Shown here: piece after piece, positions 1 through 64,000 of the stretch | Numbering within the stretch: position 1 is the stretch's first letter | Layout: each line of letters begins with the position of its first letter | Source of the DNA: Actinomycetes bacterium | GTDB taxonomy: Bacteria > Actinomycetota > Acidimicrobiia > Acidimicrobiales > RAAP-2 | DNA length: 64,000 nt | Direction: 5' to 3' | Assembly (NCBI GenBank): GCA_021846325.1 | Contig: JAJZBX010000006.1 | Coordinates: 13,841 to 77,840, forward strand | Translations under genes and position numbers: made by a program | The notes under the pieces: model-generated | Seen by the model: the letters and a program-made list of their open reading frames with translations, nothing else | The model's database searches: none | Told to the model about the DNA's origin: nothing

Positions 1-1
1 C

Positions 2-847
2 GAGCTCCTGGATGCCGAGAAACCGACCTCGCCGTTACGAGTGCTGACTACGAAGTTGGATGCGCTCACGACGTCGTTAAAGGAGATCCGCGAGGAGCGT
101 TCGCGTGAGATTGCCGTCGCTGAGGTAGTCGAAGCCGGCGTGATCGGCGGACTGCAGTACGAGGATGTAGCGATGGCCTACGTTCAGCGCATGGCAAACC
201 TCGCAGGCGATGAGTGCGAGCGAACGGGGAATGTCACTGGACGAGTATCGAAGTCCAAGAAGGGTGACGGAGTAGTCCACCTTATGGTCGGAGGCATAGA
301 TCAGGCCCGCGTCGTTGTCGAAGCGAAGAACAAGGCGATGACCCGCCGCGAATGGGAGGAAGAGGCTAAGGGTGCGAAGGAGAATCGGGCGGCCGGAAGC
401 TTCCTAGGACTGTGCAAGCACGTCGGTGACATGCCCACAGGTGGTCGTCTTATGGTGTTGTCCCAGAGCGACATTGTGATCTCGTTCAATCCAGAGGTTG
501 ATGACGTCGAGTTGCTCGCGCTGACCTATCAGCTGCTGAAACTGAACGCGATGAGAGGATTCGGCACTCTTGACGAGGTGAGCACGGTAACTGTCAACGA
601 GGCTCTCAACGAAGCGCTTGCGGCGCTCGAGCGTTTCGATGGGATTGGCAAAGAGGTGTCGGCGATCCGGAATGCTGCGGACAGAATCAAGCAGACCGGG
701 GAGGCTATTCGTGAATCCATTCAGCGAAGCCTGCGAAGAGCGCAAGTGGTCCTCAGCACGTCGGACCCCGCGGTGGGCACATCTCAAGATGAGGTTGTGA
801 ACCCACAGCAGTTGACCGAAGAGGGAACCAAGCCACCCACGGAATAG
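2..847 (+). CDS. 5'-truncated hypothetical protein; coiled coils around an RmuC/DUF2130-like PD-(D/E)xK nuclease-type motif
   Basis: Frame is open from base 2 (ELLDAEKP...). Motif KKGDGVV-x-RVVVEAKN followed by a C-terminal coiled coil. Family call is by motif recall only. Confidence 0.5.
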   Translation, partial: ELLDAEKPTSPLRVLTTKLDALTTSLKEIREERSREIAVAEVVEAGVIGGLQYEDVAMAYVQRMANLAGDECERTGNVTGRVSKSKKGDGVVHLMVGGIDQARVVVEAKNKAMTRREWEEEAKGAKENRAAGSFLGLCKHVGDMPTGGRLMVLSQSDIVISFNPEVDDVELLALTYQLLKLNAMRGFGTLDEVSTVTVNEALNEALAALERFDGIGKEVSAIRNAADRIKQTGEAIRESIQRSLRRAQVVLSTSDPAVGTSQDEVVNPQQLTEEGTKPPTE

Positions 848-1101
848 GGGTGTCCCAAGTCGATGCCGCGGCTGGAAGCCCGCCTGCGCGATGTGTGGCC
901 GTCTGGAGGGTTCTGCCGTGGCCAGGACTGGAGGTGGTAGTCGCAGGTCCTGGCCCTTGCGAATCCCGGCCGGCGATCCGATTCGATGTCATGGTCAGAT
1001 TTAATGTGTCTTCAACTTCCCACTTGACCTTCAACTCAGACGGTGCACTCCAATCTGTGGGCAAGGGATTTTAGCCCCTACGAATCAGCTCAAGCCGATC
1101 G

Positions 1102-2304
1102 TCACTCTGCTCGGACTCGCTGGGTAAGAACCTCGTTCAACGTGCGCTCGACGAGCGGACTCTTGTTGATGAGCTGTACCTTGCTGAAGAATGTGGCGAT
1201 TCCTACCCTGTTGGCGAGCTTCGCAATGAACTCGTCTAAGAAGGAAGCGGACATCACTTCGATTCCCGCGAAATCGACAATGACGGACTCCGCTGGATTC
1301 TCGTTCATGATGTTCCTCAGTCTCAGGGCAAGTTCCGAACCCGTAGCCCGATTGCCGTAGATTGCGGTTTCGTTCTCGAGGACGAAGAGAATGCCTGATT
1401 GGGTCAGGTGTGAGATTTCGAACGCACTGGGCGGTGTGTAACCCCACAGTGCGTCGGTGAGATTGATGGGTTCGGACGTGCGTAGTGTGAGGGCGACGAT
1501 GGACCCAGGGAAGTCCGTAAGAGTGTTGACGCGTATCACGCCGTCGTCACCGCGTCTGAGGTGGGCGTTTCGGGAGGCGATGTTCATCCAGCCCGAAAGC
1601 GCCTCGGTGATTCGCAGGCACCCGGCCAGTCCGTTTCCCTGTCCGACGGACGTGTCGCGCGTCGTCCCGCGTTCGGTAGCAATCTGAAGAAGGTCACCGT
1701 CGCTGGCGATTTGTGGATAGCGCTGCCTGAGAGTTGCGGGGATTCCGGCTCCACAGTCAGCCACGACTAGATCCACCATCCCTTGTTTCGGGCGAGCAAC
1801 AACTTGTAGCCATCCGCGAGCGCCGGAATGAACCAGCACGTTATCCGTCACCTCCGTCAGTGCCCATTGGAGCGCGTTAAGAACGCCACCCGGGTACTCG
1901 CTCGTCGTAGAGAGGACGTCCATGGCCGACTGTACGCACACGTTGAGCCTCGGGTGGTCGGCAAAGCGGACGATTGGGAGGTAGGTCTTTCGGGATCTCG
2001 GGTTCGGCAACTCTCGGTCGTCTAGAGCCTGGCGCCAACCGGCGGATTCCCAGTACGTTGCCAGATGACTTCCATCTTCAGGAGGGACATAGCCGATGTC
2101 CCACCCACCATCGAGTAAGTGGTCTACGAGTGCGATGAGGGGAACCATTCCTGAGGGCCCGAAATGTGACGGGTAGCTCAGATCGATGCAAAGGGAGGTT
2201 GGGCTGCGAAGAAGGGGAGCGAGTTCCAGGTAGAGCTCAGTGAACGCGCGCAACTCGAACGTTGGTTCCCGCGATGCGATGATGTTTTCGTAGTCGGTGC
2301 CCAC
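1102..2304 (-). CDS. STAS-like + HATPase_c (GHKL) + C-terminal DUF4325 (STAS-like) protein
   Basis: N-box EVTDNVLVHS, G1 box VADCGAGI, GxGL box GQGNGL; C-terminal GNRATGSEL...VIVDFAGIEVMSASFLDEFIAKL is typical of DUF4325. Confidence 0.75.
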   Translation of the reverse strand: MGTDYENIIASREPTFELRAFTELYLELAPLLRSPTSLCIDLSYPSHFGPSGMVPLIALVDHLLDGGWDIGYVPPEDGSHLATYWESAGWRQALDDRELPNPRSRKTYLPIVRFADHPRLNVCVQSAMDVLSTTSEYPGGVLNALQWALTEVTDNVLVHSGARGWLQVVARPKQGMVDLVVADCGAGIPATLRQRYPQIASDGDLLQIATERGTTRDTSVGQGNGLAGCLRITEALSGWMNIASRNAHLRRGDDGVIRVNTLTDFPGSIVALTLRTSEPINLTDALWGYTPPSAFEISHLTQSGILFVLENETAIYGNRATGSELALRLRNIMNENPAESVIVDFAGIEVMSASFLDEFIAKLANRVGIATFFSKVQLINKSPLVERTLNEVLTQRVRAE

Positions 2305-2640
2305 GCGGAGAATCTAGCTGTAGGGATTCACGAAGTGACGACGTCATTAACTCGATTGGCCGCTTTCACTGTGACCGAGGAGCCTGGAAGAACGAGGTTC
2401 CGTTTGGACGCATGAACTGTTTGTAACCCCCTTAGTCCGACATCGAGGAGCAGGGTGTTTCCTCGCGCAGCCTGCGGCGAACACCGCACGTTTGTCTTGA
2501 TTCACGATTCCCGACGTCCCGGACTCTCCAAATGGCACTTGCCTTGTCGTTGCCAAAGAAGGTGGGATGTCACAACTGAATGGGAGGATTGGCACGTGGC
2601 GACATCCAGATGGTCTGCAGCGGGGAATGATCTTGCGACG

Positions 2641-4689
2641 ATGGCCGAGCGATCCACGCGCGAAGTCATCACGAGCATGGCGGGAGCTGCGGCGGTCCCT
2701 CGCGAAGATCAGATCGCGGCCGTGCGCGCTCTCGTCGAGAGCTCGAGCAGGGTGCTTGTGGTCCAAGCGACCGGATGGGGCAAGTCCGCCGTCTACTGGG
2801 CGGCTACGAAAGCTCTGCGCCAACTCGGTCGCGGCACCACCCTCGTCGTCTCGCCATTGCTGGCTCTGATGCGCGATCAGGTGCTCGCTGCGGAGAAGGC
2901 GGGGCTGGTGGCCGCCACGATCAACTCCACGAACATGGACGACTGGGACGCGCTGATGGACCGCGCACGTTCGGGCCAGCTCGACGTTCTCCTCGTCTCG
3001 CCGGAGCGACTGGGCAACGAGAGGTTCTCCACTCGAATGGCGCCGGTGTTGGCCGCGGCGGGGCTAATCGTCATCGACGAGGCACACTGCATCTCCGACT
3101 GGGGATTCGACTTCCGCCCCGACTACCAGCGCCTCGCGCGAGTTCTGACCGCGGCACTAGGGACGCCGGTGCTGGCGACGACGGCCACCGCGAACCAGCG
3201 CGTCAGCGATGACGTGGCCGCCCAGCTCGGGTCGGACACGCTGGTCCTACGCGGTTCGCTGGCGCGGCGGTCCCTGGCCCTGTCGGTCGTGCCCGGCCTC
3301 AACGCCCTGGAGCGCTACGCGTGGGTCGACCAGGCCCTGCACATGCTGCCTGGTTCCGGGATCGTCTACGTGCCGACCGTCGCGGAGACCACGCGGCTCG
3401 CGGGATTCCTCGCGGCCCAGGGTCACCGGGTCGCCGCCTACTCGGGGCAGCTCGAGAGCGAGGACCGCGAGGCGATCGAAGGTGAGCTCAAGCGCAACGA
3501 GCTCAAGGCCGCTGTGGCCACGTCGGCCCTCGGCATGGGCTACGACAAGCCCGACCTCGGCTTCTGCATCCACGTGGGCTCGCCGGACTCGCCGGTCGCC
3601 TACTACCAACAGGTCGGCCGGGCGGGCCGCGCCATCGAGAGCGCGGCGGCCGTCTTACTCCCGGCCGAAACGGACGAGCGGCTCTGGGAATACTTCGCCA
3701 CCGCCTCGATCCCGGACCCCGAGGCGGTCGAGACGGTACTCGCGGTCCTCGAGAGGTCGGGACCCCTCGGCATCGCCGAGCTCGAGATGGCAACGAAGCT
3801 CCGCCGAGGTCGTCTGAGCAACCTACTCAAGGTGCTCGCGGTGGACGACGCGGTCGTGAAGTCCGGCACGAACTGGTCGCTCGGCCCCAACCCCTACGTC
3901 TACGACACGGCCAAGTGGACGGCCCTCAAGATCGTGCGCGCTCGCGAGGCTGACCTCATGCGCCAGTACGCGGCGGGCCGGGGTTGTCTCATGGAGTTCC
4001 TCCAACTCGCTCTCGATGACCCGAGTCCCGCCCCGTGCGGGACCTGCTCGGTCTGCACCGGTGTTTTTCCCGGACCCGGGCGGGAGATCGACCAGGAGCG
4101 TGTCGCCGCGGCCGAGGTACACCTGCGCGGCGAGGACGTGGTGATCGAACCCCGACGACGCTGGCCGTCGGGACTGTCGTCGGGTCGTCGTGGGATCATC
4201 CTCGGGTGCGAGGAGGGGAGAGCCCTCGCCTTCGCGGATTCGGCCGCGTGGACTCAGGCGACGCGGCAGGTGGGAGGTCCGGATCGCGTACTCGACGACG
4301 AGGTGATCGCCGGCGTCGTCGCGGTGCTCGCGCGGTGGAGGAACTCGTGGGATGAGCGTCCGGTCGCGGTAGTGCCGATACCCTCACGACGGCACCCCCG
4401 GATGGTGAGCGACCTCGCGGCCCGGATCGCAGCCATCGGGCGGCTCGAGCTAATCGACGCCTTCGAGGTCAGCGGACCTCGCCCGCCCGAGGACGTGTCG
4501 TCGGGACCCCGAGTCGAGGCCCTCCTTGAGAGCCTGCTCCTGCGCGACGGGATGGCGCTGCCGGCCGGACCCGTCTTGCTCGTCGACGACTTCTACCGCA
4601 GCGGTTGGACGATGACGGTGGCGGCGAGTCTGCTGCGCGAGGCCGGCGTCACCGCCGTCATGCCCCTCGTGATCCACCAGCGCCCGTAA
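2641..4689 (+). CDS. recQ: RecQ-family SF2 helicase, actinobacterial type with C-terminal PRTase-like domain
   Basis: QATGWGKS, DEAHCISDWGFDFRPDY, VATSALGMGYDKPD, YYQQVGRAGRA, Zn-binding GCLM...CGTCSVC, terminal VLLVDD...SGWT. ATG 2641 preferred over the ORF-track start 2455. Confidence 0.88.
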   Translation: MAERSTREVITSMAGAAAVPREDQIAAVRALVESSSRVLVVQATGWGKSAVYWAATKALRQLGRGTTLVVSPLLALMRDQVLAAEKAGLVAATINSTNMDDWDALMDRARSGQLDVLLVSPERLGNERFSTRMAPVLAAAGLIVIDEAHCISDWGFDFRPDYQRLARVLTAALGTPVLATTATANQRVSDDVAAQLGSDTLVLRGSLARRSLALSVVPGLNALERYAWVDQALHMLPGSGIVYVPTVAETTRLAGFLAAQGHRVAAYSGQLESEDREAIEGELKRNELKAAVATSALGMGYDKPDLGFCIHVGSPDSPVAYYQQVGRAGRAIESAAAVLLPAETDERLWEYFATASIPDPEAVETVLAVLERSGPLGIAELEMATKLRRGRLSNLLKVLAVDDAVVKSGTNWSLGPNPYVYDTAKWTALKIVRAREADLMRQYAAGRGCLMEFLQLALDDPSPAPCGTCSVCTGVFPGPGREIDQERVAAAEVHLRGEDVVIEPRRRWPSGLSSGRRGIILGCEEGRALAFADSAAWTQATRQVGGPDRVLDDEVIAGVVAVLARWRNSWDERPVAVVPIPSRRHPRMVSDLAARIAAIGRLELIDAFEVSGPRPPEDVSSGPRVEALLESLLLRDGMALPAGPVLLVDDFYRSGWTMTVAASLLREAGVTAVMPLVIHQRP

Positions 4690-4725
4690 GCGAGCGGCGC
4701 CAGAGTCTCGAGCACTTTCCCCGAT

Positions 4726-4769
4726 AGGAACCACCATGACCAAGCGTCACGGAGGGAACCTTTCTACTG
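4726..4769 (+). repeat. Imperfect direct repeat, copy A (pairs with 7662-7706)
   Basis: aggaaccaccatgaccaagcgtcacggagggaacctttctactg versus copy B: 5 mismatches and 1 gap over 45 columns. Confidence 0.85.
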
Positions 4770-4817
4770 GGCCGAATCGGAGTTCCTCCAGCGCCGTGGG
4801 TCAGTTCGGTGACCTGG

Positions 4818-7553
4818 TCAGGAACGAGGATGCCGTTGCTCCGTGTGTCGGCACTCGGGATAGTTGGAACAGCCAATGAACCGTCCGTAGCGGCCATCGC
4901 GGGTCACGAGCTTGCCCGTCCCGCAATCCGGACACTTTGCCGTCAACGTGTACCTGCAGACTGGAAAGCGGCTGCACCCCCAGAAAGCCCCGTAACGGCT
5001 GACGTTCATGGCGAGCGTCCCCTGACGGCACTTCGGGCAAACGCTCACGGGCTGGCCATCGTTGCCTTCAATGCTTACGTTTGGGTCGGTCATCAACTCG
5101 ACAACAAATGCAGACGGCTGATTCGCAGGCGCCAGTAGGTACACCCCGTGTCGCGCCCGTGTGAGCGCGACGTACAGAAGGCGGCGTTCTTCCGCGTGTG
5201 GGAACTTCTCGGGACTAGGCATAGCCAACTCGAGGACTGGATCATCCACGACGTTCGATGGAAAGCCGTAGGTTCCCGTCGTCATTCCAGGAATGACGAT
5301 GTAGTCGGCCTCTAGGCCCTTGGAGCTGTGGATCGTTCGGAACGTGAGCCTGACTCCATCGGGTATCGAACGCGGAATAACATCACGTTGGAATCCATAG
5401 CGACCAAGAACGTCGACGGATACGGACTCGCCATGACCGACGTTGGGCGCCTCGTGAGCGAGCTGCGCCACAAGCGCCGAGATGGAAGAGCGTTCGTCAT
5501 CGCTGAAGATGACCGTGATCGGCGCCGCAGCGTCCGGACGTGATGACTTCATGGGCTTGTCGAACTGCTGTGTGTTCTTCGTGATAAATGAGCGGGCAAC
5601 ATCGCAGATTGGCTGCGCGCAGCGGAAAGTTGTCGAGAGTGCCAGTTGCGGACCGCGACCGAACCAGTCCTCGAAGCGGGTCATGACCGAGAGATCCGCT
5701 CCCGCAAAGCGATTGATCGACTGCCAGTCGTCACCTACGACAACGAGGTAACGACTGGTCCCTTTGACGAGGCCACGAACCAAGCGTGCGCGTGCTTGGC
5801 TGGAGTCCTGGAACTCGTCGACCAAGATGAGGTCGTGAGAGAGTTCATGGGCGCCGGACTCCAGTAGTTCACCGGCCCGCACGAGCATGTCTTCGAAGTC
5901 CACGCTGCCGTCCTCGGCCAGTCGCCGCTGCCACTCCTCATGGATGGGCCAGTAGAGCGACAGGAACAGGCGGGTCCGATAGCCGTCCGCCGCGCTCAGT
6001 TCGTTCGCCAACCTTCGATCGAGATGAGTCGATGACCACGAGTTGGACTTCACGTGACACATGAAGGTGCGCACGAGGCGAGCGAGGTCTTCGTGCTTGA
6101 GAGTCCGATACCAGGAGTCGACGGGAGATCGATCGGGATTCCAGTCGAGCGATTCGCCTCGACGAGTCAGCTCGTCGCTGAGTCGCTGGAGGCCGTCCTC
6201 GAAGACCACGTCAGTCCAGGTGGTCTCGATGAGCGAGGTGCCGTACGTACGATGCAGATCCTTCTTCCATTGCATGCTCTGCCGGTAGCCGACGAACTCC
6301 TTGGGAGGGTTGCCATCTCGACCGATGGCCCAATGCTCATGCCACGTGTCGATGTCGGGGTAGTAGAAGTCGGGTTGGTACTGGGAGTGCGTTGCGTCGG
6401 CCACGTCGTGAACGTACGGGCGCTCGTACTGGAACTCCACGCCGTTGAAGAAGAGGAAGTCGGCAATGAGTCGTTCGCCTTCGCTCTTGACCAGCACTCC
6501 AGACGCGGTCCGGAAACCAGTGGTGCTCGTCTTCGAGTCATAGCCGTCGGGTTGCGTGTTGTCGAGCGAGGTTGATGCGCTGGCGAAGAGGAGCCGGTAG
6601 AGGTCCCAGTTGTAGCGGAAGGTTGGCGACTGATCGCGCAGTTCGTCCACGATCTTCATGACCATGTCGATCTCTTGACCCTGCTCAAGCCACGCTGCCA
6701 ACCTGGGCTTGCGCTCGGTGGCACGCCCGATGATGTCCAGGCCGAACGAGTGGAACGTGGCGGCTCTGACTCCTACAGAGGGGATCCCGGCGGCCGCGAA
6801 GCGCGTCTCGATCCGCCCCTGGAGCTCCGCTGCGGCGGCCTTGTTAAATGCCAGCAGGAGAATGCGGTCCGGCGACACCAGACCACGAGTGACGGCGTAG
6901 GCCGCCTTCGCCACCATGGTCGAGGTCTTGCCGGAGCCGGCGGCCGCGAGTATCTGCACCCGATTGTCGAAGCAGATGACCGCGCGGGCCTGCTCCTCGC
7001 TAAGGGGTGTTCTCTCGATGCTGTCGAAGAAGGCCTGCCGCTCCTGAAGCTCTAGAACCGCGACCTGTTCGTTGTTCTCATTGACAAACGGACCCAAGCC
7101 GCCAGCTGCCAGTTCCACCGCGGAGTGTTCCTCCGGGGAGTACAGGTGGACGCAGTTGGATTCTCGGCCCCTTGCTAGCAGTTCTCGTAACGCCTTTTCG
7201 GGTTGCATCTCTTCAAGGTTCTCCTGCGTGATCCACCTGCGGGTGTCGAGACGCTCCTTCAGCATCTCCTTCACACGGGTCGCCCATTGGAGGGTCTTTT
7301 CGATCTGGGGGAGGAGCCCCCAGTAGCCGATCCATGCGGTCAACTCAAAGGCGTTCTCTTTCCTACATCCCCTGAGGGTCAAAACCTCGGCAGGCCCCTC
7401 GACGAGGCGATAGCGCAAGAATCTTCGCCGCACGCCGATCGGGAGTGGTTCGCCGCGGCTGTGACTCCACGAGCCTCCTCGTGTGGTGATGTTCAGGCTG
7501 CCGGAGTCGATCTCCACACGAAAGGCGTCACAAGACCATTCGCGTTTATCCAC
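4818..7553 (-). CDS. UvrD/helicase IV-like SF1 helicase with inserted PD-(D/E)xK-type nuclease domain and two C-terminal topoisomerase-type Zn ribbons
   Basis: AAAGSGKT, LVDEFQD, VVGDDWQSINRFAGA, TIHSSKGLEAD, EERRLLYVALTRA; insert VKSEGERLIADFL...YERPY...YQPDFY...EHW; tail CPKC...WGCSRFPVC and CPDC...IGCSNYPEC. Confidence 0.85.
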   Translation of the reverse strand: MDKREWSCDAFRVEIDSGSLNITTRGGSWSHSRGEPLPIGVRRRFLRYRLVEGPAEVLTLRGCRKENAFELTAWIGYWGLLPQIEKTLQWATRVKEMLKERLDTRRWITQENLEEMQPEKALRELLARGRESNCVHLYSPEEHSAVELAAGGLGPFVNENNEQVAVLELQERQAFFDSIERTPLSEEQARAVICFDNRVQILAAAGSGKTSTMVAKAAYAVTRGLVSPDRILLLAFNKAAAAELQGRIETRFAAAGIPSVGVRAATFHSFGLDIIGRATERKPRLAAWLEQGQEIDMVMKIVDELRDQSPTFRYNWDLYRLLFASASTSLDNTQPDGYDSKTSTTGFRTASGVLVKSEGERLIADFLFFNGVEFQYERPYVHDVADATHSQYQPDFYYPDIDTWHEHWAIGRDGNPPKEFVGYRQSMQWKKDLHRTYGTSLIETTWTDVVFEDGLQRLSDELTRRGESLDWNPDRSPVDSWYRTLKHEDLARLVRTFMCHVKSNSWSSTHLDRRLANELSAADGYRTRLFLSLYWPIHEEWQRRLAEDGSVDFEDMLVRAGELLESGAHELSHDLILVDEFQDSSQARARLVRGLVKGTSRYLVVVGDDWQSINRFAGADLSVMTRFEDWFGRGPQLALSTTFRCAQPICDVARSFITKNTQQFDKPMKSSRPDAAAPITVIFSDDERSSISALVAQLAHEAPNVGHGESVSVDVLGRYGFQRDVIPRSIPDGVRLTFRTIHSSKGLEADYIVIPGMTTGTYGFPSNVVDDPVLELAMPSPEKFPHAEERRLLYVALTRARHGVYLLAPANQPSAFVVELMTDPNVSIEGNDGQPVSVCPKCRQGTLAMNVSRYGAFWGCSRFPVCRYTLTAKCPDCGTGKLVTRDGRYGRFIGCSNYPECRHTEQRHPRS

Positions 7554-7661
7554 TTTAAGTTTCTATCGGATGAGAGCCCACTCGATCATGGAAGCGGAGG
7601 TCCGGAAGGATTATTGGGTCCTTCGTGACGGTCTTCGGGTAACGTGCAGTCACCAACCGAA

Positions 7662-7706
7662 AGGAAACCACCATGACCACCCGTCACGGTGGGAACCTTC
7701 CCACTG
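7662..7706 (+). repeat. Imperfect direct repeat, copy B (pairs with 4726-4769)
   Basis: aggaaaccaccatgaccacccgtcacggtgggaaccttcccactg; contains TGAC-N5-GTCA and the perfect dyad GTGGGAA-CC-TTCCCAC. Confidence 0.85.
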
Positions 7707-7817
7707 AGTGGACGAGGTGTCCCGCTTCTGACTCGACGCAGGTGGAAAGTGGATGGCTCGTCGCTCGGAGCGGGGACAGCCAACGCGGCTGGTTACCTAT
7801 GTCTCAGTTGGAGTTTC

Positions 7818-7836
7818 TGCCCACGCTTTGCCCACG
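7818..7836 (+). repeat. Tandem TGCCCACG x2 (11-bp period), possible integrase arm-type site
   Basis: tgcccacg at 7818-7825 and 7829-7836, about 120 bp beyond the tRNA 3' end. Function is inferred. Confidence 0.45.
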
Positions 7837-7954
7837 GAGAGTGAGCAAGAACGGTCAGAAACTGGTAAGAACGGGTACGCGAGTACATTTATCGCAACGA
7901 CCAGAATGGAGTGACCCCAGTGATACCAAGGCCTTTCAGCGCTTGGGGTTTCGG

Positions 7955-8027
7955 TGGGCCGCCCGGGTCTCGATCCCGGCACCTTGGGATTAAAAGTCCC
8001 CTGCTCTTCCCGATGAGCTAGCGGCCC
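7955..8027 (-). tRNA. tRNA-Lys (anticodon TTT), non-canonical T-loop, CCA not encoded
   Basis: GGGCCGCTAGCTCATCGGGAAGAGCAGGGGACTTTTAATCCCAAGGTGCCGGGATCGAGACCCGGGCGGCCCA folds as a cloverleaf; 73 nt; followed by CCG. Confidence 0.9.
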
Positions 8028-8164
8028 GGCGGATGGCGAAATGCATTGAGAAATGCTCAACCCCCGGACCACGCAGTTTAGCCGGGGCCGATTGCCAAGT
8101 ATTTCTTGTCGAGATCGCCGCACTAAAAGTTGCCGAGCTCATTCGCGCGAGAGGCAAGTTCGGC

Positions 8165-8515
8165 TCAGCTCACCAATTCGAGCCCCGGCTCCGTGACGTC
8201 CGCTCCTCCGCCGTGAACCATTTGGTCCACGACCTTCCAGCCGGTTTGGAAGTACCACGACTTGGCAGTGTCGTAGATGAAATAGAGGTGCACGTCAAGC
8301 AGGATCGGGATGCGACCAACTGCCTAGGCACGCTTGTGGAGATAGGTGGCCTTGTGGTGCGCGTTTCTACCTTCTGACGTGTTTCGGCCGGCTCCATAGA
8401 GAGCCTTGAACACGTCGTCACCTTCCTGGAAGACGCGGTAGTTCTCGGCGACCTTGCGGCCGTCGTCTCCGTTCTACTTGTGCGGCGAGACCCATACGGC
8501 CCTTCGGTCTTCGTG
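8165..8515 (-). pseudogene. C-terminal fragment of a DDE transposase (IS4-clan-like), two in-frame stops
   Basis: Frame absent from the ORF track: FHEDRRAVWVSPHK*NGDDGRKVAENYRVFQEGDDVFKALYGAGRNTSEGRNAHHKATYLHKRA*AVGRIPILLDVHLYF...; Y-x3-R-x3-E-x6-K resembles the YREK signature; TAG at 8474-8476 and 8324-8326. Confidence 0.6.
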
Positions 8516-8523
8516 GAATGTAC
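8516..8523 (+). repeat. Target-site duplication, left copy GAATGTAC
   Basis: Identical 8-mer at 10014-10021 in direct orientation, abutting both TIRs. Can also be parsed as 6-bp AATGTA with TIRs one base longer. Confidence 0.85.
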
Positions 8524-8590
8524 CCCCTTCGGCAAACTGTGTTGGTAGAGGAGTACGGCAAATAGTCTGACTCTCGACCCGAGTCCTGAA
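8524..8590 (+). repeat. Left terminal inverted repeat
   Basis: First 40 nt match the reverse complement of 9974-10013 at 37/40; gapped extension to 8590 matches 19/27. Confidence 0.88.
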
Positions 8591-8760
8591 CCGAAGTATC
8601 TCCTAGACACCGACCAGAATCGGGGTTTCGGTTGACGCTTCAACGGGGTGTGCCGGTTCGTCGATGTTCTGACGACTCGGTCTTACCTCCCCTCCACGTC
8701 CAGCCACGGAGTGTGTCCCCGCGGCGGCAGATTGACTGGTCCACCGAGCCAGGTTGATCG
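8570..8760 (-). ncRNA. Putative omega-RNA (reRNA) of TnpB, boundaries approximate
   Basis: TnpB guide RNAs are known to overlap the 3' end of tnpB and run past it; the low-complexity C-terminal tail after RDLNAAINL fits such an overlap. Not folded computationally. Confidence 0.45.
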
Positions 8761-9946
8761 CGGCGTTGAGGTCGCGACCTATCACGAGGTTGCACCCCTC
8801 GCAGGTGTACTCCCGCTCGCCGAGGGACAGTTTGGCTTTCACTGTCCCACAGGCACTGCAGGTCTTGGACGACGGGTAGAACCGATCGGCCACCACCAGC
8901 TCGGACCCGTACCACGTGGTCTTGTACTCGAGCTGACGTCGGAACTCACCCCAACTGGCGTCAGAGATGTGCTTGGCGAGGGCGTGGTTCTTCACCATGC
9001 CCTTCACGTTCAGGTCCTCGATCACGATCCGGTCGTAGTGTTTGGCGAGATACGTCGTCGTCTCGTGGATCAAGTTGCGTCGTGAATCAGCAATCTGGTG
9101 GTGGATCTGCTGGACCCGGGCGTTGGCCCGCAGCCACCGGTTCGACGGGGCGACTCCGTTCTTCGGACCCCGGCGCCGTGACGCCACGCGCTGGGCCCGG
9201 GCGAGCTTGGCTTCGGACCGCTGGTAGTGGCGGGGGTTGGCGACCGAGAGGGCGAGTCCACCGCTCGGGGTCGCCCCGGTGTAGAGAATGGATATCCCGA
9301 CGTCAATGCCGATCACCCGTTCGGGGGGACGGGTCACGGGAACCTGGCGCTTCACCTCGACGCTGAAGGAGACCCACCACCGACCCGAGGTCTGCGAGAG
9401 CGTCGCCGCCATGATCCGCCCGGTGCCACGCTCTAGGTGGCGGTGTAACTTGCGCATCGACTCGTAGGTCTTGATCTCCCCGACGCGAGCCATGCGCACG
9501 TGGTGGGCGTCACTGAGACGTACGGCAGTGTTCGTGAACCGTACCGAGCCACTGCGACCCCGACGCTTGAAGGTGGGGAACTTCGCCGCGCCCTTCTTCC
9601 AGTTGGTGAAGGCCCGCGAGAGGCGCTGGGCGGCGTCATTGTAGGTGGACGACCCGTTCGCAGCCCACCACGGGGCCAACTCGTCGCGGTTCGCGGCCCA
9701 GAGATAGAGCAAGTCGAAGTGACTGGTGCCGAGGTAGTCCTCTTTGATGACATTTTCACCGGCTTCCTTGCGGGCCCGGTTCTCATCCCAATTGGCCTTC
9801 ACGAGACCGAGCAGGGCGTTGTAGGCGAACCGGGATCCCCCGATGTGGCTGCGCAGGAGGTTGGCCTGCTCTGGTGAGGGGTCGATCGCGAAGCGGTAGG
9901 CCTGGGTGACTGTGGTCAGGGCTGGTGGGGAATCGACAATAGCCAC
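8603..9946 (-). CDS. tnpB: TnpB RNA-guided endonuclease (IS200/IS605-IS607 TnpB family), catalytic residues intact
   Basis: N-terminal QAYRFAIDPSPEQ...HIGGSRFAYN; RuvC-I GIDVG, RuvC-II IEDL, Zn finger CSACG...CEGC, RuvC-III RDLNAAINL. Confidence 0.95.
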   Translation of the reverse strand: MAIVDSPPALTTVTQAYRFAIDPSPEQANLLRSHIGGSRFAYNALLGLVKANWDENRARKEAGENVIKEDYLGTSHFDLLYLWAANRDELAPWWAANGSSTYNDAAQRLSRAFTNWKKGAAKFPTFKRRGRSGSVRFTNTAVRLSDAHHVRMARVGEIKTYESMRKLHRHLERGTGRIMAATLSQTSGRWWVSFSVEVKRQVPVTRPPERVIGIDVGISILYTGATPSGGLALSVANPRHYQRSEAKLARAQRVASRRRGPKNGVAPSNRWLRANARVQQIHHQIADSRRNLIHETTTYLAKHYDRIVIEDLNVKGMVKNHALAKHISDASWGEFRRQLEYKTTWYGSELVVADRFYPSSKTCSACGTVKAKLSLGEREYTCEGCNLVIGRDLNAAINLARWTSQSAAAGTHSVAGRGGEVRPSRQNIDEPAHPVEASTETPILVGV

Positions 9947-9949
9947 GCA

Positions 9950-10013
9950 TGCAGTATCGGCTCGGAGTGTGACATTGGCCTTACTCCTCTACCCACACAG
10001 TTTGCCGAAGGGG
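9950..10013 (-). repeat. Right terminal inverted repeat
   Basis: Reverse complement ccccttcggcaaactgtgtgggtagaggagtaaggccaatgtcacactccgagccgatactgca aligns to 8524-8590. Confidence 0.88.
9953..9958 (-). promoter_or_regulatory. Candidate -10 (GATACT) for leaderless tnpB transcript, inside the right TIR
   Basis: Exactly 6 nt upstream of the GTG at 9946, the same spacing as other leaderless genes in this window. Confidence 0.45.
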
Positions 10014-10021
10014 GAATGTAC
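10014..10021 (+). repeat. Target-site duplication, right copy GAATGTAC
   Basis: Identical to 8516-8523. Confidence 0.85.
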
Positions 10022-10048
10022 AAATAGCGCCTTTAGTAACTTGGTGAA

Positions 10049-11095
10049 ATGTCGGCAGCCCCATCATCTTTTGCGGAGAAGCTCGTGCGAGCACCCGCCG
10101 GTGTCGCACTCTTGGCCCGCTTGGAGGTCACGCAACGCGATGACATTCCTTGGTTCGGGTGGCCAAAAGACTCGAATCTGAACGCGGTTCATCGTGCGGC
10201 GTCATCCCTTTGGGATATGCCGTATGGAGAATTGCTCGAACTGGCTGTCTACTCCGCCGAATTTCTGGCTGGACCATGGAGCGGCGACGCACTCCTGTCG
10301 CTTCCTTACTTGTATGAGCAGGCCGTGCATCGTCGCCCGATAGCCGAGGCCGTATCCGAAAGGTTCCACACAGAGCTCCACCGTGACGCGGACTTTGGCG
10401 CACAACAGTGGTGGTACGAAGAACCACACGATTCAACTTATGTTGCGACCCCCTGCTTCACCAACTACTCGAACGTATACGGCAACGGCGAGTTCACGGT
10501 GAGTGGGCTTTGGACCGCGACTGACCCGCCACCAGAAGTTCACGACGCCCTCATTTCAGCGTGGGACTTTTTCGGACGACCCGTCTCGCGCTGGCTACTT
10601 CCCGTTCGACCGAGCGCGCGCGTATGGAACATCAACGGGCCCGAAGACTGGGCCCATTTGGTCGAGACCTATCCGAAAGTGGCGACTCGACCGCATGCTG
10701 GTTGGGAGCTGCCTGGCCCCAACCAGCATCCATCCGATACCAAGATGTTGAGGTCTATCGCTGCTCAGCACGCTGTGAGAACCGAGATCACTGTTCACGT
10801 GCTGCCCGACTGGGAGGGCGTCGCGGCCGACTTCGACGGGGTTCATCTCAGTTGGGCAGGGTTTCTCACTGCCGAGGGTTATATCAGCGACCTGTCGGAC
10901 GGAGGCGTCACGATGATGCGGTACTGGGGCAGCGAACGTACCCTTTGGCTCCACGACGTTTTCGACGAACCAATCCCCCTCGGAGCCCCTGCGCTTACGG
11001 GGCAAGTCGGTGGCGGAGTTGGAGTTGATGCATCGAGCGACACCGAGCGCCAGGCGTCGGATAGGTCGGTAGTCGAAACACTCTTGGACCGCTAG
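10049..11095 (+). CDS. Conserved hypothetical protein, possible ADP-ribosyltransferase-like fold
   Basis: 348-aa ORF with TAACTT-N6-ATG leaderless start; motifs GLWTAT, ARVWNINGPEDW, DWEGVAADFDGVHLS, WGSERTLWL. Confidence 0.6.
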   Translation: MSAAPSSFAEKLVRAPAGVALLARLEVTQRDDIPWFGWPKDSNLNAVHRAASSLWDMPYGELLELAVYSAEFLAGPWSGDALLSLPYLYEQAVHRRPIAEAVSERFHTELHRDADFGAQQWWYEEPHDSTYVATPCFTNYSNVYGNGEFTVSGLWTATDPPPEVHDALISAWDFFGRPVSRWLLPVRPSARVWNINGPEDWAHLVETYPKVATRPHAGWELPGPNQHPSDTKMLRSIAAQHAVRTEITVHVLPDWEGVAADFDGVHLSWAGFLTAEGYISDLSDGGVTMMRYWGSERTLWLHDVFDEPIPLGAPALTGQVGGGVGVDASSDTERQASDRSVVETLLDR

Positions 11096-11233
11096 GGCAT
11101 TGGACGCCACGCAAAGAATATGAGTGTCTGCACGCAACCCAACCAGGCCGCATTGCCATAAAGCCCAGTCCACTTTTCGAGAACTAGCCCATGAAGTGTC
11201 GGCGGCGCAATGCCCGACAGGCAATGACCAGGG

Positions 11234-12481
11234 CTACGTGCGACAGTGCAATGTCGCAAGCGGGACGACGACGGCTGCTCTCTTCGTCCCGCCGCCCGTC
11301 GCAATCGGTGACACGAAAGTAATCACCAACGCCGACTTGCCCGACTGCATTGTGACAACGGGGTCGCTTCGAGTTGCCACCGGCAGGAGGGCGTTAGTGG
11401 CGCACCACGTATTCGATTGCGGCTTCAGCATCGCCAGATGCTCGGCCGTCTGGAACTGCGAGCCGGTGACCGCCACGAGGGCACCGGTTGAAGTGATGGT
11501 CATCACCGGCCCGTACGGGGGGACGCTGTTCCCGGCGGGCGCGCCGCCGACTTTCGGAAGCGACACCGCGGTCCAGTGGATTCCGTCGCGGGTGTAGAGG
11601 AGGGCGCTCTGCCGACTGCGATCGATCAGGAATTCGCTACCCGAAGACGTGGTGACCAGTTGCTCACCAACACACGGGTTCACTGTGTCGACCGTGCCTG
11701 CCGCACGCCACATTCCTCCCCGATACTCATTGGCGGTGTCCACGAGCACGGACTGCTGCCACTGTGACATCCCGCACGCTCCCTGGGGCGACTCGGGGCC
11801 AAAGGTCACGCACGGCGCTCCCGACGGACAAGCCAGGTTTACGTCGGTCCACGTACGACCACCGGATGACGACGTGGCAGCCACGAACGCGGCGGACTGG
11901 CCCGGCTTGAGCGGGAAGAAGTAGTTGGATTCATAGAGCATCTCGACACCAGTGGGACGTTCGACGAATCCGGCGAAGTCAGTCAGCGTGTAGCCCTTCG
12001 GCGGCGGCACAAAGCGCCAACTCTTTCCCAAGTTCGTCGTCACCAGTGCCACGCCGTAGGACGGGGGAATGACCCCACCCTTGCTCGCCTGGAACGCGAC
12101 GTAGACGGTCAACGGATGCCTCGGATCCAGGGCGACGTCCCCGCACACCGCGACCGCGGCGGGACTCCCAGCGAAATGACCCAGGGCTAGGTGCGCTCGT
12201 GCGAGCATTCTGGTCACCGCGCCGTCTGAAACGCGAGTCAAGCGGTCCCCAACTGCGGTGATCGCTACGCCCGTCGGGATGCACCAGCCCATGGTCGTGT
12301 TTCCGGGCTGGGCGGCGATTGGACTGCCCCATCCGGAGGGCTGGGTCAATACGGGTCGGACAACCCCCAGTGATGCCCACGAAACTGAACGGCTACTCGT
12401 TGCATCGATAGACGTTGTCGCGCCAGTGACGCTGACCGCGACCATGGCGAGAGCGGCATCGAGTCGTCTGAATAGGGCCAC
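11234..12481 (-). CDS. Secreted Asp-box/BNR-repeat beta-propeller protein
   Basis: Signal-peptide-like N-terminus; TTNLGKSW, SSSGGRTW, YTRDGIHW repeats. Confidence 0.65.
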   Translation of the reverse strand: MALFRRLDAALAMVAVSVTGATTSIDATSSRSVSWASLGVVRPVLTQPSGWGSPIAAQPGNTTMGWCIPTGVAITAVGDRLTRVSDGAVTRMLARAHLALGHFAGSPAAVAVCGDVALDPRHPLTVYVAFQASKGGVIPPSYGVALVTTNLGKSWRFVPPPKGYTLTDFAGFVERPTGVEMLYESNYFFPLKPGQSAAFVAATSSSGGRTWTDVNLACPSGAPCVTFGPESPQGACGMSQWQQSVLVDTANEYRGGMWRAAGTVDTVNPCVGEQLVTTSSGSEFLIDRSRQSALLYTRDGIHWTAVSLPKVGGAPAGNSVPPYGPVMTITSTGALVAVTGSQFQTAEHLAMLKPQSNTWCATNALLPVATRSDPVVTMQSGKSALVITFVSPIATGGGTKRAAVVVPLATLHCRT

Positions 12482-12675
12482 GCCTCACTGTGACGCAACG
12501 ATGACCCCAATCGTCGTAGGGCACCGCGTCAACCGCTGAAAGTTTCCTTCATCGCGCCAGCGCCGGCGACCGGGCGCCACGCAACCTCGCTGGCTGCTTG
12601 ATGACCAGACGCGATGGACGAGCGTCGACCGTAGTGTGACCCGTAGAAAGAAGGTTCCCGGTTCTCGCCATCGTC

Positions 12676-13434
12676 ATGGCGGTGGTAGTCGCGATGGCGA
12701 CGGGGTCGGCGGTTTTCGCGTATCGGGAAGCTTCGCTCACATCGACGCGCTCACAGACCGCGACGTCGGTGGCCACGTTCACCAACGAAATGCAGCACGC
12801 CAACGACGCCCGCTTCGTTGCGACCTACCGCCTTCGTAGTTATCTCTTCTTCGCGAGCGGGACGATCGTCATTGCCCAGATTCCTAGTCCGCCGGGAACG
12901 CGGGTTACGACGAACGCGGATGGATACTCAGGCTCGGGTCGTTACGCCTACCTCCTTCGGGGACCCACCGGGCGAATCATCCAATGGATCAAGATCGGCA
13001 CCAACGTGAGCGCGTGCGTCAACGTTCTCGTGGCCGGCAATTTCGAGAACGGCACCTTCGGGAAGCTGCGGTGTTCGAGACCAAGTCCCTACCTGCCGTC
13101 GAATGGTTTCGCTGAAACGGACGCGGGATTGGTGCCAACCTACGTGCGCCAGCAAGTTACCGCGATGGCCGCAGTCCCCTCGCGCGAGCGAGCAGCCATC
13201 ACCTCGAAATCCTCGCGAGCATTCGGTCCCTTGCGATGCTTGGCCCAGTTCTCGAGTCCGACCCGCCAGACGACCTGCATCGACCGAGCGGGCTTGGTCG
13301 TCTCGTGGCTCCTGCGGACTGGCTCGCGCTACTCGTCGAGTGCGACGTTGGCGTCCATCAACCGTCATCCAGCGCCGGTCGACTTTGCGACCCTGCTCCG
13401 CCCGACCGCAGCGTTGATCCTTCCCGCTACGTGA
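12676..13434 (+). CDS. Membrane-anchored or secreted hypothetical protein
   Basis: Hydrophobic N-terminal helix and paired Cys; an in-frame upstream ATG at 12601 is cut off by TGA at 12637-12639. Confidence 0.55.
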   Translation: MAVVVAMATGSAVFAYREASLTSTRSQTATSVATFTNEMQHANDARFVATYRLRSYLFFASGTIVIAQIPSPPGTRVTTNADGYSGSGRYAYLLRGPTGRIIQWIKIGTNVSACVNVLVAGNFENGTFGKLRCSRPSPYLPSNGFAETDAGLVPTYVRQQVTAMAAVPSRERAAITSKSSRAFGPLRCLAQFSSPTRQTTCIDRAGLVVSWLLRTGSRYSSSATLASINRHPAPVDFATLLRPTAALILPAT

Positions 13435-13666
13435 TCGCGTGGTTGGTCGCAGATGACGCAGCGACTGCGAGCACGGGTCGCGACCGCGATGCCATGAAGT
13501 GATGTGCTTTCGTTGATCGTCGCGCTGGGTGGATGACGCCGTACGCGCACCTCGCTAGTCGAACGACTCGGCTCGAACCTGCCGGGTGGTGACGGATTCG
13601 TTGCAGCGGATCGACGTGAAGTCGCCCCTTGGTTGCCGCGCCAGTCCGTCGAGGCCCGCGACGTCA

Positions 13667-14254
13667 TCACACCAAGGGCGTTGTTCGTCCCTCCACGGGG
13701 GTCACTTGTGCGTGGAGGGTTGCTCCACAGATCTCGATCGGTCTGATGAGGAATTCGTAGGAGAACAAGCTTGACGACCGCGCGGGCAGGCGAAAATCGA
13801 GAACGGTGGCCAGGCAGTTGGTGGGTTCACCAGGCGGCGGCACGTTGATGCCTTCGTAACTGAGTCCAAAGGAAGCAACGGCGCCCGGGCGAAGCACCAC
13901 GAACTGCGCGGTGGGCTGGGCGTAGAGTGCCGTGCGCGCGTGCGACATCGCAACACGGGCCGTCGTACCAGTGGCCGTGGAGAAGATGAACTCGTAGGGA
14001 TAGCCGCGCAGTTCGCACGATCGGGCGCTGATGTTGACGAGTAAGAACGTGTAACCAAGGGGGTTCTGGGCCACGCCGAAACCGACTCGTTGTTCGACGG
14101 CGGCCTGCAACTGACCCTGGATGCATTCGCCGACGCGTGACCGGGGTGCCGACGCGCTCGAGGTGATCGCGGTCGACCACGTGGCGGTCGACGAAGCGAC
14201 CACCACGAGCAGCACGAAGGCGAGGGTGCGGCCCAGTAGCCGCCGAAAGGTCAC
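13667..14254 (-). CDS. DUF4232-domain secreted protein
   Basis: Signal or anchor helix, then CIQGQL...LVNISARSCELRGYP...VVLRPGAVASFGLSY. Start chosen at GTG 14254 behind TAGCGT; the 420-aa ORF call is over-extended. Confidence 0.7.
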   Translation of the reverse strand: MTFRRLLGRTLAFVLLVVVASSTATWSTAITSSASAPRSRVGECIQGQLQAAVEQRVGFGVAQNPLGYTFLLVNISARSCELRGYPYEFIFSTATGTTARVAMSHARTALYAQPTAQFVVLRPGAVASFGLSYEGINVPPPGEPTNCLATVLDFRLPARSSSLFSYEFLIRPIEICGATLHAQVTPVEGRTTPLV

Positions 14255-14647
14255 GAGCGTCACGCTATCGCTTGAGGGCGACCATGTCCGCACGCGGACG
14301 GCGTATGGTCTCGGCGCTGTGGCGCTTCGCCAACGTGATCGAGCGGTGCCGTCACGGCGTGACTCCGTATCTCCACCGGTGGTCTTGACGTTTCCCCGGT
14401 CGGGCGAGCGTGTCGTCGGTCGCGGCTCGAGTACCAGTGTGTCGCGGGCCCAGCCGGTCATCGAGCTCGTCGGGCCCGCGACGTCGCGCCGAGACGCCCC
14501 GAGCGACCCGACGCCGGTGCCTGGCTGAGTGGTTGAGACGCGCGGGCATGGGACGACGCCGACGCGACGCCGCCAGCGACCATTGCCAGAAAACCTATTG
14601 ATCGAGGCGCCCCCCTGCGGCGTAGTCCGCAACGTCATAATGGGCCA

Positions 14648-15718
14648 ATGACCAGTGGAGCACGTGGCGCGACGTGGGCATCGAGATCGATCGTGGTCGT
14701 GACGGTGATCGCGCTCGGCGTCGCCGCGGGGTCGAGTGCGAATGGCGCAGGTCGATCGAACGCCGCGGCAACGGTCGAGCCGAAGATGCCGGGCGCCCTC
14801 GCGGTATCGGCGAACGGAACGCTCTACGTCGTCGACGTCGCTCGAGACCAGATCCTTCGTCGACTGACGAGTGGCCAGTTCCAAGTCGTCGCCGGCACGG
14901 GTCGCCGTGGCTTCTCGGGAGATGGTCACCAGGCGACCCGCGCCCGGATCGCCCTCGACGAGAACAGCGGTCTCGCCGTTGGCGCGAACGGAACGCTCTA
15001 CTTCGCCGATAGCGGTAATGGCCGCGTGCGCGCGGTGGCGCCCAATGGCGTCATTACGAGCGTCGCCGGCGGTGGTACGACAGTGCCCGGGGTTCGATCG
15101 GTGCGCGCGTCACGAGTGCGATTCGCCGGCATCGACCAGGTCAACGGTTTGGCCGTGGCGCGCGGACAGCTCTACATCGCCGCGGGCGGGATCTACCGGC
15201 TGGCCAACGGCGTACTGCACTGGGTCGTCGGCTCAACGGCACCGGCGCAGAACGTCGGCTTCACGGGGTACGGGTCGAATCCCGCTCACCAGCGAGACTT
15301 CGTACCCGCGTACAACGTGGCCGTCGATGGTCGAGGCGACCTGCTCGTGGGCGGTGGGAACTCGTACAGCCTCTACGAACGATTGGCGTCGGGTCAGTTG
15401 CGCTTCGTCCAGGGCGATCGCGCGCAGGGCGGCTACTACGCGGCGTTGGCCAGCGCGCCCGGTGGTGCCGTGGTGCTCACCGGCGGCGCGCGCGGACTGG
15501 CTCGCTTCGAACCGTCGGGCCAGATCACCTCGATTTCGGCGACGTCGCTGACCAGGCTGCTCGCCAGCCCGAGCCACTTCACCGTTGGTGACGGCGTCGC
15601 CGTGGCGCCCAACGGCGATATCTATCTCGATGAGGTCGCCAACAACGGGTTCTCCAGTGTCAGCGCGATTGCTCGACTGGACCCGTCGGGTCGAGCGGTG
15701 TTGCTGTGGCAGTCGTGA
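14648..15718 (+). CDS. Secreted NHL-repeat beta-propeller protein
   Basis: Signal peptide; GALAVSANGTLYVVD, GLAVGANGTLYFADSGNGRVRAV, GVAVAPNGDIYL repeats; CATAAT-N6-ATG. Confidence 0.8.
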   Translation: MTSGARGATWASRSIVVVTVIALGVAAGSSANGAGRSNAAATVEPKMPGALAVSANGTLYVVDVARDQILRRLTSGQFQVVAGTGRRGFSGDGHQATRARIALDENSGLAVGANGTLYFADSGNGRVRAVAPNGVITSVAGGGTTVPGVRSVRASRVRFAGIDQVNGLAVARGQLYIAAGGIYRLANGVLHWVVGSTAPAQNVGFTGYGSNPAHQRDFVPAYNVAVDGRGDLLVGGGNSYSLYERLASGQLRFVQGDRAQGGYYAALASAPGGAVVLTGGARGLARFEPSGQITSISATSLTRLLASPSHFTVGDGVAVAPNGDIYLDEVANNGFSSVSAIARLDPSGRAVLLWQS

Positions 15719-16299
15719 GCGCACTCGGCGCCGCGCGACCGCACCGGTCGTCGAGTCTCACCGCCGCGCGCCGCGCCGCGGTGACCGTGTTCGTGGTGGT
15801 GAGCCTCACCGTAACCACGACGGGTCCGCGAGCGGGGGCCGCACTCGTAAGGTCGTGCAGCGGTCGTGACCTCGTCGGGTCGGTCACCGGTCAGTTGGCG
15901 GGATTGGGTAACGGCATTGAAACCATTGCACTGACCAACGTCGGCCCATCGGCGTGCCGACTCGGTGGCTACCCGAAACTTCGTGGCGCGCGAGGTGGAC
16001 GTACCTACGAGCTGCGCGTGAATGGCCACGGCACCCAGTACGGCAACCTCTCCCCGACGCTGTTGACGCCGCGTTCCAGCGGGGCGTTGATCATCAACAC
16101 CACGACGGGCTGTGTCCCGGGTGGTGATCCGCTCGCCGCGCGGCACACGTACGGCGCCACGATCATCGTGCTCGCGGGGAACCGCGGCACCGTCGCGGTC
16201 GCGGGCGAACTCTACGACCCGTGCCAACTCTGGGAGAGTCAACTCGGCTGGTCTCGATCGTTCCACTTCCTGACCACGAATCGGCCCCGAGGTTCGTAG
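15715..16299 (+). CDS. DUF4232-domain secreted protein
   Basis: CSGRDL...IALTNVGPSACRLGGYPKL; GTGA overlap with the upstream stop codon. Confidence 0.7.
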   Translation: MSALGAARPHRSSSLTAARRAAVTVFVVVSLTVTTTGPRAGAALVRSCSGRDLVGSVTGQLAGLGNGIETIALTNVGPSACRLGGYPKLRGARGGRTYELRVNGHGTQYGNLSPTLLTPRSSGALIINTTTGCVPGGDPLAARHTYGATIIVLAGNRGTVAVAGELYDPCQLWESQLGWSRSFHFLTTNRPRGS

Positions 16300-16351
16300 G
16301 CGGCCGCGGCGGTCTCGGCGCGCGGGCTTGGCGTCACAGTAGAGTCACGCC

Positions 16352-16540
16352 GTGGCCGAGAGCGTAAACGAGTCCGTGGCGTCGATCGAGTCGACGCTGA
16401 ACAGCGTCGAACGGGCCCTCGAGCGCCTGCGCGTTGGCGCGTATCGTCAGTGCCAGGTCTGCGGACGGGCGATCGAGGAGGCAGAACTGGTCGCCAATCC
16501 GGTGCTCGCCAACTGCCCGCAGCACCCCGAACTCTCTTGA
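16352..16540 (+). CDS. Minimal TraR/DksA-family Zn-finger protein
   Basis: VERALERLRVGAYRQCQVCGRAIEEAELVANPVLANCPQH (CxxC-x17-CxxH); TAGAGT-N6-GTG. Confidence 0.75.
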   Translation: MAESVNESVASIESTLNSVERALERLRVGAYRQCQVCGRAIEEAELVANPVLANCPQHPELS

Positions 16541-16595
16541 GCCACTCCGCCAGCGGAGACCGCGCGGACCCGAACGTCTTGGTCGCCTAGAAGAT

Positions 16596-17012
16596 CTACT
16601 TCTTGGTCGCCCAGAAGATCTCGGCGATGGCGTCAATCTCGCTCAGCAGTCGATCGGCCACCACGGGGTCGTTGGTTTTCTTCGCGTCGCCGGCTGACTT
16701 CGTCGCCATCCAAAAGAGGTCGTGCAAGTTGGGGAACGCCTTCAAGTGGTCGACCTTGAAGTAGTCGGTCCACAGCACCCACAGGTGGTGCTTCACGAGT
16801 TCGCAACGCTCCTCCTTGATGAGTGTGGCGCGCACCTTGAAGTCGGCGTCGCTCGAGGCGTTGTACTTCTCCATGACCGCCTTGACCGACTGCGCCTCAA
16901 TGCGCGCCTGGGCGGGGTCGTAAACCCCACACGGCAGGTCGCAGTGGGCGAAGACCGGCAGCGGGGCGCGGTGGGCGTCGAGCACAGCGCTGAGACGGGA
17001 GACGAGAGACAT
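16596..17012 (-). CDS. sodN: Nickel superoxide dismutase precursor
   Basis: Ni-hook HCDLPCGVYDP after a 22-aa leader; KEERCELVKHHLWVLWTDYFK. Confidence 0.97.
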   Translation of the reverse strand: MSLVSRLSAVLDAHRAPLPVFAHCDLPCGVYDPAQARIEAQSVKAVMEKYNASSDADFKVRATLIKEERCELVKHHLWVLWTDYFKVDHLKAFPNLHDLFWMATKSAGDAKKTNDPVVADRLLSEIDAIAEIFWATKK

Positions 17013-17101
17013 GGTCAACCTTTCGAGGACGGGCACCCGGGAGGTGCGTTTCGTTGGTACTGCTTGGCAGGTTAGTCAGTTCGTTCCGATATCGTTCGCA
17101 C

Positions 17102-17407
17102 GTGGCCCAGTTCCTCAGCGTGTTCCTGCGCCGGGTCACGGTGGTTGGCGACTCGATGACGCCGACGTACCGAGCCGGAACTCGGCTGCTCGCCGTGCGC
17201 CGGTGGCGCCGGGTGCGTATCGGCGACGTCGTCGTGGTCGCCGATCCGCGCGACGCACGGCGCTGGCTGCTCAAGCGATGCGTCGCGCGCGACGGGTCTC
17301 ACCTCGACCTGCGCGGCGACAACGCCGAGGCATCGACCGACTCGCGCGACTTCGGACTCGTCGACGAGGGCCAGGTGCGCTGGCTCGTCCCGCGACGCCA
17401 GTCGTAG
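17102..17407 (+). CDS. sodX: Ni-SOD maturation protease (S26)
   Basis: VVGDSMTP, WLLKR, LRGDNAEASTDSRDFG; divergent from sodN. Confidence 0.9.
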   Translation: MAQFLSVFLRRVTVVGDSMTPTYRAGTRLLAVRRWRRVRIGDVVVVADPRDARRWLLKRCVARDGSHLDLRGDNAEASTDSRDFGLVDEGQVRWLVPRRQS

Positions 17408-17427
17408 GGCCCGATCAGGACCGCCGG

Positions 17428-17433
17428 TAGGCT
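17428..17433 (+). promoter_or_regulatory. -10 (TAGGCT) of leaderless mshA
   Basis: TANNNT exactly 6 nt before the ATG. Confidence 0.6.
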
Positions 17434-17439
17434 GAGCCC

Positions 17440-18657
17440 ATGGCCCGGCTCGCCGTTCTCTCCTACCACACGTCGCCGCTCGCCCAGCCGGGGACCGGCG
17501 ACGGCGGTGGCATGAACGTGTACGTGCGCGAGCTCTCCAGTGCGCTGGCTCGACTCGGCCACGAGGTTGACGTCTTCACCCGGCGCGACAGTGCCCACGT
17601 ACGCGACTCGGTGCTCGTCGAACCGGGCTTTCGACTCCACCACGTGACCGCCGGACCCGCGGCGCCACTGGATCGTCACGACTTCGCGCGACACGTTGAC
17701 GCGTTCGCCGACGCGGTCGCGGCCTCGTTTCGCTGTTCGGGACGCCCCGACGCGATCCACGCGAACTACTGGCTGAGCGGGCTCGCCGGCCACCGGCTCA
17801 AACACGAGCTCGACGTGCCGCTGGTGGTGACCTTTCACACCCTCGAACGCGTGAAGGCCGACCACTTCGAACCCGAGTCCGACGAGCGGGCCCGTCAAGA
17901 AGCGTCGATCATCGCCTGCGCCGACGCGGTGCTGGCCAGCTGCGAGGTGGAGGCCGAGCAGTTCGTGCGCTACTACGACGCCTCACCGTCGCGCGTGCAC
18001 ATCGTGCCACTCGGCGTGCAGCACGCCTTCTTTGCCCCGGGCCACCGGCCCCAGGCCCGTCGCGCCCTGGGTCTCGACCCCGCGTCAACGCTCCTGCTCT
18101 ACGTCGGACGTCTGCAGGCGCTCAAGGGAGTCGATCTCGCGCTCGAGACCCTGATCGAGTCGCGCCGGCGCGGTCGCGCGGCGACCCTCGCCATCGTCGG
18201 CGGTCCGTCGGGTCGCGACGGTCGGGCCACGTTGGCGTATCTGCACCAACGAGTCGCCGACGCCGGCGTGATCGACCACGTCACGTTCGTCGCGCCCCAG
18301 AGCCACCAGTTACTGTCCTCGTGGATGCGCGCGGCCGACGTGACGCTCGTACCGTCGCGGTCCGAAAGCTTCGGACTGGTCGCGCTGGAGTCGTCGGCCT
18401 GCGGAACGCCAGTCATCGCGAGCGAGGTCGGGGGACTCACCAATCTCGTCGAGCCGGGTGTGAATGGCTTGCTGGTGTCGGACCGGGCGCCGGCGGCGTG
18501 GGCCGACGCGGTCGACCACGTCCTCGACGCTGATCGGGCACTCGCCCTCGCCAGTGGCGCGGTGCTGCTGGCGAGGCGCTACACGTGGCGCGCCGCGGCC
18601 GAAGAGCTGACGGCCCTGACGGACTCACTCGCGGCGTCGGGCCTCGTGCACTGCTAG
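17440..18657 (+). CDS. mshA: D-inositol-3-phosphate glycosyltransferase (mycothiol biosynthesis)
   Basis: HTSPLAQPGTGDGGGMNVYV, HANYWLSG, PSRSESFGLVALE. Confidence 0.92.
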   Translation: MARLAVLSYHTSPLAQPGTGDGGGMNVYVRELSSALARLGHEVDVFTRRDSAHVRDSVLVEPGFRLHHVTAGPAAPLDRHDFARHVDAFADAVAASFRCSGRPDAIHANYWLSGLAGHRLKHELDVPLVVTFHTLERVKADHFEPESDERARQEASIIACADAVLASCEVEAEQFVRYYDASPSRVHIVPLGVQHAFFAPGHRPQARRALGLDPASTLLLYVGRLQALKGVDLALETLIESRRRGRAATLAIVGGPSGRDGRATLAYLHQRVADAGVIDHVTFVAPQSHQLLSSWMRAADVTLVPSRSESFGLVALESSACGTPVIASEVGGLTNLVEPGVNGLLVSDRAPAAWADAVDHVLDADRALALASGAVLLARRYTWRAAAEELTALTDSLAASGLVHC

Positions 18658-19136
18658 TGGACCGATTCCCGATCGCCGACGCCGACGCCGCGTCGCGCCT
18701 CGGCGAACGACTGGCGTCGTGGGCGGCGCTCTGGCGCGCCGGCGCGCCCGTCGAGGTTGATCACGTTGCCGACGCCGACGCGCACGGTCACTTCCACTGG
18801 TTGGTGCGACTGCGCGGCGAGGAGAAGGACGTCGTCACGGTATGGGTGGCGCTGCGTCAGCGATCGGTACACGTGGAGACTGAAGTCGTTCCCGCTCCCG
18901 AGATCGGTCGTGAGGCGCTCTACCGGTACTGCCTCGTGCGCAACGCCGACCTGTGCGGCGTCCACCTCGCGATCGGGCCCGAGTCGGCGCTCTACCTGGT
19001 GACGACGATGCCGGTGGACGAGCTCACCGAGGCGCGCCTCGATGAGCTCATGGCGGCCATCGTTACCTACGTCGACGAGCTCTACCCGACGATGATGACG
19101 ATGGGCTTTGCCTGGTACCGACGCCGGGCCCGTTGA
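18657..19136 (+). CDS. YbjN / T3SS-chaperone-like protein
   Basis: WLVRLRGEEKD...VWVALRQRSVHVET; usual neighbour of mshA; GTG overlaps the mshA stop. Confidence 0.7.
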   Translation: MDRFPIADADAASRLGERLASWAALWRAGAPVEVDHVADADAHGHFHWLVRLRGEEKDVVTVWVALRQRSVHVETEVVPAPEIGREALYRYCLVRNADLCGVHLAIGPESALYLVTTMPVDELTEARLDELMAAIVTYVDELYPTMMTMGFAWYRRRAR

Positions 19137-19147
19137 CGATCGGGCGG

Positions 19148-19153
19148 TAGCGT
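19148..19153 (+). promoter_or_regulatory. -10 (TAGCGT) of leaderless proC
   Basis: TANNNT-N6-ATG. Confidence 0.6.
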
Positions 19154-19159
19154 GCAGTC

Positions 19160-19966
19160 ATGTCCTATGACCTGGTAATCGTCGGCGGCGGCAAGATGGG
19201 ATCCGCCCTGGCCGAGGGTCTGCTGCGCGCCGCGTGGTGTCCCGCCGAACGCCTGTGCGTGGTTGACCACACCGCGAGCACGCGCGAATCGCTCCACGAC
19301 CGATTGGCCGGCGTCGCGGTGCTCGCCGCTCTCGAGTTGGGCGATGTCGAGGAGGGCACCGGTGCGTTGCTCTGCGTCAAGCCCGACCACGCCGAGTCGG
19401 TGGCGCGCATGCTCGGCGCACTGGGGGTGAGGCGACTGCTGTCGGTCGTCGCCGGTTTGACCACGGCGCGCATCGAAGCCGCCATGGGCGAGCCCGTGGC
19501 CGTCGTGCGCTCGATGCCCAACACGCCGGTGCTCGTCGGCCGGGGGGTGAGCGCCATCGCCGGTGGTGCCCACGTCACCGCCGACGACCTCGCGTGGGCC
19601 GAGTCGATCCTCGGCGCGGTGGGCACGGTGGTGCGCGTGAGCGAACGCAACCTCGACGCGGTGACCGGTCTCTCGGGGCCGATGCCGGCCTACCTCTATC
19701 TCGTCGTCGAGGCGCTGATCGAGGCCGGGGTTCATCAGGGCCTCCCGCGCGCCGTGGCGCGCACGTTGGTGATCGACAGTTTCGACGGCTCGGCGGCGCT
19801 GTTAAAGGCGACCGGCGCGTCGCCCGAGGAACTGCGGGCCCAGGTGACCTCGCCGGGTGGCACGACCGCGGCCGGGTTGCGAGCCCTGGAGAACCACGCG
19901 GTGCGCGCCGCCTTTCTCGACGCCGTAGCGGCCGCCGCCGAGCGCAGCCGGCAACTCGGTCGGTAG
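19160..19966 (+). CDS. proC: Pyrroline-5-carboxylate reductase
   Basis: GGGKMG, RSMPNTP, TGLSGPMPAY, VTSPGGTT. Confidence 0.96.
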   Translation: MSYDLVIVGGGKMGSALAEGLLRAAWCPAERLCVVDHTASTRESLHDRLAGVAVLAALELGDVEEGTGALLCVKPDHAESVARMLGALGVRRLLSVVAGLTTARIEAAMGEPVAVVRSMPNTPVLVGRGVSAIAGGAHVTADDLAWAESILGAVGTVVRVSERNLDAVTGLSGPMPAYLYLVVEALIEAGVHQGLPRAVARTLVIDSFDGSAALLKATGASPEELRAQVTSPGGTTAAGLRALENHAVRAAFLDAVAAAAERSRQLGR

Positions 19967-19974
19967 GCCTCTTG

Positions 19975-19980
19975 TAGCGT
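19975..19980 (+). promoter_or_regulatory. -10 (TAGCGT) of leaderless rex
   Basis: TANNNT-N6-ATG. Confidence 0.6.
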
Positions 19981-19986
19981 AGTGGG

Positions 19987-20700
19987 ATGACGACCTCTCG
20001 GCTCCGTCGGCGCAAGCTCTCCGAGCCGACCATCGCGCGACTGCCCATCTACCAGCGCGTCGTCGAAGAGGTGATCGTGGGCGGTCGAGCGCGGATCGAC
20101 TCGGTGGAGCTCGGGACGCGCGCCGGGGTGACCGCGACCACCGTGCGCCGCGACCTCGCCGGACTGGGCACCCTGGGCACGCGGGGCGCGGGTTATGACG
20201 CCGCGGTGCTGCAGTCGTGCATCGGCGAAGCGCTCGGGCACGACCGCGACTGCGACGTCGTGGTCATCGGTCTGGGCAACCTCGGCCGAGCCCTCGTCAA
20301 CTCCTCGGGATTCCTCACCCGCGGCGCGCGCTTGATCGGTCTCTACGACGTCGACGACGCGGTCATCGGCAAGGTGATCGCCGGTCACGTGGTGCAATCC
20401 ATCCACGAGCTCGCCACCGCCAGCGTGGCCGTGCTCTGCGTTCCCGCGTCGGCCGCCCAGGCCGTCGCCGACCGCTGCGTCGAGGCCCAAATCCACGCCC
20501 TGCTCAACTTCGCGCCCCAGGTCCTGAGCGTTCCCCTCGGCACCGCGGTGCACGACGTGGACCTCTCGATCGAGCTCCAGGTGCTGCTCTATCACCTGCA
20601 CAACGGCACGGGGCCCCTGGGTGGTGGGCTGCTGCACTCGCTGGCCGTTGGTGCGTCGGGGTTAGCGGGCTCGTCGGCCCGGGAGGAACCGTGGCGCTGA
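19987..20700 (+). CDS. rex: Redox-sensing transcriptional repressor Rex
   Basis: TIARLPIY...VRRDLAGLGTLGTRGAGY, IGLGNLGRAL, LNFAP. Confidence 0.95.
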   Translation: MTTSRLRRRKLSEPTIARLPIYQRVVEEVIVGGRARIDSVELGTRAGVTATTVRRDLAGLGTLGTRGAGYDAAVLQSCIGEALGHDRDCDVVVIGLGNLGRALVNSSGFLTRGARLIGLYDVDDAVIGKVIAGHVVQSIHELATASVAVLCVPASAAQAVADRCVEAQIHALLNFAPQVLSVPLGTAVHDVDLSIELQVLLYHLHNGTGPLGGGLLHSLAVGASGLAGSSAREEPWR

Positions 20701-21953
20701 TCGCGGTCGGGGTCAACCACGAGCACGCCTCGCTCGACTTCCTCGAGCGCGCGACGGTTCCCGAACACGAGTGGAGCAAGGTGCTGCGCTCGCTCGTGAG
20801 CCACCGCAACATTCACGAGGCGGTCTTTCTCTCAACGTGCCTACGCACCGAGGTCATCGCTGACATCGACTTCTTCCACGGCGCGATCGAGGACGTCACG
20901 AACACCCTGGCGAACGCGACGGGGATCGACGCCGTCGAGTTCGCCGATGTGCTGAGCGTGCATTTCGACCGAGGCGTCGTCGCGCACCTGATGCGCGTCG
21001 CCGCGGGCCTGCACTCACTGGTACCGGGTGAGTTCGAGATCCTCGGCCAGCTGCGTCGGGCACTGGAATTGGCCGACGAGGAGCACACCGCTGGCGCCGA
21101 ACTGCGCGAACTCTTCCATCGGGCCGTCGCGACCGGTCGGCGCGTGCGCGCCGAGACCGCGATCGCGCGCGGCACGACCAGCTTCGCCTTCGCGGCCGTG
21201 GCCTTGGCGCTCGAGGAACTCGGCGACGAACTCGCCGGCGCCGACGTCACCGTGGTCGGCGCTGGCCAGTTGGGAACCGGCGTCGTGAAGGCGCTGGTTG
21301 GTCTGAAGCCGGCGGTGGGTCGCGTGACGGTGCTCAATCGATCGCGCGAGCGCGCCGCCGAGCTGGTCAGGGCCGTCGGGGACGCGCGCGTGGTGCTCGC
21401 TGAGTTCGACCAACTCGCCGACCGCGTCGCCGGCTCGCGGCTCGCGATTGTCGCCATCGAAACGCCGACGCCCGTTCTTACGCGCGCCGACCTCGCCGGA
21501 GCGACCGGCCCGGTGCTGGTGATCGACCTTGGTATTCCGCGGGCCATCGAATCGACCGTGGCGGAGTTGGCGGGCGTGCGGCGACTCGACATGGAGACGC
21601 TGCGCTCGCGCATCGACCGCGTGCTCGACGAGCGTCACGAGGCCATCGACGAGGCCCGTCGCCTGGTGGACGCCGACGTCGAACGCTTCGTCGCGGACCG
21701 GCGGGCCCGGGGTGCCGCCGGAATCGTGCGCGAACTTCGCGAGCACTTCGACGACGTCATCGACGCCGAACTGCGGCGACGAGTTGGCGACCTCGCCGCC
21801 TTCGACGAGGGGCAGCGCGCGATCGTGGAGTCGATCGTTCGTTCGGCGGTGGCCAAGTTAGCCCACCGTCCAACGGTGAACCTCAAGGAGACCGCCGGCA
21901 CCGATCACGGGGTTCGCCTGGCCGACGCCACCCGAGCGCTGTTCGGCCTATGA
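20691..21953 (+). CDS. hemA: Glutamyl-tRNA reductase
   Basis: VGVNHEHAS, STCLRTE, GEFEILGQ, GAGQLG; start overlaps the rex stop. Confidence 0.93.
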   Translation: MALIAVGVNHEHASLDFLERATVPEHEWSKVLRSLVSHRNIHEAVFLSTCLRTEVIADIDFFHGAIEDVTNTLANATGIDAVEFADVLSVHFDRGVVAHLMRVAAGLHSLVPGEFEILGQLRRALELADEEHTAGAELRELFHRAVATGRRVRAETAIARGTTSFAFAAVALALEELGDELAGADVTVVGAGQLGTGVVKALVGLKPAVGRVTVLNRSRERAAELVRAVGDARVVLAEFDQLADRVAGSRLAIVAIETPTPVLTRADLAGATGPVLVIDLGIPRAIESTVAELAGVRRLDMETLRSRIDRVLDERHEAIDEARRLVDADVERFVADRRARGAAGIVRELREHFDDVIDAELRRRVGDLAAFDEGQRAIVESIVRSAVAKLAHRPTVNLKETAGTDHGVRLADATRALFGL

Positions 21954-22849
21954 GCGAGTTGCGCCTCGCGACGCGCCGCTCACCCCTCGCCGTCGCCCAA
22001 GCCGAATCGGTGCGTGACCGACTGGCCGACTTGGGCGTGACGAGTCGTCTGGTCACGCTCGAAACCAGGGGCGATCGACAGCTCGACGAGTCACTCGTGA
22101 CCCTCGGGGGTCAGGGCGTCTTCGCGCTCGAGGTCCAGCGTGCGGTGCTCGTCGGCGAGGCCGACGTCGCGGTTCACAGTGCCAAGGACCTGCCGTCGAG
22201 CACGCCGGGGGACTTGGCGTTGGTGTGCGTGCCCGAGCGCCGCGACGCCGCCGACGTCCTCGTGGGGCGTTCGCTCGCCGGGCTCGGACCGGGAGCGACC
22301 GTGGCGACCGGTTCGCCGCGACGCCGGGCGCTACTGCTCGAGCGGCGTCCCGATCTGCACGTGGTGAATCTGCGCGGCAACATGGCTCGTCGACTCGCGG
22401 TTGCCGGGCGCGACGGCGTCGACGCCGTCGTCGCGGCGATGGCCGCGCTCGAGCGGCTCGGGGCCACCGAACTCGTCGCTGAGCGCCTCGATCCCGCGTG
22501 GTTCGTACCCCAGGTGGGCCAGGGTGCACTCGCCCTCGAGGTGCGCGCGGACGATGACGTGACGAGGACCCTGCTCGCGCCCATCAACGACGAGACGGCG
22601 TTGCGCGCGGTGACCGCCGAGCGCGCCTTTCTCGCCGAGCTGGGTGCGGGCTGCGCGGTTCCCGCCGGCGCCTACGCCGTCGTGAGCGGGGATCGGGTGA
22701 CGATCGCCGGCGTCATGCTTGAAGTCGACGGTGCCGCGAGCGTGCGCGCGTCGCGCACCGGCGTCGACGCGGTCGCCGTCGGCGGCGCCCTAGCGCGTTA
22801 CCTGCGCGACGACTGCGGCGCCGCCGCGTTCGCGGGCTGGGGAGCCTGA
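21950..22849 (+). CDS. hemC: Hydroxymethylbilane synthase
   Basis: ATRRSPLA, VHSAKDLP, TGSPRR, LRGN, LGAGC. Confidence 0.95.
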   Translation: MSELRLATRRSPLAVAQAESVRDRLADLGVTSRLVTLETRGDRQLDESLVTLGGQGVFALEVQRAVLVGEADVAVHSAKDLPSSTPGDLALVCVPERRDAADVLVGRSLAGLGPGATVATGSPRRRALLLERRPDLHVVNLRGNMARRLAVAGRDGVDAVVAAMAALERLGATELVAERLDPAWFVPQVGQGALALEVRADDDVTRTLLAPINDETALRAVTAERAFLAELGAGCAVPAGAYAVVSGDRVTIAGVMLEVDGAASVRASRTGVDAVAVGGALARYLRDDCGAAAFAGWGA

Positions 22850-23545
22850 GTGCTCGTCGTGGTTACGCGCGAGATCGGACGCAACCTCGGGCTACGCCGG
22901 TGGCTGCCCGATGACGCGACCATCGTCGAGGCGCCGCTGACCGAGACTCGATACCGTCCACCCGAGGACGTCAACGCCGATCTCGCGCGGGCGAGCGGGT
23001 CGGGCCGTTTCGCGGCGCTGGTCGTGACCAGCGCACGCGCGATCGGCTACGTGCGCGCCGCGTTGACGGTGTGCTCGCGCGAGGTGCTGGTCTGGTCGGT
23101 CGGTCCCGTCACGACCCGATCGCTCGCTGAGCTCGGTGTGGCAGTGGCGGGGGAGGCGCCGTCGGCCAGCGCGCTCGCCGCGCGGATCGAGTACGGACCG
23201 GTCTTGCAACTCGGCGCCCGCGTGACGCGCCACGAGTTGCGCGATCAGTTGACCCAACGGGGGATCGCGAGTTGCTCGGTCGCCTGTTATGAGACGGTTG
23301 GCCTCGCGCCGTCGCGCGAGGTTCGCTCGCTGCTCGCGCGCGCCGACGTTGTTGTCATCGGCGCGCCTTCGGCGTGGACCGTGGCGCGAGACGTCGTCAC
23401 GCGCGACGCGTGGGTGGTGGTGCCCGGCGCGACGACGCGAGACGTGGTTCAGGCCGACCACGAACGCGTCCTCGTCGGCTGGAACGAGGCGACGGGCCAG
23501 CGCCTCGCCGAGCTCGCCGACGAACGCGGTTCGCGGGGCCGGTAA
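22850..23545 (+). CDS. hemD: Uroporphyrinogen-III synthase
   Basis: VVTR..., VTSARAI, VGPVT, CYET; lies between hemC and hemB. Confidence 0.8.
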   Translation: MLVVVTREIGRNLGLRRWLPDDATIVEAPLTETRYRPPEDVNADLARASGSGRFAALVVTSARAIGYVRAALTVCSREVLVWSVGPVTTRSLAELGVAVAGEAPSASALAARIEYGPVLQLGARVTRHELRDQLTQRGIASCSVACYETVGLAPSREVRSLLARADVVVIGAPSAWTVARDVVTRDAWVVVPGATTRDVVQADHERVLVGWNEATGQRLAELADERGSRGR

Positions 23546-23551
23546 TAGGCT
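23546..23551 (+). promoter_or_regulatory. -10 (TAGGCT) of leaderless hemB
   Basis: TANNNT-N6-GTG. Confidence 0.55.
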
Positions 23552-23557
23552 CGCTAC

Positions 23558-24535
23558 GTGTTTCCCACCGAGCGGCTCCGACGGCTGCGCCGCACCGCGG
23601 CGCTTCGCCAGCTCGTCGCTGAGACGACCCTTCGCCCCAACGACCTCGTCGCGCCGCTGTTCGTCGCTGAGGGTCGTGACCGGCCCTGGCCGATTCCGTC
23701 ACTGCCCGACCAGTTCCAACACACGGTGGCGTCGTTGCTCGACGAGGTGCGCCACCTGCGAGACGTCGGCGCCGGGGGTGTCATCCTCTTCGGCGTGCCA
23801 TCGGTGAAGGACGAGGTCGGCAGCGCCGCCTACGATCCGAACGGGATCGTGCAGGTGGCCCTGCGCGCGGTGCGCGACGCGGTCGGTGAGGACCTGGTGG
23901 TGATGGCCGATCTCTGCCTCGACGAGTACACCACCCACGGACACTGCGGCGTCGTGCGTGACGGCGCCGTGGACAATGACGCGACCCTGCCGCTCTACGC
24001 GCGCACGGCCGTCGAACAGGCGCGCGCGGGGGCCGCGGTCGTGGCGCCGAGCGGCATGATGGATGGTCAGGTGGCCGCGATCCGCAGCGCACTCGACGGG
24101 GCCGGTTTCACCGATACGGTTATCCTCGCCTACAGCGCCAAGTACGCCAGTGGCCTCTACGGTCCCTTCCGCGACGCCGTCGACGTACGCATCGCCGACG
24201 GCGGTGATCGGCGTGGCTACCAGCAGGACTCGCGTAATCGACGCGAGGCGCTGCGCGAGGCGCGCGCCGACGTCGCCGAGGGCGCCGACATCGTCATGGT
24301 CAAGCCGGCACTGACGTACCTCGACGTCTTGGCCGACCTGCGACGCGAGCTCGACGTGCCCCTGGCGGCGTATCACGTCAGCGGTGAGTACGCGATGGTG
24401 AAGGCCGCGGCGGCGAACGGCTGGATCGACGGTGTGGCGGTCGCGATCGAGCAGCTCACGGCGGTTCGCCGCGCCGGGGCCGACTTCGTGCTCACCTACT
24501 TCGCGGGCGAGGTCGCTCGGGAGCTCCAGCGATGA
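23558..24535 (+). CDS. hemB: Delta-aminolevulinate dehydratase (Zn type)
   Basis: CLDEYTTHGHCG, SGMMDG, MVKPA, YHVSGEY. Confidence 0.97.
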   Translation: MFPTERLRRLRRTAALRQLVAETTLRPNDLVAPLFVAEGRDRPWPIPSLPDQFQHTVASLLDEVRHLRDVGAGGVILFGVPSVKDEVGSAAYDPNGIVQVALRAVRDAVGEDLVVMADLCLDEYTTHGHCGVVRDGAVDNDATLPLYARTAVEQARAGAAVVAPSGMMDGQVAAIRSALDGAGFTDTVILAYSAKYASGLYGPFRDAVDVRIADGGDRRGYQQDSRNRREALREARADVAEGADIVMVKPALTYLDVLADLRRELDVPLAAYHVSGEYAMVKAAAANGWIDGVAVAIEQLTAVRRAGADFVLTYFAGEVARELQR

Positions 24536-25818
24536 GCGGCACCAATCAGTCGTGGTTCGATCGGGCCCGGCGCGTGATTCCCGGCGGGGTGGACTCGCCG
24601 GTGCGCAGCTTTCGATCGGTCGGCGGTACCCCGTACACGGTGGTGCGCGGCGAGGGGGCCTACGTTGAGGACGTCGAGGGGCATCGGTACCTCGACTTCG
24701 TGCAGTCCTACGGTGCGTCGCTGCTCGGCCACGCCCACCCCGCCGTGGTCCAGGCCCTTCGCGAACAGGCCGGTCGTGGCACGACCTTTGGCGCGCCGAC
24801 CCCGGGCGAGGTCCGCCTCGCCGAGCTGATGACCGACCGGGTACCCGGGCTCGAACAGATTCGCCTCGTCTCCTCGGGTACCGAGGCGGTGATGAGTGCG
24901 GTTCGCCTCGCTCGCGGGGCGACCGGGCGCAGTCGCGTCGTCAAGTTCGACGGCTGCTACCACGGCCACTCCGACGCGCTGCTCGTCGCCGGCGGCAGTG
25001 GTGTGGCCCAGCTCGGCCTGCCCGGCTCGGCCGGCGTGACGGCCGGCGCGGTGACCGACACCGTCGTGGCGCCCTACAACGAGGTACCCGACCTCGACGA
25101 GACGATCGCCGCGGTGCTGGTCGAGCCGGTGGCGGCCAACATGAACTTGGTCGCTCCGCGCGATTCGTTCCTCGCCGACTTGCGCGCCGCCTGTGATCGG
25201 GTGGGAGCCCTGCTCATCTTCGACGAGGTGATCACCGGCTTTCGCCTCGGCCCGGCCGGCGCCTCGGCCCACTACGGCGTGGCGCCGGACCTGTGGTGCT
25301 TCGGCAAGGTGATCGGTGGGGGACTGCCCGTGGGCGCCTTTGGCGGTTCGGCGACACTGCTCGCCTCGCTCGCCCCCGACGGGCCCGTGTACCAGGCGGG
25401 GACGCTCTCGGGCAACCCACTGGCGACCGCGGCCGGCTCGACCGTGCTCGAGCTCGTGACCCTCAGCGACTACGACGACTTGAGCGCTCGCGTCGGACGC
25501 TTCGCCAACGACCTGCGCGACGCGATCACCGGGGCCGGACTCTACGCCGAGACGCCCCGCGTCGGACCGCTCGTGGGTCTCTACGTCGCGCGCGAGCCCT
25601 TTGTGGCGCCGACGAACTTTACCGAGTCCAAGGTGATTGGTGAGAACGGACTCTACCCGAGCTTCTTTCACGCGATGCTCGAACGAGGCGTGGCGCTGGC
25701 GCCGGGCGCCTACGAGATCCTCTTTGTCTCGATGGCTCACGGCGACGCCGAGCTGGCTCGCGCGGTGTCGGCCGCCGGATCGGCCGCGGCCGAGATCGCC
25801 GGAGGCGACGGGGCGTGA
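24532..25818 (+). CDS. hemL: Glutamate-1-semialdehyde 2,1-aminomutase
   Basis: IPGGVDSPVR, SSGTEA, YHGHSD, FDEVITGFR, GKVIGGGLP, GTLSGNP. Confidence 0.97.
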   Translation: MSGTNQSWFDRARRVIPGGVDSPVRSFRSVGGTPYTVVRGEGAYVEDVEGHRYLDFVQSYGASLLGHAHPAVVQALREQAGRGTTFGAPTPGEVRLAELMTDRVPGLEQIRLVSSGTEAVMSAVRLARGATGRSRVVKFDGCYHGHSDALLVAGGSGVAQLGLPGSAGVTAGAVTDTVVAPYNEVPDLDETIAAVLVEPVAANMNLVAPRDSFLADLRAACDRVGALLIFDEVITGFRLGPAGASAHYGVAPDLWCFGKVIGGGLPVGAFGGSATLLASLAPDGPVYQAGTLSGNPLATAAGSTVLELVTLSDYDDLSARVGRFANDLRDAITGAGLYAETPRVGPLVGLYVAREPFVAPTNFTESKVIGENGLYPSFFHAMLERGVALAPGAYEILFVSMAHGDAELARAVSAAGSAAAEIAGGDGA

Positions 25819-26903
25819 GCGAACCGCTGCGCTCGCCGGGTTGGGCGGTGCGACCGAGTTTCGTCGCGCACGGCCCGACGGCGCCGGTGACGTTGCTCTT
25901 CGATGACGATGGGCTGACCCAACTAGCCGGCGTCTTTCCCGTCGCGTGGCAGACGCCGTGGCCCGAGCTGTCCGAGTTGACGCTCGCGCGCGTCGGCCGC
26001 GGCCTCGTCTTTGGCGCTACGGTCGCCGACGTTCGCTACGAGTGGCGCCGACGCGGGCTCGATGACTTCGAGGAGCTGCGCGCCGTCGTGCTCGACCACG
26101 GCGGCACGCTGAGCCTTCGACGCCGTCGGCTCGGCGTGGCGGCGACGGTCATCGTCGTGCTCGTGGCCTCGTTGGGCGGAGTGATCGCGGCCCTGCTCGC
26201 GAGCGGTCCGAACGCCGTCGTCGAGACCAGTGACGCCCGTTCGGTGAACCTGTCACTGTCGGACCTGCCGAGCGGTTGGTCGACGACCTCGGTCGGCTAC
26301 CTGTCGTACCTGGTGCCACCGAGCGGTCGCGTCATCACCTCGGCCCCGACGACGACGCCGGTGGTCGACGTGGTCACACCCGTGGTGACCAAGCAGTTCC
26401 AGCGCTGCCTCGGTGTCAGCGCGGGCAACGACCGCGTCTTCGGCGGCGCGGCCCAACTGCCCGACGTGCAGGTCACGTCGCCGATCTTTCACCTGGGGAC
26501 CCCCTACGAGACCGAGGTCGCCACGACGTCCCAGTACTACCGCACGACGGGCATGGTTCGCCGCGACGTCGCCGAGATGTCCACGAAGAACTTCGGGGCG
26601 TGCTTCGTCGCCTCCAACGCCACGATCCTGCTGTCGGAGTACGCGAGCCAGGTCATCCCGAGCGCCCGCGGGATCAACTGGAACCCCGCCACCTTCGCCA
26701 AGGGGTGGGCGCGCGGCGGCGTCGTGAGCGTCGACCTGCCGGGCGTGTCGAACCCGTACCAACTCGTCGTCGCCGTCGTGGCCGGGGGTCACTACGAAGT
26801 CACCCTGACCGCGCTGGTTCCCTCGTGGCAGGCGAGCCGCCGACTACTCGGTCAATTGGTTGGCGTGCTCAAGACCCGCGTACTTGGCGGTTCAGCGGTG
26901 TAA
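25815..26903 (+). CDS. Single-pass membrane hypothetical protein
   Basis: 362-aa ORF coupled to hemL (GTGA overlap); central TM LGVAATVIVVLVASLGGVIAALLA. Confidence 0.65.
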   Translation: MSEPLRSPGWAVRPSFVAHGPTAPVTLLFDDDGLTQLAGVFPVAWQTPWPELSELTLARVGRGLVFGATVADVRYEWRRRGLDDFEELRAVVLDHGGTLSLRRRRLGVAATVIVVLVASLGGVIAALLASGPNAVVETSDARSVNLSLSDLPSGWSTTSVGYLSYLVPPSGRVITSAPTTTPVVDVVTPVVTKQFQRCLGVSAGNDRVFGGAAQLPDVQVTSPIFHLGTPYETEVATTSQYYRTTGMVRRDVAEMSTKNFGACFVASNATILLSEYASQVIPSARGINWNPATFAKGWARGGVVSVDLPGVSNPYQLVVAVVAGGHYEVTLTALVPSWQASRRLLGQLVGVLKTRVLGGSAV

Positions 26904-26918
26904 CTCGCCCGCGCGTGG

Positions 26919-28247
26919 TCACTCGGGCTCGCCGAGCAACATCGCGTAGAGGCGCGGGGGCATCACCTCGACCAAGCGAACGAGCCCTCGATAGGCGAGC
27001 TCACCGGGTCCCCGATGGTCATTGCGCATGAGGTTGGCCATCACGGTCAGTACCTCGCGCATCACCGGCTCGACGCGCATGCCGAGACCGACGCACGCCG
27101 TGAGGATCTTGGGCTCCGAGATCAAGCGGACGAAGGCCCGCGCGACTCGGTAGTAGTCGCCGTAGGCGCCGTCGAGGCGCTCGACGTAGCTGGCGAGGTG
27201 GGTGGGATCGTCGCCGAGCAGGGCCTCGGCGACGACGCCGGCCGCCAGGCGACCGGTCTCGTAGGCGTAGGCGATGCCCTCGCCGTTGAAGGGATTGATG
27301 GACGCCCCGGCGTCGCCGACGACGATCGTGTTCGCGCCGACGAGGGGACCGCGCGCGAAGCCCATCGGGAGGCGCCCCCCGACCGGATCGCTCAGCCGCG
27401 TGGCCTCCGAGAGGCCCCACGCGTCGGCGACCTGATCGACGAAGTACTGCTGCAGCTTGGTGGTATTCACGCCCTTCCAGGCGCCATCGGTCGAGAGCAG
27501 ACCAACCCCGACGTTGACGCGGCCATCGCCGAGGGGAAATATCCAGCCGTAACCGGGGACGACTTCGCCGTGGGGATCGCGGATGTCGAGGTGGGACTCG
27601 ATCCACGGCTCGTCGTGACGCTCGCTCGCGTAGTACCCCCGCAGCGCCATCCCCATGGGCCAGGCCCGATTGCGCGTGGCCCCCAGCTCGCGCCCGAGCC
27701 GCGAGTTCTGCCCGTCGGCGATCACGACGTAGCGAGCGGTCACGTCGGCGCTGGTCCCCGTTGACTTCTCGTAGACGCGCACGCCGGCGCCGCCGCGCAG
27801 CTGGCCGGCCACGGGGCTGGTCGGCTCGAGCACGCCCGTCGCTTCGACCCCGGTCACCACCACCGCGCCGCGCTCGCGCGCTCGCTCAGCGACCAGCCCG
27901 TCGAGGTCAAAGCGGGTGATGGTGTAGCCGTAGTTGGGAAAGACGGCGTGGTCGGGCCAGTTCATCTCGAGCGACGCGCCAAAGCCGAAGGCCCGAAGCC
28001 CGTGGTAGCGGTGGCCGGCGGCGGCGACCGCCGGTTCGAGACCCATGGCGGCGAGTTGGTGCACCGATCGTGGGGTGAGTCCATCGCCACAGGTCTTCTC
28101 GCGGGGAAACTCCTTCTTCTCAACGACGCAGACCGACCAGCCGGCGTCCGCCAACCAGTAGGCGCAGGCGCTGCCACTAGGGCCGGCACCGACGATGACG
28201 ACGTCAAAGGGCGTCGTGGATGATTCGAGTTGGGAGAGGCCGGGCAC
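26919..28247 (-). CDS. menJ: Geranylgeranyl reductase family FAD oxidoreductase (MenJ-like menaquinone reductase)
   Basis: VGAGPSG, REKTCGDGLT, GYGWIFP, GDAGASINPFNGEGIAYA; divergent from nuoA. Confidence 0.75.
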   Translation of the reverse strand: MPGLSQLESSTTPFDVVIVGAGPSGSACAYWLADAGWSVCVVEKKEFPREKTCGDGLTPRSVHQLAAMGLEPAVAAAGHRYHGLRAFGFGASLEMNWPDHAVFPNYGYTITRFDLDGLVAERARERGAVVVTGVEATGVLEPTSPVAGQLRGGAGVRVYEKSTGTSADVTARYVVIADGQNSRLGRELGATRNRAWPMGMALRGYYASERHDEPWIESHLDIRDPHGEVVPGYGWIFPLGDGRVNVGVGLLSTDGAWKGVNTTKLQQYFVDQVADAWGLSEATRLSDPVGGRLPMGFARGPLVGANTIVVGDAGASINPFNGEGIAYAYETGRLAAGVVAEALLGDDPTHLASYVERLDGAYGDYYRVARAFVRLISEPKILTACVGLGMRVEPVMREVLTVMANLMRNDHRGPGELAYRGLVRLVEVMPPRLYAMLLGEPE

Positions 28248-28253
28248 GGGTCA

Positions 28254-28259
28254 AGCCTA
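28254..28259 (-). promoter_or_regulatory. -10 (TAGGCT) of leaderless menJ-like gene
   Basis: TANNNT-N6-GTG on the minus strand. Confidence 0.55.
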
Positions 28260-28307
28260 GGACCTTGGTCCCGTTGGCCCGCGTGCCGAAGGGGGGTGCG
28301 CGGTCTG

Positions 28308-28319
28308 GTAGAAATGATG
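28308..28319 (+). promoter_or_regulatory. GTAGAAATGATG motif at the nuoA start, shared with ctaE
   Basis: Identical 12-mer at 53589-53600. Confidence 0.5.
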
Positions 28320-28766
28320 AGCGTGGACCAGTACCTCCCAATACTGGGACTCCTGCTTCTCGGGGTGCTCTTCGCTTCGGGCTCGTTCGTGGCGTCGGCG
28401 CTATTGGCGCCGCGCAAGCGGCCGACCGACGCGAAGTTGGCGCCCTACGAATGTGGGATAGTCCCCGAAATCGAACCGCCGCAGCGATTCCCGATCCGCT
28501 TCTACCTCGTCGCGATGATCTTCGTGATCTTTGACATCGAGGTCGTCTTCATGTACCCCTTCGCCGTGGTGTTCCGCCAGCTCGGTACGTTCGGCCTGAT
28601 CGAGGTGCTGGCCTTTTCGCTCACGGTCTTTGGCGCGCTGCTCTTCCTGGTGAGCGAGGGTGCCCTCTCGTGGGGGCCGGTGAAGCACCTCACCGCCGGC
28701 CTGCCGGCGCGAACAAGTTCGTCGACCATCGTGCGCATCGGCGCCGAGTCCGATCAGGCGGCCTAG
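28314..28766 (+). CDS. nuoA: NADH-quinone oxidoreductase subunit A
   Basis: PYECG, FYLVAMIFVIFDIE; alternative start GTG at 28323. Confidence 0.95.
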   Translation: MMSVDQYLPILGLLLLGVLFASGSFVASALLAPRKRPTDAKLAPYECGIVPEIEPPQRFPIRFYLVAMIFVIFDIEVVFMYPFAVVFRQLGTFGLIEVLAFSLTVFGALLFLVSEGALSWGPVKHLTAGLPARTSSSTIVRIGAESDQAA

Positions 28767-28769
28767 CGC

Positions 28770-29333
28770 GTGGCCCTCGAAGATCTCCAGCACAACTTTC
28801 TCACCGGTCGAATCGAGGACCTGGTGCGTTGGGCCCGTCGCGCGTCGGTGTGGCCGGCGACCTTCGGCCTCGCGTGCTGCGCCATCGAGATGATGGCCGC
28901 CGGCGGCGCGGACTACGACCTCGCGCGCTACGGGATGGAGGTCTTTCGCAATTCGCCGCGTCAGGCTGACTTGATGATCGTCGCGGGCCGCGTTTCGCAG
29001 AAGATGGCCCCGGTGCTGCGCCAGGTGTACGACCAGATGATGGAGCCCAAGTGGGTCATCTCGATGGGGGTCTGCGCCTCGACCGGCGGACTCTTCAACA
29101 ACTACGCGATCGTCCAGGGCGTCGATCAAATTGTTCCGGTCGACGTGTACGCGCCCGGATGTCCGCCGAGTCCCGAGACGCTGATGCACGCGATCCTCAC
29201 GCTGCACGAGCAGATCCGAACCGGTGAGATTCTCCAGCGTCGCACGACGGGATCGCCCACCCACCTCGAGAACGAGCGCAGTCCTTGGACCCCGGAGGTC
29301 CCGGTGACGGTGCGGATGGGGACGCCGACGTGA
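28770..29333 (+). CDS. nuoB: NADH-quinone oxidoreductase subunit B
   Basis: [22 protein letters not shown]. Confidence 0.97.
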
Positions 29334-29824
29334 TCGAAGTTCCCGTCGACGCGCCGGTGGGCGTGGTCACCGCCGACGCGAAGCGGTGTGACCTGGGCTG
29401 CTTCCCGACTCGTGCGCAGTACTTGGACCTCGTCGCCGCCTTTAAGGCCGACGGTTTCGAGATCTGCGCCGATCTGTGCGGCGTGGACTACCTCGAGCAC
29501 CCGAGCCGAGCCCTGCCCGAGGGCGTCGCCGCGACGCGCTTCGAGGTGGTGGTGAACCTGCTCAGCATGTCGCGACGCCAGCGGGTGCGCATCCGCGTCC
29601 AAGCCGGCGACGAGGACCCCGAGGTCGACTCTTTGTTCTCGATCTACCCGGGTACCGAGGCCATGGAGCGCGAGGCCTTCGACATGTTCGGCGTGCTCTT
29701 TCGCGGTCACCCGGACCTGACGCGCATCTTGATGCCCGAGGAGTGGGAGGGCCACCCGCTGCGCAAGGACTACGGCGTGGGACGCGTGCCCGTGCAGTTC
29801 AAGGAAGCGCCGGGTCCGCGATGA
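29330..29824 (+). CDS. nuoC: NADH-quinone oxidoreductase subunit C
   Basis: [24 protein letters not shown]. Confidence 0.95.
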
Positions 29825-31173
29825 GTGAGCCCACCGTGCGCGCCGCCGAGCGGCTCGAGCCACTCGCCGTCGAGACATCCGAAGGGGCCCAGGAGCTCCA
29901 GCGTCGCGAGGTGACCGCCGCGACCGAGTTGGGCCGCGAAGTGGGCTCGGTCCTGCGCGTCGACGGTCACACCTTTGACCCGACGTCGGTCGACTACGAA
30001 CGTCGCGACGACGAAACGATGATCCTGAACATGGGGCCGTCGCACCCATCGACCCACGGGGTCCTGCGCATCATGCTCGAACTGGACGGCGAGTTCGTGC
30101 TGCGCGCCAAGCCGGTCATCGGCTACCTGCACACCGGCATGGAAAAGACCGGCGAGCAGTTGAGTTACGTCCAGGGTGCCACCAACGTCACGCGGATGGA
30201 CTACCTGAGCCCGGTGATCAACGAGCTGTCGTACTCGATGGCCGTGGAGGCGCTGCTCGACATCGAGGTGCCCGAGCGCGCCACCTGGATCCGCATGATG
30301 ATGTCCGAGCTCAATCGCATCTCGTCGCACCTGGTGTGGATGGCGACCAACGGGATGGATCTGGGCTCCACGTCGATGATGATCTACGGGTTCCGCGAGC
30401 GCGAGCTGGTGCTCGCCTTCTTCGAGAAGACCGCCGGCCTGCGCCTCAACCTCAACTACGTGCGCCCCGGCGGTGTCGCCGCGGACCTGCCCGACGGCTG
30501 GCGCGACGACGTCACCGTTATCTGTGACACCATCGACGAGCGCACTTACGAGTACGACCAGCTGCTCACCGGTCAGCCCATCTTTCGTGAGCGCATGGAG
30601 GGCGTTGCGCCGATCACCGCCGAGGAGGCGCTGGCACTCTCGGTCACCGGGCCGCTGCTGCGTTCGACGGGCGTGCCCTGGGACCTGCGGCGCACCATGC
30701 CCTACCTCGCCTACGACCAGGTTGACTTCGACGTGATCGTCGGCACCTACGGTGACAACTTCGATCGCTACGCCATCCGACTGAACGAGATCCGCGAGTC
30801 GATCCGGATCGTGCGCCAGTGCGTCGAGATGATGCCCGCGGGCGACTATCGCAGCCAGGATCCCAAGGTCACGCCGCCACCGCGGGCGCGCATCGGCGAA
30901 TCGATGGAGGCGCTGATTCACCACTTCAAACTCTTCACCGAGGGATTCCAGGTGCCCGAGGGTGAGGTCTACTCCGCCATCGAGTCGCCGCGCGGCGAGA
31001 TCGGGTGCTACCTCGTCGCCGACGGCGGGCCCAAGCCGTATCGCCTCCACGTGCGCGCCCCGAGCTTCGTGAACCTCCAAGCCGTGCCGCTGCTGATGCG
31101 CGGTGGTTCGATGTCCGACGCCATCACCGTGATCTCCACGGTCGACCCCATCATGGGAGAAGTAGATCGATGA
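29821..31173 (+). CDS. nuoD: NADH-quinone oxidoreductase subunit D
   Basis: NMGPSHPSTHGVLR, GYLHTG, ESPRGE, DPIMGEVDR. Confidence 0.97.
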   Translation: MSEPTVRAAERLEPLAVETSEGAQELQRREVTAATELGREVGSVLRVDGHTFDPTSVDYERRDDETMILNMGPSHPSTHGVLRIMLELDGEFVLRAKPVIGYLHTGMEKTGEQLSYVQGATNVTRMDYLSPVINELSYSMAVEALLDIEVPERATWIRMMMSELNRISSHLVWMATNGMDLGSTSMMIYGFRERELVLAFFEKTAGLRLNLNYVRPGGVAADLPDGWRDDVTVICDTIDERTYEYDQLLTGQPIFRERMEGVAPITAEEALALSVTGPLLRSTGVPWDLRRTMPYLAYDQVDFDVIVGTYGDNFDRYAIRLNEIRESIRIVRQCVEMMPAGDYRSQDPKVTPPPRARIGESMEALIHHFKLFTEGFQVPEGEVYSAIESPRGEIGCYLVADGGPKPYRLHVRAPSFVNLQAVPLLMRGGSMSDAITVISTVDPIMGEVDR

Positions 31174-31790
31174 CTCATTTACGCAGCGAACTGCGCCAGC
31201 GCGCCGAGGAGTTGATCGCGCTCTACCCCCGCCGGCGCTCGGCGATGCTGCCCCTCTTGCATCTCGCGCAGGAACAAGACGGTTACCTGAGCGACGAGGC
31301 GATGGCCGAAGTCGCCGAACTGACCGGCACCACGCCGGCCGAGGTGCGTGGCACCGCCGCCTTCTACGACATGTTCCACCTCGAGCCGGTCGGTCGGTAC
31401 GTCGTGGGGGTGTGCACGAACATCGCCTGCCTGCTCGCCGGTGGCGAGGAGTTGCTCGCCCACGCCGGTCGAACGCTCGGCTGCTCGGTCGGGGGCACCT
31501 CGCCCGACGGCCTCTTTACGCTCGAAGAGACCGAATGCCTTGCCGACTGCAACATCGCCCCGGTCGTCCAGGTCAATCACCGCTACGTCCGCACGACCAC
31601 ACCCGAGCTCTTCGACGCGCTGATCGAGGACCTGCGTCAGGGGCGCCTCGACCACGACGTACCCCCGCACGGGACCCTGATCCGCGTGCGCCGATCCGGT
31701 GGTCTGCGCGTCGAGCGCGAGGAGTTGGCGGCCGAACGGGCCGAGGCTCGCGCCGCCCGTGACGCGCGCGCCGCGACGGAGGCGAACTAG
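31170..31790 (+). CDS. nuoE: NADH-quinone oxidoreductase subunit E
   Basis: FYDMF, VCTNIAC, ECLADC (N1a cluster). Confidence 0.95.
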   Translation: MTHLRSELRQRAEELIALYPRRRSAMLPLLHLAQEQDGYLSDEAMAEVAELTGTTPAEVRGTAAFYDMFHLEPVGRYVVGVCTNIACLLAGGEELLAHAGRTLGCSVGGTSPDGLFTLEETECLADCNIAPVVQVNHRYVRTTTPELFDALIEDLRQGRLDHDVPPHGTLIRVRRSGGLRVEREELAAERAEARAARDARAATEAN

Positions 31791-33094
31791 TGGCGACCCT
31801 CGACGCTCCCCGGATCGTCACCTCGCGGGCGACGTACGCCGATTCGCACACCCTGTCGCGCTACCTGGACACGGGGGGCTACCAGGCGCTACGCCAGGCC
31901 CTGACCATGTTCCCCGAACAGGTCGCGGCGCAAGTCGACGCGGCCTCGCTACTCGGTCGAGGGGGCGCCGGCTTCCCGGCCGGTCGCAAGTGGTCGATGC
32001 TGCGCAAGTCGCCCGTCTCCTACCTCGTCGTGAACGGTGACGAGTCCGAACCGGCCACCTTCAAGGACCACTTCCTCGTCGAGCGTGACCCCCACCAGCT
32101 CGTCGAGGGCGTGATCATTGCGGCCTTCGCTTTGCAGGTCACCCAGGCCTTCATATTCCTGCGCGGCGAGTTCGCCCTGGGCCTGGAGCGAGTCCAGCAG
32201 GCGGTCAACGAGGCGTACGAACACGGTGCCCTGGGTCGGCGCATCTTTGGCTCGTCGTTCTCGCTGGACATCGTCGTGCACCCCGGCGCCGGGGCGTACA
32301 TCTGTGGCGAGGAGACCGCGCTGATTGAGGCCCTCGAGGGCAAGCGCGGTTTCCCGCGCATCAAGCCCCCCTTCTTCCCCGCGGTGACTGGTCTCTACGG
32401 CGAGCCCACGGTGGTCAACAACGTAGAGACCATGTCGAACCTGCCCTGGATCGTGCAACACGGGGGTGCGGCCTTCGCCGCCCTGGGTGCGGGTCGCTCG
32501 ACGGGCACGCGACTGTTCGCCCTCGCGGGGCGGGTGAGAAATCCGGGTGTCTTCGAGATCGAGATGGTGAAGAACACCTTTCGCGATCTCATCTTCGATC
32601 CGCGCCTCGGCGGCGGCATCATCGACGACCGTCGCGTGAAGGCGATCATCCCGGGCGGGGTTTCGGCGCCGTGGTTCGGGCCCGAGTTGCTCGACCTGCC
32701 GCTGGGCCAGGACGAGGTCGGTGAACGAGGCTCGATGCTCGGCTCGGGGTCAATCGTCGTCATGGACGAGACGTCGTGCGTCGTGCGGGCCGCCTGGCGG
32801 ATCACCAAATTCTTCTCGCGCGAATCGTGCGGTCAGTGCACGCCATGTCGCGAGGGCTCGGGCTGGCTCGAGCGCATTCTCTATCGCCTAGAGCACGGCG
32901 GCGGACGCCTCGAGGACGTTGACCTGCTGCTCGACCTGAGCGACAACATCGCCCCCGGACTCACGTGGCCGCCCCAGCAGACGACGATCTGCGTGCTCGG
33001 GTCCTCCATCCCGTCGTCGATCCACGCCGCGATCTCGATGTTCCGCGACGACTTCTACGAGCACGTCGAACACGAGGGTTGCCCCCATGACTGA
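31790..33094 (+). CDS. nuoF: NADH-quinone oxidoreductase subunit F
   Basis: GRGGAGFP, NGDESEP, GAGAYICGEETAL, CGQCTPCREG. Confidence 0.97.
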   Translation: MATLDAPRIVTSRATYADSHTLSRYLDTGGYQALRQALTMFPEQVAAQVDAASLLGRGGAGFPAGRKWSMLRKSPVSYLVVNGDESEPATFKDHFLVERDPHQLVEGVIIAAFALQVTQAFIFLRGEFALGLERVQQAVNEAYEHGALGRRIFGSSFSLDIVVHPGAGAYICGEETALIEALEGKRGFPRIKPPFFPAVTGLYGEPTVVNNVETMSNLPWIVQHGGAAFAALGAGRSTGTRLFALAGRVRNPGVFEIEMVKNTFRDLIFDPRLGGGIIDDRRVKAIIPGGVSAPWFGPELLDLPLGQDEVGERGSMLGSGSIVVMDETSCVVRAAWRITKFFSRESCGQCTPCREGSGWLERILYRLEHGGGRLEDVDLLLDLSDNIAPGLTWPPQQTTICVLGSSIPSSIHAAISMFRDDFYEHVEHEGCPHD

Positions 33095-35681
33095 CCAGAC
33101 GCGCACCACCGTATCCATCACGCTGAACGGCCGGGCCATCGAGAGCCCGGTTGGTGAGTTGCTGATTGAAGCCGCCGAGCGAGCCGGCGTCTACGTGCCG
33201 CGCTTCTGCTACCACCCACGTATGGAGCCCGTCGGCGTCTGTCGGATGTGTTTGGTCGAGGTGGACGGCCCGCGCGGCGCCACGCTGCAGCCGGCCTGCT
33301 TCATCCGCGTCAGCGACGGCATGTCGGTCAACACCGAGTCCGACAAGGTGAAGAAGGCCCAAGACGGCGTGCTCGAGTTCCTGCTGGCGAACCACCCACT
33401 CGACTGCCCCGTCTGTGACAAGGGCGGGGAGTGTCCGCTCCAGGACCAGACGCTCGTGCACGGCTCGGGCGAGACGCGCTTCGTTGAAGAGAAGCGACAC
33501 TTCGTCAAGCCGATCGAGATCGGCCCACTGGTGCTGCTGGATCGCGAGCGCTGCATCCAGTGTTCGCGCTGTACGCGATTCGCGGCCGAGGTGGCCGGCG
33601 ACGCGCAGATCGATTTCGCCGGGCGCGGTGACCTCATCGAGGTGGCGCCGTCGCCGAACCAACCCTTCGACTCAGTCTTCTCGGGCAACACGGTCCAGAT
33701 CTGCCCGGTGGGTGCACTCACCGCCAAGCCGTATCGCTTCACCGCGCGCCCGTGGGATCTCGAGCAGGTCGAGAGCACCTGCACGGCCTGCGCGGTGGGG
33801 TGTCGCATCGCCGTCCAGTCCGCCGGCAACCGGTTGACCCGGGTACTCGGGGTCGACAGCGACCCGGTCAATCACGGGTGGTTGTGCGACAAGGGTCGCT
33901 TCACGCTCGAGTCGGTGGACGGCCACGCCGACGCCGCCGATCCGCTGGACCCGCGCACGCGCATTACCGAACCGATGGTTCGTCGCGAGGGCCAACTCGT
34001 CGCCGCGACGTGGGGCGAAGCGTTGGCGGCGGCGGCGACGCTGCTGCGCGACGCCGCGGCCACGCCCGGCGGGGTCGGGGCGATTGGTGGCGCGTCACTC
34101 ACCAATGAGGGCGCCTTCGCCTGGAGCCGCTTCCTGCGCGACGTGCTGGCGAGTGAGCACGTCGACGCGCAGTACGGCGATGGCCTGGACGCGACGCTGA
34201 TCCAGGCGCTGCCTCGCGCCACCATCAGCGAGGCCGCGAGCGCCGCCACCGTTGTCACGATCACCGGTGATCTACGTGAAGAGCTGCCGGTCCTGTTCTT
34301 GCGACTGCGCGCGGGCGTGGCGTCGGGCGCCACCAACCTGGTCGAATTCGCCGCCGGACCGAGCGCGCTGCGCGACCTCGCGCGGGTGGTGCTAGCGGTT
34401 CGCCCCGGGGAGACCGCACTCGTCGCCGAAGCCCTCGCGGGTGCGAGCGCACCCCACGGGCCCCGGGTCGATGAGGCCGACCTCGCGACGGTGCGTAACC
34501 TGCTCGGCGAGTCCGGTCGCGGCGTCGTGTTCGTCGTCGGTCGAGCGAACCTCGCCGAGCACCCGGGGGTCGTCGAGACGGCGATCCTGCGTCTGGCCCG
34601 CCGGTATCCCGAGGCAACCTTCCTGCCGGCGCTTCGGCGCGGCAACGTTGCCGGGGCACTCGACATGGGACTGGCCCCGGGGCTGCGGCCCGGGCGAGGC
34701 TTCGACGCCGGAGTGAGCGGGCGCGACGCCTTGGCCCAACTCGACGCACTGGCGAGCGGTGAACAGCGCGCCCTGCTGATGCTCGGCGGCGGCCTGCTCG
34801 GCAACGTCACCGACGTCGATCACGCGATCGTCGCGCTGCAGCGCGCGGCGATCGTCGCGGTGACCGGGCACGGCGACGCGGCCCTCGCCTACGCCGACGT
34901 GGTGCTACCGGCGACCGTACAGCACGAGCGCAGCGGCACGGTGACCAACCTCGAGGGACGAGTCACCGCGGTGGCGGCGAAGCTGGCCGCTCCCGGCTCG
35001 GCGTGGTCCGACGTGGCGATTGCCTCGGAGCTGGCTGAGGAGCTTGGTCGACACCTCGGGCTCAGCTCGATCGAGGTGGCCGCCAAGACGATCGAGGAAA
35101 CGACCGGGTATCCGGCGCTGAGCGTGCTCACCGACGTCGTCGCCGAGGGCGTCGTGGTCGGCCGCGACGAACGCTTCGCGCGTCGGCCCCTGGACCCGAT
35201 GGCCATCCCGGGCATCCGATCGGCCGACTCGGTGGGTCTGGCCTCCTTCGGCGGCGACACCCTCACGCTGGATGTTTCGCGAACGGGTTCGACGGTGTCG
35301 GCGACGCTCGATGACGTGACGGTGGCCGATATCGCGATTCCCCCGTTTGACGCCTACGCCCTGAGCCTCTTCGTCGGCCGACGGCTCTACGACGGGGGTG
35401 TGGCGGTTCGCGGCTCGTCGGCGCTCGGCGAGCTCGTGTCGTCAACCACGCTCTCGCTCAATCACGTCGATCTCGACCGATTGGGCGCGGCGGTGGGTGA
35501 CCTGGTCACCGTGCGCGGACCACGCGGCACGGTCGAACTGCCCGTTGCCCTCGACGACCAGCTGGCGCGCGGCGTGGCCGGCGTCACCTTCGGCACCCTC
35601 GCCCGCGACGGTGCCAACGCGCTCGCCACGTTGATGGACCGTAACGCCGTCACCGTTCAGGTTCGATTGGAGACGCGATGA
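33087..35681 (+). CDS. nuoG: NADH-quinone oxidoreductase subunit G
   Basis: RFCYH...CRMC, HPLDCPVCDKGGEC, CIQCSRC, N7 motif CTACAVGC...LCDKG. Confidence 0.95.
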   Translation: MTDQTRTTVSITLNGRAIESPVGELLIEAAERAGVYVPRFCYHPRMEPVGVCRMCLVEVDGPRGATLQPACFIRVSDGMSVNTESDKVKKAQDGVLEFLLANHPLDCPVCDKGGECPLQDQTLVHGSGETRFVEEKRHFVKPIEIGPLVLLDRERCIQCSRCTRFAAEVAGDAQIDFAGRGDLIEVAPSPNQPFDSVFSGNTVQICPVGALTAKPYRFTARPWDLEQVESTCTACAVGCRIAVQSAGNRLTRVLGVDSDPVNHGWLCDKGRFTLESVDGHADAADPLDPRTRITEPMVRREGQLVAATWGEALAAAATLLRDAAATPGGVGAIGGASLTNEGAFAWSRFLRDVLASEHVDAQYGDGLDATLIQALPRATISEAASAATVVTITGDLREELPVLFLRLRAGVASGATNLVEFAAGPSALRDLARVVLAVRPGETALVAEALAGASAPHGPRVDEADLATVRNLLGESGRGVVFVVGRANLAEHPGVVETAILRLARRYPEATFLPALRRGNVAGALDMGLAPGLRPGRGFDAGVSGRDALAQLDALASGEQRALLMLGGGLLGNVTDVDHAIVALQRAAIVAVTGHGDAALAYADVVLPATVQHERSGTVTNLEGRVTAVAAKLAAPGSAWSDVAIASELAEELGRHLGLSSIEVAAKTIEETTGYPALSVLTDVVAEGVVVGRDERFARRPLDPMAIPGIRSADSVGLASFGGDTLTLDVSRTGSTVSATLDDVTVADIAIPPFDAYALSLFVGRRLYDGGVAVRGSSALGELVSSTTLSLNHVDLDRLGAAVGDLVTVRGPRGTVELPVALDDQLARGVAGVTFGTLARDGANALATLMDRNAVTVQVRLETR

Positions 35682-36913
35682 CGACGTGGCTCGCAACGGT
35701 GGATCCGCTCTTCGCCCACGGGGTAACCGCGGCGGTGCTGATCATTGTCCTGGTCAAGGTGGTCGTGGGCTTCGCCGCCCTCATGGGGTCGGTCACCCTG
35801 ATGATCTGGTTCGAGCGCAAGGCGATCTCGGACATGCAGAGTCGAATCGGACCGCAGCGGTGGGGCCCCTTCGGGATCCTCCAGACACTCGCCGACGGTA
35901 TCAAGCTCTTCTTCAAAGAGGACCTCGTGCCGGCCGAGGCCGATCGGTTCACCTTCAAGCTGGCCCCGTACCTCGTGCTGGTGCCGGCCCTGATCACCTT
36001 CGCCATCGTGCCCATTGGCGGCACTGTGGACATCGCCGGACACCCGGTGCTGCTGCAGGTCGCGAACCCGCCGATTGGGATCTTGCTGATGCTCGCGATG
36101 TCGGGCATCTCGGTCTACGGCGTGATCCTCGCCGGCTGGTCGTCGGGTTCGAAGTACCCGCTCATGTCGGCCGTTCGCGCCAGCGCCCAGATGATCAGCT
36201 ACGAGGCCGCCCTGGGCATGACGATCGTGACGATCGTGCTCGCCACCGGCTCGCTGTCGACCCACGACATCGTCGCGGCCCAGGCCCACGGCGTCTGGCA
36301 CTGGAACCTGATTCGACTCGGCGTCGTGCCCTTCGTGGTCTTTCTGATCGCCATCACGGCCGAGCTCAACCGTCCACCCTTTGACGTGGTGGAGGCCGAG
36401 ACCGAGTTGGTCGGCGGCTTTCACACCGAGTACTCGTCCTTGCGCTTCGCGCTCTTCTTCCTGGCCGAGTTCATGAACACGATCACGATGTCGGCGATCA
36501 TCGTGACCCTCTTCCTCGGCGGACCGGCGGGCTGGGTGCCCAACATCGCGCACGTCCGGTGGGTCTTTCCGATCCTCTGGTTCCTTGCCAAGACGGTGGG
36601 CTTCGCCTTCGCCTACGTGTGGTTCCGCGCCGCCCTGCCTCGGTTCCGCTACGACCAACTGATGGACCTCGGCTGGAAGCGCCTGATCCCCCTGAGTCTG
36701 GGGTGGATGCTGATCGTCGCCGGTTTCTTGATTCGTGCCTCGTGGGGCTTCTTGATGGCCGCGATGGTGATCCTCGCCTGGACGGTGCTGACGCGGGCCT
36801 TCACGCTCGGTCAATCGCGCGAGGAGGGCCGCGACGCGCTCCTGCCGACCGTCGGTGAGCGACCACTACCCGGGCGCGTGCTGCGCGCCTGGACCGACCG
36901 GGAGAAGGACTGA
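35678..36913 (+). CDS. nuoH: NADH-quinone oxidoreductase subunit H
   Basis: ERK...RIGP, LADGIKLFFKE, AELNRPPFD, GFHTEYS. Confidence 0.97.
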   Translation: MTTWLATVDPLFAHGVTAAVLIIVLVKVVVGFAALMGSVTLMIWFERKAISDMQSRIGPQRWGPFGILQTLADGIKLFFKEDLVPAEADRFTFKLAPYLVLVPALITFAIVPIGGTVDIAGHPVLLQVANPPIGILLMLAMSGISVYGVILAGWSSGSKYPLMSAVRASAQMISYEAALGMTIVTIVLATGSLSTHDIVAAQAHGVWHWNLIRLGVVPFVVFLIAITAELNRPPFDVVEAETELVGGFHTEYSSLRFALFFLAEFMNTITMSAIIVTLFLGGPAGWVPNIAHVRWVFPILWFLAKTVGFAFAYVWFRAALPRFRYDQLMDLGWKRLIPLSLGWMLIVAGFLIRASWGFLMAAMVILAWTVLTRAFTLGQSREEGRDALLPTVGERPLPGRVLRAWTDREKD

Positions 36914-37671
36914 TGGCCCGCCCCCTCGATTTCTTTGGCGGCTTCAAGCTCACGCTGCGTCACCTCGGCCGCGCGCGCGTGACCACGAGCTACCCCCAGG
37001 CCAAGCGCCCCAAGCAGCCGCGCCAGCACGGGCGCCACGTGCTCAACCGCTACGAGGACGGCATGGAGAAGTGCATCGGGTGCGAGCTGTGCGCCGGGGT
37101 GTGCCCCGTGGACTGCATCTACGTGCGCGGTCTGGACAACCCGCCCGATCACCCGGTGAGCCCGGGGGAGCGCTACGGCTACGTCTACGAGATCAACTAC
37201 TTGCGCTGCATTCACTGCGACCTGTGCGTGGAGGCCTGCCCGACCCAGGCGATCACCGAGTCCAAGCTCTTCGAGTTCTCCTTCACCAACCGGGCCGACG
37301 CCATCTACACCAAGGCCGAGCTGCTCGTCGACGATAAGGGCTTCCCCCAGCGGCTGCCGTGGGAGGACTGGCGCGAGGGCGAGGCGGCGATGACCGGCGG
37401 TTGGATGCGCGCGACCTCACCCTCGGGAGCCGCCGACTTTGAGGGTGTCGTGCAGTGGACGGCCGACTTGGGCGCCGGCGTGCGCGCCGCCGAAGCTGGG
37501 CAGTCCGAGCATCGCGACGACGAGGCGACCGGCTCCAAGCAATTGCGCACGGCCTTCTTTCGCCACCTCCAGCCCGACGACATACCGACCGGTCTGCGCG
37601 GACTCAAGGCACGCCTGCTCGCGACTCGGGCCACAACACCCAAAGTGCACGACGCGGGAGACGAGCAATGA
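36913..37671 (+). CDS. nuoI: NADH-quinone oxidoreductase subunit I with C-terminal extension
   Basis: [12 protein letters not shown] and [12 protein letters not shown]. Confidence 0.95.
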
Positions 37672-38240
37672 TCGCTACCGCCTACGCCATTCCGAGCGTG
37701 TTGGTCTTTCTCACCGCCGCGCTACTGATCCTGGTCGGCGCGGTGGGGGTTCTGGCGATGCGCAACCCGGTCCACTCGGCGCTCAGCCTCATCATGACCC
37801 TCTTCGGCGTGGCCGTCGCTTTCGTCGCCCAGTCCGCCGACTTCCTCGCCGCGGTGCAGGTGATCGTCTACGCCGGAGCGATCGTGGTGCTCTTCTTGTT
37901 CGTCATCATGTTCCTCGGGGTCGACCGACGCGAGGACGTTCGCGTCGAGCCGCTCGTTGGCCAGCGCGTCTTCGCCGGGATCGGCGTCGTGATCACCGTG
38001 GCCGGCCTGATCACGCTGCTCGCGCGGTCGCACTGGGTGACCGGCGCGATCGCGGTGTCCTCGTCGGGCCGGGCGCTGTCGACGGGCTCGGGCAACGTCA
38101 CCCAGCTCGGCGGGGCCGTGTTCACGACGTACCTCTTCGCCTTCGAGGCCACGGCCGCCCTGCTGATCATCGCGGTCGTCGGCGCCGTGCTGCTCGCGCG
38201 GCGCGAACGGGCCGCCGACGCACCAGGGGGCGACGCATGA
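37668..38240 (+). CDS. nuoJ: NADH-quinone oxidoreductase subunit J
   Basis: [30 protein letters not shown]. Confidence 0.95.
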
Positions 38241-38542
38241 ATGTTCCGGCGGCGTGGTACCTCGTCCTCGCGGCGGTGCTCTTTGGCATCGGCGCCTTCG
38301 GGCTGCTGACCCGGCGCAGCGCGCTGATCATGTTCATGTGCATCGAATTGATGCTCAACGCGGTGAACCTGACTTTCGTGACCTTCTCGCGCACGCTCAG
38401 CGACATTGGCGGGCAGGCCGCCGTCTTTTTCGTCATGGTGGTCGCCGCGGCCGAGGTCACCGTGGGCTTGGGCATCGTGGTGTCGGTCTTCCGTCGACGC
38501 GCCTCGACGTCGGTCGACGAACTCTCCGAGATGAAGGGTTGA
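38237..38542 (+). CDS. nuoK: NADH-quinone oxidoreductase subunit K
   Basis: [21 protein letters not shown]. Confidence 0.96.
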
Positions 38543-38543
38543 G

Positions 38544-40415
38544 ATGGCACACGTCGCGACACTGATCCTGCTGCTGCCCCTCGCCGGCTTCCTCGTGCTT
38601 TTGCTCTTCGGGCGGGCGCTGGGGGAGAAGGCGGTCGGGGCGATTGGCACGTCGGCGGTGACGCTGAGCTTCGTCTTCAGCGTCGTGGCCTTCGTCGCGC
38701 TGCTGCACGACAGCCGACGCGAAATCACGGTGAACCTCTTCAGCTGGATTGACGTGGGCACGCTGCACGTGCCCGCCGCGCTGCTGATCGACCCGCTCTC
38801 GGTGACTATGGCGCTCTTCGTCACCGGCATCTCGGCGTTGATCCACCTCTACTCGATCGGCTACATGCACGGCGAGCGAGACTTTCGCAAGTTCTTCCTC
38901 TACCTCAATCTCTTCGTCTTCTCGATGCTCACGCTGGTGCTCGCCAACAATCTGGTGATGACGTTCGTCGGGTGGGAGGGCGTCGGCCTCTGCTCCTACT
39001 GGCTCATCAGCTACTACTTCGATCGCGACACGGCGGCCTCGGCGGGCAAGAAGGCCTTCATCTACAACCGCGTGGGTGACGTCGGCATGCTCGTCGCGAT
39101 GTTCCTGCTGTTCAGCCACCTGCACACCCTCACCTACCTCAGCATCTTCGCCGGGGCCGGCACCCTGTCGCCGACGATCGCGACGCTGAGCGTGCTCGCG
39201 CTCCTGCTGGCGGCGACCGGCAAGAGCGCCCAGATTCCCCTCTTCAACTGGCTCCCCGACGCGATGGAGGGTCCGACGCCCGTGTCGGCGCTGATTCACG
39301 CCGCGACCATGGTCACCGCCGGTGTCTACCTGCTCGTTCGCATGGCGCCGGTGCTCGCGTTGTCCTCGTCGGGGCGCGCGAGCATTGCCGTCGTGGGCGG
39401 CGTGACGGCCTTTGTCGCCGCCACCATCGCCACGTCCCAAAAGGACATCAAAAAGGTCCTCGCCTTCTCGACGGTCTCCCAGATCGGGTACATGGTGCTC
39501 GCGGTGGGCGCCGGCGCCTACTCGGCCGCGATCTTTCTGATGATCAGCCACGCCTTCTTTAAGGCCCTGCTCTTTCTCGGATCGGGCTCGGTGATTCACT
39601 CGCTCAACGGCGAACAGGACCTGCGCAAGATGGGCGGTCTCGCCAAGTACCTGCCGCTGACCTTTCCGACCTTTCTGATCGGCTGGCTCGCGATCTCGGG
39701 CATTCCGCCCTTCGCCGGGTTCTGGTCCAAGGGCGACGTGCTCACGAACGTGTACGGCTACTCCAAGTGGCTCTGGATGCTCGGCGTCGCGACCGCGATC
39801 CTCACGGCGTACTACATGAGCCGGCTCTTCGTGCTCACGTTCCGCGGCACGGAGCGGTTCCGCGAGGTGACCCACGGTCACGACCCGCACGAGTCGCCGT
39901 GGGTCATGACCGTCCCGCTGGTGGTGCTGGCCGCGCTGGCGACCCTCGGCGGGGTCATCGACCTGCCCTGGATCCACCACAACTCGCTGGCCGGCTTTCT
40001 CAACCCGACCTTCGGGTTCATCCCCGCCGCGGGCCACTCGTCGACGCTCGCGCAGACGACGCTCGCCGGCGTGGACTTCGTCGCGGCCATTGTCGGGCTG
40101 AGCGCCGCCTTCGCCGTCTGGCGAAACCGCTCATCGTCACCGCGCTACGAGCGAGTGTTCCTCGAACGCGTGTGGCGCTGGGATGACTTCTATGACGCGA
40201 CGATCGGTCGGCCGCTCACCGAGGGCGCCCACTTCGCCGACGCGGTCGTCGAGCCGCGACTGGTCGACGGTGCCGTGACCGCGATCGCCGTCGGCGTGCG
40301 CCGCAGCGCCGAAGGCGTGCGCAAGGTCCAGTCGGGCTTCGCGCGCCACTACGCGCTCGCCATGGTCCTGGGCTTGAGCGTGATCGTCGTCTATCTCGTG
40401 GCGAGGGTGGGGTAA
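38544..40415 (+). CDS. nuoL: NADH-quinone oxidoreductase subunit L
   Basis: GWEGVG, GKSAQIP, WLPDAMEGPTPVSALIHAATMV, HAFFKALLFL. Confidence 0.97.
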   Translation: MAHVATLILLLPLAGFLVLLLFGRALGEKAVGAIGTSAVTLSFVFSVVAFVALLHDSRREITVNLFSWIDVGTLHVPAALLIDPLSVTMALFVTGISALIHLYSIGYMHGERDFRKFFLYLNLFVFSMLTLVLANNLVMTFVGWEGVGLCSYWLISYYFDRDTAASAGKKAFIYNRVGDVGMLVAMFLLFSHLHTLTYLSIFAGAGTLSPTIATLSVLALLLAATGKSAQIPLFNWLPDAMEGPTPVSALIHAATMVTAGVYLLVRMAPVLALSSSGRASIAVVGGVTAFVAATIATSQKDIKKVLAFSTVSQIGYMVLAVGAGAYSAAIFLMISHAFFKALLFLGSGSVIHSLNGEQDLRKMGGLAKYLPLTFPTFLIGWLAISGIPPFAGFWSKGDVLTNVYGYSKWLWMLGVATAILTAYYMSRLFVLTFRGTERFREVTHGHDPHESPWVMTVPLVVLAALATLGGVIDLPWIHHNSLAGFLNPTFGFIPAAGHSSTLAQTTLAGVDFVAAIVGLSAAFAVWRNRSSSPRYERVFLERVWRWDDFYDATIGRPLTEGAHFADAVVEPRLVDGAVTAIAVGVRRSAEGVRKVQSGFARHYALAMVLGLSVIVVYLVARVG

Positions 40416-40417
40416 GC

Positions 40418-41917
40418 ATGCACTCGTCACTTTGGTTGAGCGCGCTCATCGTGCTGCCCCTCGTGGGGGCGGGACTCGCCGCGCTGGTGCGACGGCGCGA
40501 CGGCGCGGCCTACGCCGTCGCGCTCGTGACCTCGATCGTGGAGTTGGGCCTCACCTTGGTGGTCGTCGGGCTCTACAACAATCACGTCGCCGGCGCCCAG
40601 ACCTTTGACTTCGTGGGCCGATGGGTCGTGGCCGCTCCCTTCGGGCTGGCCTATGACGTGGCCCTCGACGGGATCTCGCTGTTCCTGGTCGTGCTGGCCG
40701 CGCTCGTGCTCGTGCTCTCGTTGCTCGGCGGGCGCGACCGGCGACGCGAGGCCTCCTTCGTGGGGTGGCTCCTCGCGCTGACCTCGTTCACCATCGGCAG
40801 TTTCGTCGCCCACGACCTGCTCGAGTTCTTCATCTTCTTCGAGTTGACCCTGGTGCCGAGTTACTTCATCATCGCCCAGTGGGGGGGTCGCGAACGTTCG
40901 CGGGCCGCACTGAAGTTCTTCGTGTACACCTTCGCCGGATCGGCGTTCTTGTTCGCGGGACTGCTCTACCTCGGCTTCTTGCACCAGCACCAGACCGGGG
41001 GACCGCTGACCTTTGCCTACGGGGCCCTCGCGGCTACCTCGATGAGTACTGGCACCGCGGTGTGGCTGTTCAGCGCCTTCGCGATCGCCTTCGCCGTGAA
41101 ATCGCCGATCTGGCCGCTGCACACGTGGTCGCCCTTGGCCTACGCCGAGGCGCCCACCGCGGGTTCCATCGAGCTGTCCGGCCTGCTCGCCAAGCTCGGC
41201 TCCTACGGCCTCTTACGCTTCGCGGTGGGCCTCTTCCCGCTGGCGCTCGCCTCGATGCGACCGGTGCTGCTCACGCTGGCGGTGATCGGGATCATCTACG
41301 GGTCGGCCCTCGCGGCCGTGACGCCCGATCTGAAGCGGCTAGTGGCGTACTCGTCGCTCGCCCAGATGGGCTTCATCACCCTGGGCGTGGTGACCGGGTC
41401 CCAGATCGCCATGGTGGGCGCGGTGCTCTTGATGTTCAACCACGGCGTCATCACCGCGGGCTTCTTTCTCATCATCGGCTTCGTCGAGCGACGCCGGGCC
41501 AGCGCGACCATTGCGGACCTGCGCGGTCTGCAGGGACCCGCGCCGATACTCGCCGCGCTGTTCACGGTGGTGATGCTCGCGTCGATCGGCCTGCCGGGAC
41601 TGTCGGGCTTCGTGAGCGAGTACCTCATCTTGATCGGTACCTTCGCGACGCACACCTGGTGGGCGGTGGTGGCGACCCTTGGCGTGGTGCTCGCCGCGCT
41701 CTACCTCCTGTGGGCCTACCAACGCGTCTTCCACGGCGTGGCCACTGACGAGAACGCCGCGATCACCGACGCTAGTCATCCGGAGCGCTGGATCATCGCG
41801 CCGGTCGTCGTGCTCATCGTCGTCCTCGGGGTGTTTCCCAAGCCGGTGCTGGACCGCATCACGCCGTCGGTCCAGCAACTCATCGAGCACGTCGCACCGT
41901 CGGGGGTGACCAAGTGA
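40418..41917 (+). CDS. nuoM: NADH-quinone oxidoreductase subunit M
   Basis: AFAVKSPIWPLHTW, LAKLGSYG, DLKRLVAYSS, GLPGLSGFVSE. Confidence 0.96.
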   Translation: MHSSLWLSALIVLPLVGAGLAALVRRRDGAAYAVALVTSIVELGLTLVVVGLYNNHVAGAQTFDFVGRWVVAAPFGLAYDVALDGISLFLVVLAALVLVLSLLGGRDRRREASFVGWLLALTSFTIGSFVAHDLLEFFIFFELTLVPSYFIIAQWGGRERSRAALKFFVYTFAGSAFLFAGLLYLGFLHQHQTGGPLTFAYGALAATSMSTGTAVWLFSAFAIAFAVKSPIWPLHTWSPLAYAEAPTAGSIELSGLLAKLGSYGLLRFAVGLFPLALASMRPVLLTLAVIGIIYGSALAAVTPDLKRLVAYSSLAQMGFITLGVVTGSQIAMVGAVLLMFNHGVITAGFFLIIGFVERRRASATIADLRGLQGPAPILAALFTVVMLASIGLPGLSGFVSEYLILIGTFATHTWWAVVATLGVVLAALYLLWAYQRVFHGVATDENAAITDASHPERWIIAPVVVLIVVLGVFPKPVLDRITPSVQQLIEHVAPSGVTK

Positions 41918-43386
41918 GCGTCACGATACCCTCGATCCACTACCTCGCTCTGGCGCCGGTGCTGATTCTCTTCGGGGCCTCGCTCGTGCTGGTGCTCGCG
42001 ACGGCCCTCGTGCGCGGCAAGGTGGCCGGCGCCCTCGCGACCGCGGTGACGGTGCTCGCTTCGATCGCCGCTTTCGTGGTGACCTTCATCCAGTGGTCCT
42101 ACGTCGACCACCACGGCGCCTCGACGACCGTCGCGCACGCGATCGTGCTCGACGGCTTCTCCATCGTCGCGACGGCGGTGATCGTGCTCAGCCTGGCGCT
42201 GGCGGCGCTCGTGGCGCACGACTGGGCGAGGCGCCATCACGTCTCGGGCGCCGAGTACCAGATCCTCGCGCTCGCGACGGCGGCCGGGGCGGTGCTGATG
42301 ACCCAGGCCAACGACCTCATCGTCATCTTCCTCGGCCTGGAGATCCTCTCGATCGGGCTCTACGTGCTCGTCGCCTTCGACCGCCAGCGCGCCACGTCGG
42401 CCGAGGCCGCGCTGAAGTACTTCCTGCTCGGTAGCTTCGCTTCGGCGATCTTCGTCTACGGCGCCGCCCTCGTCTACGGCGCCACCGGTTCGACCAACCT
42501 GTCGACGATCTCGTACTTCCTCGGCTCGAACGTGCTGCTGCGCCCCGGTCTGCTCTACGCGGGCGGGGCCCTGCTGCTGGTCGGCTTCGCCTTCAAGATC
42601 GCGGCCGTCCCGTTCCACCTGTGGTCACCCGACGTCTACGAGGGCGCGCCGACCCCGGTGACCGGCTACATGGCCGCGGTCGTCAAGGTGGGCGCCTTCG
42701 CGGCGCTGATCCGGGTCCTGATCTCGGCACTCGGCACGCAACTGACCACGTGGCGCCCCATCATCTGGGCACTCGTGGTGCTCACGACGCTGGTCGGTGC
42801 GTCGCTGGCGCTCGTCCAGCGCAACGTGAAGCGAATCCTCGCCTACTCGTCGATCAACCACGCGGGCTTTGTGCTGCTGGGGGTCTGGGCGGCGACCTCG
42901 CGCGGCACGGCCGCCACGCTCTTCTACCTCGCGACCTACGCGCCGGTCGTCGTGGCGAGCTTCGCCGTGGTGACCCTCGTCGGCGGTGACGGCGACGACC
43001 AACACTCGATCGATCACTACCGAGGACTGGCCCGGCGTCAGCCGTGGCTCGGCGGCGCGCTCGCGGTCCTGCTGCTCAGCCAACTCGGGGTGCCCCTGAC
43101 GACCGGCTTCTACGCGAAGTACGCCGTGCTCGCCGCGGCGGTCGACGCCGGCGGCGGCGCGCTCGCCCTGATCTCGCTGCTCGGTGCGGCGATCGCGGCC
43201 TTCTTCTACCTGCGCTGGGTACTCACGCTCTACGCCGACGACCAGATCGACGCGGCCCGCGTCGCCGTGCCGCGCGCGACCGGGGTCGTCATCGCGCTCG
43301 GCGTCGCGGTGACCATCGTCTTCGGGGTGTGGCCCGGACCCCTCGCCGCGCTCGCCCAGCACGCCACCGTCCTGTTCGCGCCGTGA
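41914..43386 (+). CDS. nuoN: NADH-quinone oxidoreductase subunit N
   Basis: EAALKYFLLG, FKIAAVPFHLWSPDVYEGAP, KRILAYSSINH. Confidence 0.96.
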   Translation: MSVTIPSIHYLALAPVLILFGASLVLVLATALVRGKVAGALATAVTVLASIAAFVVTFIQWSYVDHHGASTTVAHAIVLDGFSIVATAVIVLSLALAALVAHDWARRHHVSGAEYQILALATAAGAVLMTQANDLIVIFLGLEILSIGLYVLVAFDRQRATSAEAALKYFLLGSFASAIFVYGAALVYGATGSTNLSTISYFLGSNVLLRPGLLYAGGALLLVGFAFKIAAVPFHLWSPDVYEGAPTPVTGYMAAVVKVGAFAALIRVLISALGTQLTTWRPIIWALVVLTTLVGASLALVQRNVKRILAYSSINHAGFVLLGVWAATSRGTAATLFYLATYAPVVVASFAVVTLVGGDGDDQHSIDHYRGLARRQPWLGGALAVLLLSQLGVPLTTGFYAKYAVLAAAVDAGGGALALISLLGAAIAAFFYLRWVLTLYADDQIDAARVAVPRATGVVIALGVAVTIVFGVWPGPLAALAQHATVLFAP

Positions 43387-44222
43387 GCCGCGTCGCCGTC
43401 GCGACGTCCACCAACGCCGAGGACCCCGATGCGCCGCACCTGTTCGCGGCGTTGGCCCGCGCCGGTGTCAGCGTTGACCTCGTCGCCTGGGACGCGCCGG
43501 CGAACTGGGACAACTACGACCTGGTGGTCGTGCGCTCGACCTGGGACTACGTGGCGCGCCGCGACGAGTTCCTCGACTGGGCGCGTCGGGTTCGTCGCCT
43601 CGCCAATCCCTTTCCGGTCCTCGAGTACTCGAGTGACAAGCACTACCTGGGCGACCTCGCCGCGCGCGGGCACCGGATCGTCCCCTCGACGTTTTGCGAC
43701 GTCGGCGACGTGCCGCGGTGGCCCGACGGCGACGTCGTGGTGAAGCCGACCGTCGGGGCCGGCTCAGCGGACGCCGCGCGCTACCGCGAGGACGAGCGTG
43801 AGGCCGCGACCGCCCACGTGGCGCGCCTGCACGACGCCGGTCGTGACGCGCTGCTCCAGCCCTACGTCGCCAGCGTCGACGAGCGCGGTGAACGCGCGGT
43901 CGTCGTGATCGATGGGAACTTTAGCCACGCGATGACCAAGGACGCGATGCTCAACGTCGACGCGGCCGCGCGCACGACCGACTTTCGGCACCGCCAGCTG
44001 CGCCGCGCCGAGGTCGAGCCGGACGCTCTCGAGGCCGCGATCGCGCTGCTCGACGACGAGCGCTTCGCCGACCTGCTCTACGCGCGCGTGGACCTGGTGG
44101 CGACCGAGGCGGGGTGGGCGTTGCTCGAGCTCGAGCTCGTCGAGCCGATGCTCTTTCTCACCTACGACGAGGCGGCGGCGGACCGACTGGCCGCGGGCAT
44201 CGCCCGGCGGGCCCGCGACTAG
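43383..44222 (+). CDS. RimK-like ATP-grasp protein
   Basis: DLVVVRSTWDY, SDKHYL, VVKPTVGAGS, LYARVD, LELELVEP; GTGA overlap with the nuoN stop. Confidence 0.85.
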   Translation: MSRVAVATSTNAEDPDAPHLFAALARAGVSVDLVAWDAPANWDNYDLVVVRSTWDYVARRDEFLDWARRVRRLANPFPVLEYSSDKHYLGDLAARGHRIVPSTFCDVGDVPRWPDGDVVVKPTVGAGSADAARYREDEREAATAHVARLHDAGRDALLQPYVASVDERGERAVVVIDGNFSHAMTKDAMLNVDAAARTTDFRHRQLRRAEVEPDALEAAIALLDDERFADLLYARVDLVATEAGWALLELELVEPMLFLTYDEAAADRLAAGIARRARD

Positions 44223-47200
44223 GGCCGACCGGCCGGGTGCTCGGCGCGCCGGGCGGCGGCCAGCACCTCGTCGGGCACGACGGTACCGGGCCGGTTGGCC
44301 GGGTCGTGGGTGAGAAAGCGGCCGAGCACCGGGATCTCGGTCAGCGACTCGGCGCGAAACGTCGCGGCGACGACCGGCACGAAGCTCTCGGCGGCCGGGT
44401 AGACGAGGTAGCGCGGCAGCCACGTGGGGTCGTATTTCGCGTTGAAGTGCCACAGGCTCTCGATCGGCAAGACGCCCGAGAGCCGCCGCAGGGCCCAGCG
44501 CTCTACGCGGGTGAAGGTCCCCTCGCCGCGCTCGCCGTCGAGCACCGAGCGAAAGGCGGCGAAGTTGAGGCTCAGCCCCTGGCCACCGGTTCCGCGCAGG
44601 TGCTCGATCGTCGAGCACAGCGCGTAGTCGATCAGGCCGTTGGGGTGCTCGCCGGGATCACGTCGCATCAGGTCGAGCGAGTAGCCGTGGATCGCCGGCG
44701 AGGGGACGAACTGGCAGACGGCCGCCGGCTGACCGGTGGGACCGTGCACGACGGTGAGCAGCAGGCCCTTGTCCTTGGGGTTGAACAGACGCCCGAGCAT
44801 CATCGAGAAGCCGCGTTCGGCCTCGCCGCGGCGCAGCATCGAGATGAGGTCGAGGATCGCCGGCACCCGCGCCGGGTCGATGTTACTGGGGTCGAGGAAC
44901 TCCACGGTGTAGCCCTTGCGCGCCAGGCGCGTGCGCGCCTGGCGTAGGCCCTTCATCTTGCCGCCCTCGAGGCTGAAGTGGCGACAGTCCACGATTGCCT
45001 CGTCGCCGAGGTAGAGCGAGTGCAGCCCCGCCGCGTGGTAGATCGGGAGCCAGTCCGCGCCCGCGCCCATGACGCCCACCGTCCAGGCCCGCGAGTCGGC
45101 GAAGGCCCGAAAGGAACTGAAGGCCTCGGATCGCTCGGCCTCGGGACCGATGGGGTCGGGCGAGACCAGGGCCACGCCGCCGTAGACGGCGTAGGCGACC
45201 AGCGAGTCGCGAAAGAAGAAGAACTGCTTGTCGTCGCGCAGCGCGAAGTAGTCGAGTGTCCCGCGCCCGTGACGACGCACGATCTCGCGCGCGCGCAGCT
45301 CAGCGAGGCGTCGCTCGGTGCTCGACGCGGTGCTCGAGAGCCGCCGGTCGACGACCGGCCGGGTCACGAGGTAGAGCGTGGACACGATGAGTGCGACCCC
45401 GACGGTGGTGAGCGTGGGATTGACGAAGTCGCCGATCCGGTCGGGCAGACCGATCGAGGTGATCCCGACGAGTCGCTCGAGGCTGGCGAGCACGACGGTC
45501 GCGAGGCCCGGTAGGGCGTGGTGACGCGAGGACGCCTCGATGCCGAGGGTCGCCGCGACGACGACGACGGCGCCGATAAGGGCCAGGCGCGGGAGGGCGG
45601 CGCGCACGCTGGTGCGGTCGGTCGTCGCCGCGAAGTGGGGCCGCTCGACGAGCAGCAGGGTGAGAATGACCACCGCGATGAGGGGCGACACGAGGCTGCC
45701 CGCGCGCACGACGTGAAAGACCGCGGTCGCCGCGACGACGACGACGGCCACGCTCCACGATCGGCGCTGGCCGCGACGAAGACCGCGCGCCAGCATGATC
45801 ATGGTCACGCCCGCCAGCGCAGTCAGGGCAGCCGCGTACTTCGCCGCGCCCAGGGGCAGGTAGGCCTCCACGGCGTGCAGGCGACTGCGCAGCGGGGGCA
45901 GCGAGGTCACCGTCACGTCGACGAGGCCGTCGAGAAAGATAATGCCGCTCACCAAGCGGCGGATAGTTCGCTGGCGGCGCTGGGCGGCCAGCCGGTCGAC
46001 GCTCACCGGGTAGGGGTTGCCGGTCGGCCAGGCGCCGCTCACCGCGGTGACGCCCGCCAGGTCGGGCTGAACCGGACTACCGGCCACGACCCGCTCGAGC
46101 AGGGTGGCGCGCCGTCGCGGGCTCTGGCCGGTGTAGAGGCGGACCTGGACGGTGCTCGCCGCCTCGACCTCGACGATGCCGAGTCGGTCGACCGAGGTGA
46201 AGACCGGGGGCAGGCCGAGCAGCCCGTGACGCTCGACGATGACGGTGCGCGACGGTCCCGGGGCCGCGCAGACGCCCCGATCCAAGAAGGCGAGCGCCGG
46301 GCGCGAGGTCCCGCCGATGACCGCACCGGCGCCGCCGCGTTCGGCGATGCGCCGCGCGAACTCGAGTGCGTCGACCTCGTCGACGTAGGTGTGGGCCAGC
46401 GGCTCGAAGTGGTGCGGGGTCGACTCGCGCGACTCACGGCCGAAGCGCCGTCGCACCAGCAGCCCGGCGACCGCTCCCACCAGCCCCTCGATGACCACGA
46501 TCACCAGGACCGTGGTCACGAGGTTGCCCCAGAAGCCGCTCGGGTGATGGGCGTGAATGCGCAGGTGCAGGGCCAGGTGCAGGTGACGGTCGGTGAGGTG
46601 ATTGAAGATCGAGGTCAGCGTGCTCCACAGGTCGATCACCAGCACCGCGACGATCGGCAGCCAGACCCAGCCGGCCAGTCGCCGGTAGAGCGTGCGCGAC
46701 GCGACGAAGCGCGCGAGCGCGTCGGGGTCCTCGAGTCGATCGGCGTCGGACCGGTCGCTCGGGTCGGCGCGCGAGGCGTCCACGACGCTCGTGCCGGCGG
46801 CAATCGCGAGGTCGCGCACGCCGTCGGCGGTGGCGACCTGGAGCATGAGGTCGCGCGCGAACTCGACGCCGAGCGCCCCGAGCGCGCGAACGGCCCGTGG
46901 GTCGGCGAGCCCGGCGTCGTCGGCGCCGGGCAGCACGAAGAGCCGGTGGTCGGCGTGGTCGGTGAAGGCGTGCAGGGCCGCCGCCAGCGTCGGCAGCGCG
47001 AGCAGCGTCTGGTCGAGGAACGTGGCGAGCTCGACGTGGGGGTCGGGGTGCAAGAAGTTGCCGGCCACCACCACGACCGCGGCGTCGTCGATGTCGCCGA
47101 GCAGCGCGATGAGCTCGCGCACCGGCCGCGAGGCGGGGTTGGTGGTCGGCGAGAGCGACAGGTCGCTGACGACGTAGACGTGCTGGCCGTAGGGGATTGG

Positions 47201-47227
47201 TAGCGTGTATCGGTCGGTCGCTCCCAC
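44219..47227 (-). CDS. Degenerate metallophosphoesterase fused to LysX/MprF-type TM region and DUF2156 aminoacyl-phosphatidylglycerol synthase domain
   Basis: C-terminal TLDYFALRDDK, SPDPIG, LGDEAIVD, SLDLMRR, NGLIDY, LNFA, ESLWHFNAKYDPTWLPRY; N-terminal phosphoesterase-like motifs have lost their His residues. Confidence 0.85.
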   Translation of the reverse strand: MGATDRYTLPIPYGQHVYVVSDLSLSPTTNPASRPVRELIALLGDIDDAAVVVVAGNFLHPDPHVELATFLDQTLLALPTLAAALHAFTDHADHRLFVLPGADDAGLADPRAVRALGALGVEFARDLMLQVATADGVRDLAIAAGTSVVDASRADPSDRSDADRLEDPDALARFVASRTLYRRLAGWVWLPIVAVLVIDLWSTLTSIFNHLTDRHLHLALHLRIHAHHPSGFWGNLVTTVLVIVVIEGLVGAVAGLLVRRRFGRESRESTPHHFEPLAHTYVDEVDALEFARRIAERGGAGAVIGGTSRPALAFLDRGVCAAPGPSRTVIVERHGLLGLPPVFTSVDRLGIVEVEAASTVQVRLYTGQSPRRRATLLERVVAGSPVQPDLAGVTAVSGAWPTGNPYPVSVDRLAAQRRQRTIRRLVSGIIFLDGLVDVTVTSLPPLRSRLHAVEAYLPLGAAKYAAALTALAGVTMIMLARGLRRGQRRSWSVAVVVVAATAVFHVVRAGSLVSPLIAVVILTLLLVERPHFAATTDRTSVRAALPRLALIGAVVVVAATLGIEASSRHHALPGLATVVLASLERLVGITSIGLPDRIGDFVNPTLTTVGVALIVSTLYLVTRPVVDRRLSSTASSTERRLAELRAREIVRRHGRGTLDYFALRDDKQFFFFRDSLVAYAVYGGVALVSPDPIGPEAERSEAFSSFRAFADSRAWTVGVMGAGADWLPIYHAAGLHSLYLGDEAIVDCRHFSLEGGKMKGLRQARTRLARKGYTVEFLDPSNIDPARVPAILDLISMLRRGEAERGFSMMLGRLFNPKDKGLLLTVVHGPTGQPAAVCQFVPSPAIHGYSLDLMRRDPGEHPNGLIDYALCSTIEHLRGTGGQGLSLNFAAFRSVLDGERGEGTFTRVERWALRRLSGVLPIESLWHFNAKYDPTWLPRYLVYPAAESFVPVVAATFRAESLTEIPVLGRFLTHDPANRPGTVVPDEVLAAARRAEHPAGRP

Positions 47228-47274
47228 GGTCCCATTCTCGCAGAGTTCCCGGGGGCGGCCGCGGGCGACGGAGC

Positions 47275-47754
47275 ATGACGCACACACGGGAGAATTGGCA
47301 CTGGCGCGACGGACCCTCGAGCGGTCCGGCGGTGATCTTTGACATCGACGGCGTGCTGGCTGATGCGGCGGGGCGCCAGCACTTCCTCGACTGGGGCGAC
47401 TGGCGGCGCTTCTTCGAGGCCTGCGGCGACGATCCGGTGGTTGAAGAGATCGAACGGCTACTCGAGCTGCTCGACGGGGGGCTGACGATCGTACTGCTCA
47501 CGGGGCGACCCCGACGGGTCCAGCCGCACACGCTGGCCTGGCTCGAGCGCTACGGCCTGCGCTGGGACCTGCTCATCATGCGCGAGCACGGCGACTACGC
47601 CGGCGTGGACCAGTTCAAGCGGTCCGCGCTGGCCGACCTGCGCGACTTCGGCCTCGACGTCCGCTTGGCGCTCGACGACGACCCGAAGAACCACGCGATG
47701 TACGTCAGCGAGGGCGTGCCGTGCATCTACATCCACTCGGGTTACTACCTCTAG
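47275..47754 (+). CDS. HAD-superfamily phosphatase (polynucleotide 3'-phosphatase-like)
   Basis: FDIDGV, LTGRP, LDDDP. Confidence 0.8.
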   Translation: MTHTRENWHWRDGPSSGPAVIFDIDGVLADAAGRQHFLDWGDWRRFFEACGDDPVVEEIERLLELLDGGLTIVLLTGRPRRVQPHTLAWLERYGLRWDLLIMREHGDYAGVDQFKRSALADLRDFGLDVRLALDDDPKNHAMYVSEGVPCIYIHSGYYL

Positions 47755-47765
47755 GGGCCGTCGGT

Positions 47766-49196
47766 TCAGCCCAGGCGCGCGAGCGCGCCGGCCGCCGCCC
47801 GGCGTCCCGAGCCGATGCTCGCCGGGATCCCGACACCGTCGTAGGTGGCGCCGGCGAGCTCGAGTCCCGCGCGGGCGGCCGCGGCCCTGGCGGCGGCGAC
47901 GAGTCGATCGTGGCCGACGCGGTACTGGGGCAGACCGTCGGGGAAGCGCTGAGCCAGGGCGTCGCGCGCGGCGCCGGTGCCGGCGAGTAGGTGACGGACC
48001 TCGTCGGTGACCCGCTCGATCAGGGCGTCGTCGTCGAGGTCGATCCATCGCCGGTCGTCGATGCGCCCCACGTGGGCGCGCAACACGACGTCGTCGTCGC
48101 GGCGCAGGTGGGCCCACTTGCGGTCGAGAAACGTGAGGGCGGTGACGAGCATGGTGTCGCCTCGCCACGGCGTGGCGAGCGGGACGAGCACGCCGGTGCC
48201 GCGCTCGGGCAACACGACCTCGGAACGGTCGAACTGCAGGGTCACCATCGCGGCGCCGGCGCTGGTGACCCTGGCCAGGGCCGCGAGGTCGGGATCGAGC
48301 GGGCCAGCGAGTCGGGCGCTCGCCGCAGCCGAGGTCGCCAGCACCACCGCGTGGGCCGGCGTCGTCGTCGAATCAGTGTCCACGTCCCAGGCGTAGGCGC
48401 CCTCGCCTCGTCGCAGCGCCGTCGCGGCCGTGGCACGGCGAATGATGACGCCGCGCCCCTCGAGTCGCGCGGCGAGCTCAGTGGCGAGCGAGCCCACGCC
48501 CTCGGCCAGCGAGTAGAAGAGCGGGTCGGGGGTGACCGGTGCCGTCGAGGGGCCGGGACTGGGCGCGCTCGCGCGCATCGCCGCCATGAGCGAGCCCCCC
48601 GCGCGGGCCGCCTCGAGCAGCGCGGGGAAGACCGACTTGGCCGACAGGTCGTCGATCCGTCCCGCCTGGATGCCACCGACCATTGGCTCGACGAACCGGT
48701 AGGCGAGCTCGGCGCCGAGCTTGGCGCGCACGATGCGGCCGATGGTCTCGTCCTCGCCGACGGTGAGCCGACGCGGCAGCCACTGGTCGCGTCGCGCCGC
48801 CAGGCGCGCGCGGTAGCTCAGGCCCCCCAGCGAGGCGACCGACGCGTACGACGTGGGCACGCCGAGCGCGACGCCGCGGGGGATCTCGTAGAGCCGTTCG
48901 CCCAGCCAGAGCCAGGCCCCGCTCGCCCCAATCGCCTCCAATCGGTCGCCCCAGCCGAGCTCGCGCACCAGCGCGGTCGCCTCCGGTCGTCGAGCGAGGA
49001 AGCCGTCGGGTCCCACGTCAATCGTGCGCCCCGCGAAGGTGGTCGTGGCGAGCGAGCCGCCGACGCGTTGGCTGGCCTCGAGCACTTCGACGCGCGGCGA
49101 GTTAGGACCCGGGCCGCGCTCGCCGCCCGACAGGTCCCACGCCGCGGCCAGGCCACTGATCCCGCCACCGATCACGACGACCGACGTTCGGCTCAC
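47766..49196 (-). CDS. hemG: Coproporphyrinogen/protoporphyrinogen oxidase (HemY/CgoX type)
   Basis: IGGGISGLAAA, DVGPDGFL, EPMVGGIQAG, LPQYRVGH, YDGVGIPA. Confidence 0.92.
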   Translation of the reverse strand: MSRTSVVVIGGGISGLAAAWDLSGGERGPGPNSPRVEVLEASQRVGGSLATTTFAGRTIDVGPDGFLARRPEATALVRELGWGDRLEAIGASGAWLWLGERLYEIPRGVALGVPTSYASVASLGGLSYRARLAARRDQWLPRRLTVGEDETIGRIVRAKLGAELAYRFVEPMVGGIQAGRIDDLSAKSVFPALLEAARAGGSLMAAMRASAPSPGPSTAPVTPDPLFYSLAEGVGSLATELAARLEGRGVIIRRATAATALRRGEGAYAWDVDTDSTTTPAHAVVLATSAAASARLAGPLDPDLAALARVTSAGAAMVTLQFDRSEVVLPERGTGVLVPLATPWRGDTMLVTALTFLDRKWAHLRRDDDVVLRAHVGRIDDRRWIDLDDDALIERVTDEVRHLLAGTGAARDALAQRFPDGLPQYRVGHDRLVAAARAAAARAGLELAGATYDGVGIPASIGSGRRAAAGALARLG

Positions 49197-50101
49197 GAGT
49201 GGGCGACGACCACGTCGGCGAGCACCGCGATGAAGTCGGGGTCGTCGTTCAACGATCGGGTGCGCACGAGGTTCAGGCCGACCTCGCGGGCGACGGCCTG
49301 GGCCTCGACGTCGATGTCGTAGAGGACCTCGAGGTGGTCCGCGACGAAGCCGATGGGACACGAGACGACGTCGGTGAGACCGGCGGCCCGCTTAGCGCGC
49401 AGCACGCCCAGGATGTCGGGGCCGATCCAGGGCTCGGCGGTGCGTCCGGCCGACTGCCACGCCACGTCCCACGCGTCGACGCCCGCGAGTTGCGCCGCGC
49501 GCTCGGCGCTCGCGCGCAACTGGTCGGGGTAGGTGTCGCCGTTGGCGATCACGCGCTCGGGCAGGGAGTGGGCCGAGAAGATGACCTCGGTCGTCGCCCG
49601 GCGCGCCGGGGGAATTGTCGCCAGTGCGTCGTCGACGTAGCGAGCCACGAGTTCGAGAAAGCCGGACGTCGGCCACCAGGCCCCCGTGGCGCGAAAGGTG
49701 ACGCCGTCGCCCAGTGCCTCCTTGGCGCGGCTCATGTACTGGTCCGTCGACATCGTCGACGAGTGCGGTGCGAGCGCGAGGCCAATCACGCTCGTCAGGC
49801 CGTCGTCGCGCATCGAGGCGGCGGCCTCTTCGATGAACGGTGGCTCGTACTTCGAGCCGAAGCGTACGTCGAAGGCGCCCGGCGCCCGGCGCTCGAGCGC
49901 CGCGGCGAGTGCCCGGACCTGCTCGGTGGTGCGCGCCGCGAGCGGCGAGGTCCCCCCGATGGCCGCGTAGCGCCGCGTGAGGTCGGCCAGTAGTTCGGGC
50001 GTGGGGGGGTGGCCGTGACGAATCCTCGTGTAGTAGGGCTCGATGCCCTCGGGCGAGGCGGGCGTGCCGTAGGCCATGACGAGCACGCCGACAGCCTTCA
50101 T
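49193..50101 (-). CDS. hemH: Ferrochelatase (coproporphyrin III type)
   Basis: MAYGTP, GGTSPL, FSAHSLP, WQSAG, GFVADHLEVLYDID. Confidence 0.96.
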   Translation of the reverse strand: MKAVGVLVMAYGTPASPEGIEPYYTRIRHGHPPTPELLADLTRRYAAIGGTSPLAARTTEQVRALAAALERRAPGAFDVRFGSKYEPPFIEEAAASMRDDGLTSVIGLALAPHSSTMSTDQYMSRAKEALGDGVTFRATGAWWPTSGFLELVARYVDDALATIPPARRATTEVIFSAHSLPERVIANGDTYPDQLRASAERAAQLAGVDAWDVAWQSAGRTAEPWIGPDILGVLRAKRAAGLTDVVSCPIGFVADHLEVLYDIDVEAQAVAREVGLNLVRTRSLNDDPDFIAVLADVVVAHS

Positions 50102-51129
50102 ACGCCGGCCCGGCCCTCTTCGTGCACCACGCGAACGATCGCCTCGAGCACCGCGGGGTCCGTCGCCGGCAAGACGCCGTGACCCAGGTTAAAGACGTAG
50201 CCCGGTGCCGCGCCGGCGCGCGCGAGGACCTCGCGTGCGCCTTGGACGCCGAGCTCGATGCCGCCGAGGCACCGGGCTGGATCGAGGTTCCCCTGGACGG
50301 CGCGGTCCCCGACGCGCCGACGACCCTCGTCGAGGTCGACGTGCCAGTCGATCCCCACGACTGAACTGCCCGCCGTTGCCATGAGGTCCAGCAACTCGCC
50401 GGTGCCCACCCCGAAGAGAATGGTGGGCACATCCAGGTCGGCGATCGCCTCCAAGACGCGCGCGGTCGGCTCGAGGGCGAAGCGCCGGTACTCGTCGCGC
50501 GTCAAGGAGCCGGCCCACGAGTCAAAGAGCTGCACGGCGCTTGCCCCGTGGGCGACCTGGGCGCGCAGGAAGGCCACGGTGATGTCGACCAGGCGATCCA
50601 GCAGCCGTGCGAAGAGGGCGGGTTCGGCGTGCATGAGCGTCTTGATCAGCGCGAAGTCGCGCGTCGGCGCCCCCTCGACGAGGTAGCTCGCGACGGTGAA
50701 GGGGGCACCAGCGAAGCCGATGAGTGGCGTGTCGCTGGCGCGCAACGCCGCGACCACGAGGTCGACGGTCGCGGTGACGTGGGCGACGTCCTCGCCTTCG
50801 AGTGGGCGCAGGCGCTCTAAGTCCGCCTCGCTGCGAAAGGGTTGGGCGATTACTGGCCCGCGTCCGGCCACCACGTCGACACCGAAGCCAATCGCGTGGT
50901 ACGGCACCACGATGTCGGAGAACAGAATCGCAGCGTCCACGCCGTAGCGCCGCACCGGCTGCATCGTGATCTCGTGGGCGAGTGCCGGATCGGCGATGGC
51001 CTCGAGGATCGATCCGGTACCGCGCAACGCGCGGTACTCGGGTAGCGAACGACCGGCCTGGCGCATGAACCAGACCGGGACGTGGTCGACGGGTTCCCCC
51101 CGACAGGCCTTGAGAAAAGCTGACTCCAC
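50098..51129 (-). CDS. hemE: Uroporphyrinogen decarboxylase
   Basis: PVWFMRQAGRSLPEY, AILFSDI, GFAGAPFT, QGNLDP, FNLGHG. Confidence 0.97.
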   Translation of the reverse strand: MESAFLKACRGEPVDHVPVWFMRQAGRSLPEYRALRGTGSILEAIADPALAHEITMQPVRRYGVDAAILFSDIVVPYHAIGFGVDVVAGRGPVIAQPFRSEADLERLRPLEGEDVAHVTATVDLVVAALRASDTPLIGFAGAPFTVASYLVEGAPTRDFALIKTLMHAEPALFARLLDRLVDITVAFLRAQVAHGASAVQLFDSWAGSLTRDEYRRFALEPTARVLEAIADLDVPTILFGVGTGELLDLMATAGSSVVGIDWHVDLDEGRRRVGDRAVQGNLDPARCLGGIELGVQGAREVLARAGAAPGYVFNLGHGVLPATDPAVLEAIVRVVHEEGRAGV

Positions 51130-51243
51130 CGCACTCCTTGTACGTCACTCAATCTAGGTGCCGCGTCAAGGGCGCCGTCGGAGGCGACCGCGCCGGTCAA
51201 CTAGAATCGATAGACCCCGAACGCGGGACCAGGAGACGTGGCA

Positions 51244-53547
51244 ATGGCACATCAGCGCGAAATCGCCGAGGAGCAGGCCTTCCTCGATCGCGCGCTCGGC
51301 GCGCTCGATCACATGCGCGCCGAAGCTCGATCGCTGCGCGACAGCGCCGCCGTGGCGACGATGCGCGGCGCCGGGGATCTCGTCGAACGCGACGTGGTGA
51401 TGGGCACGGCGTTGCACCGACTCGATCAGCTCGCCATTGGTGACCAGCCGCTCTTCTTCGGTCGGATTGACTACGCGCCCGACGCCGACGGGGTCGCCGA
51501 CGTCTATCACGTGGGGCGCCTCGCGGTCTCCGACGAGCAGCTCAACGCGCTCGTCGTTGACTGGCGGGCCCCGGTGGCCGAGGCCTTCTATCGCGCGACG
51601 GGCGTCGAGTCGCTCAATCTTCTTCGTCGCCGACACGTCGCGATACGCAATCGCGAGGTCACCGGCGTCGAGGACGAGTACTTCGCCGATTCCGACGGCG
51701 AGCTCGCGCTGCCCGAGGACGGTCGTCGCGAGGCGACCGCTGACGGGCTGGTGGACGGCGGGCTCGCCCTCGGCGGACCCGGCTCCCTGCTCGCCGCGCT
51801 GGGTCGAGCCCGCACCGGCCGCATGGGCGACATCGTGGCGACCATTCAGGGCGAGCAGGACCGGATCATTCGCGCGCCGCTCGCCGGGGTGCTGCTCGTC
51901 CAGGGCGGACCCGGCACCGGCAAGACGGCGGTCGCCCTGCACCGGGCGGCGTACCTGCTCTTTACGCACCGCGCCACGCTCGAGCGTCAGGGGGTCCTCG
52001 TCGTTGGCCCCAACCCGCTGTTCTTGAACTACATCGAGAACGTGCTGCCCTCGCTCGGCGAGTCCGGCGTGACGCTGTCGACGATCTCGGGGCTGGTGAT
52101 CAACGTCACCGTACGAGGTCGCGATACCGACGAGGTCGACCGGCTCAAGGGTGACCTGCGGATGGTCGCGGTCATCGCCAACGCCGTGCGCACCCGCGAG
52201 CGCCCGCTGCGCGACGACGTCGAGATTCCCGTGGGCCGCGCGATCATCCTGCTTCGCGCGCGCGAAACGCGTGACGTGGTCGAGCGGGCCCGCCGACGTC
52301 CCGGTAATCACAACCAACGCCGCTCGGCCGTCGGCCGCGAACTGGCCAACCGACTCGCCTCGCAGTACTACCAGCGCTTCGCGCGCGACGAGGGCGAGGG
52401 CGCCAGCGGCGTCACCGAACTGGCCGATCAGATTCGCGCGACGCCGGCCTTCCAAACTGCCCTACAACGCATGTGGCCCCGGCTCTCGGGACCCGAACTG
52501 CTGCACGACCTCTACGGCGCGCCGGCCCTGATTCGCGCCGCGGCCGCCGGTATCCTCAGCGAGGCCGAGTGCGACCTGTTGGTGCGGCCCCGGTCGGCGT
52601 CCCTCGACGACGTGATCTGGACGACGGGCGACGCAGCGTTGATCGATGAGGCCCGCGTCGTGCTCGGGCCGCGACGTCGCCCGCGACCGATCCCCAAGGC
52701 GACCGATTCGCTCAGCGTCGACGGCGTCGACCTCGATAGCTATCGCGGCGACGTGCGCGCGGCCGCACTACGCGAGGCGTCGCGCCAAAGCGTCGTGCCC
52801 TCGGTCGAGCTCGACGAGGCGGAGTTCGTCACCTACGGGCACATCGTCATCGACGAAGCCCAGGACCTCTCGCCGATGGAACTGCGCATCCTGCGCCGAC
52901 GAGACCTCACCGGTTCGATGACGATCGTGGGCGACATGGGCCAGGCGACCACGGCCTCGTCGAGCGCGTCGTGGGACACGGTGCTCGCGGTCCTCGAGCC
53001 GCGTCGGGTCCCCACCCGCGTGGATCTCACCGTGAGTTACCGAACGCCCGAAGAGGTGCTGCGCTTCGCCGCGCCGACGCTCGCTGCGGCCGCGCCCGAC
53101 CTCGAGCCACCGCGACCGGTGCGCCGCGTCGGCGCCGAGCCGATGGTCGAAGTCGTGGCGCCCGAGCACTTCTCGAACGCGCTGATCGCGGCGGCAACGC
53201 GCGAGCGCGCGGCGGTGGCGCCCGGTCGCGTCGCGGTGATCGTCAGTGAACAGCTCGTCCCTAGCGTCCTTGCGATCCTGCACGCGGGCGGGGTGGCGGC
53301 CGTGGACCCCCGCGACCAGGACTCTGACGGGCTGGCCGCCGATCTCGTGGTGCTCGGCGCCGAGGCGGCCAACGGGCTGGAGTTCGACGCCGTCGTGGTC
53401 GTGGAGCCGTCGAGGATCGCCGCGCGCGGCGCCGACGACGGTCGGGCGACCAACCGGGGGCTGCGTACGCTGTACGTGGCGATGACGCGCCCCACCCGCC
53501 GACTGGCAATACTGGCCACCGAGCCGCTGCCGCCGACTTTACTGTGA
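51244..53547 (+). CDS. HelD/HelR-like RNA-polymerase-associated SF1 ATPase
   Basis: GRLAVSD...DWRAP, DIVATIQGEQDRII, QGGPGTGKT, IDEAQD, GLEFD, LYVAMTR. Confidence 0.85.
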   Translation: MAHQREIAEEQAFLDRALGALDHMRAEARSLRDSAAVATMRGAGDLVERDVVMGTALHRLDQLAIGDQPLFFGRIDYAPDADGVADVYHVGRLAVSDEQLNALVVDWRAPVAEAFYRATGVESLNLLRRRHVAIRNREVTGVEDEYFADSDGELALPEDGRREATADGLVDGGLALGGPGSLLAALGRARTGRMGDIVATIQGEQDRIIRAPLAGVLLVQGGPGTGKTAVALHRAAYLLFTHRATLERQGVLVVGPNPLFLNYIENVLPSLGESGVTLSTISGLVINVTVRGRDTDEVDRLKGDLRMVAVIANAVRTRERPLRDDVEIPVGRAIILLRARETRDVVERARRRPGNHNQRRSAVGRELANRLASQYYQRFARDEGEGASGVTELADQIRATPAFQTALQRMWPRLSGPELLHDLYGAPALIRAAAAGILSEAECDLLVRPRSASLDDVIWTTGDAALIDEARVVLGPRRRPRPIPKATDSLSVDGVDLDSYRGDVRAAALREASRQSVVPSVELDEAEFVTYGHIVIDEAQDLSPMELRILRRRDLTGSMTIVGDMGQATTASSSASWDTVLAVLEPRRVPTRVDLTVSYRTPEEVLRFAAPTLAAAAPDLEPPRPVRRVGAEPMVEVVAPEHFSNALIAAATRERAAVAPGRVAVIVSEQLVPSVLAILHAGGVAAVDPRDQDSDGLAADLVVLGAEAANGLEFDAVVVVEPSRIAARGADDGRATNRGLRTLYVAMTRPTRRLAILATEPLPPTLL

Positions 53548-53578
53548 GTCATCTCAGAGGCCATATAGCGTTTGCTCC

Positions 53579-53600
53579 TTGACGTCAAGTAGAAATGATG
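53579..53600 (+). promoter_or_regulatory. Perfect palindrome TTGACGTCAA followed by GTAGAAATGATG upstream of ctaE
   Basis: Palindrome at 53579-53588; 12-mer at 53589-53600 identical to the one at nuoA. Confidence 0.5.
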
Positions 53601-53602
53601 TC

Positions 53603-54199
53603 GTGAGTCAGGCGATTCCCCTCGAAAGCCTGGCGAAGCCGGAGAAGATCGTCCACGATCGTCCGCCGATGCTGGCCATCGGCGTGATGATCTGGCTGGG
53701 TAGTGAGTTGATGTTCTTCTCGGGGCTCTTCGCCGCCCTCTTCACTATTCGCGCCCACTTGGCCGCGTGGCCCCCGACCGGTACGCACTTGGACACCCTG
53801 CAGGCGGGGATCTTCACCGTGGTGCTGGTGGCGTCTTCGGGCACCATGCAGTGGGCGGTGTGGCTGGTCGAACACCGCCGACGCGAAGAGGCGCGACGAT
53901 GGATCATCACCACGATGATCATGGGCGCGGTCTTCGTCGGCAATCAGGCGTACGAGTGGATCCACTTGACCACGCGCTGGTACACGAACGCCTACGGTTC
54001 GGTGTTTTACATCACGACCGGCCTGCACGGCCTGCACGTCTTTCTCGGGCTCGTGGCCATGGCCTTTCTGCTGTATCGCATGCGAGGTCGCGAGGGCGAC
54101 CCGGGTGAGTTGGCCGCCTTTCAGGGCGTCAGTTACTACTGGCACTTCGTTGACGTCATCTGGGTAGGGCTTTACTCCTCCCTCTTCCTGCTCAAGTAG
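53603..54199 (+). CDS. ctaE: Cytochrome c oxidase subunit III
   Basis: WLGSELMFFSGLF, TGLHGLHV, YWHFVDVIW. Confidence 0.93.
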   Translation: MSQAIPLESLAKPEKIVHDRPPMLAIGVMIWLGSELMFFSGLFAALFTIRAHLAAWPPTGTHLDTLQAGIFTVVLVASSGTMQWAVWLVEHRRREEARRWIITTMIMGAVFVGNQAYEWIHLTTRWYTNAYGSVFYITTGLHGLHVFLGLVAMAFLLYRMRGREGDPGELAAFQGVSYYWHFVDVIWVGLYSSLFLLK

Positions 54200-54201
54200 G
54201 T

Positions 54202-55089
54202 GTGGTGAGCACGTCACGACGCGTACGGCTCTGCGCCGGTGGTCTGGTCGCCTTCGTGATCCTGGCCCCGCTGGCGTGGTTCAGCGCCGCGGGTGCGGCG
54301 ACGCACCCCATCTACCAGACCGGTCGTTTCAACGCCGGCACGCCCAACTCGAGCGTGGTGATAAGAAAGCACGGCGTCATCACGTCCTACGGCGACTCGG
54401 CGATCACCTACAACGCACCCTCCTCGGCGCTCGCGGCCCTCGGCCGGGCGCTGTACCTGCAGAACTGCGCCACCTGTCACGGCGTGGACGCCAACGGTGT
54501 GCCGCCGGCCGGCACCACGGGGGCCTACCCGAACCTCGTGGGTCTCGGGCCGGCCACGATTGACTTTTGGATCGAGTCGGGGCGAATGCCCTCGTCCGAC
54601 CCCCGCTCGGTTCAGGCGATGCGTCGCCAGCCTCGACTCACCCACGATCAGGCGCTGGCCATCGCGGCGTGGGTCAACTCGCTCTCGCCCAGTTACCCCT
54701 ACATCCCGACGGTCAACGTCAAGGACGCCAACGTCGCCAACGGTGCGGCGCTCTTCGCGCTGAACTGCGCGGCTTGTCACACCATCGAGGGTGACGGCGA
54801 CGCGCTCGCGCGCAGCACCTTCGCCCCGTCGCTGCGCAATATTCCCGCCACCCAGGTCGCCGAGGCGATCCGCACCGGCCCGGGCAACATGCCGCGCTTC
54901 ACCGGCAACCTCAGCGACTTCCAAGTCGCCGACATCGTCAAGTACGTCACCACCGAGATCCAGCACCCTCGTAACCCTGGCGGCTTCGGCCTCGGCGGCC
55001 TCGGACCAGTGGCCGAGGGCTTCGTCGGCCTGTTGATCGGCGTCGGCGGACTGGCCCTCATCGGATTCTGGGTAGGAGAACGCCAGTGA
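54202..55089 (+). CDS. qcrC: Cytochrome bc1 diheme cytochrome c subunit
   Basis: CATCH and CAACH; TGRMP-like SGRMP; GPVAEG before the C-terminal TM. Confidence 0.93.
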   Translation: MVSTSRRVRLCAGGLVAFVILAPLAWFSAAGAATHPIYQTGRFNAGTPNSSVVIRKHGVITSYGDSAITYNAPSSALAALGRALYLQNCATCHGVDANGVPPAGTTGAYPNLVGLGPATIDFWIESGRMPSSDPRSVQAMRRQPRLTHDQALAIAAWVNSLSPSYPYIPTVNVKDANVANGAALFALNCAACHTIEGDGDALARSTFAPSLRNIPATQVAEAIRTGPGNMPRFTGNLSDFQVADIVKYVTTEIQHPRNPGGFGLGGLGPVAEGFVGLLIGVGGLALIGFWVGERQ

Positions 55090-56024
55090 GCGATCAACAC
55101 GAACGACGCACGCCGGTAAGCCTGACGGGGCTGCGCGAGGATGACCCGCACCTCCAACCCGCCGCGCGCAACCCGCGACTCGTCGAGCGCGTCATCGCGC
55201 TCACCTTCCTGCTCGGCCTGGCTCTGGTCGTCGGCTTTGGCGCTAGCTACTGGGTGAACGCCACGCCGTGGATCCTCGGGGCGACGTTGGGCGGTGGTCT
55301 CTTCTTCCTCGGGGTCGGACTCGTGGCGTGGGGCAAGTACCTGATGGCGAGGGGACCCTTCGTCGAAGAACGCCACACGCTCGCCAGCAGCGAGGCCGAT
55401 CGCGAGGCGTTCGTCGCGGCGATCGTGGAGCGCGGCGGCGGCGTGGTGAAGCGGCGCAAGGTGCTCGGCGGCCTGCTCGGCGGCGGCCTGGGTGCCTTCG
55501 GTATCGTCGCGCTCTTTCCCCTCTTGCGCAGCCTCGGCCCACTGCCCAAGGGCACGCTCTTTCACACCGATTGGCGTGCGGGCTCGTACGCCGTCGATCA
55601 GACCGGCCGGCGCATCCACGTCACCGATCTCGCGGTCGGCTCCATCGTGACGGTCTTTCCCGAGGGCACCCAGAACACGGACCGGGGCCAGGCCGTTGAC
55701 CAGACCGTGCTGATCCGCCTGTCCAACGAGAACTTCACCACCCAGAAGGGACGCGAGTCGTGGGGGCCGATGGGCTACATCGCGTACTCCAAACTCTGCA
55801 CGCACCTGGGCTGCCCGGTGGGGCTCTACGAACAGCAGTTGCAGCTGCTGGTCTGTCCGTGCCACCAGTCGATGTTCAACGTGAACAACGGGGCCATCCC
55901 CGAGTTCGGCCCGGCCCCGCGGCCCTTGCCCCAGTTGCCGCTCTACATTGACGCTGCGGGCTACATCCGTTCCCAGAGCGACTACAACCAGCCCGTTGGG
56001 CCCGGATTCTGGGAGCGCTCGTGA
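55086..56024 (+). CDS. qcrA: Cytochrome bc1 Rieske subunit
   Basis: CTHLGC and CPCHQS, FGPAPRPLP. Confidence 0.95.
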   Translation: MSDQHERRTPVSLTGLREDDPHLQPAARNPRLVERVIALTFLLGLALVVGFGASYWVNATPWILGATLGGGLFFLGVGLVAWGKYLMARGPFVEERHTLASSEADREAFVAAIVERGGGVVKRRKVLGGLLGGGLGAFGIVALFPLLRSLGPLPKGTLFHTDWRAGSYAVDQTGRRIHVTDLAVGSIVTVFPEGTQNTDRGQAVDQTVLIRLSNENFTTQKGRESWGPMGYIAYSKLCTHLGCPVGLYEQQLQLLVCPCHQSMFNVNNGAIPEFGPAPRPLPQLPLYIDAAGYIRSQSDYNQPVGPGFWERS

Positions 56025-57559
56025 GTGACGCCCTCGTGACCAAGCGCTCACGCAAGCAGGCCAAGGGGCGATACGGCGTCATCGGCAAGGCGGTCGACGA
56101 ACTCGACGAGCGCCTGGGCGTCGCCAAGGGCGGGCGCGGCTTCCTCGACAAGATCTTTCCCGACCACTGGTCGTTCATGCTCGGCGAGATCGCGCTCTAC
56201 TCGTTCGTCATTTTGCTGGCCACCGGCGTCTTCTTGTCCTTTTACTACATCCCCAGCTCGGCGATCGTGACGTACCACGGGAGCTACCTGCCCCTCGACG
56301 GCCAGTCGATGACCGCCTCGTTCGCCTCGACGGTCAACCTCTCCTTCGCGGTGCGCGCCGGCCTGCTGATGCGCCAGATGCACCACTGGGCAGCGGACAT
56401 CTTCATCGGATCGATGGTCGTGCACATGGCGCGGGTCTTCTTTACCGGGGCCTTTCGCAAGCCGCGCGAACTGAACTGGACCGTCGGCGTCACGCTGTTG
56501 ACCCTGGCGATTGTCAACGGCTTTCTCGGCTACTCCCTGCCCGACGACCTGGTGTCGGGCACCGGCATTCGCATCGCCTACTCGATCATCCTCTCGGTGC
56601 CCGTGGTCGGGACGTACCTCGCCTTTTTCATCTTCGGCGGGAACTTTCCCGGCACCGCGGTCATTCCGCGCTTCTTCATCCTCCACGTGTTGATCGTGCC
56701 GGGCATCATGCTGGCCCTGGTGGTGGCCCACATGGTGCTCATGGTGCGCCAGAAGCACACCCAATTCCCAGGGGAGGGCAAGACCGAGTCCAACGTCGTC
56801 GGCTCGCCCTTGTTCCCGGTGTTCTTGGCCAAGACGACGGGCTTCATGCTGATCGTTACCGGCGTGACCGCCCTGCTTGGGGCCTTCGCCCAGATCAACC
56901 CGATCTGGCAGTTCGGTCCCTACGACGCGGCGCGGATTTCCTACGCCGTGCAGCCGGACTGGTACATGGGCTTCCTCGACGGGGCGCTGCGCATCTTCCC
57001 GTCGTGGTCGTTTCACAGCTTCGGGCACACCATCCCCTTCGAGGTGACCATACCCGCGGTGATCTTTCCGGGTCTGGTCTTTGGGTTGGCCTACGCCTGG
57101 CCGGCCATTGAGCGCCGCGTGACCAAGGACAACGCCATGCACAACCTGCTCGATCGTCCGAGCAGCCGGCCCAAGCGCACCGCCGCCGGGGCCGCGGTGC
57201 TGGCGGCGATGTCGATGCTCTTCATTGCCAGTTCGACCGACGTCATCGCCAACTTCTTCCACGTCTCGCTCAACACGGTGCTCTGGTCGATGCGCGTGCT
57301 CGTGCTCATCTCGCCCTTCGTCGCGTACCCGATCGCGTACAAGATCGCCTCGGAGATGAACGCGACGCGCGGCGCCGGCCGGCGTAAGACGGTCAACGTG
57401 GTGACGCGCACCGAAGAGGGCGAGTACGTCGCCACGCCGGCGCCGGCCTACGCTGATGACGTGGCTCACGACCTCGCGCCCACGCCGGTGCCCGACTTCA
57501 TCGAGGTGACCCCACCCGAACAGCCACCGAGTGACGGCGTACGTACGATCGACCGCTAG
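56021..57559 (+). CDS. qcrB: Cytochrome bc1 cytochrome b subunit
   Basis: FPDHWSFMLGEIALY, RQMHHWAA, KPRELNW, LHVL, QPDWY. Confidence 0.96.
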   Translation: MSDALVTKRSRKQAKGRYGVIGKAVDELDERLGVAKGGRGFLDKIFPDHWSFMLGEIALYSFVILLATGVFLSFYYIPSSAIVTYHGSYLPLDGQSMTASFASTVNLSFAVRAGLLMRQMHHWAADIFIGSMVVHMARVFFTGAFRKPRELNWTVGVTLLTLAIVNGFLGYSLPDDLVSGTGIRIAYSIILSVPVVGTYLAFFIFGGNFPGTAVIPRFFILHVLIVPGIMLALVVAHMVLMVRQKHTQFPGEGKTESNVVGSPLFPVFLAKTTGFMLIVTGVTALLGAFAQINPIWQFGPYDAARISYAVQPDWYMGFLDGALRIFPSWSFHSFGHTIPFEVTIPAVIFPGLVFGLAYAWPAIERRVTKDNAMHNLLDRPSSRPKRTAAGAAVLAAMSMLFIASSTDVIANFFHVSLNTVLWSMRVLVLISPFVAYPIAYKIASEMNATRGAGRRKTVNVVTRTEEGEYVATPAPAYADDVAHDLAPTPVPDFIEVTPPEQPPSDGVRTIDR

Positions 57560-57562
57560 GTC

Positions 57563-58672
57563 GTGGTCCCTCTTCGCTGGGCCGCGGTCGTCGCCTTCGC
57601 GCTCAGTGCCGGCGTAGCCAACCCGACGCCGAGCGCGCCGCGCATCGAGCAGCGGCCGATGCTCGAGCGGCCCCAGGCCGGCTGGATCGTCGCGAGCCGA
57701 TCGGCGCGCGGCGTGATGGTCGACTACCGCAACGTGAAAGTTGGCGACGTGACGTTTCGCGCGCTGCGGTTGCGAGCGCGCTCGACGCTGCTGCGTTGGC
57801 ACGCCGGATCGACGGACCCGACGCCGGCGAGCCTGCCGCCGGACGCCGCGTCGAGCATCGACTGGGCGTCCGAGGGCCGCGCCGGGGTCGTCGCGGTCTT
57901 TAACGGCGCCTTCAAGGCCGCCGCGGGCAGCGGCGGCGCCGCGGTCGACGGCATCGTCCTGTCGGCCCTGCAGCGCAACCGGATGACGATCGCGCTCGAC
58001 GCGGCTGGCCACTGGGCGATGGGCCTGTGGGGAGCAGCGAACTTTCCGCCACGGGGCTTTCGGCCCATCAGCCTGCGCCAGAACCTCGGGCCGCTCGTCT
58101 GGAATGGGCGCGTGACGCCCGCTGCTCGCTCGCCGGACTGGCGCCAGTGGGGTGACCCGCTCCACGAGGTCCCCACGGTGGCGCGCACGGCGCTCGGCGT
58201 CAATCGGGCGGGCGACCTCATTTACGTCGCGACGATGCAGCCGACCCTCGCCGGTCCACTCGCCCAGGCGCTCGTCGCGCTGGGCGCGGTGACCGGCATG
58301 GAGCTCGACATCAACCCCTACTGGCCGATTCTGGGCGCCCCCTTCGCGCCGCTGCACCGGGCCGGACCGATGCCCGTGCAGCTGCCTGACTCGATGCACA
58401 GCCCGACCATCTACGAAACGGGGTGGCAGCGTGACTTCTTCGTCGCCCTGGCCGAACCGTCGTCGTGGCGGTGCTGGTGGACCTCGCCGGGTCTGCGCGG
58501 GCCGGGGCTGCAGCCCCAGCCGCTGCACCAGGCCGGCCCCGGCTGCTCGTCGTCGGCCCGTTCGAGCGAGCCCGCGACCACGGTGGGCCCAACGACCTCG
58601 ACCTCGACCACGTCGAGTGTGGCCACGACCACGGCCGCGACGACGAGCGTGACCGCGCCCGCGTCGCCCTAG
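57563..58672 (+). CDS. Secreted phosphodiester glycosidase (NAGPA-like) with Ser/Thr-rich tail
   Basis: FNGAF, QNLGPLVWNG, ARTALGV, GMELDIN; C-terminal STSTTSSVATTT. Confidence 0.75.
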   Translation: MVPLRWAAVVAFALSAGVANPTPSAPRIEQRPMLERPQAGWIVASRSARGVMVDYRNVKVGDVTFRALRLRARSTLLRWHAGSTDPTPASLPPDAASSIDWASEGRAGVVAVFNGAFKAAAGSGGAAVDGIVLSALQRNRMTIALDAAGHWAMGLWGAANFPPRGFRPISLRQNLGPLVWNGRVTPAARSPDWRQWGDPLHEVPTVARTALGVNRAGDLIYVATMQPTLAGPLAQALVALGAVTGMELDINPYWPILGAPFAPLHRAGPMPVQLPDSMHSPTIYETGWQRDFFVALAEPSSWRCWWTSPGLRGPGLQPQPLHQAGPGCSSSARSSEPATTVGPTTSTSTTSSVATTTAATTSVTAPASP

Positions 58673-58691
58673 GGGGCGGGGCCGACGTGTC

Positions 58692-58697
58692 TAGCAT
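58692..58697 (+). promoter_or_regulatory. -10 (TAGCAT) of leaderless hut operon
   Basis: TANNNT-N6-GTG. Confidence 0.55.
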
Positions 58698-58703
58698 GGG
58701 TCC

Positions 58704-59609
58704 GTGAGCGCGACGCCCGATCCTCGCTGGCCGTCGGCCGCGTCGCTGATCGCGGAACGTGCGCGCGAGGGACGTCGCGTCGTCAGCCTGGTCGGCGTCT
58801 CGACGTACCTGACGTCGGTGACGCCGCGGTCGTGGCACAGCACGCCGGCGGCGGTGCGCGAGGCCTTCGAGCGCTTCTCGACGTGGTCGTACCGCGACGG
58901 CGTGGACCTGGCCGACGTGGTGAGCGTGGTCGATCGCGGCGACGTCTTTGACCCCGACGGCGAGGGGGGGACCGAACGCGTGGCGAGCGCCCTGGCTCGC
59001 GACCCGCAGGCCGAGCTGCGCGTCATCCTGGGCGGCGACAATGCCGCGACCTGGCACGCGCTGGGGGCGCTCGGTGGTGACGACCTGGGTCGGTGGGGCC
59101 TGATCACCCTGGACGCCCACCTCGATCTTCGCGACGGCGTCTCTAATGGCTCGCCGGTTCGCCAACTCCTGGCGGCTGGCCTGGACGGCTCGCGCGTCGT
59201 CCAGGTGGGTCTCGCCGACTTCGCCAACTCGCCCTTCTACGCGGCACGCGCCGTCGAGGCCGGCATCACCGTCTGGCCGCGCGACGTCGTTCGCGAGCGC
59301 GGGATCGCGGCCGTCGTCGATGACGCGCTGGCGCTCGCCGGCGCCGACGGCCGGCCGATCTACGTCGACGTTGACCTCGACGTCGCCGACCGCGCGATCG
59401 CACCGGGCTGTCCGGCCGCGGTGCCCGGTGGACTGTCGGCCGACGAGCTACGCACGGCGGTGCGCCGAATCACGAGCGATGAGCGCGTGCGCGCGATCGA
59501 CTTCACCGAGGTCGACGTCGGTCGAGACAGCGACGATCAGCGGACCGTGCGCCTGATGGCGCTCTTGGTCCTCGAGGCCCTCGCGGGTGTGGGGAGACGA
59601 ACGAGATGA
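58704..59609 (+). CDS. hutG: Formimidoylglutamase (arginase family)
   Basis: GGDN, LDAHLDLRD, DVDLDV, PGG; first gene of the hut cluster. Confidence 0.85.
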   Translation: MSATPDPRWPSAASLIAERAREGRRVVSLVGVSTYLTSVTPRSWHSTPAAVREAFERFSTWSYRDGVDLADVVSVVDRGDVFDPDGEGGTERVASALARDPQAELRVILGGDNAATWHALGALGGDDLGRWGLITLDAHLDLRDGVSNGSPVRQLLAAGLDGSRVVQVGLADFANSPFYAARAVEAGITVWPRDVVRERGIAAVVDDALALAGADGRPIYVDVDLDVADRAIAPGCPAAVPGGLSADELRTAVRRITSDERVRAIDFTEVDVGRDSDDQRTVRLMALLVLEALAGVGRRTR

Positions 59610-61138
59610 CCGTGGAGGTGGGTCTCGGGGCCCTGACGCGCGCCCAGGTGATCGCGGTGGCGCGCGACGGCGAATTGGTCGAGATCTCGAGCGCGGTGCT
59701 CGAGCGGCTCGCGACCCAGCGGCGCGCGATCGACGCGCTGGTCGAGAGCGGCACGCCGGTCTACGGCCTCTCGACCGGCTTCGGTGCCTTGGCGACCACG
59801 TTCATCACACCCGACCAGCGGCGAGACCTCCAGCGCTCGCTCATCCGATCCCACGCGGCGGGCGTCGGCGGCGAGGTCGAGACCGAGGTCGTGCGCGCGA
59901 TGATGACCTCCCGACTGACCAACCTGTGCAGCGGGGTGTCCGGCGTGCGCCCGTCGACGGCGCTCGCCTACGCGGCGCTCCTCAACGCCGGGATTACGCC
60001 GATCGTTCACGAGTACGGGTCCCTGGGTTGTTCGGGCGACCTCGCACCGCTCGCCCACGTCGCCCTCGCGCTGATGGGCGAGGGCGAGGTGCGAGACGCC
60101 CGCGGTGAGCGACAGCGCGCGCTCGAGGCACTCGAGGCGGCCGCGCTGGCGCCGGTGACCCTGGCCGAGAAGGAGGGCCTCGCCCTGATCAACGGAACCG
60201 ACGGCATGCTCGGGCAGCTGATCTTGGCCATCGACGACCTCGAGTCGCTGCTCGACCACGCTGACCTGGCGGCGGCGCTTTCAATTCAGGCGCTGCGCGG
60301 CACCGATCGCGTCTTCGCCGCCGAAATCCACGCGCTGCGGCCCCACCCGGGCCAGCGCACCAGCGCGGCCAACCTGTTCGCGCTGCTGGGCGACTCACCG
60401 ATCGTCCAGTCGCACCTCGATGATCCCAGTCAGGTCCAAGACGCTTACTCGCTGCGCTGTGCCCCGCAAGTCCACGGCGCGGCGCGCGACACGCTCACCC
60501 ACGCCACCCGCGTGGCCGACATCGAACTGGCCTCGGCGATCGACAATCCGTCAATCCTTCGCGACGGGACGCTCGTCTCCAACGGCAACTTTCACGGCGC
60601 CCCGATTGGCTACGTGCTCGATTTTCTCGCGATCGCCGTTGCCGACCTCGCGTCGATCGCCGAGCGGCGAACCGATCGTCTGCTCGACGTGGACCGCAGC
60701 TGGGGCCTGCCACCGTTCCTCGCCGATCAGGCCGGGGTGGACTCGGGGCTGATGATCGCCCAGTACTCCCAGGCGGCGATGGTGAGTGAGTTGAAGCGGC
60801 TGGCCGTTCCGGCGAGCGTCGACTCGATTCCGTCCTCGGGCATGCAAGAGGATCACGTGTCGATGGGCTGGCACGCCGCGCGCAAACTACGCCGGGCGAT
60901 CGATGGGCTCACCGACGTGCTGGCGATCGAGTTGCTGGCCGCGGCCCGAGCGTTGGCGCTGCGCGCGCCGCTCGAGCCGTCGCCGGTCACCGCGGCCGTG
61001 CGCGATCGAATCAACGAGGCCTCGGGTGGTCCCGGTCACGACCGTTGGCTGGCGCCATCGATCGCCGCGGTGGGTGAGCTCGTTCGCGAGGACGTCTTGC
61101 TCGCCCTCGTGGGTGATCGCCTCGAGTCGAGGTCCTAG
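59606..61138 (+). CDS. hutH: Histidine ammonia-lyase
   Basis: [49 protein letters not shown]. Confidence 0.97.
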
Positions 61139-61160
61139 GAACGTCGCTGTTCGCGGCGCA

Positions 61161-61192
61161 AGTTGGCGGGCCGTTCGCAGCGCTCGCCAACT
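61161..61192 (+). terminator. 11-bp stem / 10-nt loop hairpin between hutH and hutU (attenuating or stabilising; no U-tract)
   Basis: agttggcgggc (61161-61171) pairs with gctcgccaact (61182-61192), one G.U pair. Confidence 0.4.
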
Positions 61193-61229
61193 ACCGGCGG
61201 TGCTAGAGATGAAGCGAAGGAGGTGCACG

Positions 61230-62888
61230 ATGGACGGAGCACGACCGGTGCGCGCGGCGCGCGGCACCACGCTCTCAACGCTCGGGTGGCCCCAAGAGGC
61301 GGCGTTGCGAATGCTGCAGAACAACTTGGATCCCGAGGTCGCCGAACGGCCCGATGACCTCGTCGTCTACGGGGGGACCGGGCGCGCGGCGCGCGACTGG
61401 CGCAGTTTTGACGCGCTCGTGCGAACGCTACAGACCCTGAAGGGTGACGAGACGATGCTCGTCCAGTCGGGACGACCGGTCGGGGTTGTGGCGACCCACG
61501 AGTGGGCCCCGCGGGTGCTGATCGCCAATTCGAACCTCGTGCCCGACTGGGCCACGTGGCCCGAGTTCCGCCGCCTGGAGGCGATGGGGCTCACGATGTA
61601 CGGCCAGATGACGGCCGGATCCTGGATCTATATCGGCACCCAGGGGATTCTCCAGGGGACCTACGAGACCTTCGCGGCGGTCGCCGCCAAGCGCTTTGGC
61701 GGGACCCTCGCCGGTACCCTCACGCTCACCGGCGGGGTCGGGGGCATGGGCGGCGCGCAGCCGCTCGCGGTCACGATGAACGACGGGGTGTGCCTGTGCG
61801 TGGACGTCGACCCGACGCGGCTGGCCCGGCGCACCGAGCTTGGCTACCTCGATGAGTGGACCCAGGACCTCGACGACGCCGTGCGCCGAGTCGTGGCGGC
61901 CAAGGCGGCGCGCCGGGCGCTCAGCGTGGGCGTCGTGGGCAACGCGGCGAGGGTTTTCCCCGAGCTGTTGCGCCGCGGGGTCGAGATCGACATCGTGACC
62001 GACCAGACCTCGGCGCACGATCCGCTGAGCTACCTGCCCGATGGCGTCGACCTCGAGGACTGGCACGACTACGCCGACAAGAAGCCCGAGGAGTTCACCG
62101 ACCGGGCCCGCCAGTCGATGGCTCGCCACGTCGAGGCGATGGTCGGCTTCTTGGACCAGGGCGCCGAGGTCTTTGACTACGGCAACTCCATCCGCGGTGA
62201 GGCCGCCCTGGGCGGTTACGGTCGCGCCTTCGCCTTCCCCGGCTTCGTGCCGGCCTATATCCGCCCCCTGTTCTGTGAGGGCAAGGGACCGTTCCGGTGG
62301 GCGGCGCTCTCGGGTGATCCGCGCGACATCGCGCGCACCGATCGAGCGGTGCTCGAGCTCTTTAGCGACAACGAGCCGCTGCGGCGCTGGATCACCAAAG
62401 CCGAGGAGCGCGTCAGCTTTCAGGGACTGCCGGCGCGGATCTGTTGGCTCGGCTACGGCGAACGTGACCGGGCCGGTCTCGCCTTTAACCGTCTCGTTGA
62501 GCGGGGCGAAGTTGCCGCGCCGATCGTGATCGGGCGCGATCACCTGGACAGCGGGTCGGTCGCCTCGCCGTATCGCGAGACCGAGGCGATGCTCGACGGC
62601 TCGGACGCGATCGCGGACTGGCCGCTGCTCAACGCGCTCGTCAACACCGCGTCGGGGGCGTCGTGGGTCTCGATCCACCACGGCGGTGGGGTCGGGATAG
62701 GCCGCTCGATTCACGCGGGACAGGTCTGCGTGGCCGACGGCACCGCGCTCGCCGCGCGCAAGCTCGAACGCGTCCTCACCAACGACCCCGCCATGGGCGT
62801 CATCCGCCACGTCGACGCCGGCTACGAGGTGGCCGAGGCGACGGCCGCCGAGCGCGGGGTGCGGATCCCGATGCGCGAGGGGACGTGA
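61230..62888 (+). CDS. hutU: Urocanate hydratase
   Basis: [45 protein letters not shown]; Shine-Dalgarno aaggaggt upstream. Confidence 0.98.
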
Positions 62889-64000
62889 CGACGCGACTGA
62901 TCCGCTCGATCGGCGAGCTGACGACGAACGACCCGTCACTGGGTGACGGCACGGCGCTTGGACGCCTGCGCGACGCCGCGATGGTGGTTGACGAGTCGCG
63001 GGTCTTGTGGGTGGGGCCCCAGTCGCGCGCACCCGACTGCGACGAGGTCATCGACGTCGACGGCGCCGCGGTGACCCCGGGCTTCGTCGACTGTCATACC
63101 CACCTGGTCTTCGCCGGTGAGCGAAGCGATGAGTTCGAAGCGCGCATGTCGGGGGCGACCTACGACGGTGGCGGCATCGCGAGGACGGTGGCGGCGACCC
63201 GGGCGGCGTCAACCAGCGACCTGCGCACCGTCAGCCACGCGCGCGCCGCGGCCCTGCGCCGTTCGGGGGTCACGACCCTGGAGGTGAAGTCGGGCTACGA
63301 CCTGACGGTCGAGGGCGAGGCGCGACTGCTCGACGTCGCGGCCTCGATCACCGACGAGGTGACCTTCCTCGGCGCCCACGTGGTGCCACCCGAGTTCGAC
63401 CGCGACGCCTACGTCGACCTGGTGTGCGGCGCGATGATGGAGCGTTGCGCGCCGCTCGCGCGATGGGCCGACGTGTTCTGCGACCGAGGCGCCTTCAGCG
63501 TCGACGAGTCGCGCGCCGTGCTGGGCGCGGCCGCGGCGGCGGGTCTCGAGCTGCGCGTGCACGCCCAGCAACTGGGACTGACCGGCGGGGTCGCGCTGGC
63601 CGTCGAGGTCGGCGCCGCGAGCGTCGATCACTGCACCCACGTCACCGACGACGACCTCGAGGCGCTGGCCAGCTCGACCACCGTGGCGGTTCTGCTGCCC
63701 GGCGCCGAGTTCGCGACGCGCTCGAGGTATCCGTCGGCCCGGCGTTTCGTCGACGTCGGCGTGACGCTCGCGATCGCCACCGACTGCAATCCGGGAACCT
63801 CGTACCTCACCAGCATGCCGATCGCGATGGCCCTGGCGGTGCGCGAAATGGGGCTGAGTGCCGACGAGGCGCTCTACGCCGCGACCCGCGGCGGCGCGGC
63901 GGCGCTGCGTCGACCCGATCTCGGTCACCTCGGCGTCGGCGCGCGCGCCGACTTCCTCATCCTCGACGCGCCGCGCGCCGCGCACCTCGTGTACCGCCTC
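62885..64000 (+). CDS. hutI: Imidazolonepropionase (3'-truncated by window end)
   Basis: Not in the ORF track because there is no stop in the window: [12 protein letters not shown]...[14 protein letters not shown]...EVKSGY...VHAQQL...DHCTH...ATDCNPG. Confidence 0.93.

Follow-up and report, generated by a model that had tools for sequence, protein, structure and literature searches.

What moves a bacterial tnpB gene that lies between inverted terminal repeats with no transposase gene beside it? TnpB, a compact genome editor, gave rise to Cas12, and how it works together with the various chemistries of transposition is an open topic. In the 64-kb stretch of DNA analyzed here (the window), tnpB and a predicted guide-RNA scaffold are the sole cargo of a 1,490-bp unit at window positions 8524-10013. 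Our best explanation, to which we assign a probability of roughly 60%, is that this unit belongs to a non-autonomous insertion sequence family with an intact IS607-clade tnpB, in which a transposase supplied in trans moves the unit, and TnpB and its guide RNA maintain it.

Ends and target-site duplications of the element

The unit is bounded by terminal inverted repeats (TIRs) of 41 nt, which match at 38 of 41 positions (93% complementary). A perfect 8-bp duplication, GAATGTAC, abuts both TIRs; one copy (8516-8523) adjoins the right end, on the 3' side of tnpB, and the identical copy (10014-10021) adjoins the left end. The right-end TIR (8524-8564, minus strand) doubles as the 3' portion of the predicted guide-RNA scaffold. 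The left end comprises 67 nt (9947-10013, minus strand), with the left TIR taking up the outermost 41 nt (9973-10013). Because the TIR begins with C/G runs, the boundary is ambiguous by one base (8523-8563/9974-10014 versus 8524-8564/9973-10013). We chose the register that yields an 8-bp duplication, which fits all other copies. The TIR ends carry CNCCTTCGGCAAACT, and the TIR core is CGGCAAACT. A 33-nt TIR probe has two exact matches in the window, versus zero expected.

A preliminary description of the locus had given the TIRs as about 67 and 64 bp, leaving only 3 nt before the start codon and 12 nt after the stop codon. However, past TIR position 41 the ends diverge (...AAATAGTCTG on the 3' side of tnpB, ...CAATGTCACAC on the 5' side), and the non-coding DNA amounts to 67 nt upstream of tnpB and 79 nt downstream of its stop codon. 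The inner part of the left end is conserved among copies (TGTCACAC..CCGATACTG) and may act as the promoter of a leaderless tnpB mRNA. A consensus promoter scan found no match in the left end.

A family of independent insertions

We delimited 26 independent insertions in metagenomes, in the source genome and in the genus to which it belongs, a group of uncultured Acidimicrobiia from peat. They have the same TIRs, and each is flanked by its own 8-bp duplication (22 perfect, four with one mismatch). Because the duplications differ among the 26 insertions, the tnpB unit moves whole, by staggered-cut transposition. The earlier proposal that tnpB resides in a transposase-less unit that moves as such is thereby borne out, and the further copies with different duplications that it had suggested looking for are present. 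The same insertions speak against the outcomes that it had named as fatal: the copies are not bounded by IS605- or IS607-type ends, they do not reflect a one-off landing in a miniature element, and the repeats recur in many independent assemblies and metagenomes, so they are not an assembly artifact.

Family members range from 1.46 to 1.50 kb. The source genome has three further full copies plus remnants, and DNA matches to the element are present in 13 of 25 genus genomes. No second gene occurs in any of ~30 copies, and in no copy does a tnpA gene adjoin tnpB. Copies differ from one another by 13-25%, with dS of 0.3-0.9, and those in one genome are 75-87% identical. Since the duplications are intact despite this divergence, the insertions must be much younger than the lineages to which they belong.

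At 21 of 40 TIR positions, both ends of each lineage have changed together. This concerted evolution is not accounted for by a shared foreign transposase. We considered whether the two ends covary because their RNAs pair with each other, and rejected this idea because the mismatches between ends lack a G-U bias (18 sense, 12 antisense, 19 transversions). The concerted pattern spans deeply diverged lineages.

A search for the empty site in 61 genus genomes, which the preliminary description had recommended, did not recover it; the query matched one flank at a time only. In one genome (G334), the right-flank gene is present behind a different upstream region.

An intact TnpB of the IS607 clade

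The tnpB gene (8603-9946, minus strand), identified by Pfam, NCBIfam and alignment with ISDra2 TnpB, has a GTG start and encodes a protein of 447 amino acids. Pfam domains HTH_OrfB_IS605, OrfB_IS605 and Cas12f1-like_TNB are detected, and the ISDra2 TnpB structures 8h1j and 8bf8 align along the full length (E=7e-41, residues 16-425). The RuvC triad D215/E310/D392 (motifs GIDVGI, IEDLN and RDLNAAIN) and the CxxC..CxxC zinc finger (C363/C366/C382/C385) are in register with ISDra2 TnpB, confirming the preliminary view that both are intact. The protein scores 286 bits against the guided_TnpB model (NF040570, cut-off 100) and 380 bits against IS607_TnpB (NF038280, cut-off 350), whereas its IS200_TnpB score of 257 bits is below the cut-off of 425. 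These scores place it, as far as profile matches can tell, in the IS607 clade. Its closest cultured relatives are IS607 TnpBs of at most 43% identity, some of which adjoin a serine transposase; relatives on plasmids, also at most 43% identical, lack the TIRs described here. The open frame is kept in 23 of 26 family copies, and a median dN/dS of 0.32 indicates purifying selection. Thus, TnpB appears catalytically intact, and nuclease activity is predicted.

A predicted guide-RNA scaffold that extends through the right TIR

Comparison of the 26 copies with RNAalifold, combined with covariation analysis, predicts an omega/reRNA scaffold (8524-8724, minus strand) that takes in the entire right end together with the final ~120 nt of tnpB. 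RNAalifold yielded 33 pairs, 11 with compensatory changes. To these we added an inner helix of eight pairs, giving a 41-pair structure in which 93.8% of cells are paired, versus 36-47% in slid controls, and whose covariation score is 0.223, versus 0.03-0.08 when slid. Double changes occur in 14 pairs. In the terminal helix, TIR positions 4-10 (GCCGAAG, 8527-8533) pair with a 5' arm, CUUCGGU (8590-8596, minus strand), that is encoded just past the stop codon and belongs to a third TIR copy, which is partial and lies internally. This helix shows compensatory changes across the 26 copies, with pair types of UA:17/CG:7/UG:2 and UA:18/AU:4/UG:2/CG:1/GC:1. The scaffold matches no Rfam family, and single-sequence folding of the region is not significant (z=-0.23).

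The covarying pairs support a scaffold extending up to 3 nt from the right end. Because the scaffold would run this close to the boundary, the predicted guide consists of the duplication and the flank past the right end, with GTACATTCCACGAAGACCGA as its putative template (8504-8523, minus strand). This assignment also draws on how TnpB reRNAs are built (PMC10711439). We rejected a guide inside the TIR because the predicted helix comes within 3 nt of the element boundary. Such a guide is also disfavored by the 16-24 nt that separate scaffold and TIR, which are semi-conserved (GGTGA..GGGC) and not hypervariable.

Target preference and a candidate TAM

Among 24 target sites, the preferred sequence is a loose palindrome, T-W|N8|W-A, that is stricter on the left-end side. 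T is present at position -2 in 21 sites and W at -1 in all 24; at the mirror positions, W is present at +1 in 17 sites and A at +2 in 16. The complete TW is found in 21 of 24 sites, versus 11 of 24 for WA (Fisher P=0.005). Within the duplication, positions 1 and 8 favor G/C, and positions 2 and 7 favor A..T. The target sites suggest that the conserved left-side motif could be the TAM of the nuclease. In the window, the candidate TAM is TTT on the tnpB strand (10022-10024, minus strand), which in the empty site would adjoin the duplicated target on its 5' side.

These features are compatible with the following mechanism. The element would move as double-stranded DNA when a transposase that it does not encode recognizes the ~41-nt inverted ends and makes staggered cuts 8 bp apart. 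We infer that this enzyme is of the DDE type and acts in trans, because inverted ends, an 8-bp stagger and a palindromic target are typical of such enzymes. TnpB and its guide RNA would have their usual selfish maintenance role. The scaffold transcript would span the 3' end of tnpB and the right TIR and would stop ~3 nt short of the element boundary, such that the guide comprises the duplicated 8 bp and the flank beyond them. In alleles that lack the element, the guide-matched sequence would follow the conserved target motif (A/G)-T-(A/T), which would serve as TAM, so TnpB could cut empty sites, which would then be refilled by recombination. An occupied site is presumably immune, because the G-rich tip of the TIR holds the TAM position there. 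The guide, the TAM and homing are predictions.

Search for the mobilizing enzyme

No transposase lies between these TIRs in the source genome, eight relatives or metagenome relatives. In 101 genus genomes, all 23 inverted TIR pairs enclose tnpB only, with spacings of 1,457-1,481 bp apart from one deletion derivative of 1,240 bp. Thus, the autonomous elements that the preliminary description had suggested looking for, having the same TIR and a DDE transposase, did not appear, nor did the empty miniature form with these TIRs that it had also listed as a check (source genome, relatives and genus genomes). Poor assembly does not fully excuse a missing transposase, because some of the genomes are in 1-10 contigs; absence of an autonomous relative could nevertheless be a sampling effect.

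Broader searches gave a similar picture. When a single genome from each GTDB species was scanned for the TIR pattern, the matches listed are dominated by chance matches, and the true ones among them are the known TnpB copies only. TIR pairs in L098, L104, L118 and L126 were examined and are unrelated. Across 300 genomes of the order, the pattern produced single matches at approximately the control rate. A de novo scan of the whole source genome for TIRs with duplications recovered the tnpB element alone, and a BLAST search of the TIR against 72,556 plasmids found nothing relevant.

Several families were rejected as partners. IS1595 transposases are present in 19 of 61 genus genomes, but their ends are unlike those of the tnpB element, and none has the CGGCAAACT TIR. 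IS6 (DDE_Tnp_IS240) transposases are present in 0 of 101 genus genomes, and the IS256-like ends in the source genome read GTCCC..AAGTGGTGTAA, unlike the TIRs of the element. In L071, the 76-nt inverted repeat that surrounds an ISL3 gene is formed by two convergent paralogous gene ends and does not represent TIRs.

Competing explanations for mobility

The transposase acting in trans might specifically be that of ISL3, which would make the element a miniature carrier of ISL3 origin with an acquired tnpB/guide-RNA module. ISL3 transposases are found in 17 of 31 genus genomes, including six of nine with full TnpB elements, and the ISL3 copies of the genus carry 8-bp duplications. The two kinds of TIR are of similar length and share CTTCGG and GTGGGT blocks at equal spacing. 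On average they match at 11.5 of 24 positions, versus 9.1 when shuffled (sd 0.37, 0/1000 shuffles), and the best ISL3-type TIR (GGCTCTTC...) matches at 17 of 24 (P=0.002) with a constant one-base offset. However, the tips differ in sequence (GG in ISL3, CNCC in the tnpB element) and by one base in length, and the CGGCAAACT core is in no ISL3 copy. The target preference also differs, as the two ISL3 duplications seen are AT-rich inside and lack TW/WA flanks. Co-occurrence with TnpB elements is weak (6/9 versus 4/16, Fisher P=0.09), and there is no DDE_Tnp_ISL3 gene inside the element. ISL3-family transposase is therefore the best yet a weak candidate for the mover, and we hold this identification as a tentative one that may well be wrong. 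If the partner proves to be this ordinary, the family is a useful, incremental addition to the 2023 catalog of DDE-associated TnpBs.

Other explanations dispense with a present-day transposase. The copies could be fossils whose transposase has since been lost, persisting via TnpB-driven homing and vertical descent only. The lack of a detected partner, the few copies per lineage and the mere 75-87% identity of copies within a genome fit this account. It is nonetheless unlikely: insertions as old as the lineages would predict ~2 substitutions per 16 duplicated bases, yet 22 of 26 duplications are still perfect at dS values of 0.3-0.9, and the reading frames are mostly intact. Alternatively, the element could be autonomous, with a TnpB ribonucleoprotein that recognizes the ends and joins in excision and integration. 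RuvC is an RNase H-fold nuclease, like the DDE enzymes; moreover, TnpB is the element's sole product, is under purifying selection and is alone within all 23 TIR pairs of the 101 genomes, and the joint change of the TIRs is as expected when an element encodes its end-recognizing factor. Known TnpBs, however, cut ~15-21 bp from the TAM, whereas the duplicated bases are predicted target positions 1-8. In addition, the constant 8-bp stagger and two-fold symmetric target point to a symmetric protein complex rather than an asymmetric ribonucleoprotein, the end mismatches lack the G-U bias noted above, and TnpB is dispensable for IS608 and ISDra2 transposition (PMC13565253). Full autonomy thus seems very improbable, and we give only slightly more credence to an RNA-assisted transposon with no dedicated transposase anywhere, in which the TnpB ribonucleoprotein or its RNA helps process both ends. 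The right TIR would be transcribed into the 3' arm of the RNA, making this arm complementary to the left TIR, and the ends would stay identical in each lineage because an element-encoded factor recognizes or processes both. In a weaker form, this could be the first bacterial IS607-clade TnpB family with 8-bp-duplicating (ISL3-like) cut-and-paste, and the transposase's target preference would supply the TAM. We find it barely credible that this is an ordinary IS607/IS605-type element that depends for its movement on a TnpA of the serine or Y1 type and whose repeats are incidental or artifactual. The IS607_TnpB score, the IS607 TnpBs beside serine transposases among the cultured relatives and the right-end hairpin are in its favor. 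Nevertheless, it is refuted by 26 insertions with 8-bp duplications of unrelated sequence, as IS607 and IS605 have neither TIRs nor duplications (PMC6188088, PMC13565253). No copy has an adjacent tnpA, and the solo IS607-clade TnpBs of Curtobacterium and Mycolicibacterium plasmids lack such TIRs.

Relation to known elements

Elements of the ISL2, IS630 and IS1031 families make duplications of 2-3 bp or TA (ISfinder). These are the partner families of DDE-associated TnpBs (PMC13565253). Altae-Tran et al. (2023, PNAS, PMC10691335) describe six DDE-transposase-associated TnpB branches (DDE-1 to DDE-6), all with inverted terminal repeats, and solo TnpBs inside such ends that are presumed to be mobilized in trans; a 2026 review restates that DDE-linked and solo TnpBs occur in inverted repeats (PMC13565253). 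Thus, a tnpB-only carrier with inverted ends is not new, and our family adds to a known kind. The preliminary description had envisaged a possibly undescribed class and had regarded TIR-borne homologs as a hallmark of eukaryotic Fanzors; both ideas yield to the bacterial examples in these two sources. As in the branches described there, prokaryotic tnpB is enclosed by inverted terminal repeats, and its 3' end is within 250 bp of the transposon end. In contrast to the partner families named above, the duplication here is 8 bp, and no transposase-bearing version was found. Our family may itself represent one of these six branches, or it may lie outside them.

The element is also a prokaryotic counterpart of the capture seen in Fanzor2*/Fanzor1 (Yoon et al. 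2023, NAR, PMC10711439), eukaryotic TnpB homologs in cut-and-paste elements. In both cases, a TIR/TSD transposon has captured a nuclease of the IS607 clade, nuclease-only non-autonomous copies exist, and the guide-RNA scaffold is predicted to include the TIR (PMC10711439). However, the element here is bacterial, its RuvC glutamate is canonical whereas the site is rearranged in the Fanzor progenitor clade, and its duplication is variable and so cannot be a fixed part of the scaffold, unlike in Fanzor2*/Fanzor1. The 26 delimited insertions allow the homing logic on a duplicating transposon to be read: the guide would begin with the duplicated bases, and the target preference of the transposase would put a short A/T motif at the TAM position. 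Two leads stand out, namely that 101 related genomes contain no autonomous partner and that the ends evolve in concert.

Resemblance to the IS1341 group of IS200/IS605 lies in tnpB as the sole gene, a right-end hairpin and unusually divergent copies, the last of which is a feature of haloarchaeal IS1341-type copies (PMC3119063). IS1341-type elements, however, have subterminal hairpins at both ends and no TIRs or duplications, whereas here a covarying hairpin is in the right end only. IS200/IS605 elements insert 3' of a fixed tetra- or pentanucleotide, whereas this element targets TW|N8|WA. IS607 is defined by GG at both junctions, no TIRs and no target duplication (PMC6188088); in contrast, the tnpB element has 41-nt TIRs and 8-bp duplications but neither tnpA nor GG/GG crossover ends. 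In addition to the TnpB clade, it has in common with IS607 short repeated end motifs, CGGCAAA being present twice per end.

A tnpB-only element with terminal inverted repeats

The element (window 8524-10013; 1,490 bp) lies between two copies of GAATGTAC (plus-strand reading) at 8516-8523 and 10014-10021, which on direct reading of the sequence form an 8-bp target-site duplication. The outermost 41 nt of the unit are terminal inverted repeats (TIRs) with 93% complementarity. A 33-nt TIR probe has exactly two matches in the 64 kb, versus zero expected from shuffles. Past the repeat, each end has sequence of its own (26 nt in one, 38 nt in the other). The preliminary description of the element stands in all but one point, the repeat length, which is 41 nt and not 64-67.

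The sole gene of the interior is tnpB (8603-9946, minus strand; 447 aa, three TnpB Pfam domains), whose 3' side is the right end of the element and whose 5' side is the left end. Over its whole length, the product can be aligned with the ISDra2 TnpB of known structure, and the motifs of RuvC and the two CxxC pairs fall in register (D215, E310 and D392; C363, C366, C382 and C385). Because the RuvC glutamate is in its canonical place, the protein is not of the rearranged clade thought to be ancestral to Fanzors. The NCBIfam model for IS607 TnpB scores 380 bits (cut-off 350), and the IS200/IS605 model falls under its cut-off. The closest annotated plasmid relatives, at most 43% identical, are IS607 TnpBs, some adjoining a serine transposase; the 40-nt TIRs are absent from two solo TnpB relatives that were inspected. 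Open frames are intact in 23 of 26 family members, and a median dN/dS of 0.32 indicates purifying selection on tnpB.

Once joined, the minus-strand flanks (window 8330-8521 and 10022-10109) form a single restored reading frame that runs through the insertion point (MRHRRV...GAICTFHEDRRAVWVSPHK*NGDDGRKVAENYRVFQEGDD..., with an in-frame TAG). A Pfam search of this frame gave no match. The site may have been a small gene that was already broken. Just upstream of the insertion, the minus strand at 4818-7553 encodes a UvrD-type helicase of 911 aa whose C-terminus carries two zinc ribbons of the topoisomerase type.

The element had been proposed as a possibly undescribed class of transposon. However, Altae-Tran et al. 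2023 (PMC10691335) reported six TnpB branches that are DDE-associated and have inverted terminal repeats, and solo TnpBs in matching ends as well, and a 2026 review (PMC13565253) names ISL2, IS630 and IS1031 as partners; the kind is thus already known. The present elements are a new, well-populated family of this kind. They combine an IS607-clade TnpB with ISL3-like ends and a duplication of 8 bp, and no partner is visible. By the defining features of IS607 and IS200/IS605, the element is a member of neither. Functionally, it resembles a DDE-type element that is non-autonomous and carries a TnpB module for homing.

Copies and mobility

The source genome assembly (2.28 Mb, 97 contigs, 66% GC) contains two further full copies at 86-88% identity, one at 68% and several remnants. 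DNA matches to the element occur in 13 of 25 genus genomes of a first sample, and peat metagenomes commonly contain protein relatives at 62-89% identity. Related loci are attributed to uncultured Acidimicrobiaceae and Acidimicrobiales of palsa, bog and fen.

Every copy fetched was delimited by its TIRs. Direct repeats of 8 bp, different in sequence at each site, flank 26 independent insertions (22 perfect, 4 with one mismatch). Other copies with the same TIRs but different duplications, which the preliminary description had called for, therefore exist, and the element moves as a unit. The same insertions exclude the counter-readings raised there, namely a single insertion into a MITE and repeats produced by misassembly. 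IS605 or IS607 chemistry is also excluded, because duplications are made here and neither type of transposition makes them (PMC6188088; PMC13565253).

Identity among copies is only 75-87%, even inside one genome (dS 0.3-0.9). Insertions dating back as far as the lineages would be expected to carry about two changes per 16 duplicated bases, yet these bases are intact. Thus, distinct lineages have continued to move, or to arrive, while staying at low copy number.

Four copies, at least two of them recombinants, are missing the duplication. The two ends of one such copy (L079) belong to different subtypes. Copies L216 and L217 (metagenome contigs Ga0224557_1037041 and Ga0224558_1002621), of which L217 is another without a duplication, have the left flank, duplication half and left TIR in common and differ in right TIRs and right flanks, which points to recombination of two copies. 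One and the same insertion, in the same flanks, is found in two species-level genomes (L002, source genome C41:467-1954; L018, G002:C11:23656-25143). It has no duplication (CACGAGGA versus CATCCACC); this is an old copy that has been rearranged, or else the outcome of recombination between copies.

Predicted guide RNA

The final 230 nt of 26 copies were aligned. RNAalifold predicts 33 pairs, with compensatory changes in 11, and an 8-pair inner helix added by hand gives a 41-pair structure. In this structure 93.8% of cells pair, compared with 36-47% after shifting the partners by 1-3 columns, and the covariation score is 0.223 versus 0.03-0.08, a value reached by no shuffle. The outermost helix joins CUUCGGU, directly 3' of the stop codon, to GCCGAAG at right TIR positions 4-10, with pair types UA/CG/UG and UA/AU/UG/CG/GC. 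An inner helix (AACUCGG with CCGAGUU), weaker at 77% paired, shows that the right end holds a third TIR copy that is partial, internal and in the opposite orientation.

Because the outermost helix uses TIR positions 4-10, the predicted scaffold stops only 3 nt short of the element's edge. The guide would therefore consist of the duplication and flank, and a guide inside the element is argued against. This layout agrees with the make-up of TnpB reRNAs given by Yoon et al. (PMC10711439). An Rfam search with the scaffold RNA returned no family.

Target site and candidate TAM

At 24 sites with clean duplications, all oriented by tnpB, the left-end side has T at -2 in 21 and A or T at -1 in every case. 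On the opposite side, A/T is present at +1 in 17/24 and A at +2 in 16/24. Within the duplication, G/C is favored at positions 1 and 8 and A/T at positions 2 and 7. The resulting consensus, T-W-G-A-N4-T-C-W-A, is a palindrome, as a two-fold symmetric transposase complex making an 8-bp staggered cut would give.

The left-end side is the stricter (TW in 21/24 versus WA in 11/24; Fisher P=0.005). In an empty site, the bases found just past the right end begin immediately 3' of it. With a guide taken from the right flank, the motif needed by TnpB beside its target (TAM) must sit at this stricter side. We infer that the target preference of the transposase supplies a short candidate TAM, (A/G)T(A/T), and that insertions lacking it would not be maintained.

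The moving enzyme

No search found a transposase between these TIRs. In the source genome, a fuzzy TIR search matched TnpB copies and right-end remnants only, and a de novo scan for TIRs with duplications found only this element. Each good TIR match in eight relatives belongs to a TnpB copy or falls at a contig end. Among 101 genus genomes, all 23 inverted TIR pairs whose two members share a contig are spaced by 1,457-1,481 bp, except for one 1,240-bp deletion derivative, and the metagenome relatives are of the same size. The autonomous partner that had been anticipated, with the same TIR and a DDE transposase, was absent from all four of these sets.

Candidate partners were sought among families making 8-bp duplications (IS6, IS256, IS1595 and ISL3). 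IS6 is absent from the genus; IS256 is present, but its ends (GTCCC..AAGTGGTGTAA) are unlike the TnpB-element TIRs; and IS1595, although present, has no copy with TnpB-element ends. An ISL3-family transposase is the lead. ISL3 makes 8-bp duplications and occurs in 17 of 31 genomes, and its TIRs (GGCTCTTC[G/T]G...[T]GTGGGT) resemble those of the TnpB elements at a constant one-base offset, with a mean best match of 11.5/24 versus 9.1 (sd 0.37) in 1,000 shuffles and a best match of 17/24 (P=0.002). However, the TIR tips differ, the two documented ISL3 targets are AT-rich and without TW/WA flanks, and co-occurrence with TnpB elements is weak (P=0.09). Because no partner was found and these points count against ISL3, we commit only to a DDE-type transposase acting in trans.

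Concerted change of the two ends

TIR likeness is ~85-100% within one element versus ~69% between different elements. When left and right ends of 23 elements were scored as a helix over 40 positions, 91.7% of cells were complementary, and changes had occurred on both ends at 21 positions, several with three or four states (score 0.338 versus 0.06-0.09 in slid controls). A shared foreign transposase does not predict such concerted TIRs. They could possibly arise by template-switch correction of the inverted repeat, by mismatch repair after the ends have paired in a single-stranded intermediate, or through recognition of the ends by something element-encoded. Covarying positions 5-6 also pair within the predicted guide RNA, whereas 16-17 and 23-32 do not, and mismatches between left and right ends have no G-U bias. 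The family would be of high interest only if a role of TnpB in transposition proves to be what lies behind the absent partner and the concerted ends.

Remnants and other repeats

Solo remnants in the source genome (C77:6609-6867, C77:188489-188585, C79:45858-46070 and C65:454-492) are all right-end, guide-RNA sides; no left-end-only remnants were seen among them. Relatives carry similar pieces of the right end. Such pieces may have been left by decay, or may be guide-RNA genes that were retained. An internal-deletion derivative of ~334 bp (L034, G002:C7:8926-9259) combines ~100 nt of the left end with ~236 nt of the right-end/guide-RNA region; its left TIR is decayed and the duplication absent.

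IS256-family transposase fragments lie at three contig ends of the source genome (C5:3-707, C12:6-533 and C76:3-389), and thus a multi-copy IS256-like element breaks this assembly. A palindromic repeat of ~118 nt is found in three places at 97-100% identity (C65:805-922, C47:1540-1657 and C51:72938-73056). The C47 copy is ~50 nt from a TnpB-element left TIR, at the end of an IS110-family (DEDD) transposase gene (C47:1641-2900).
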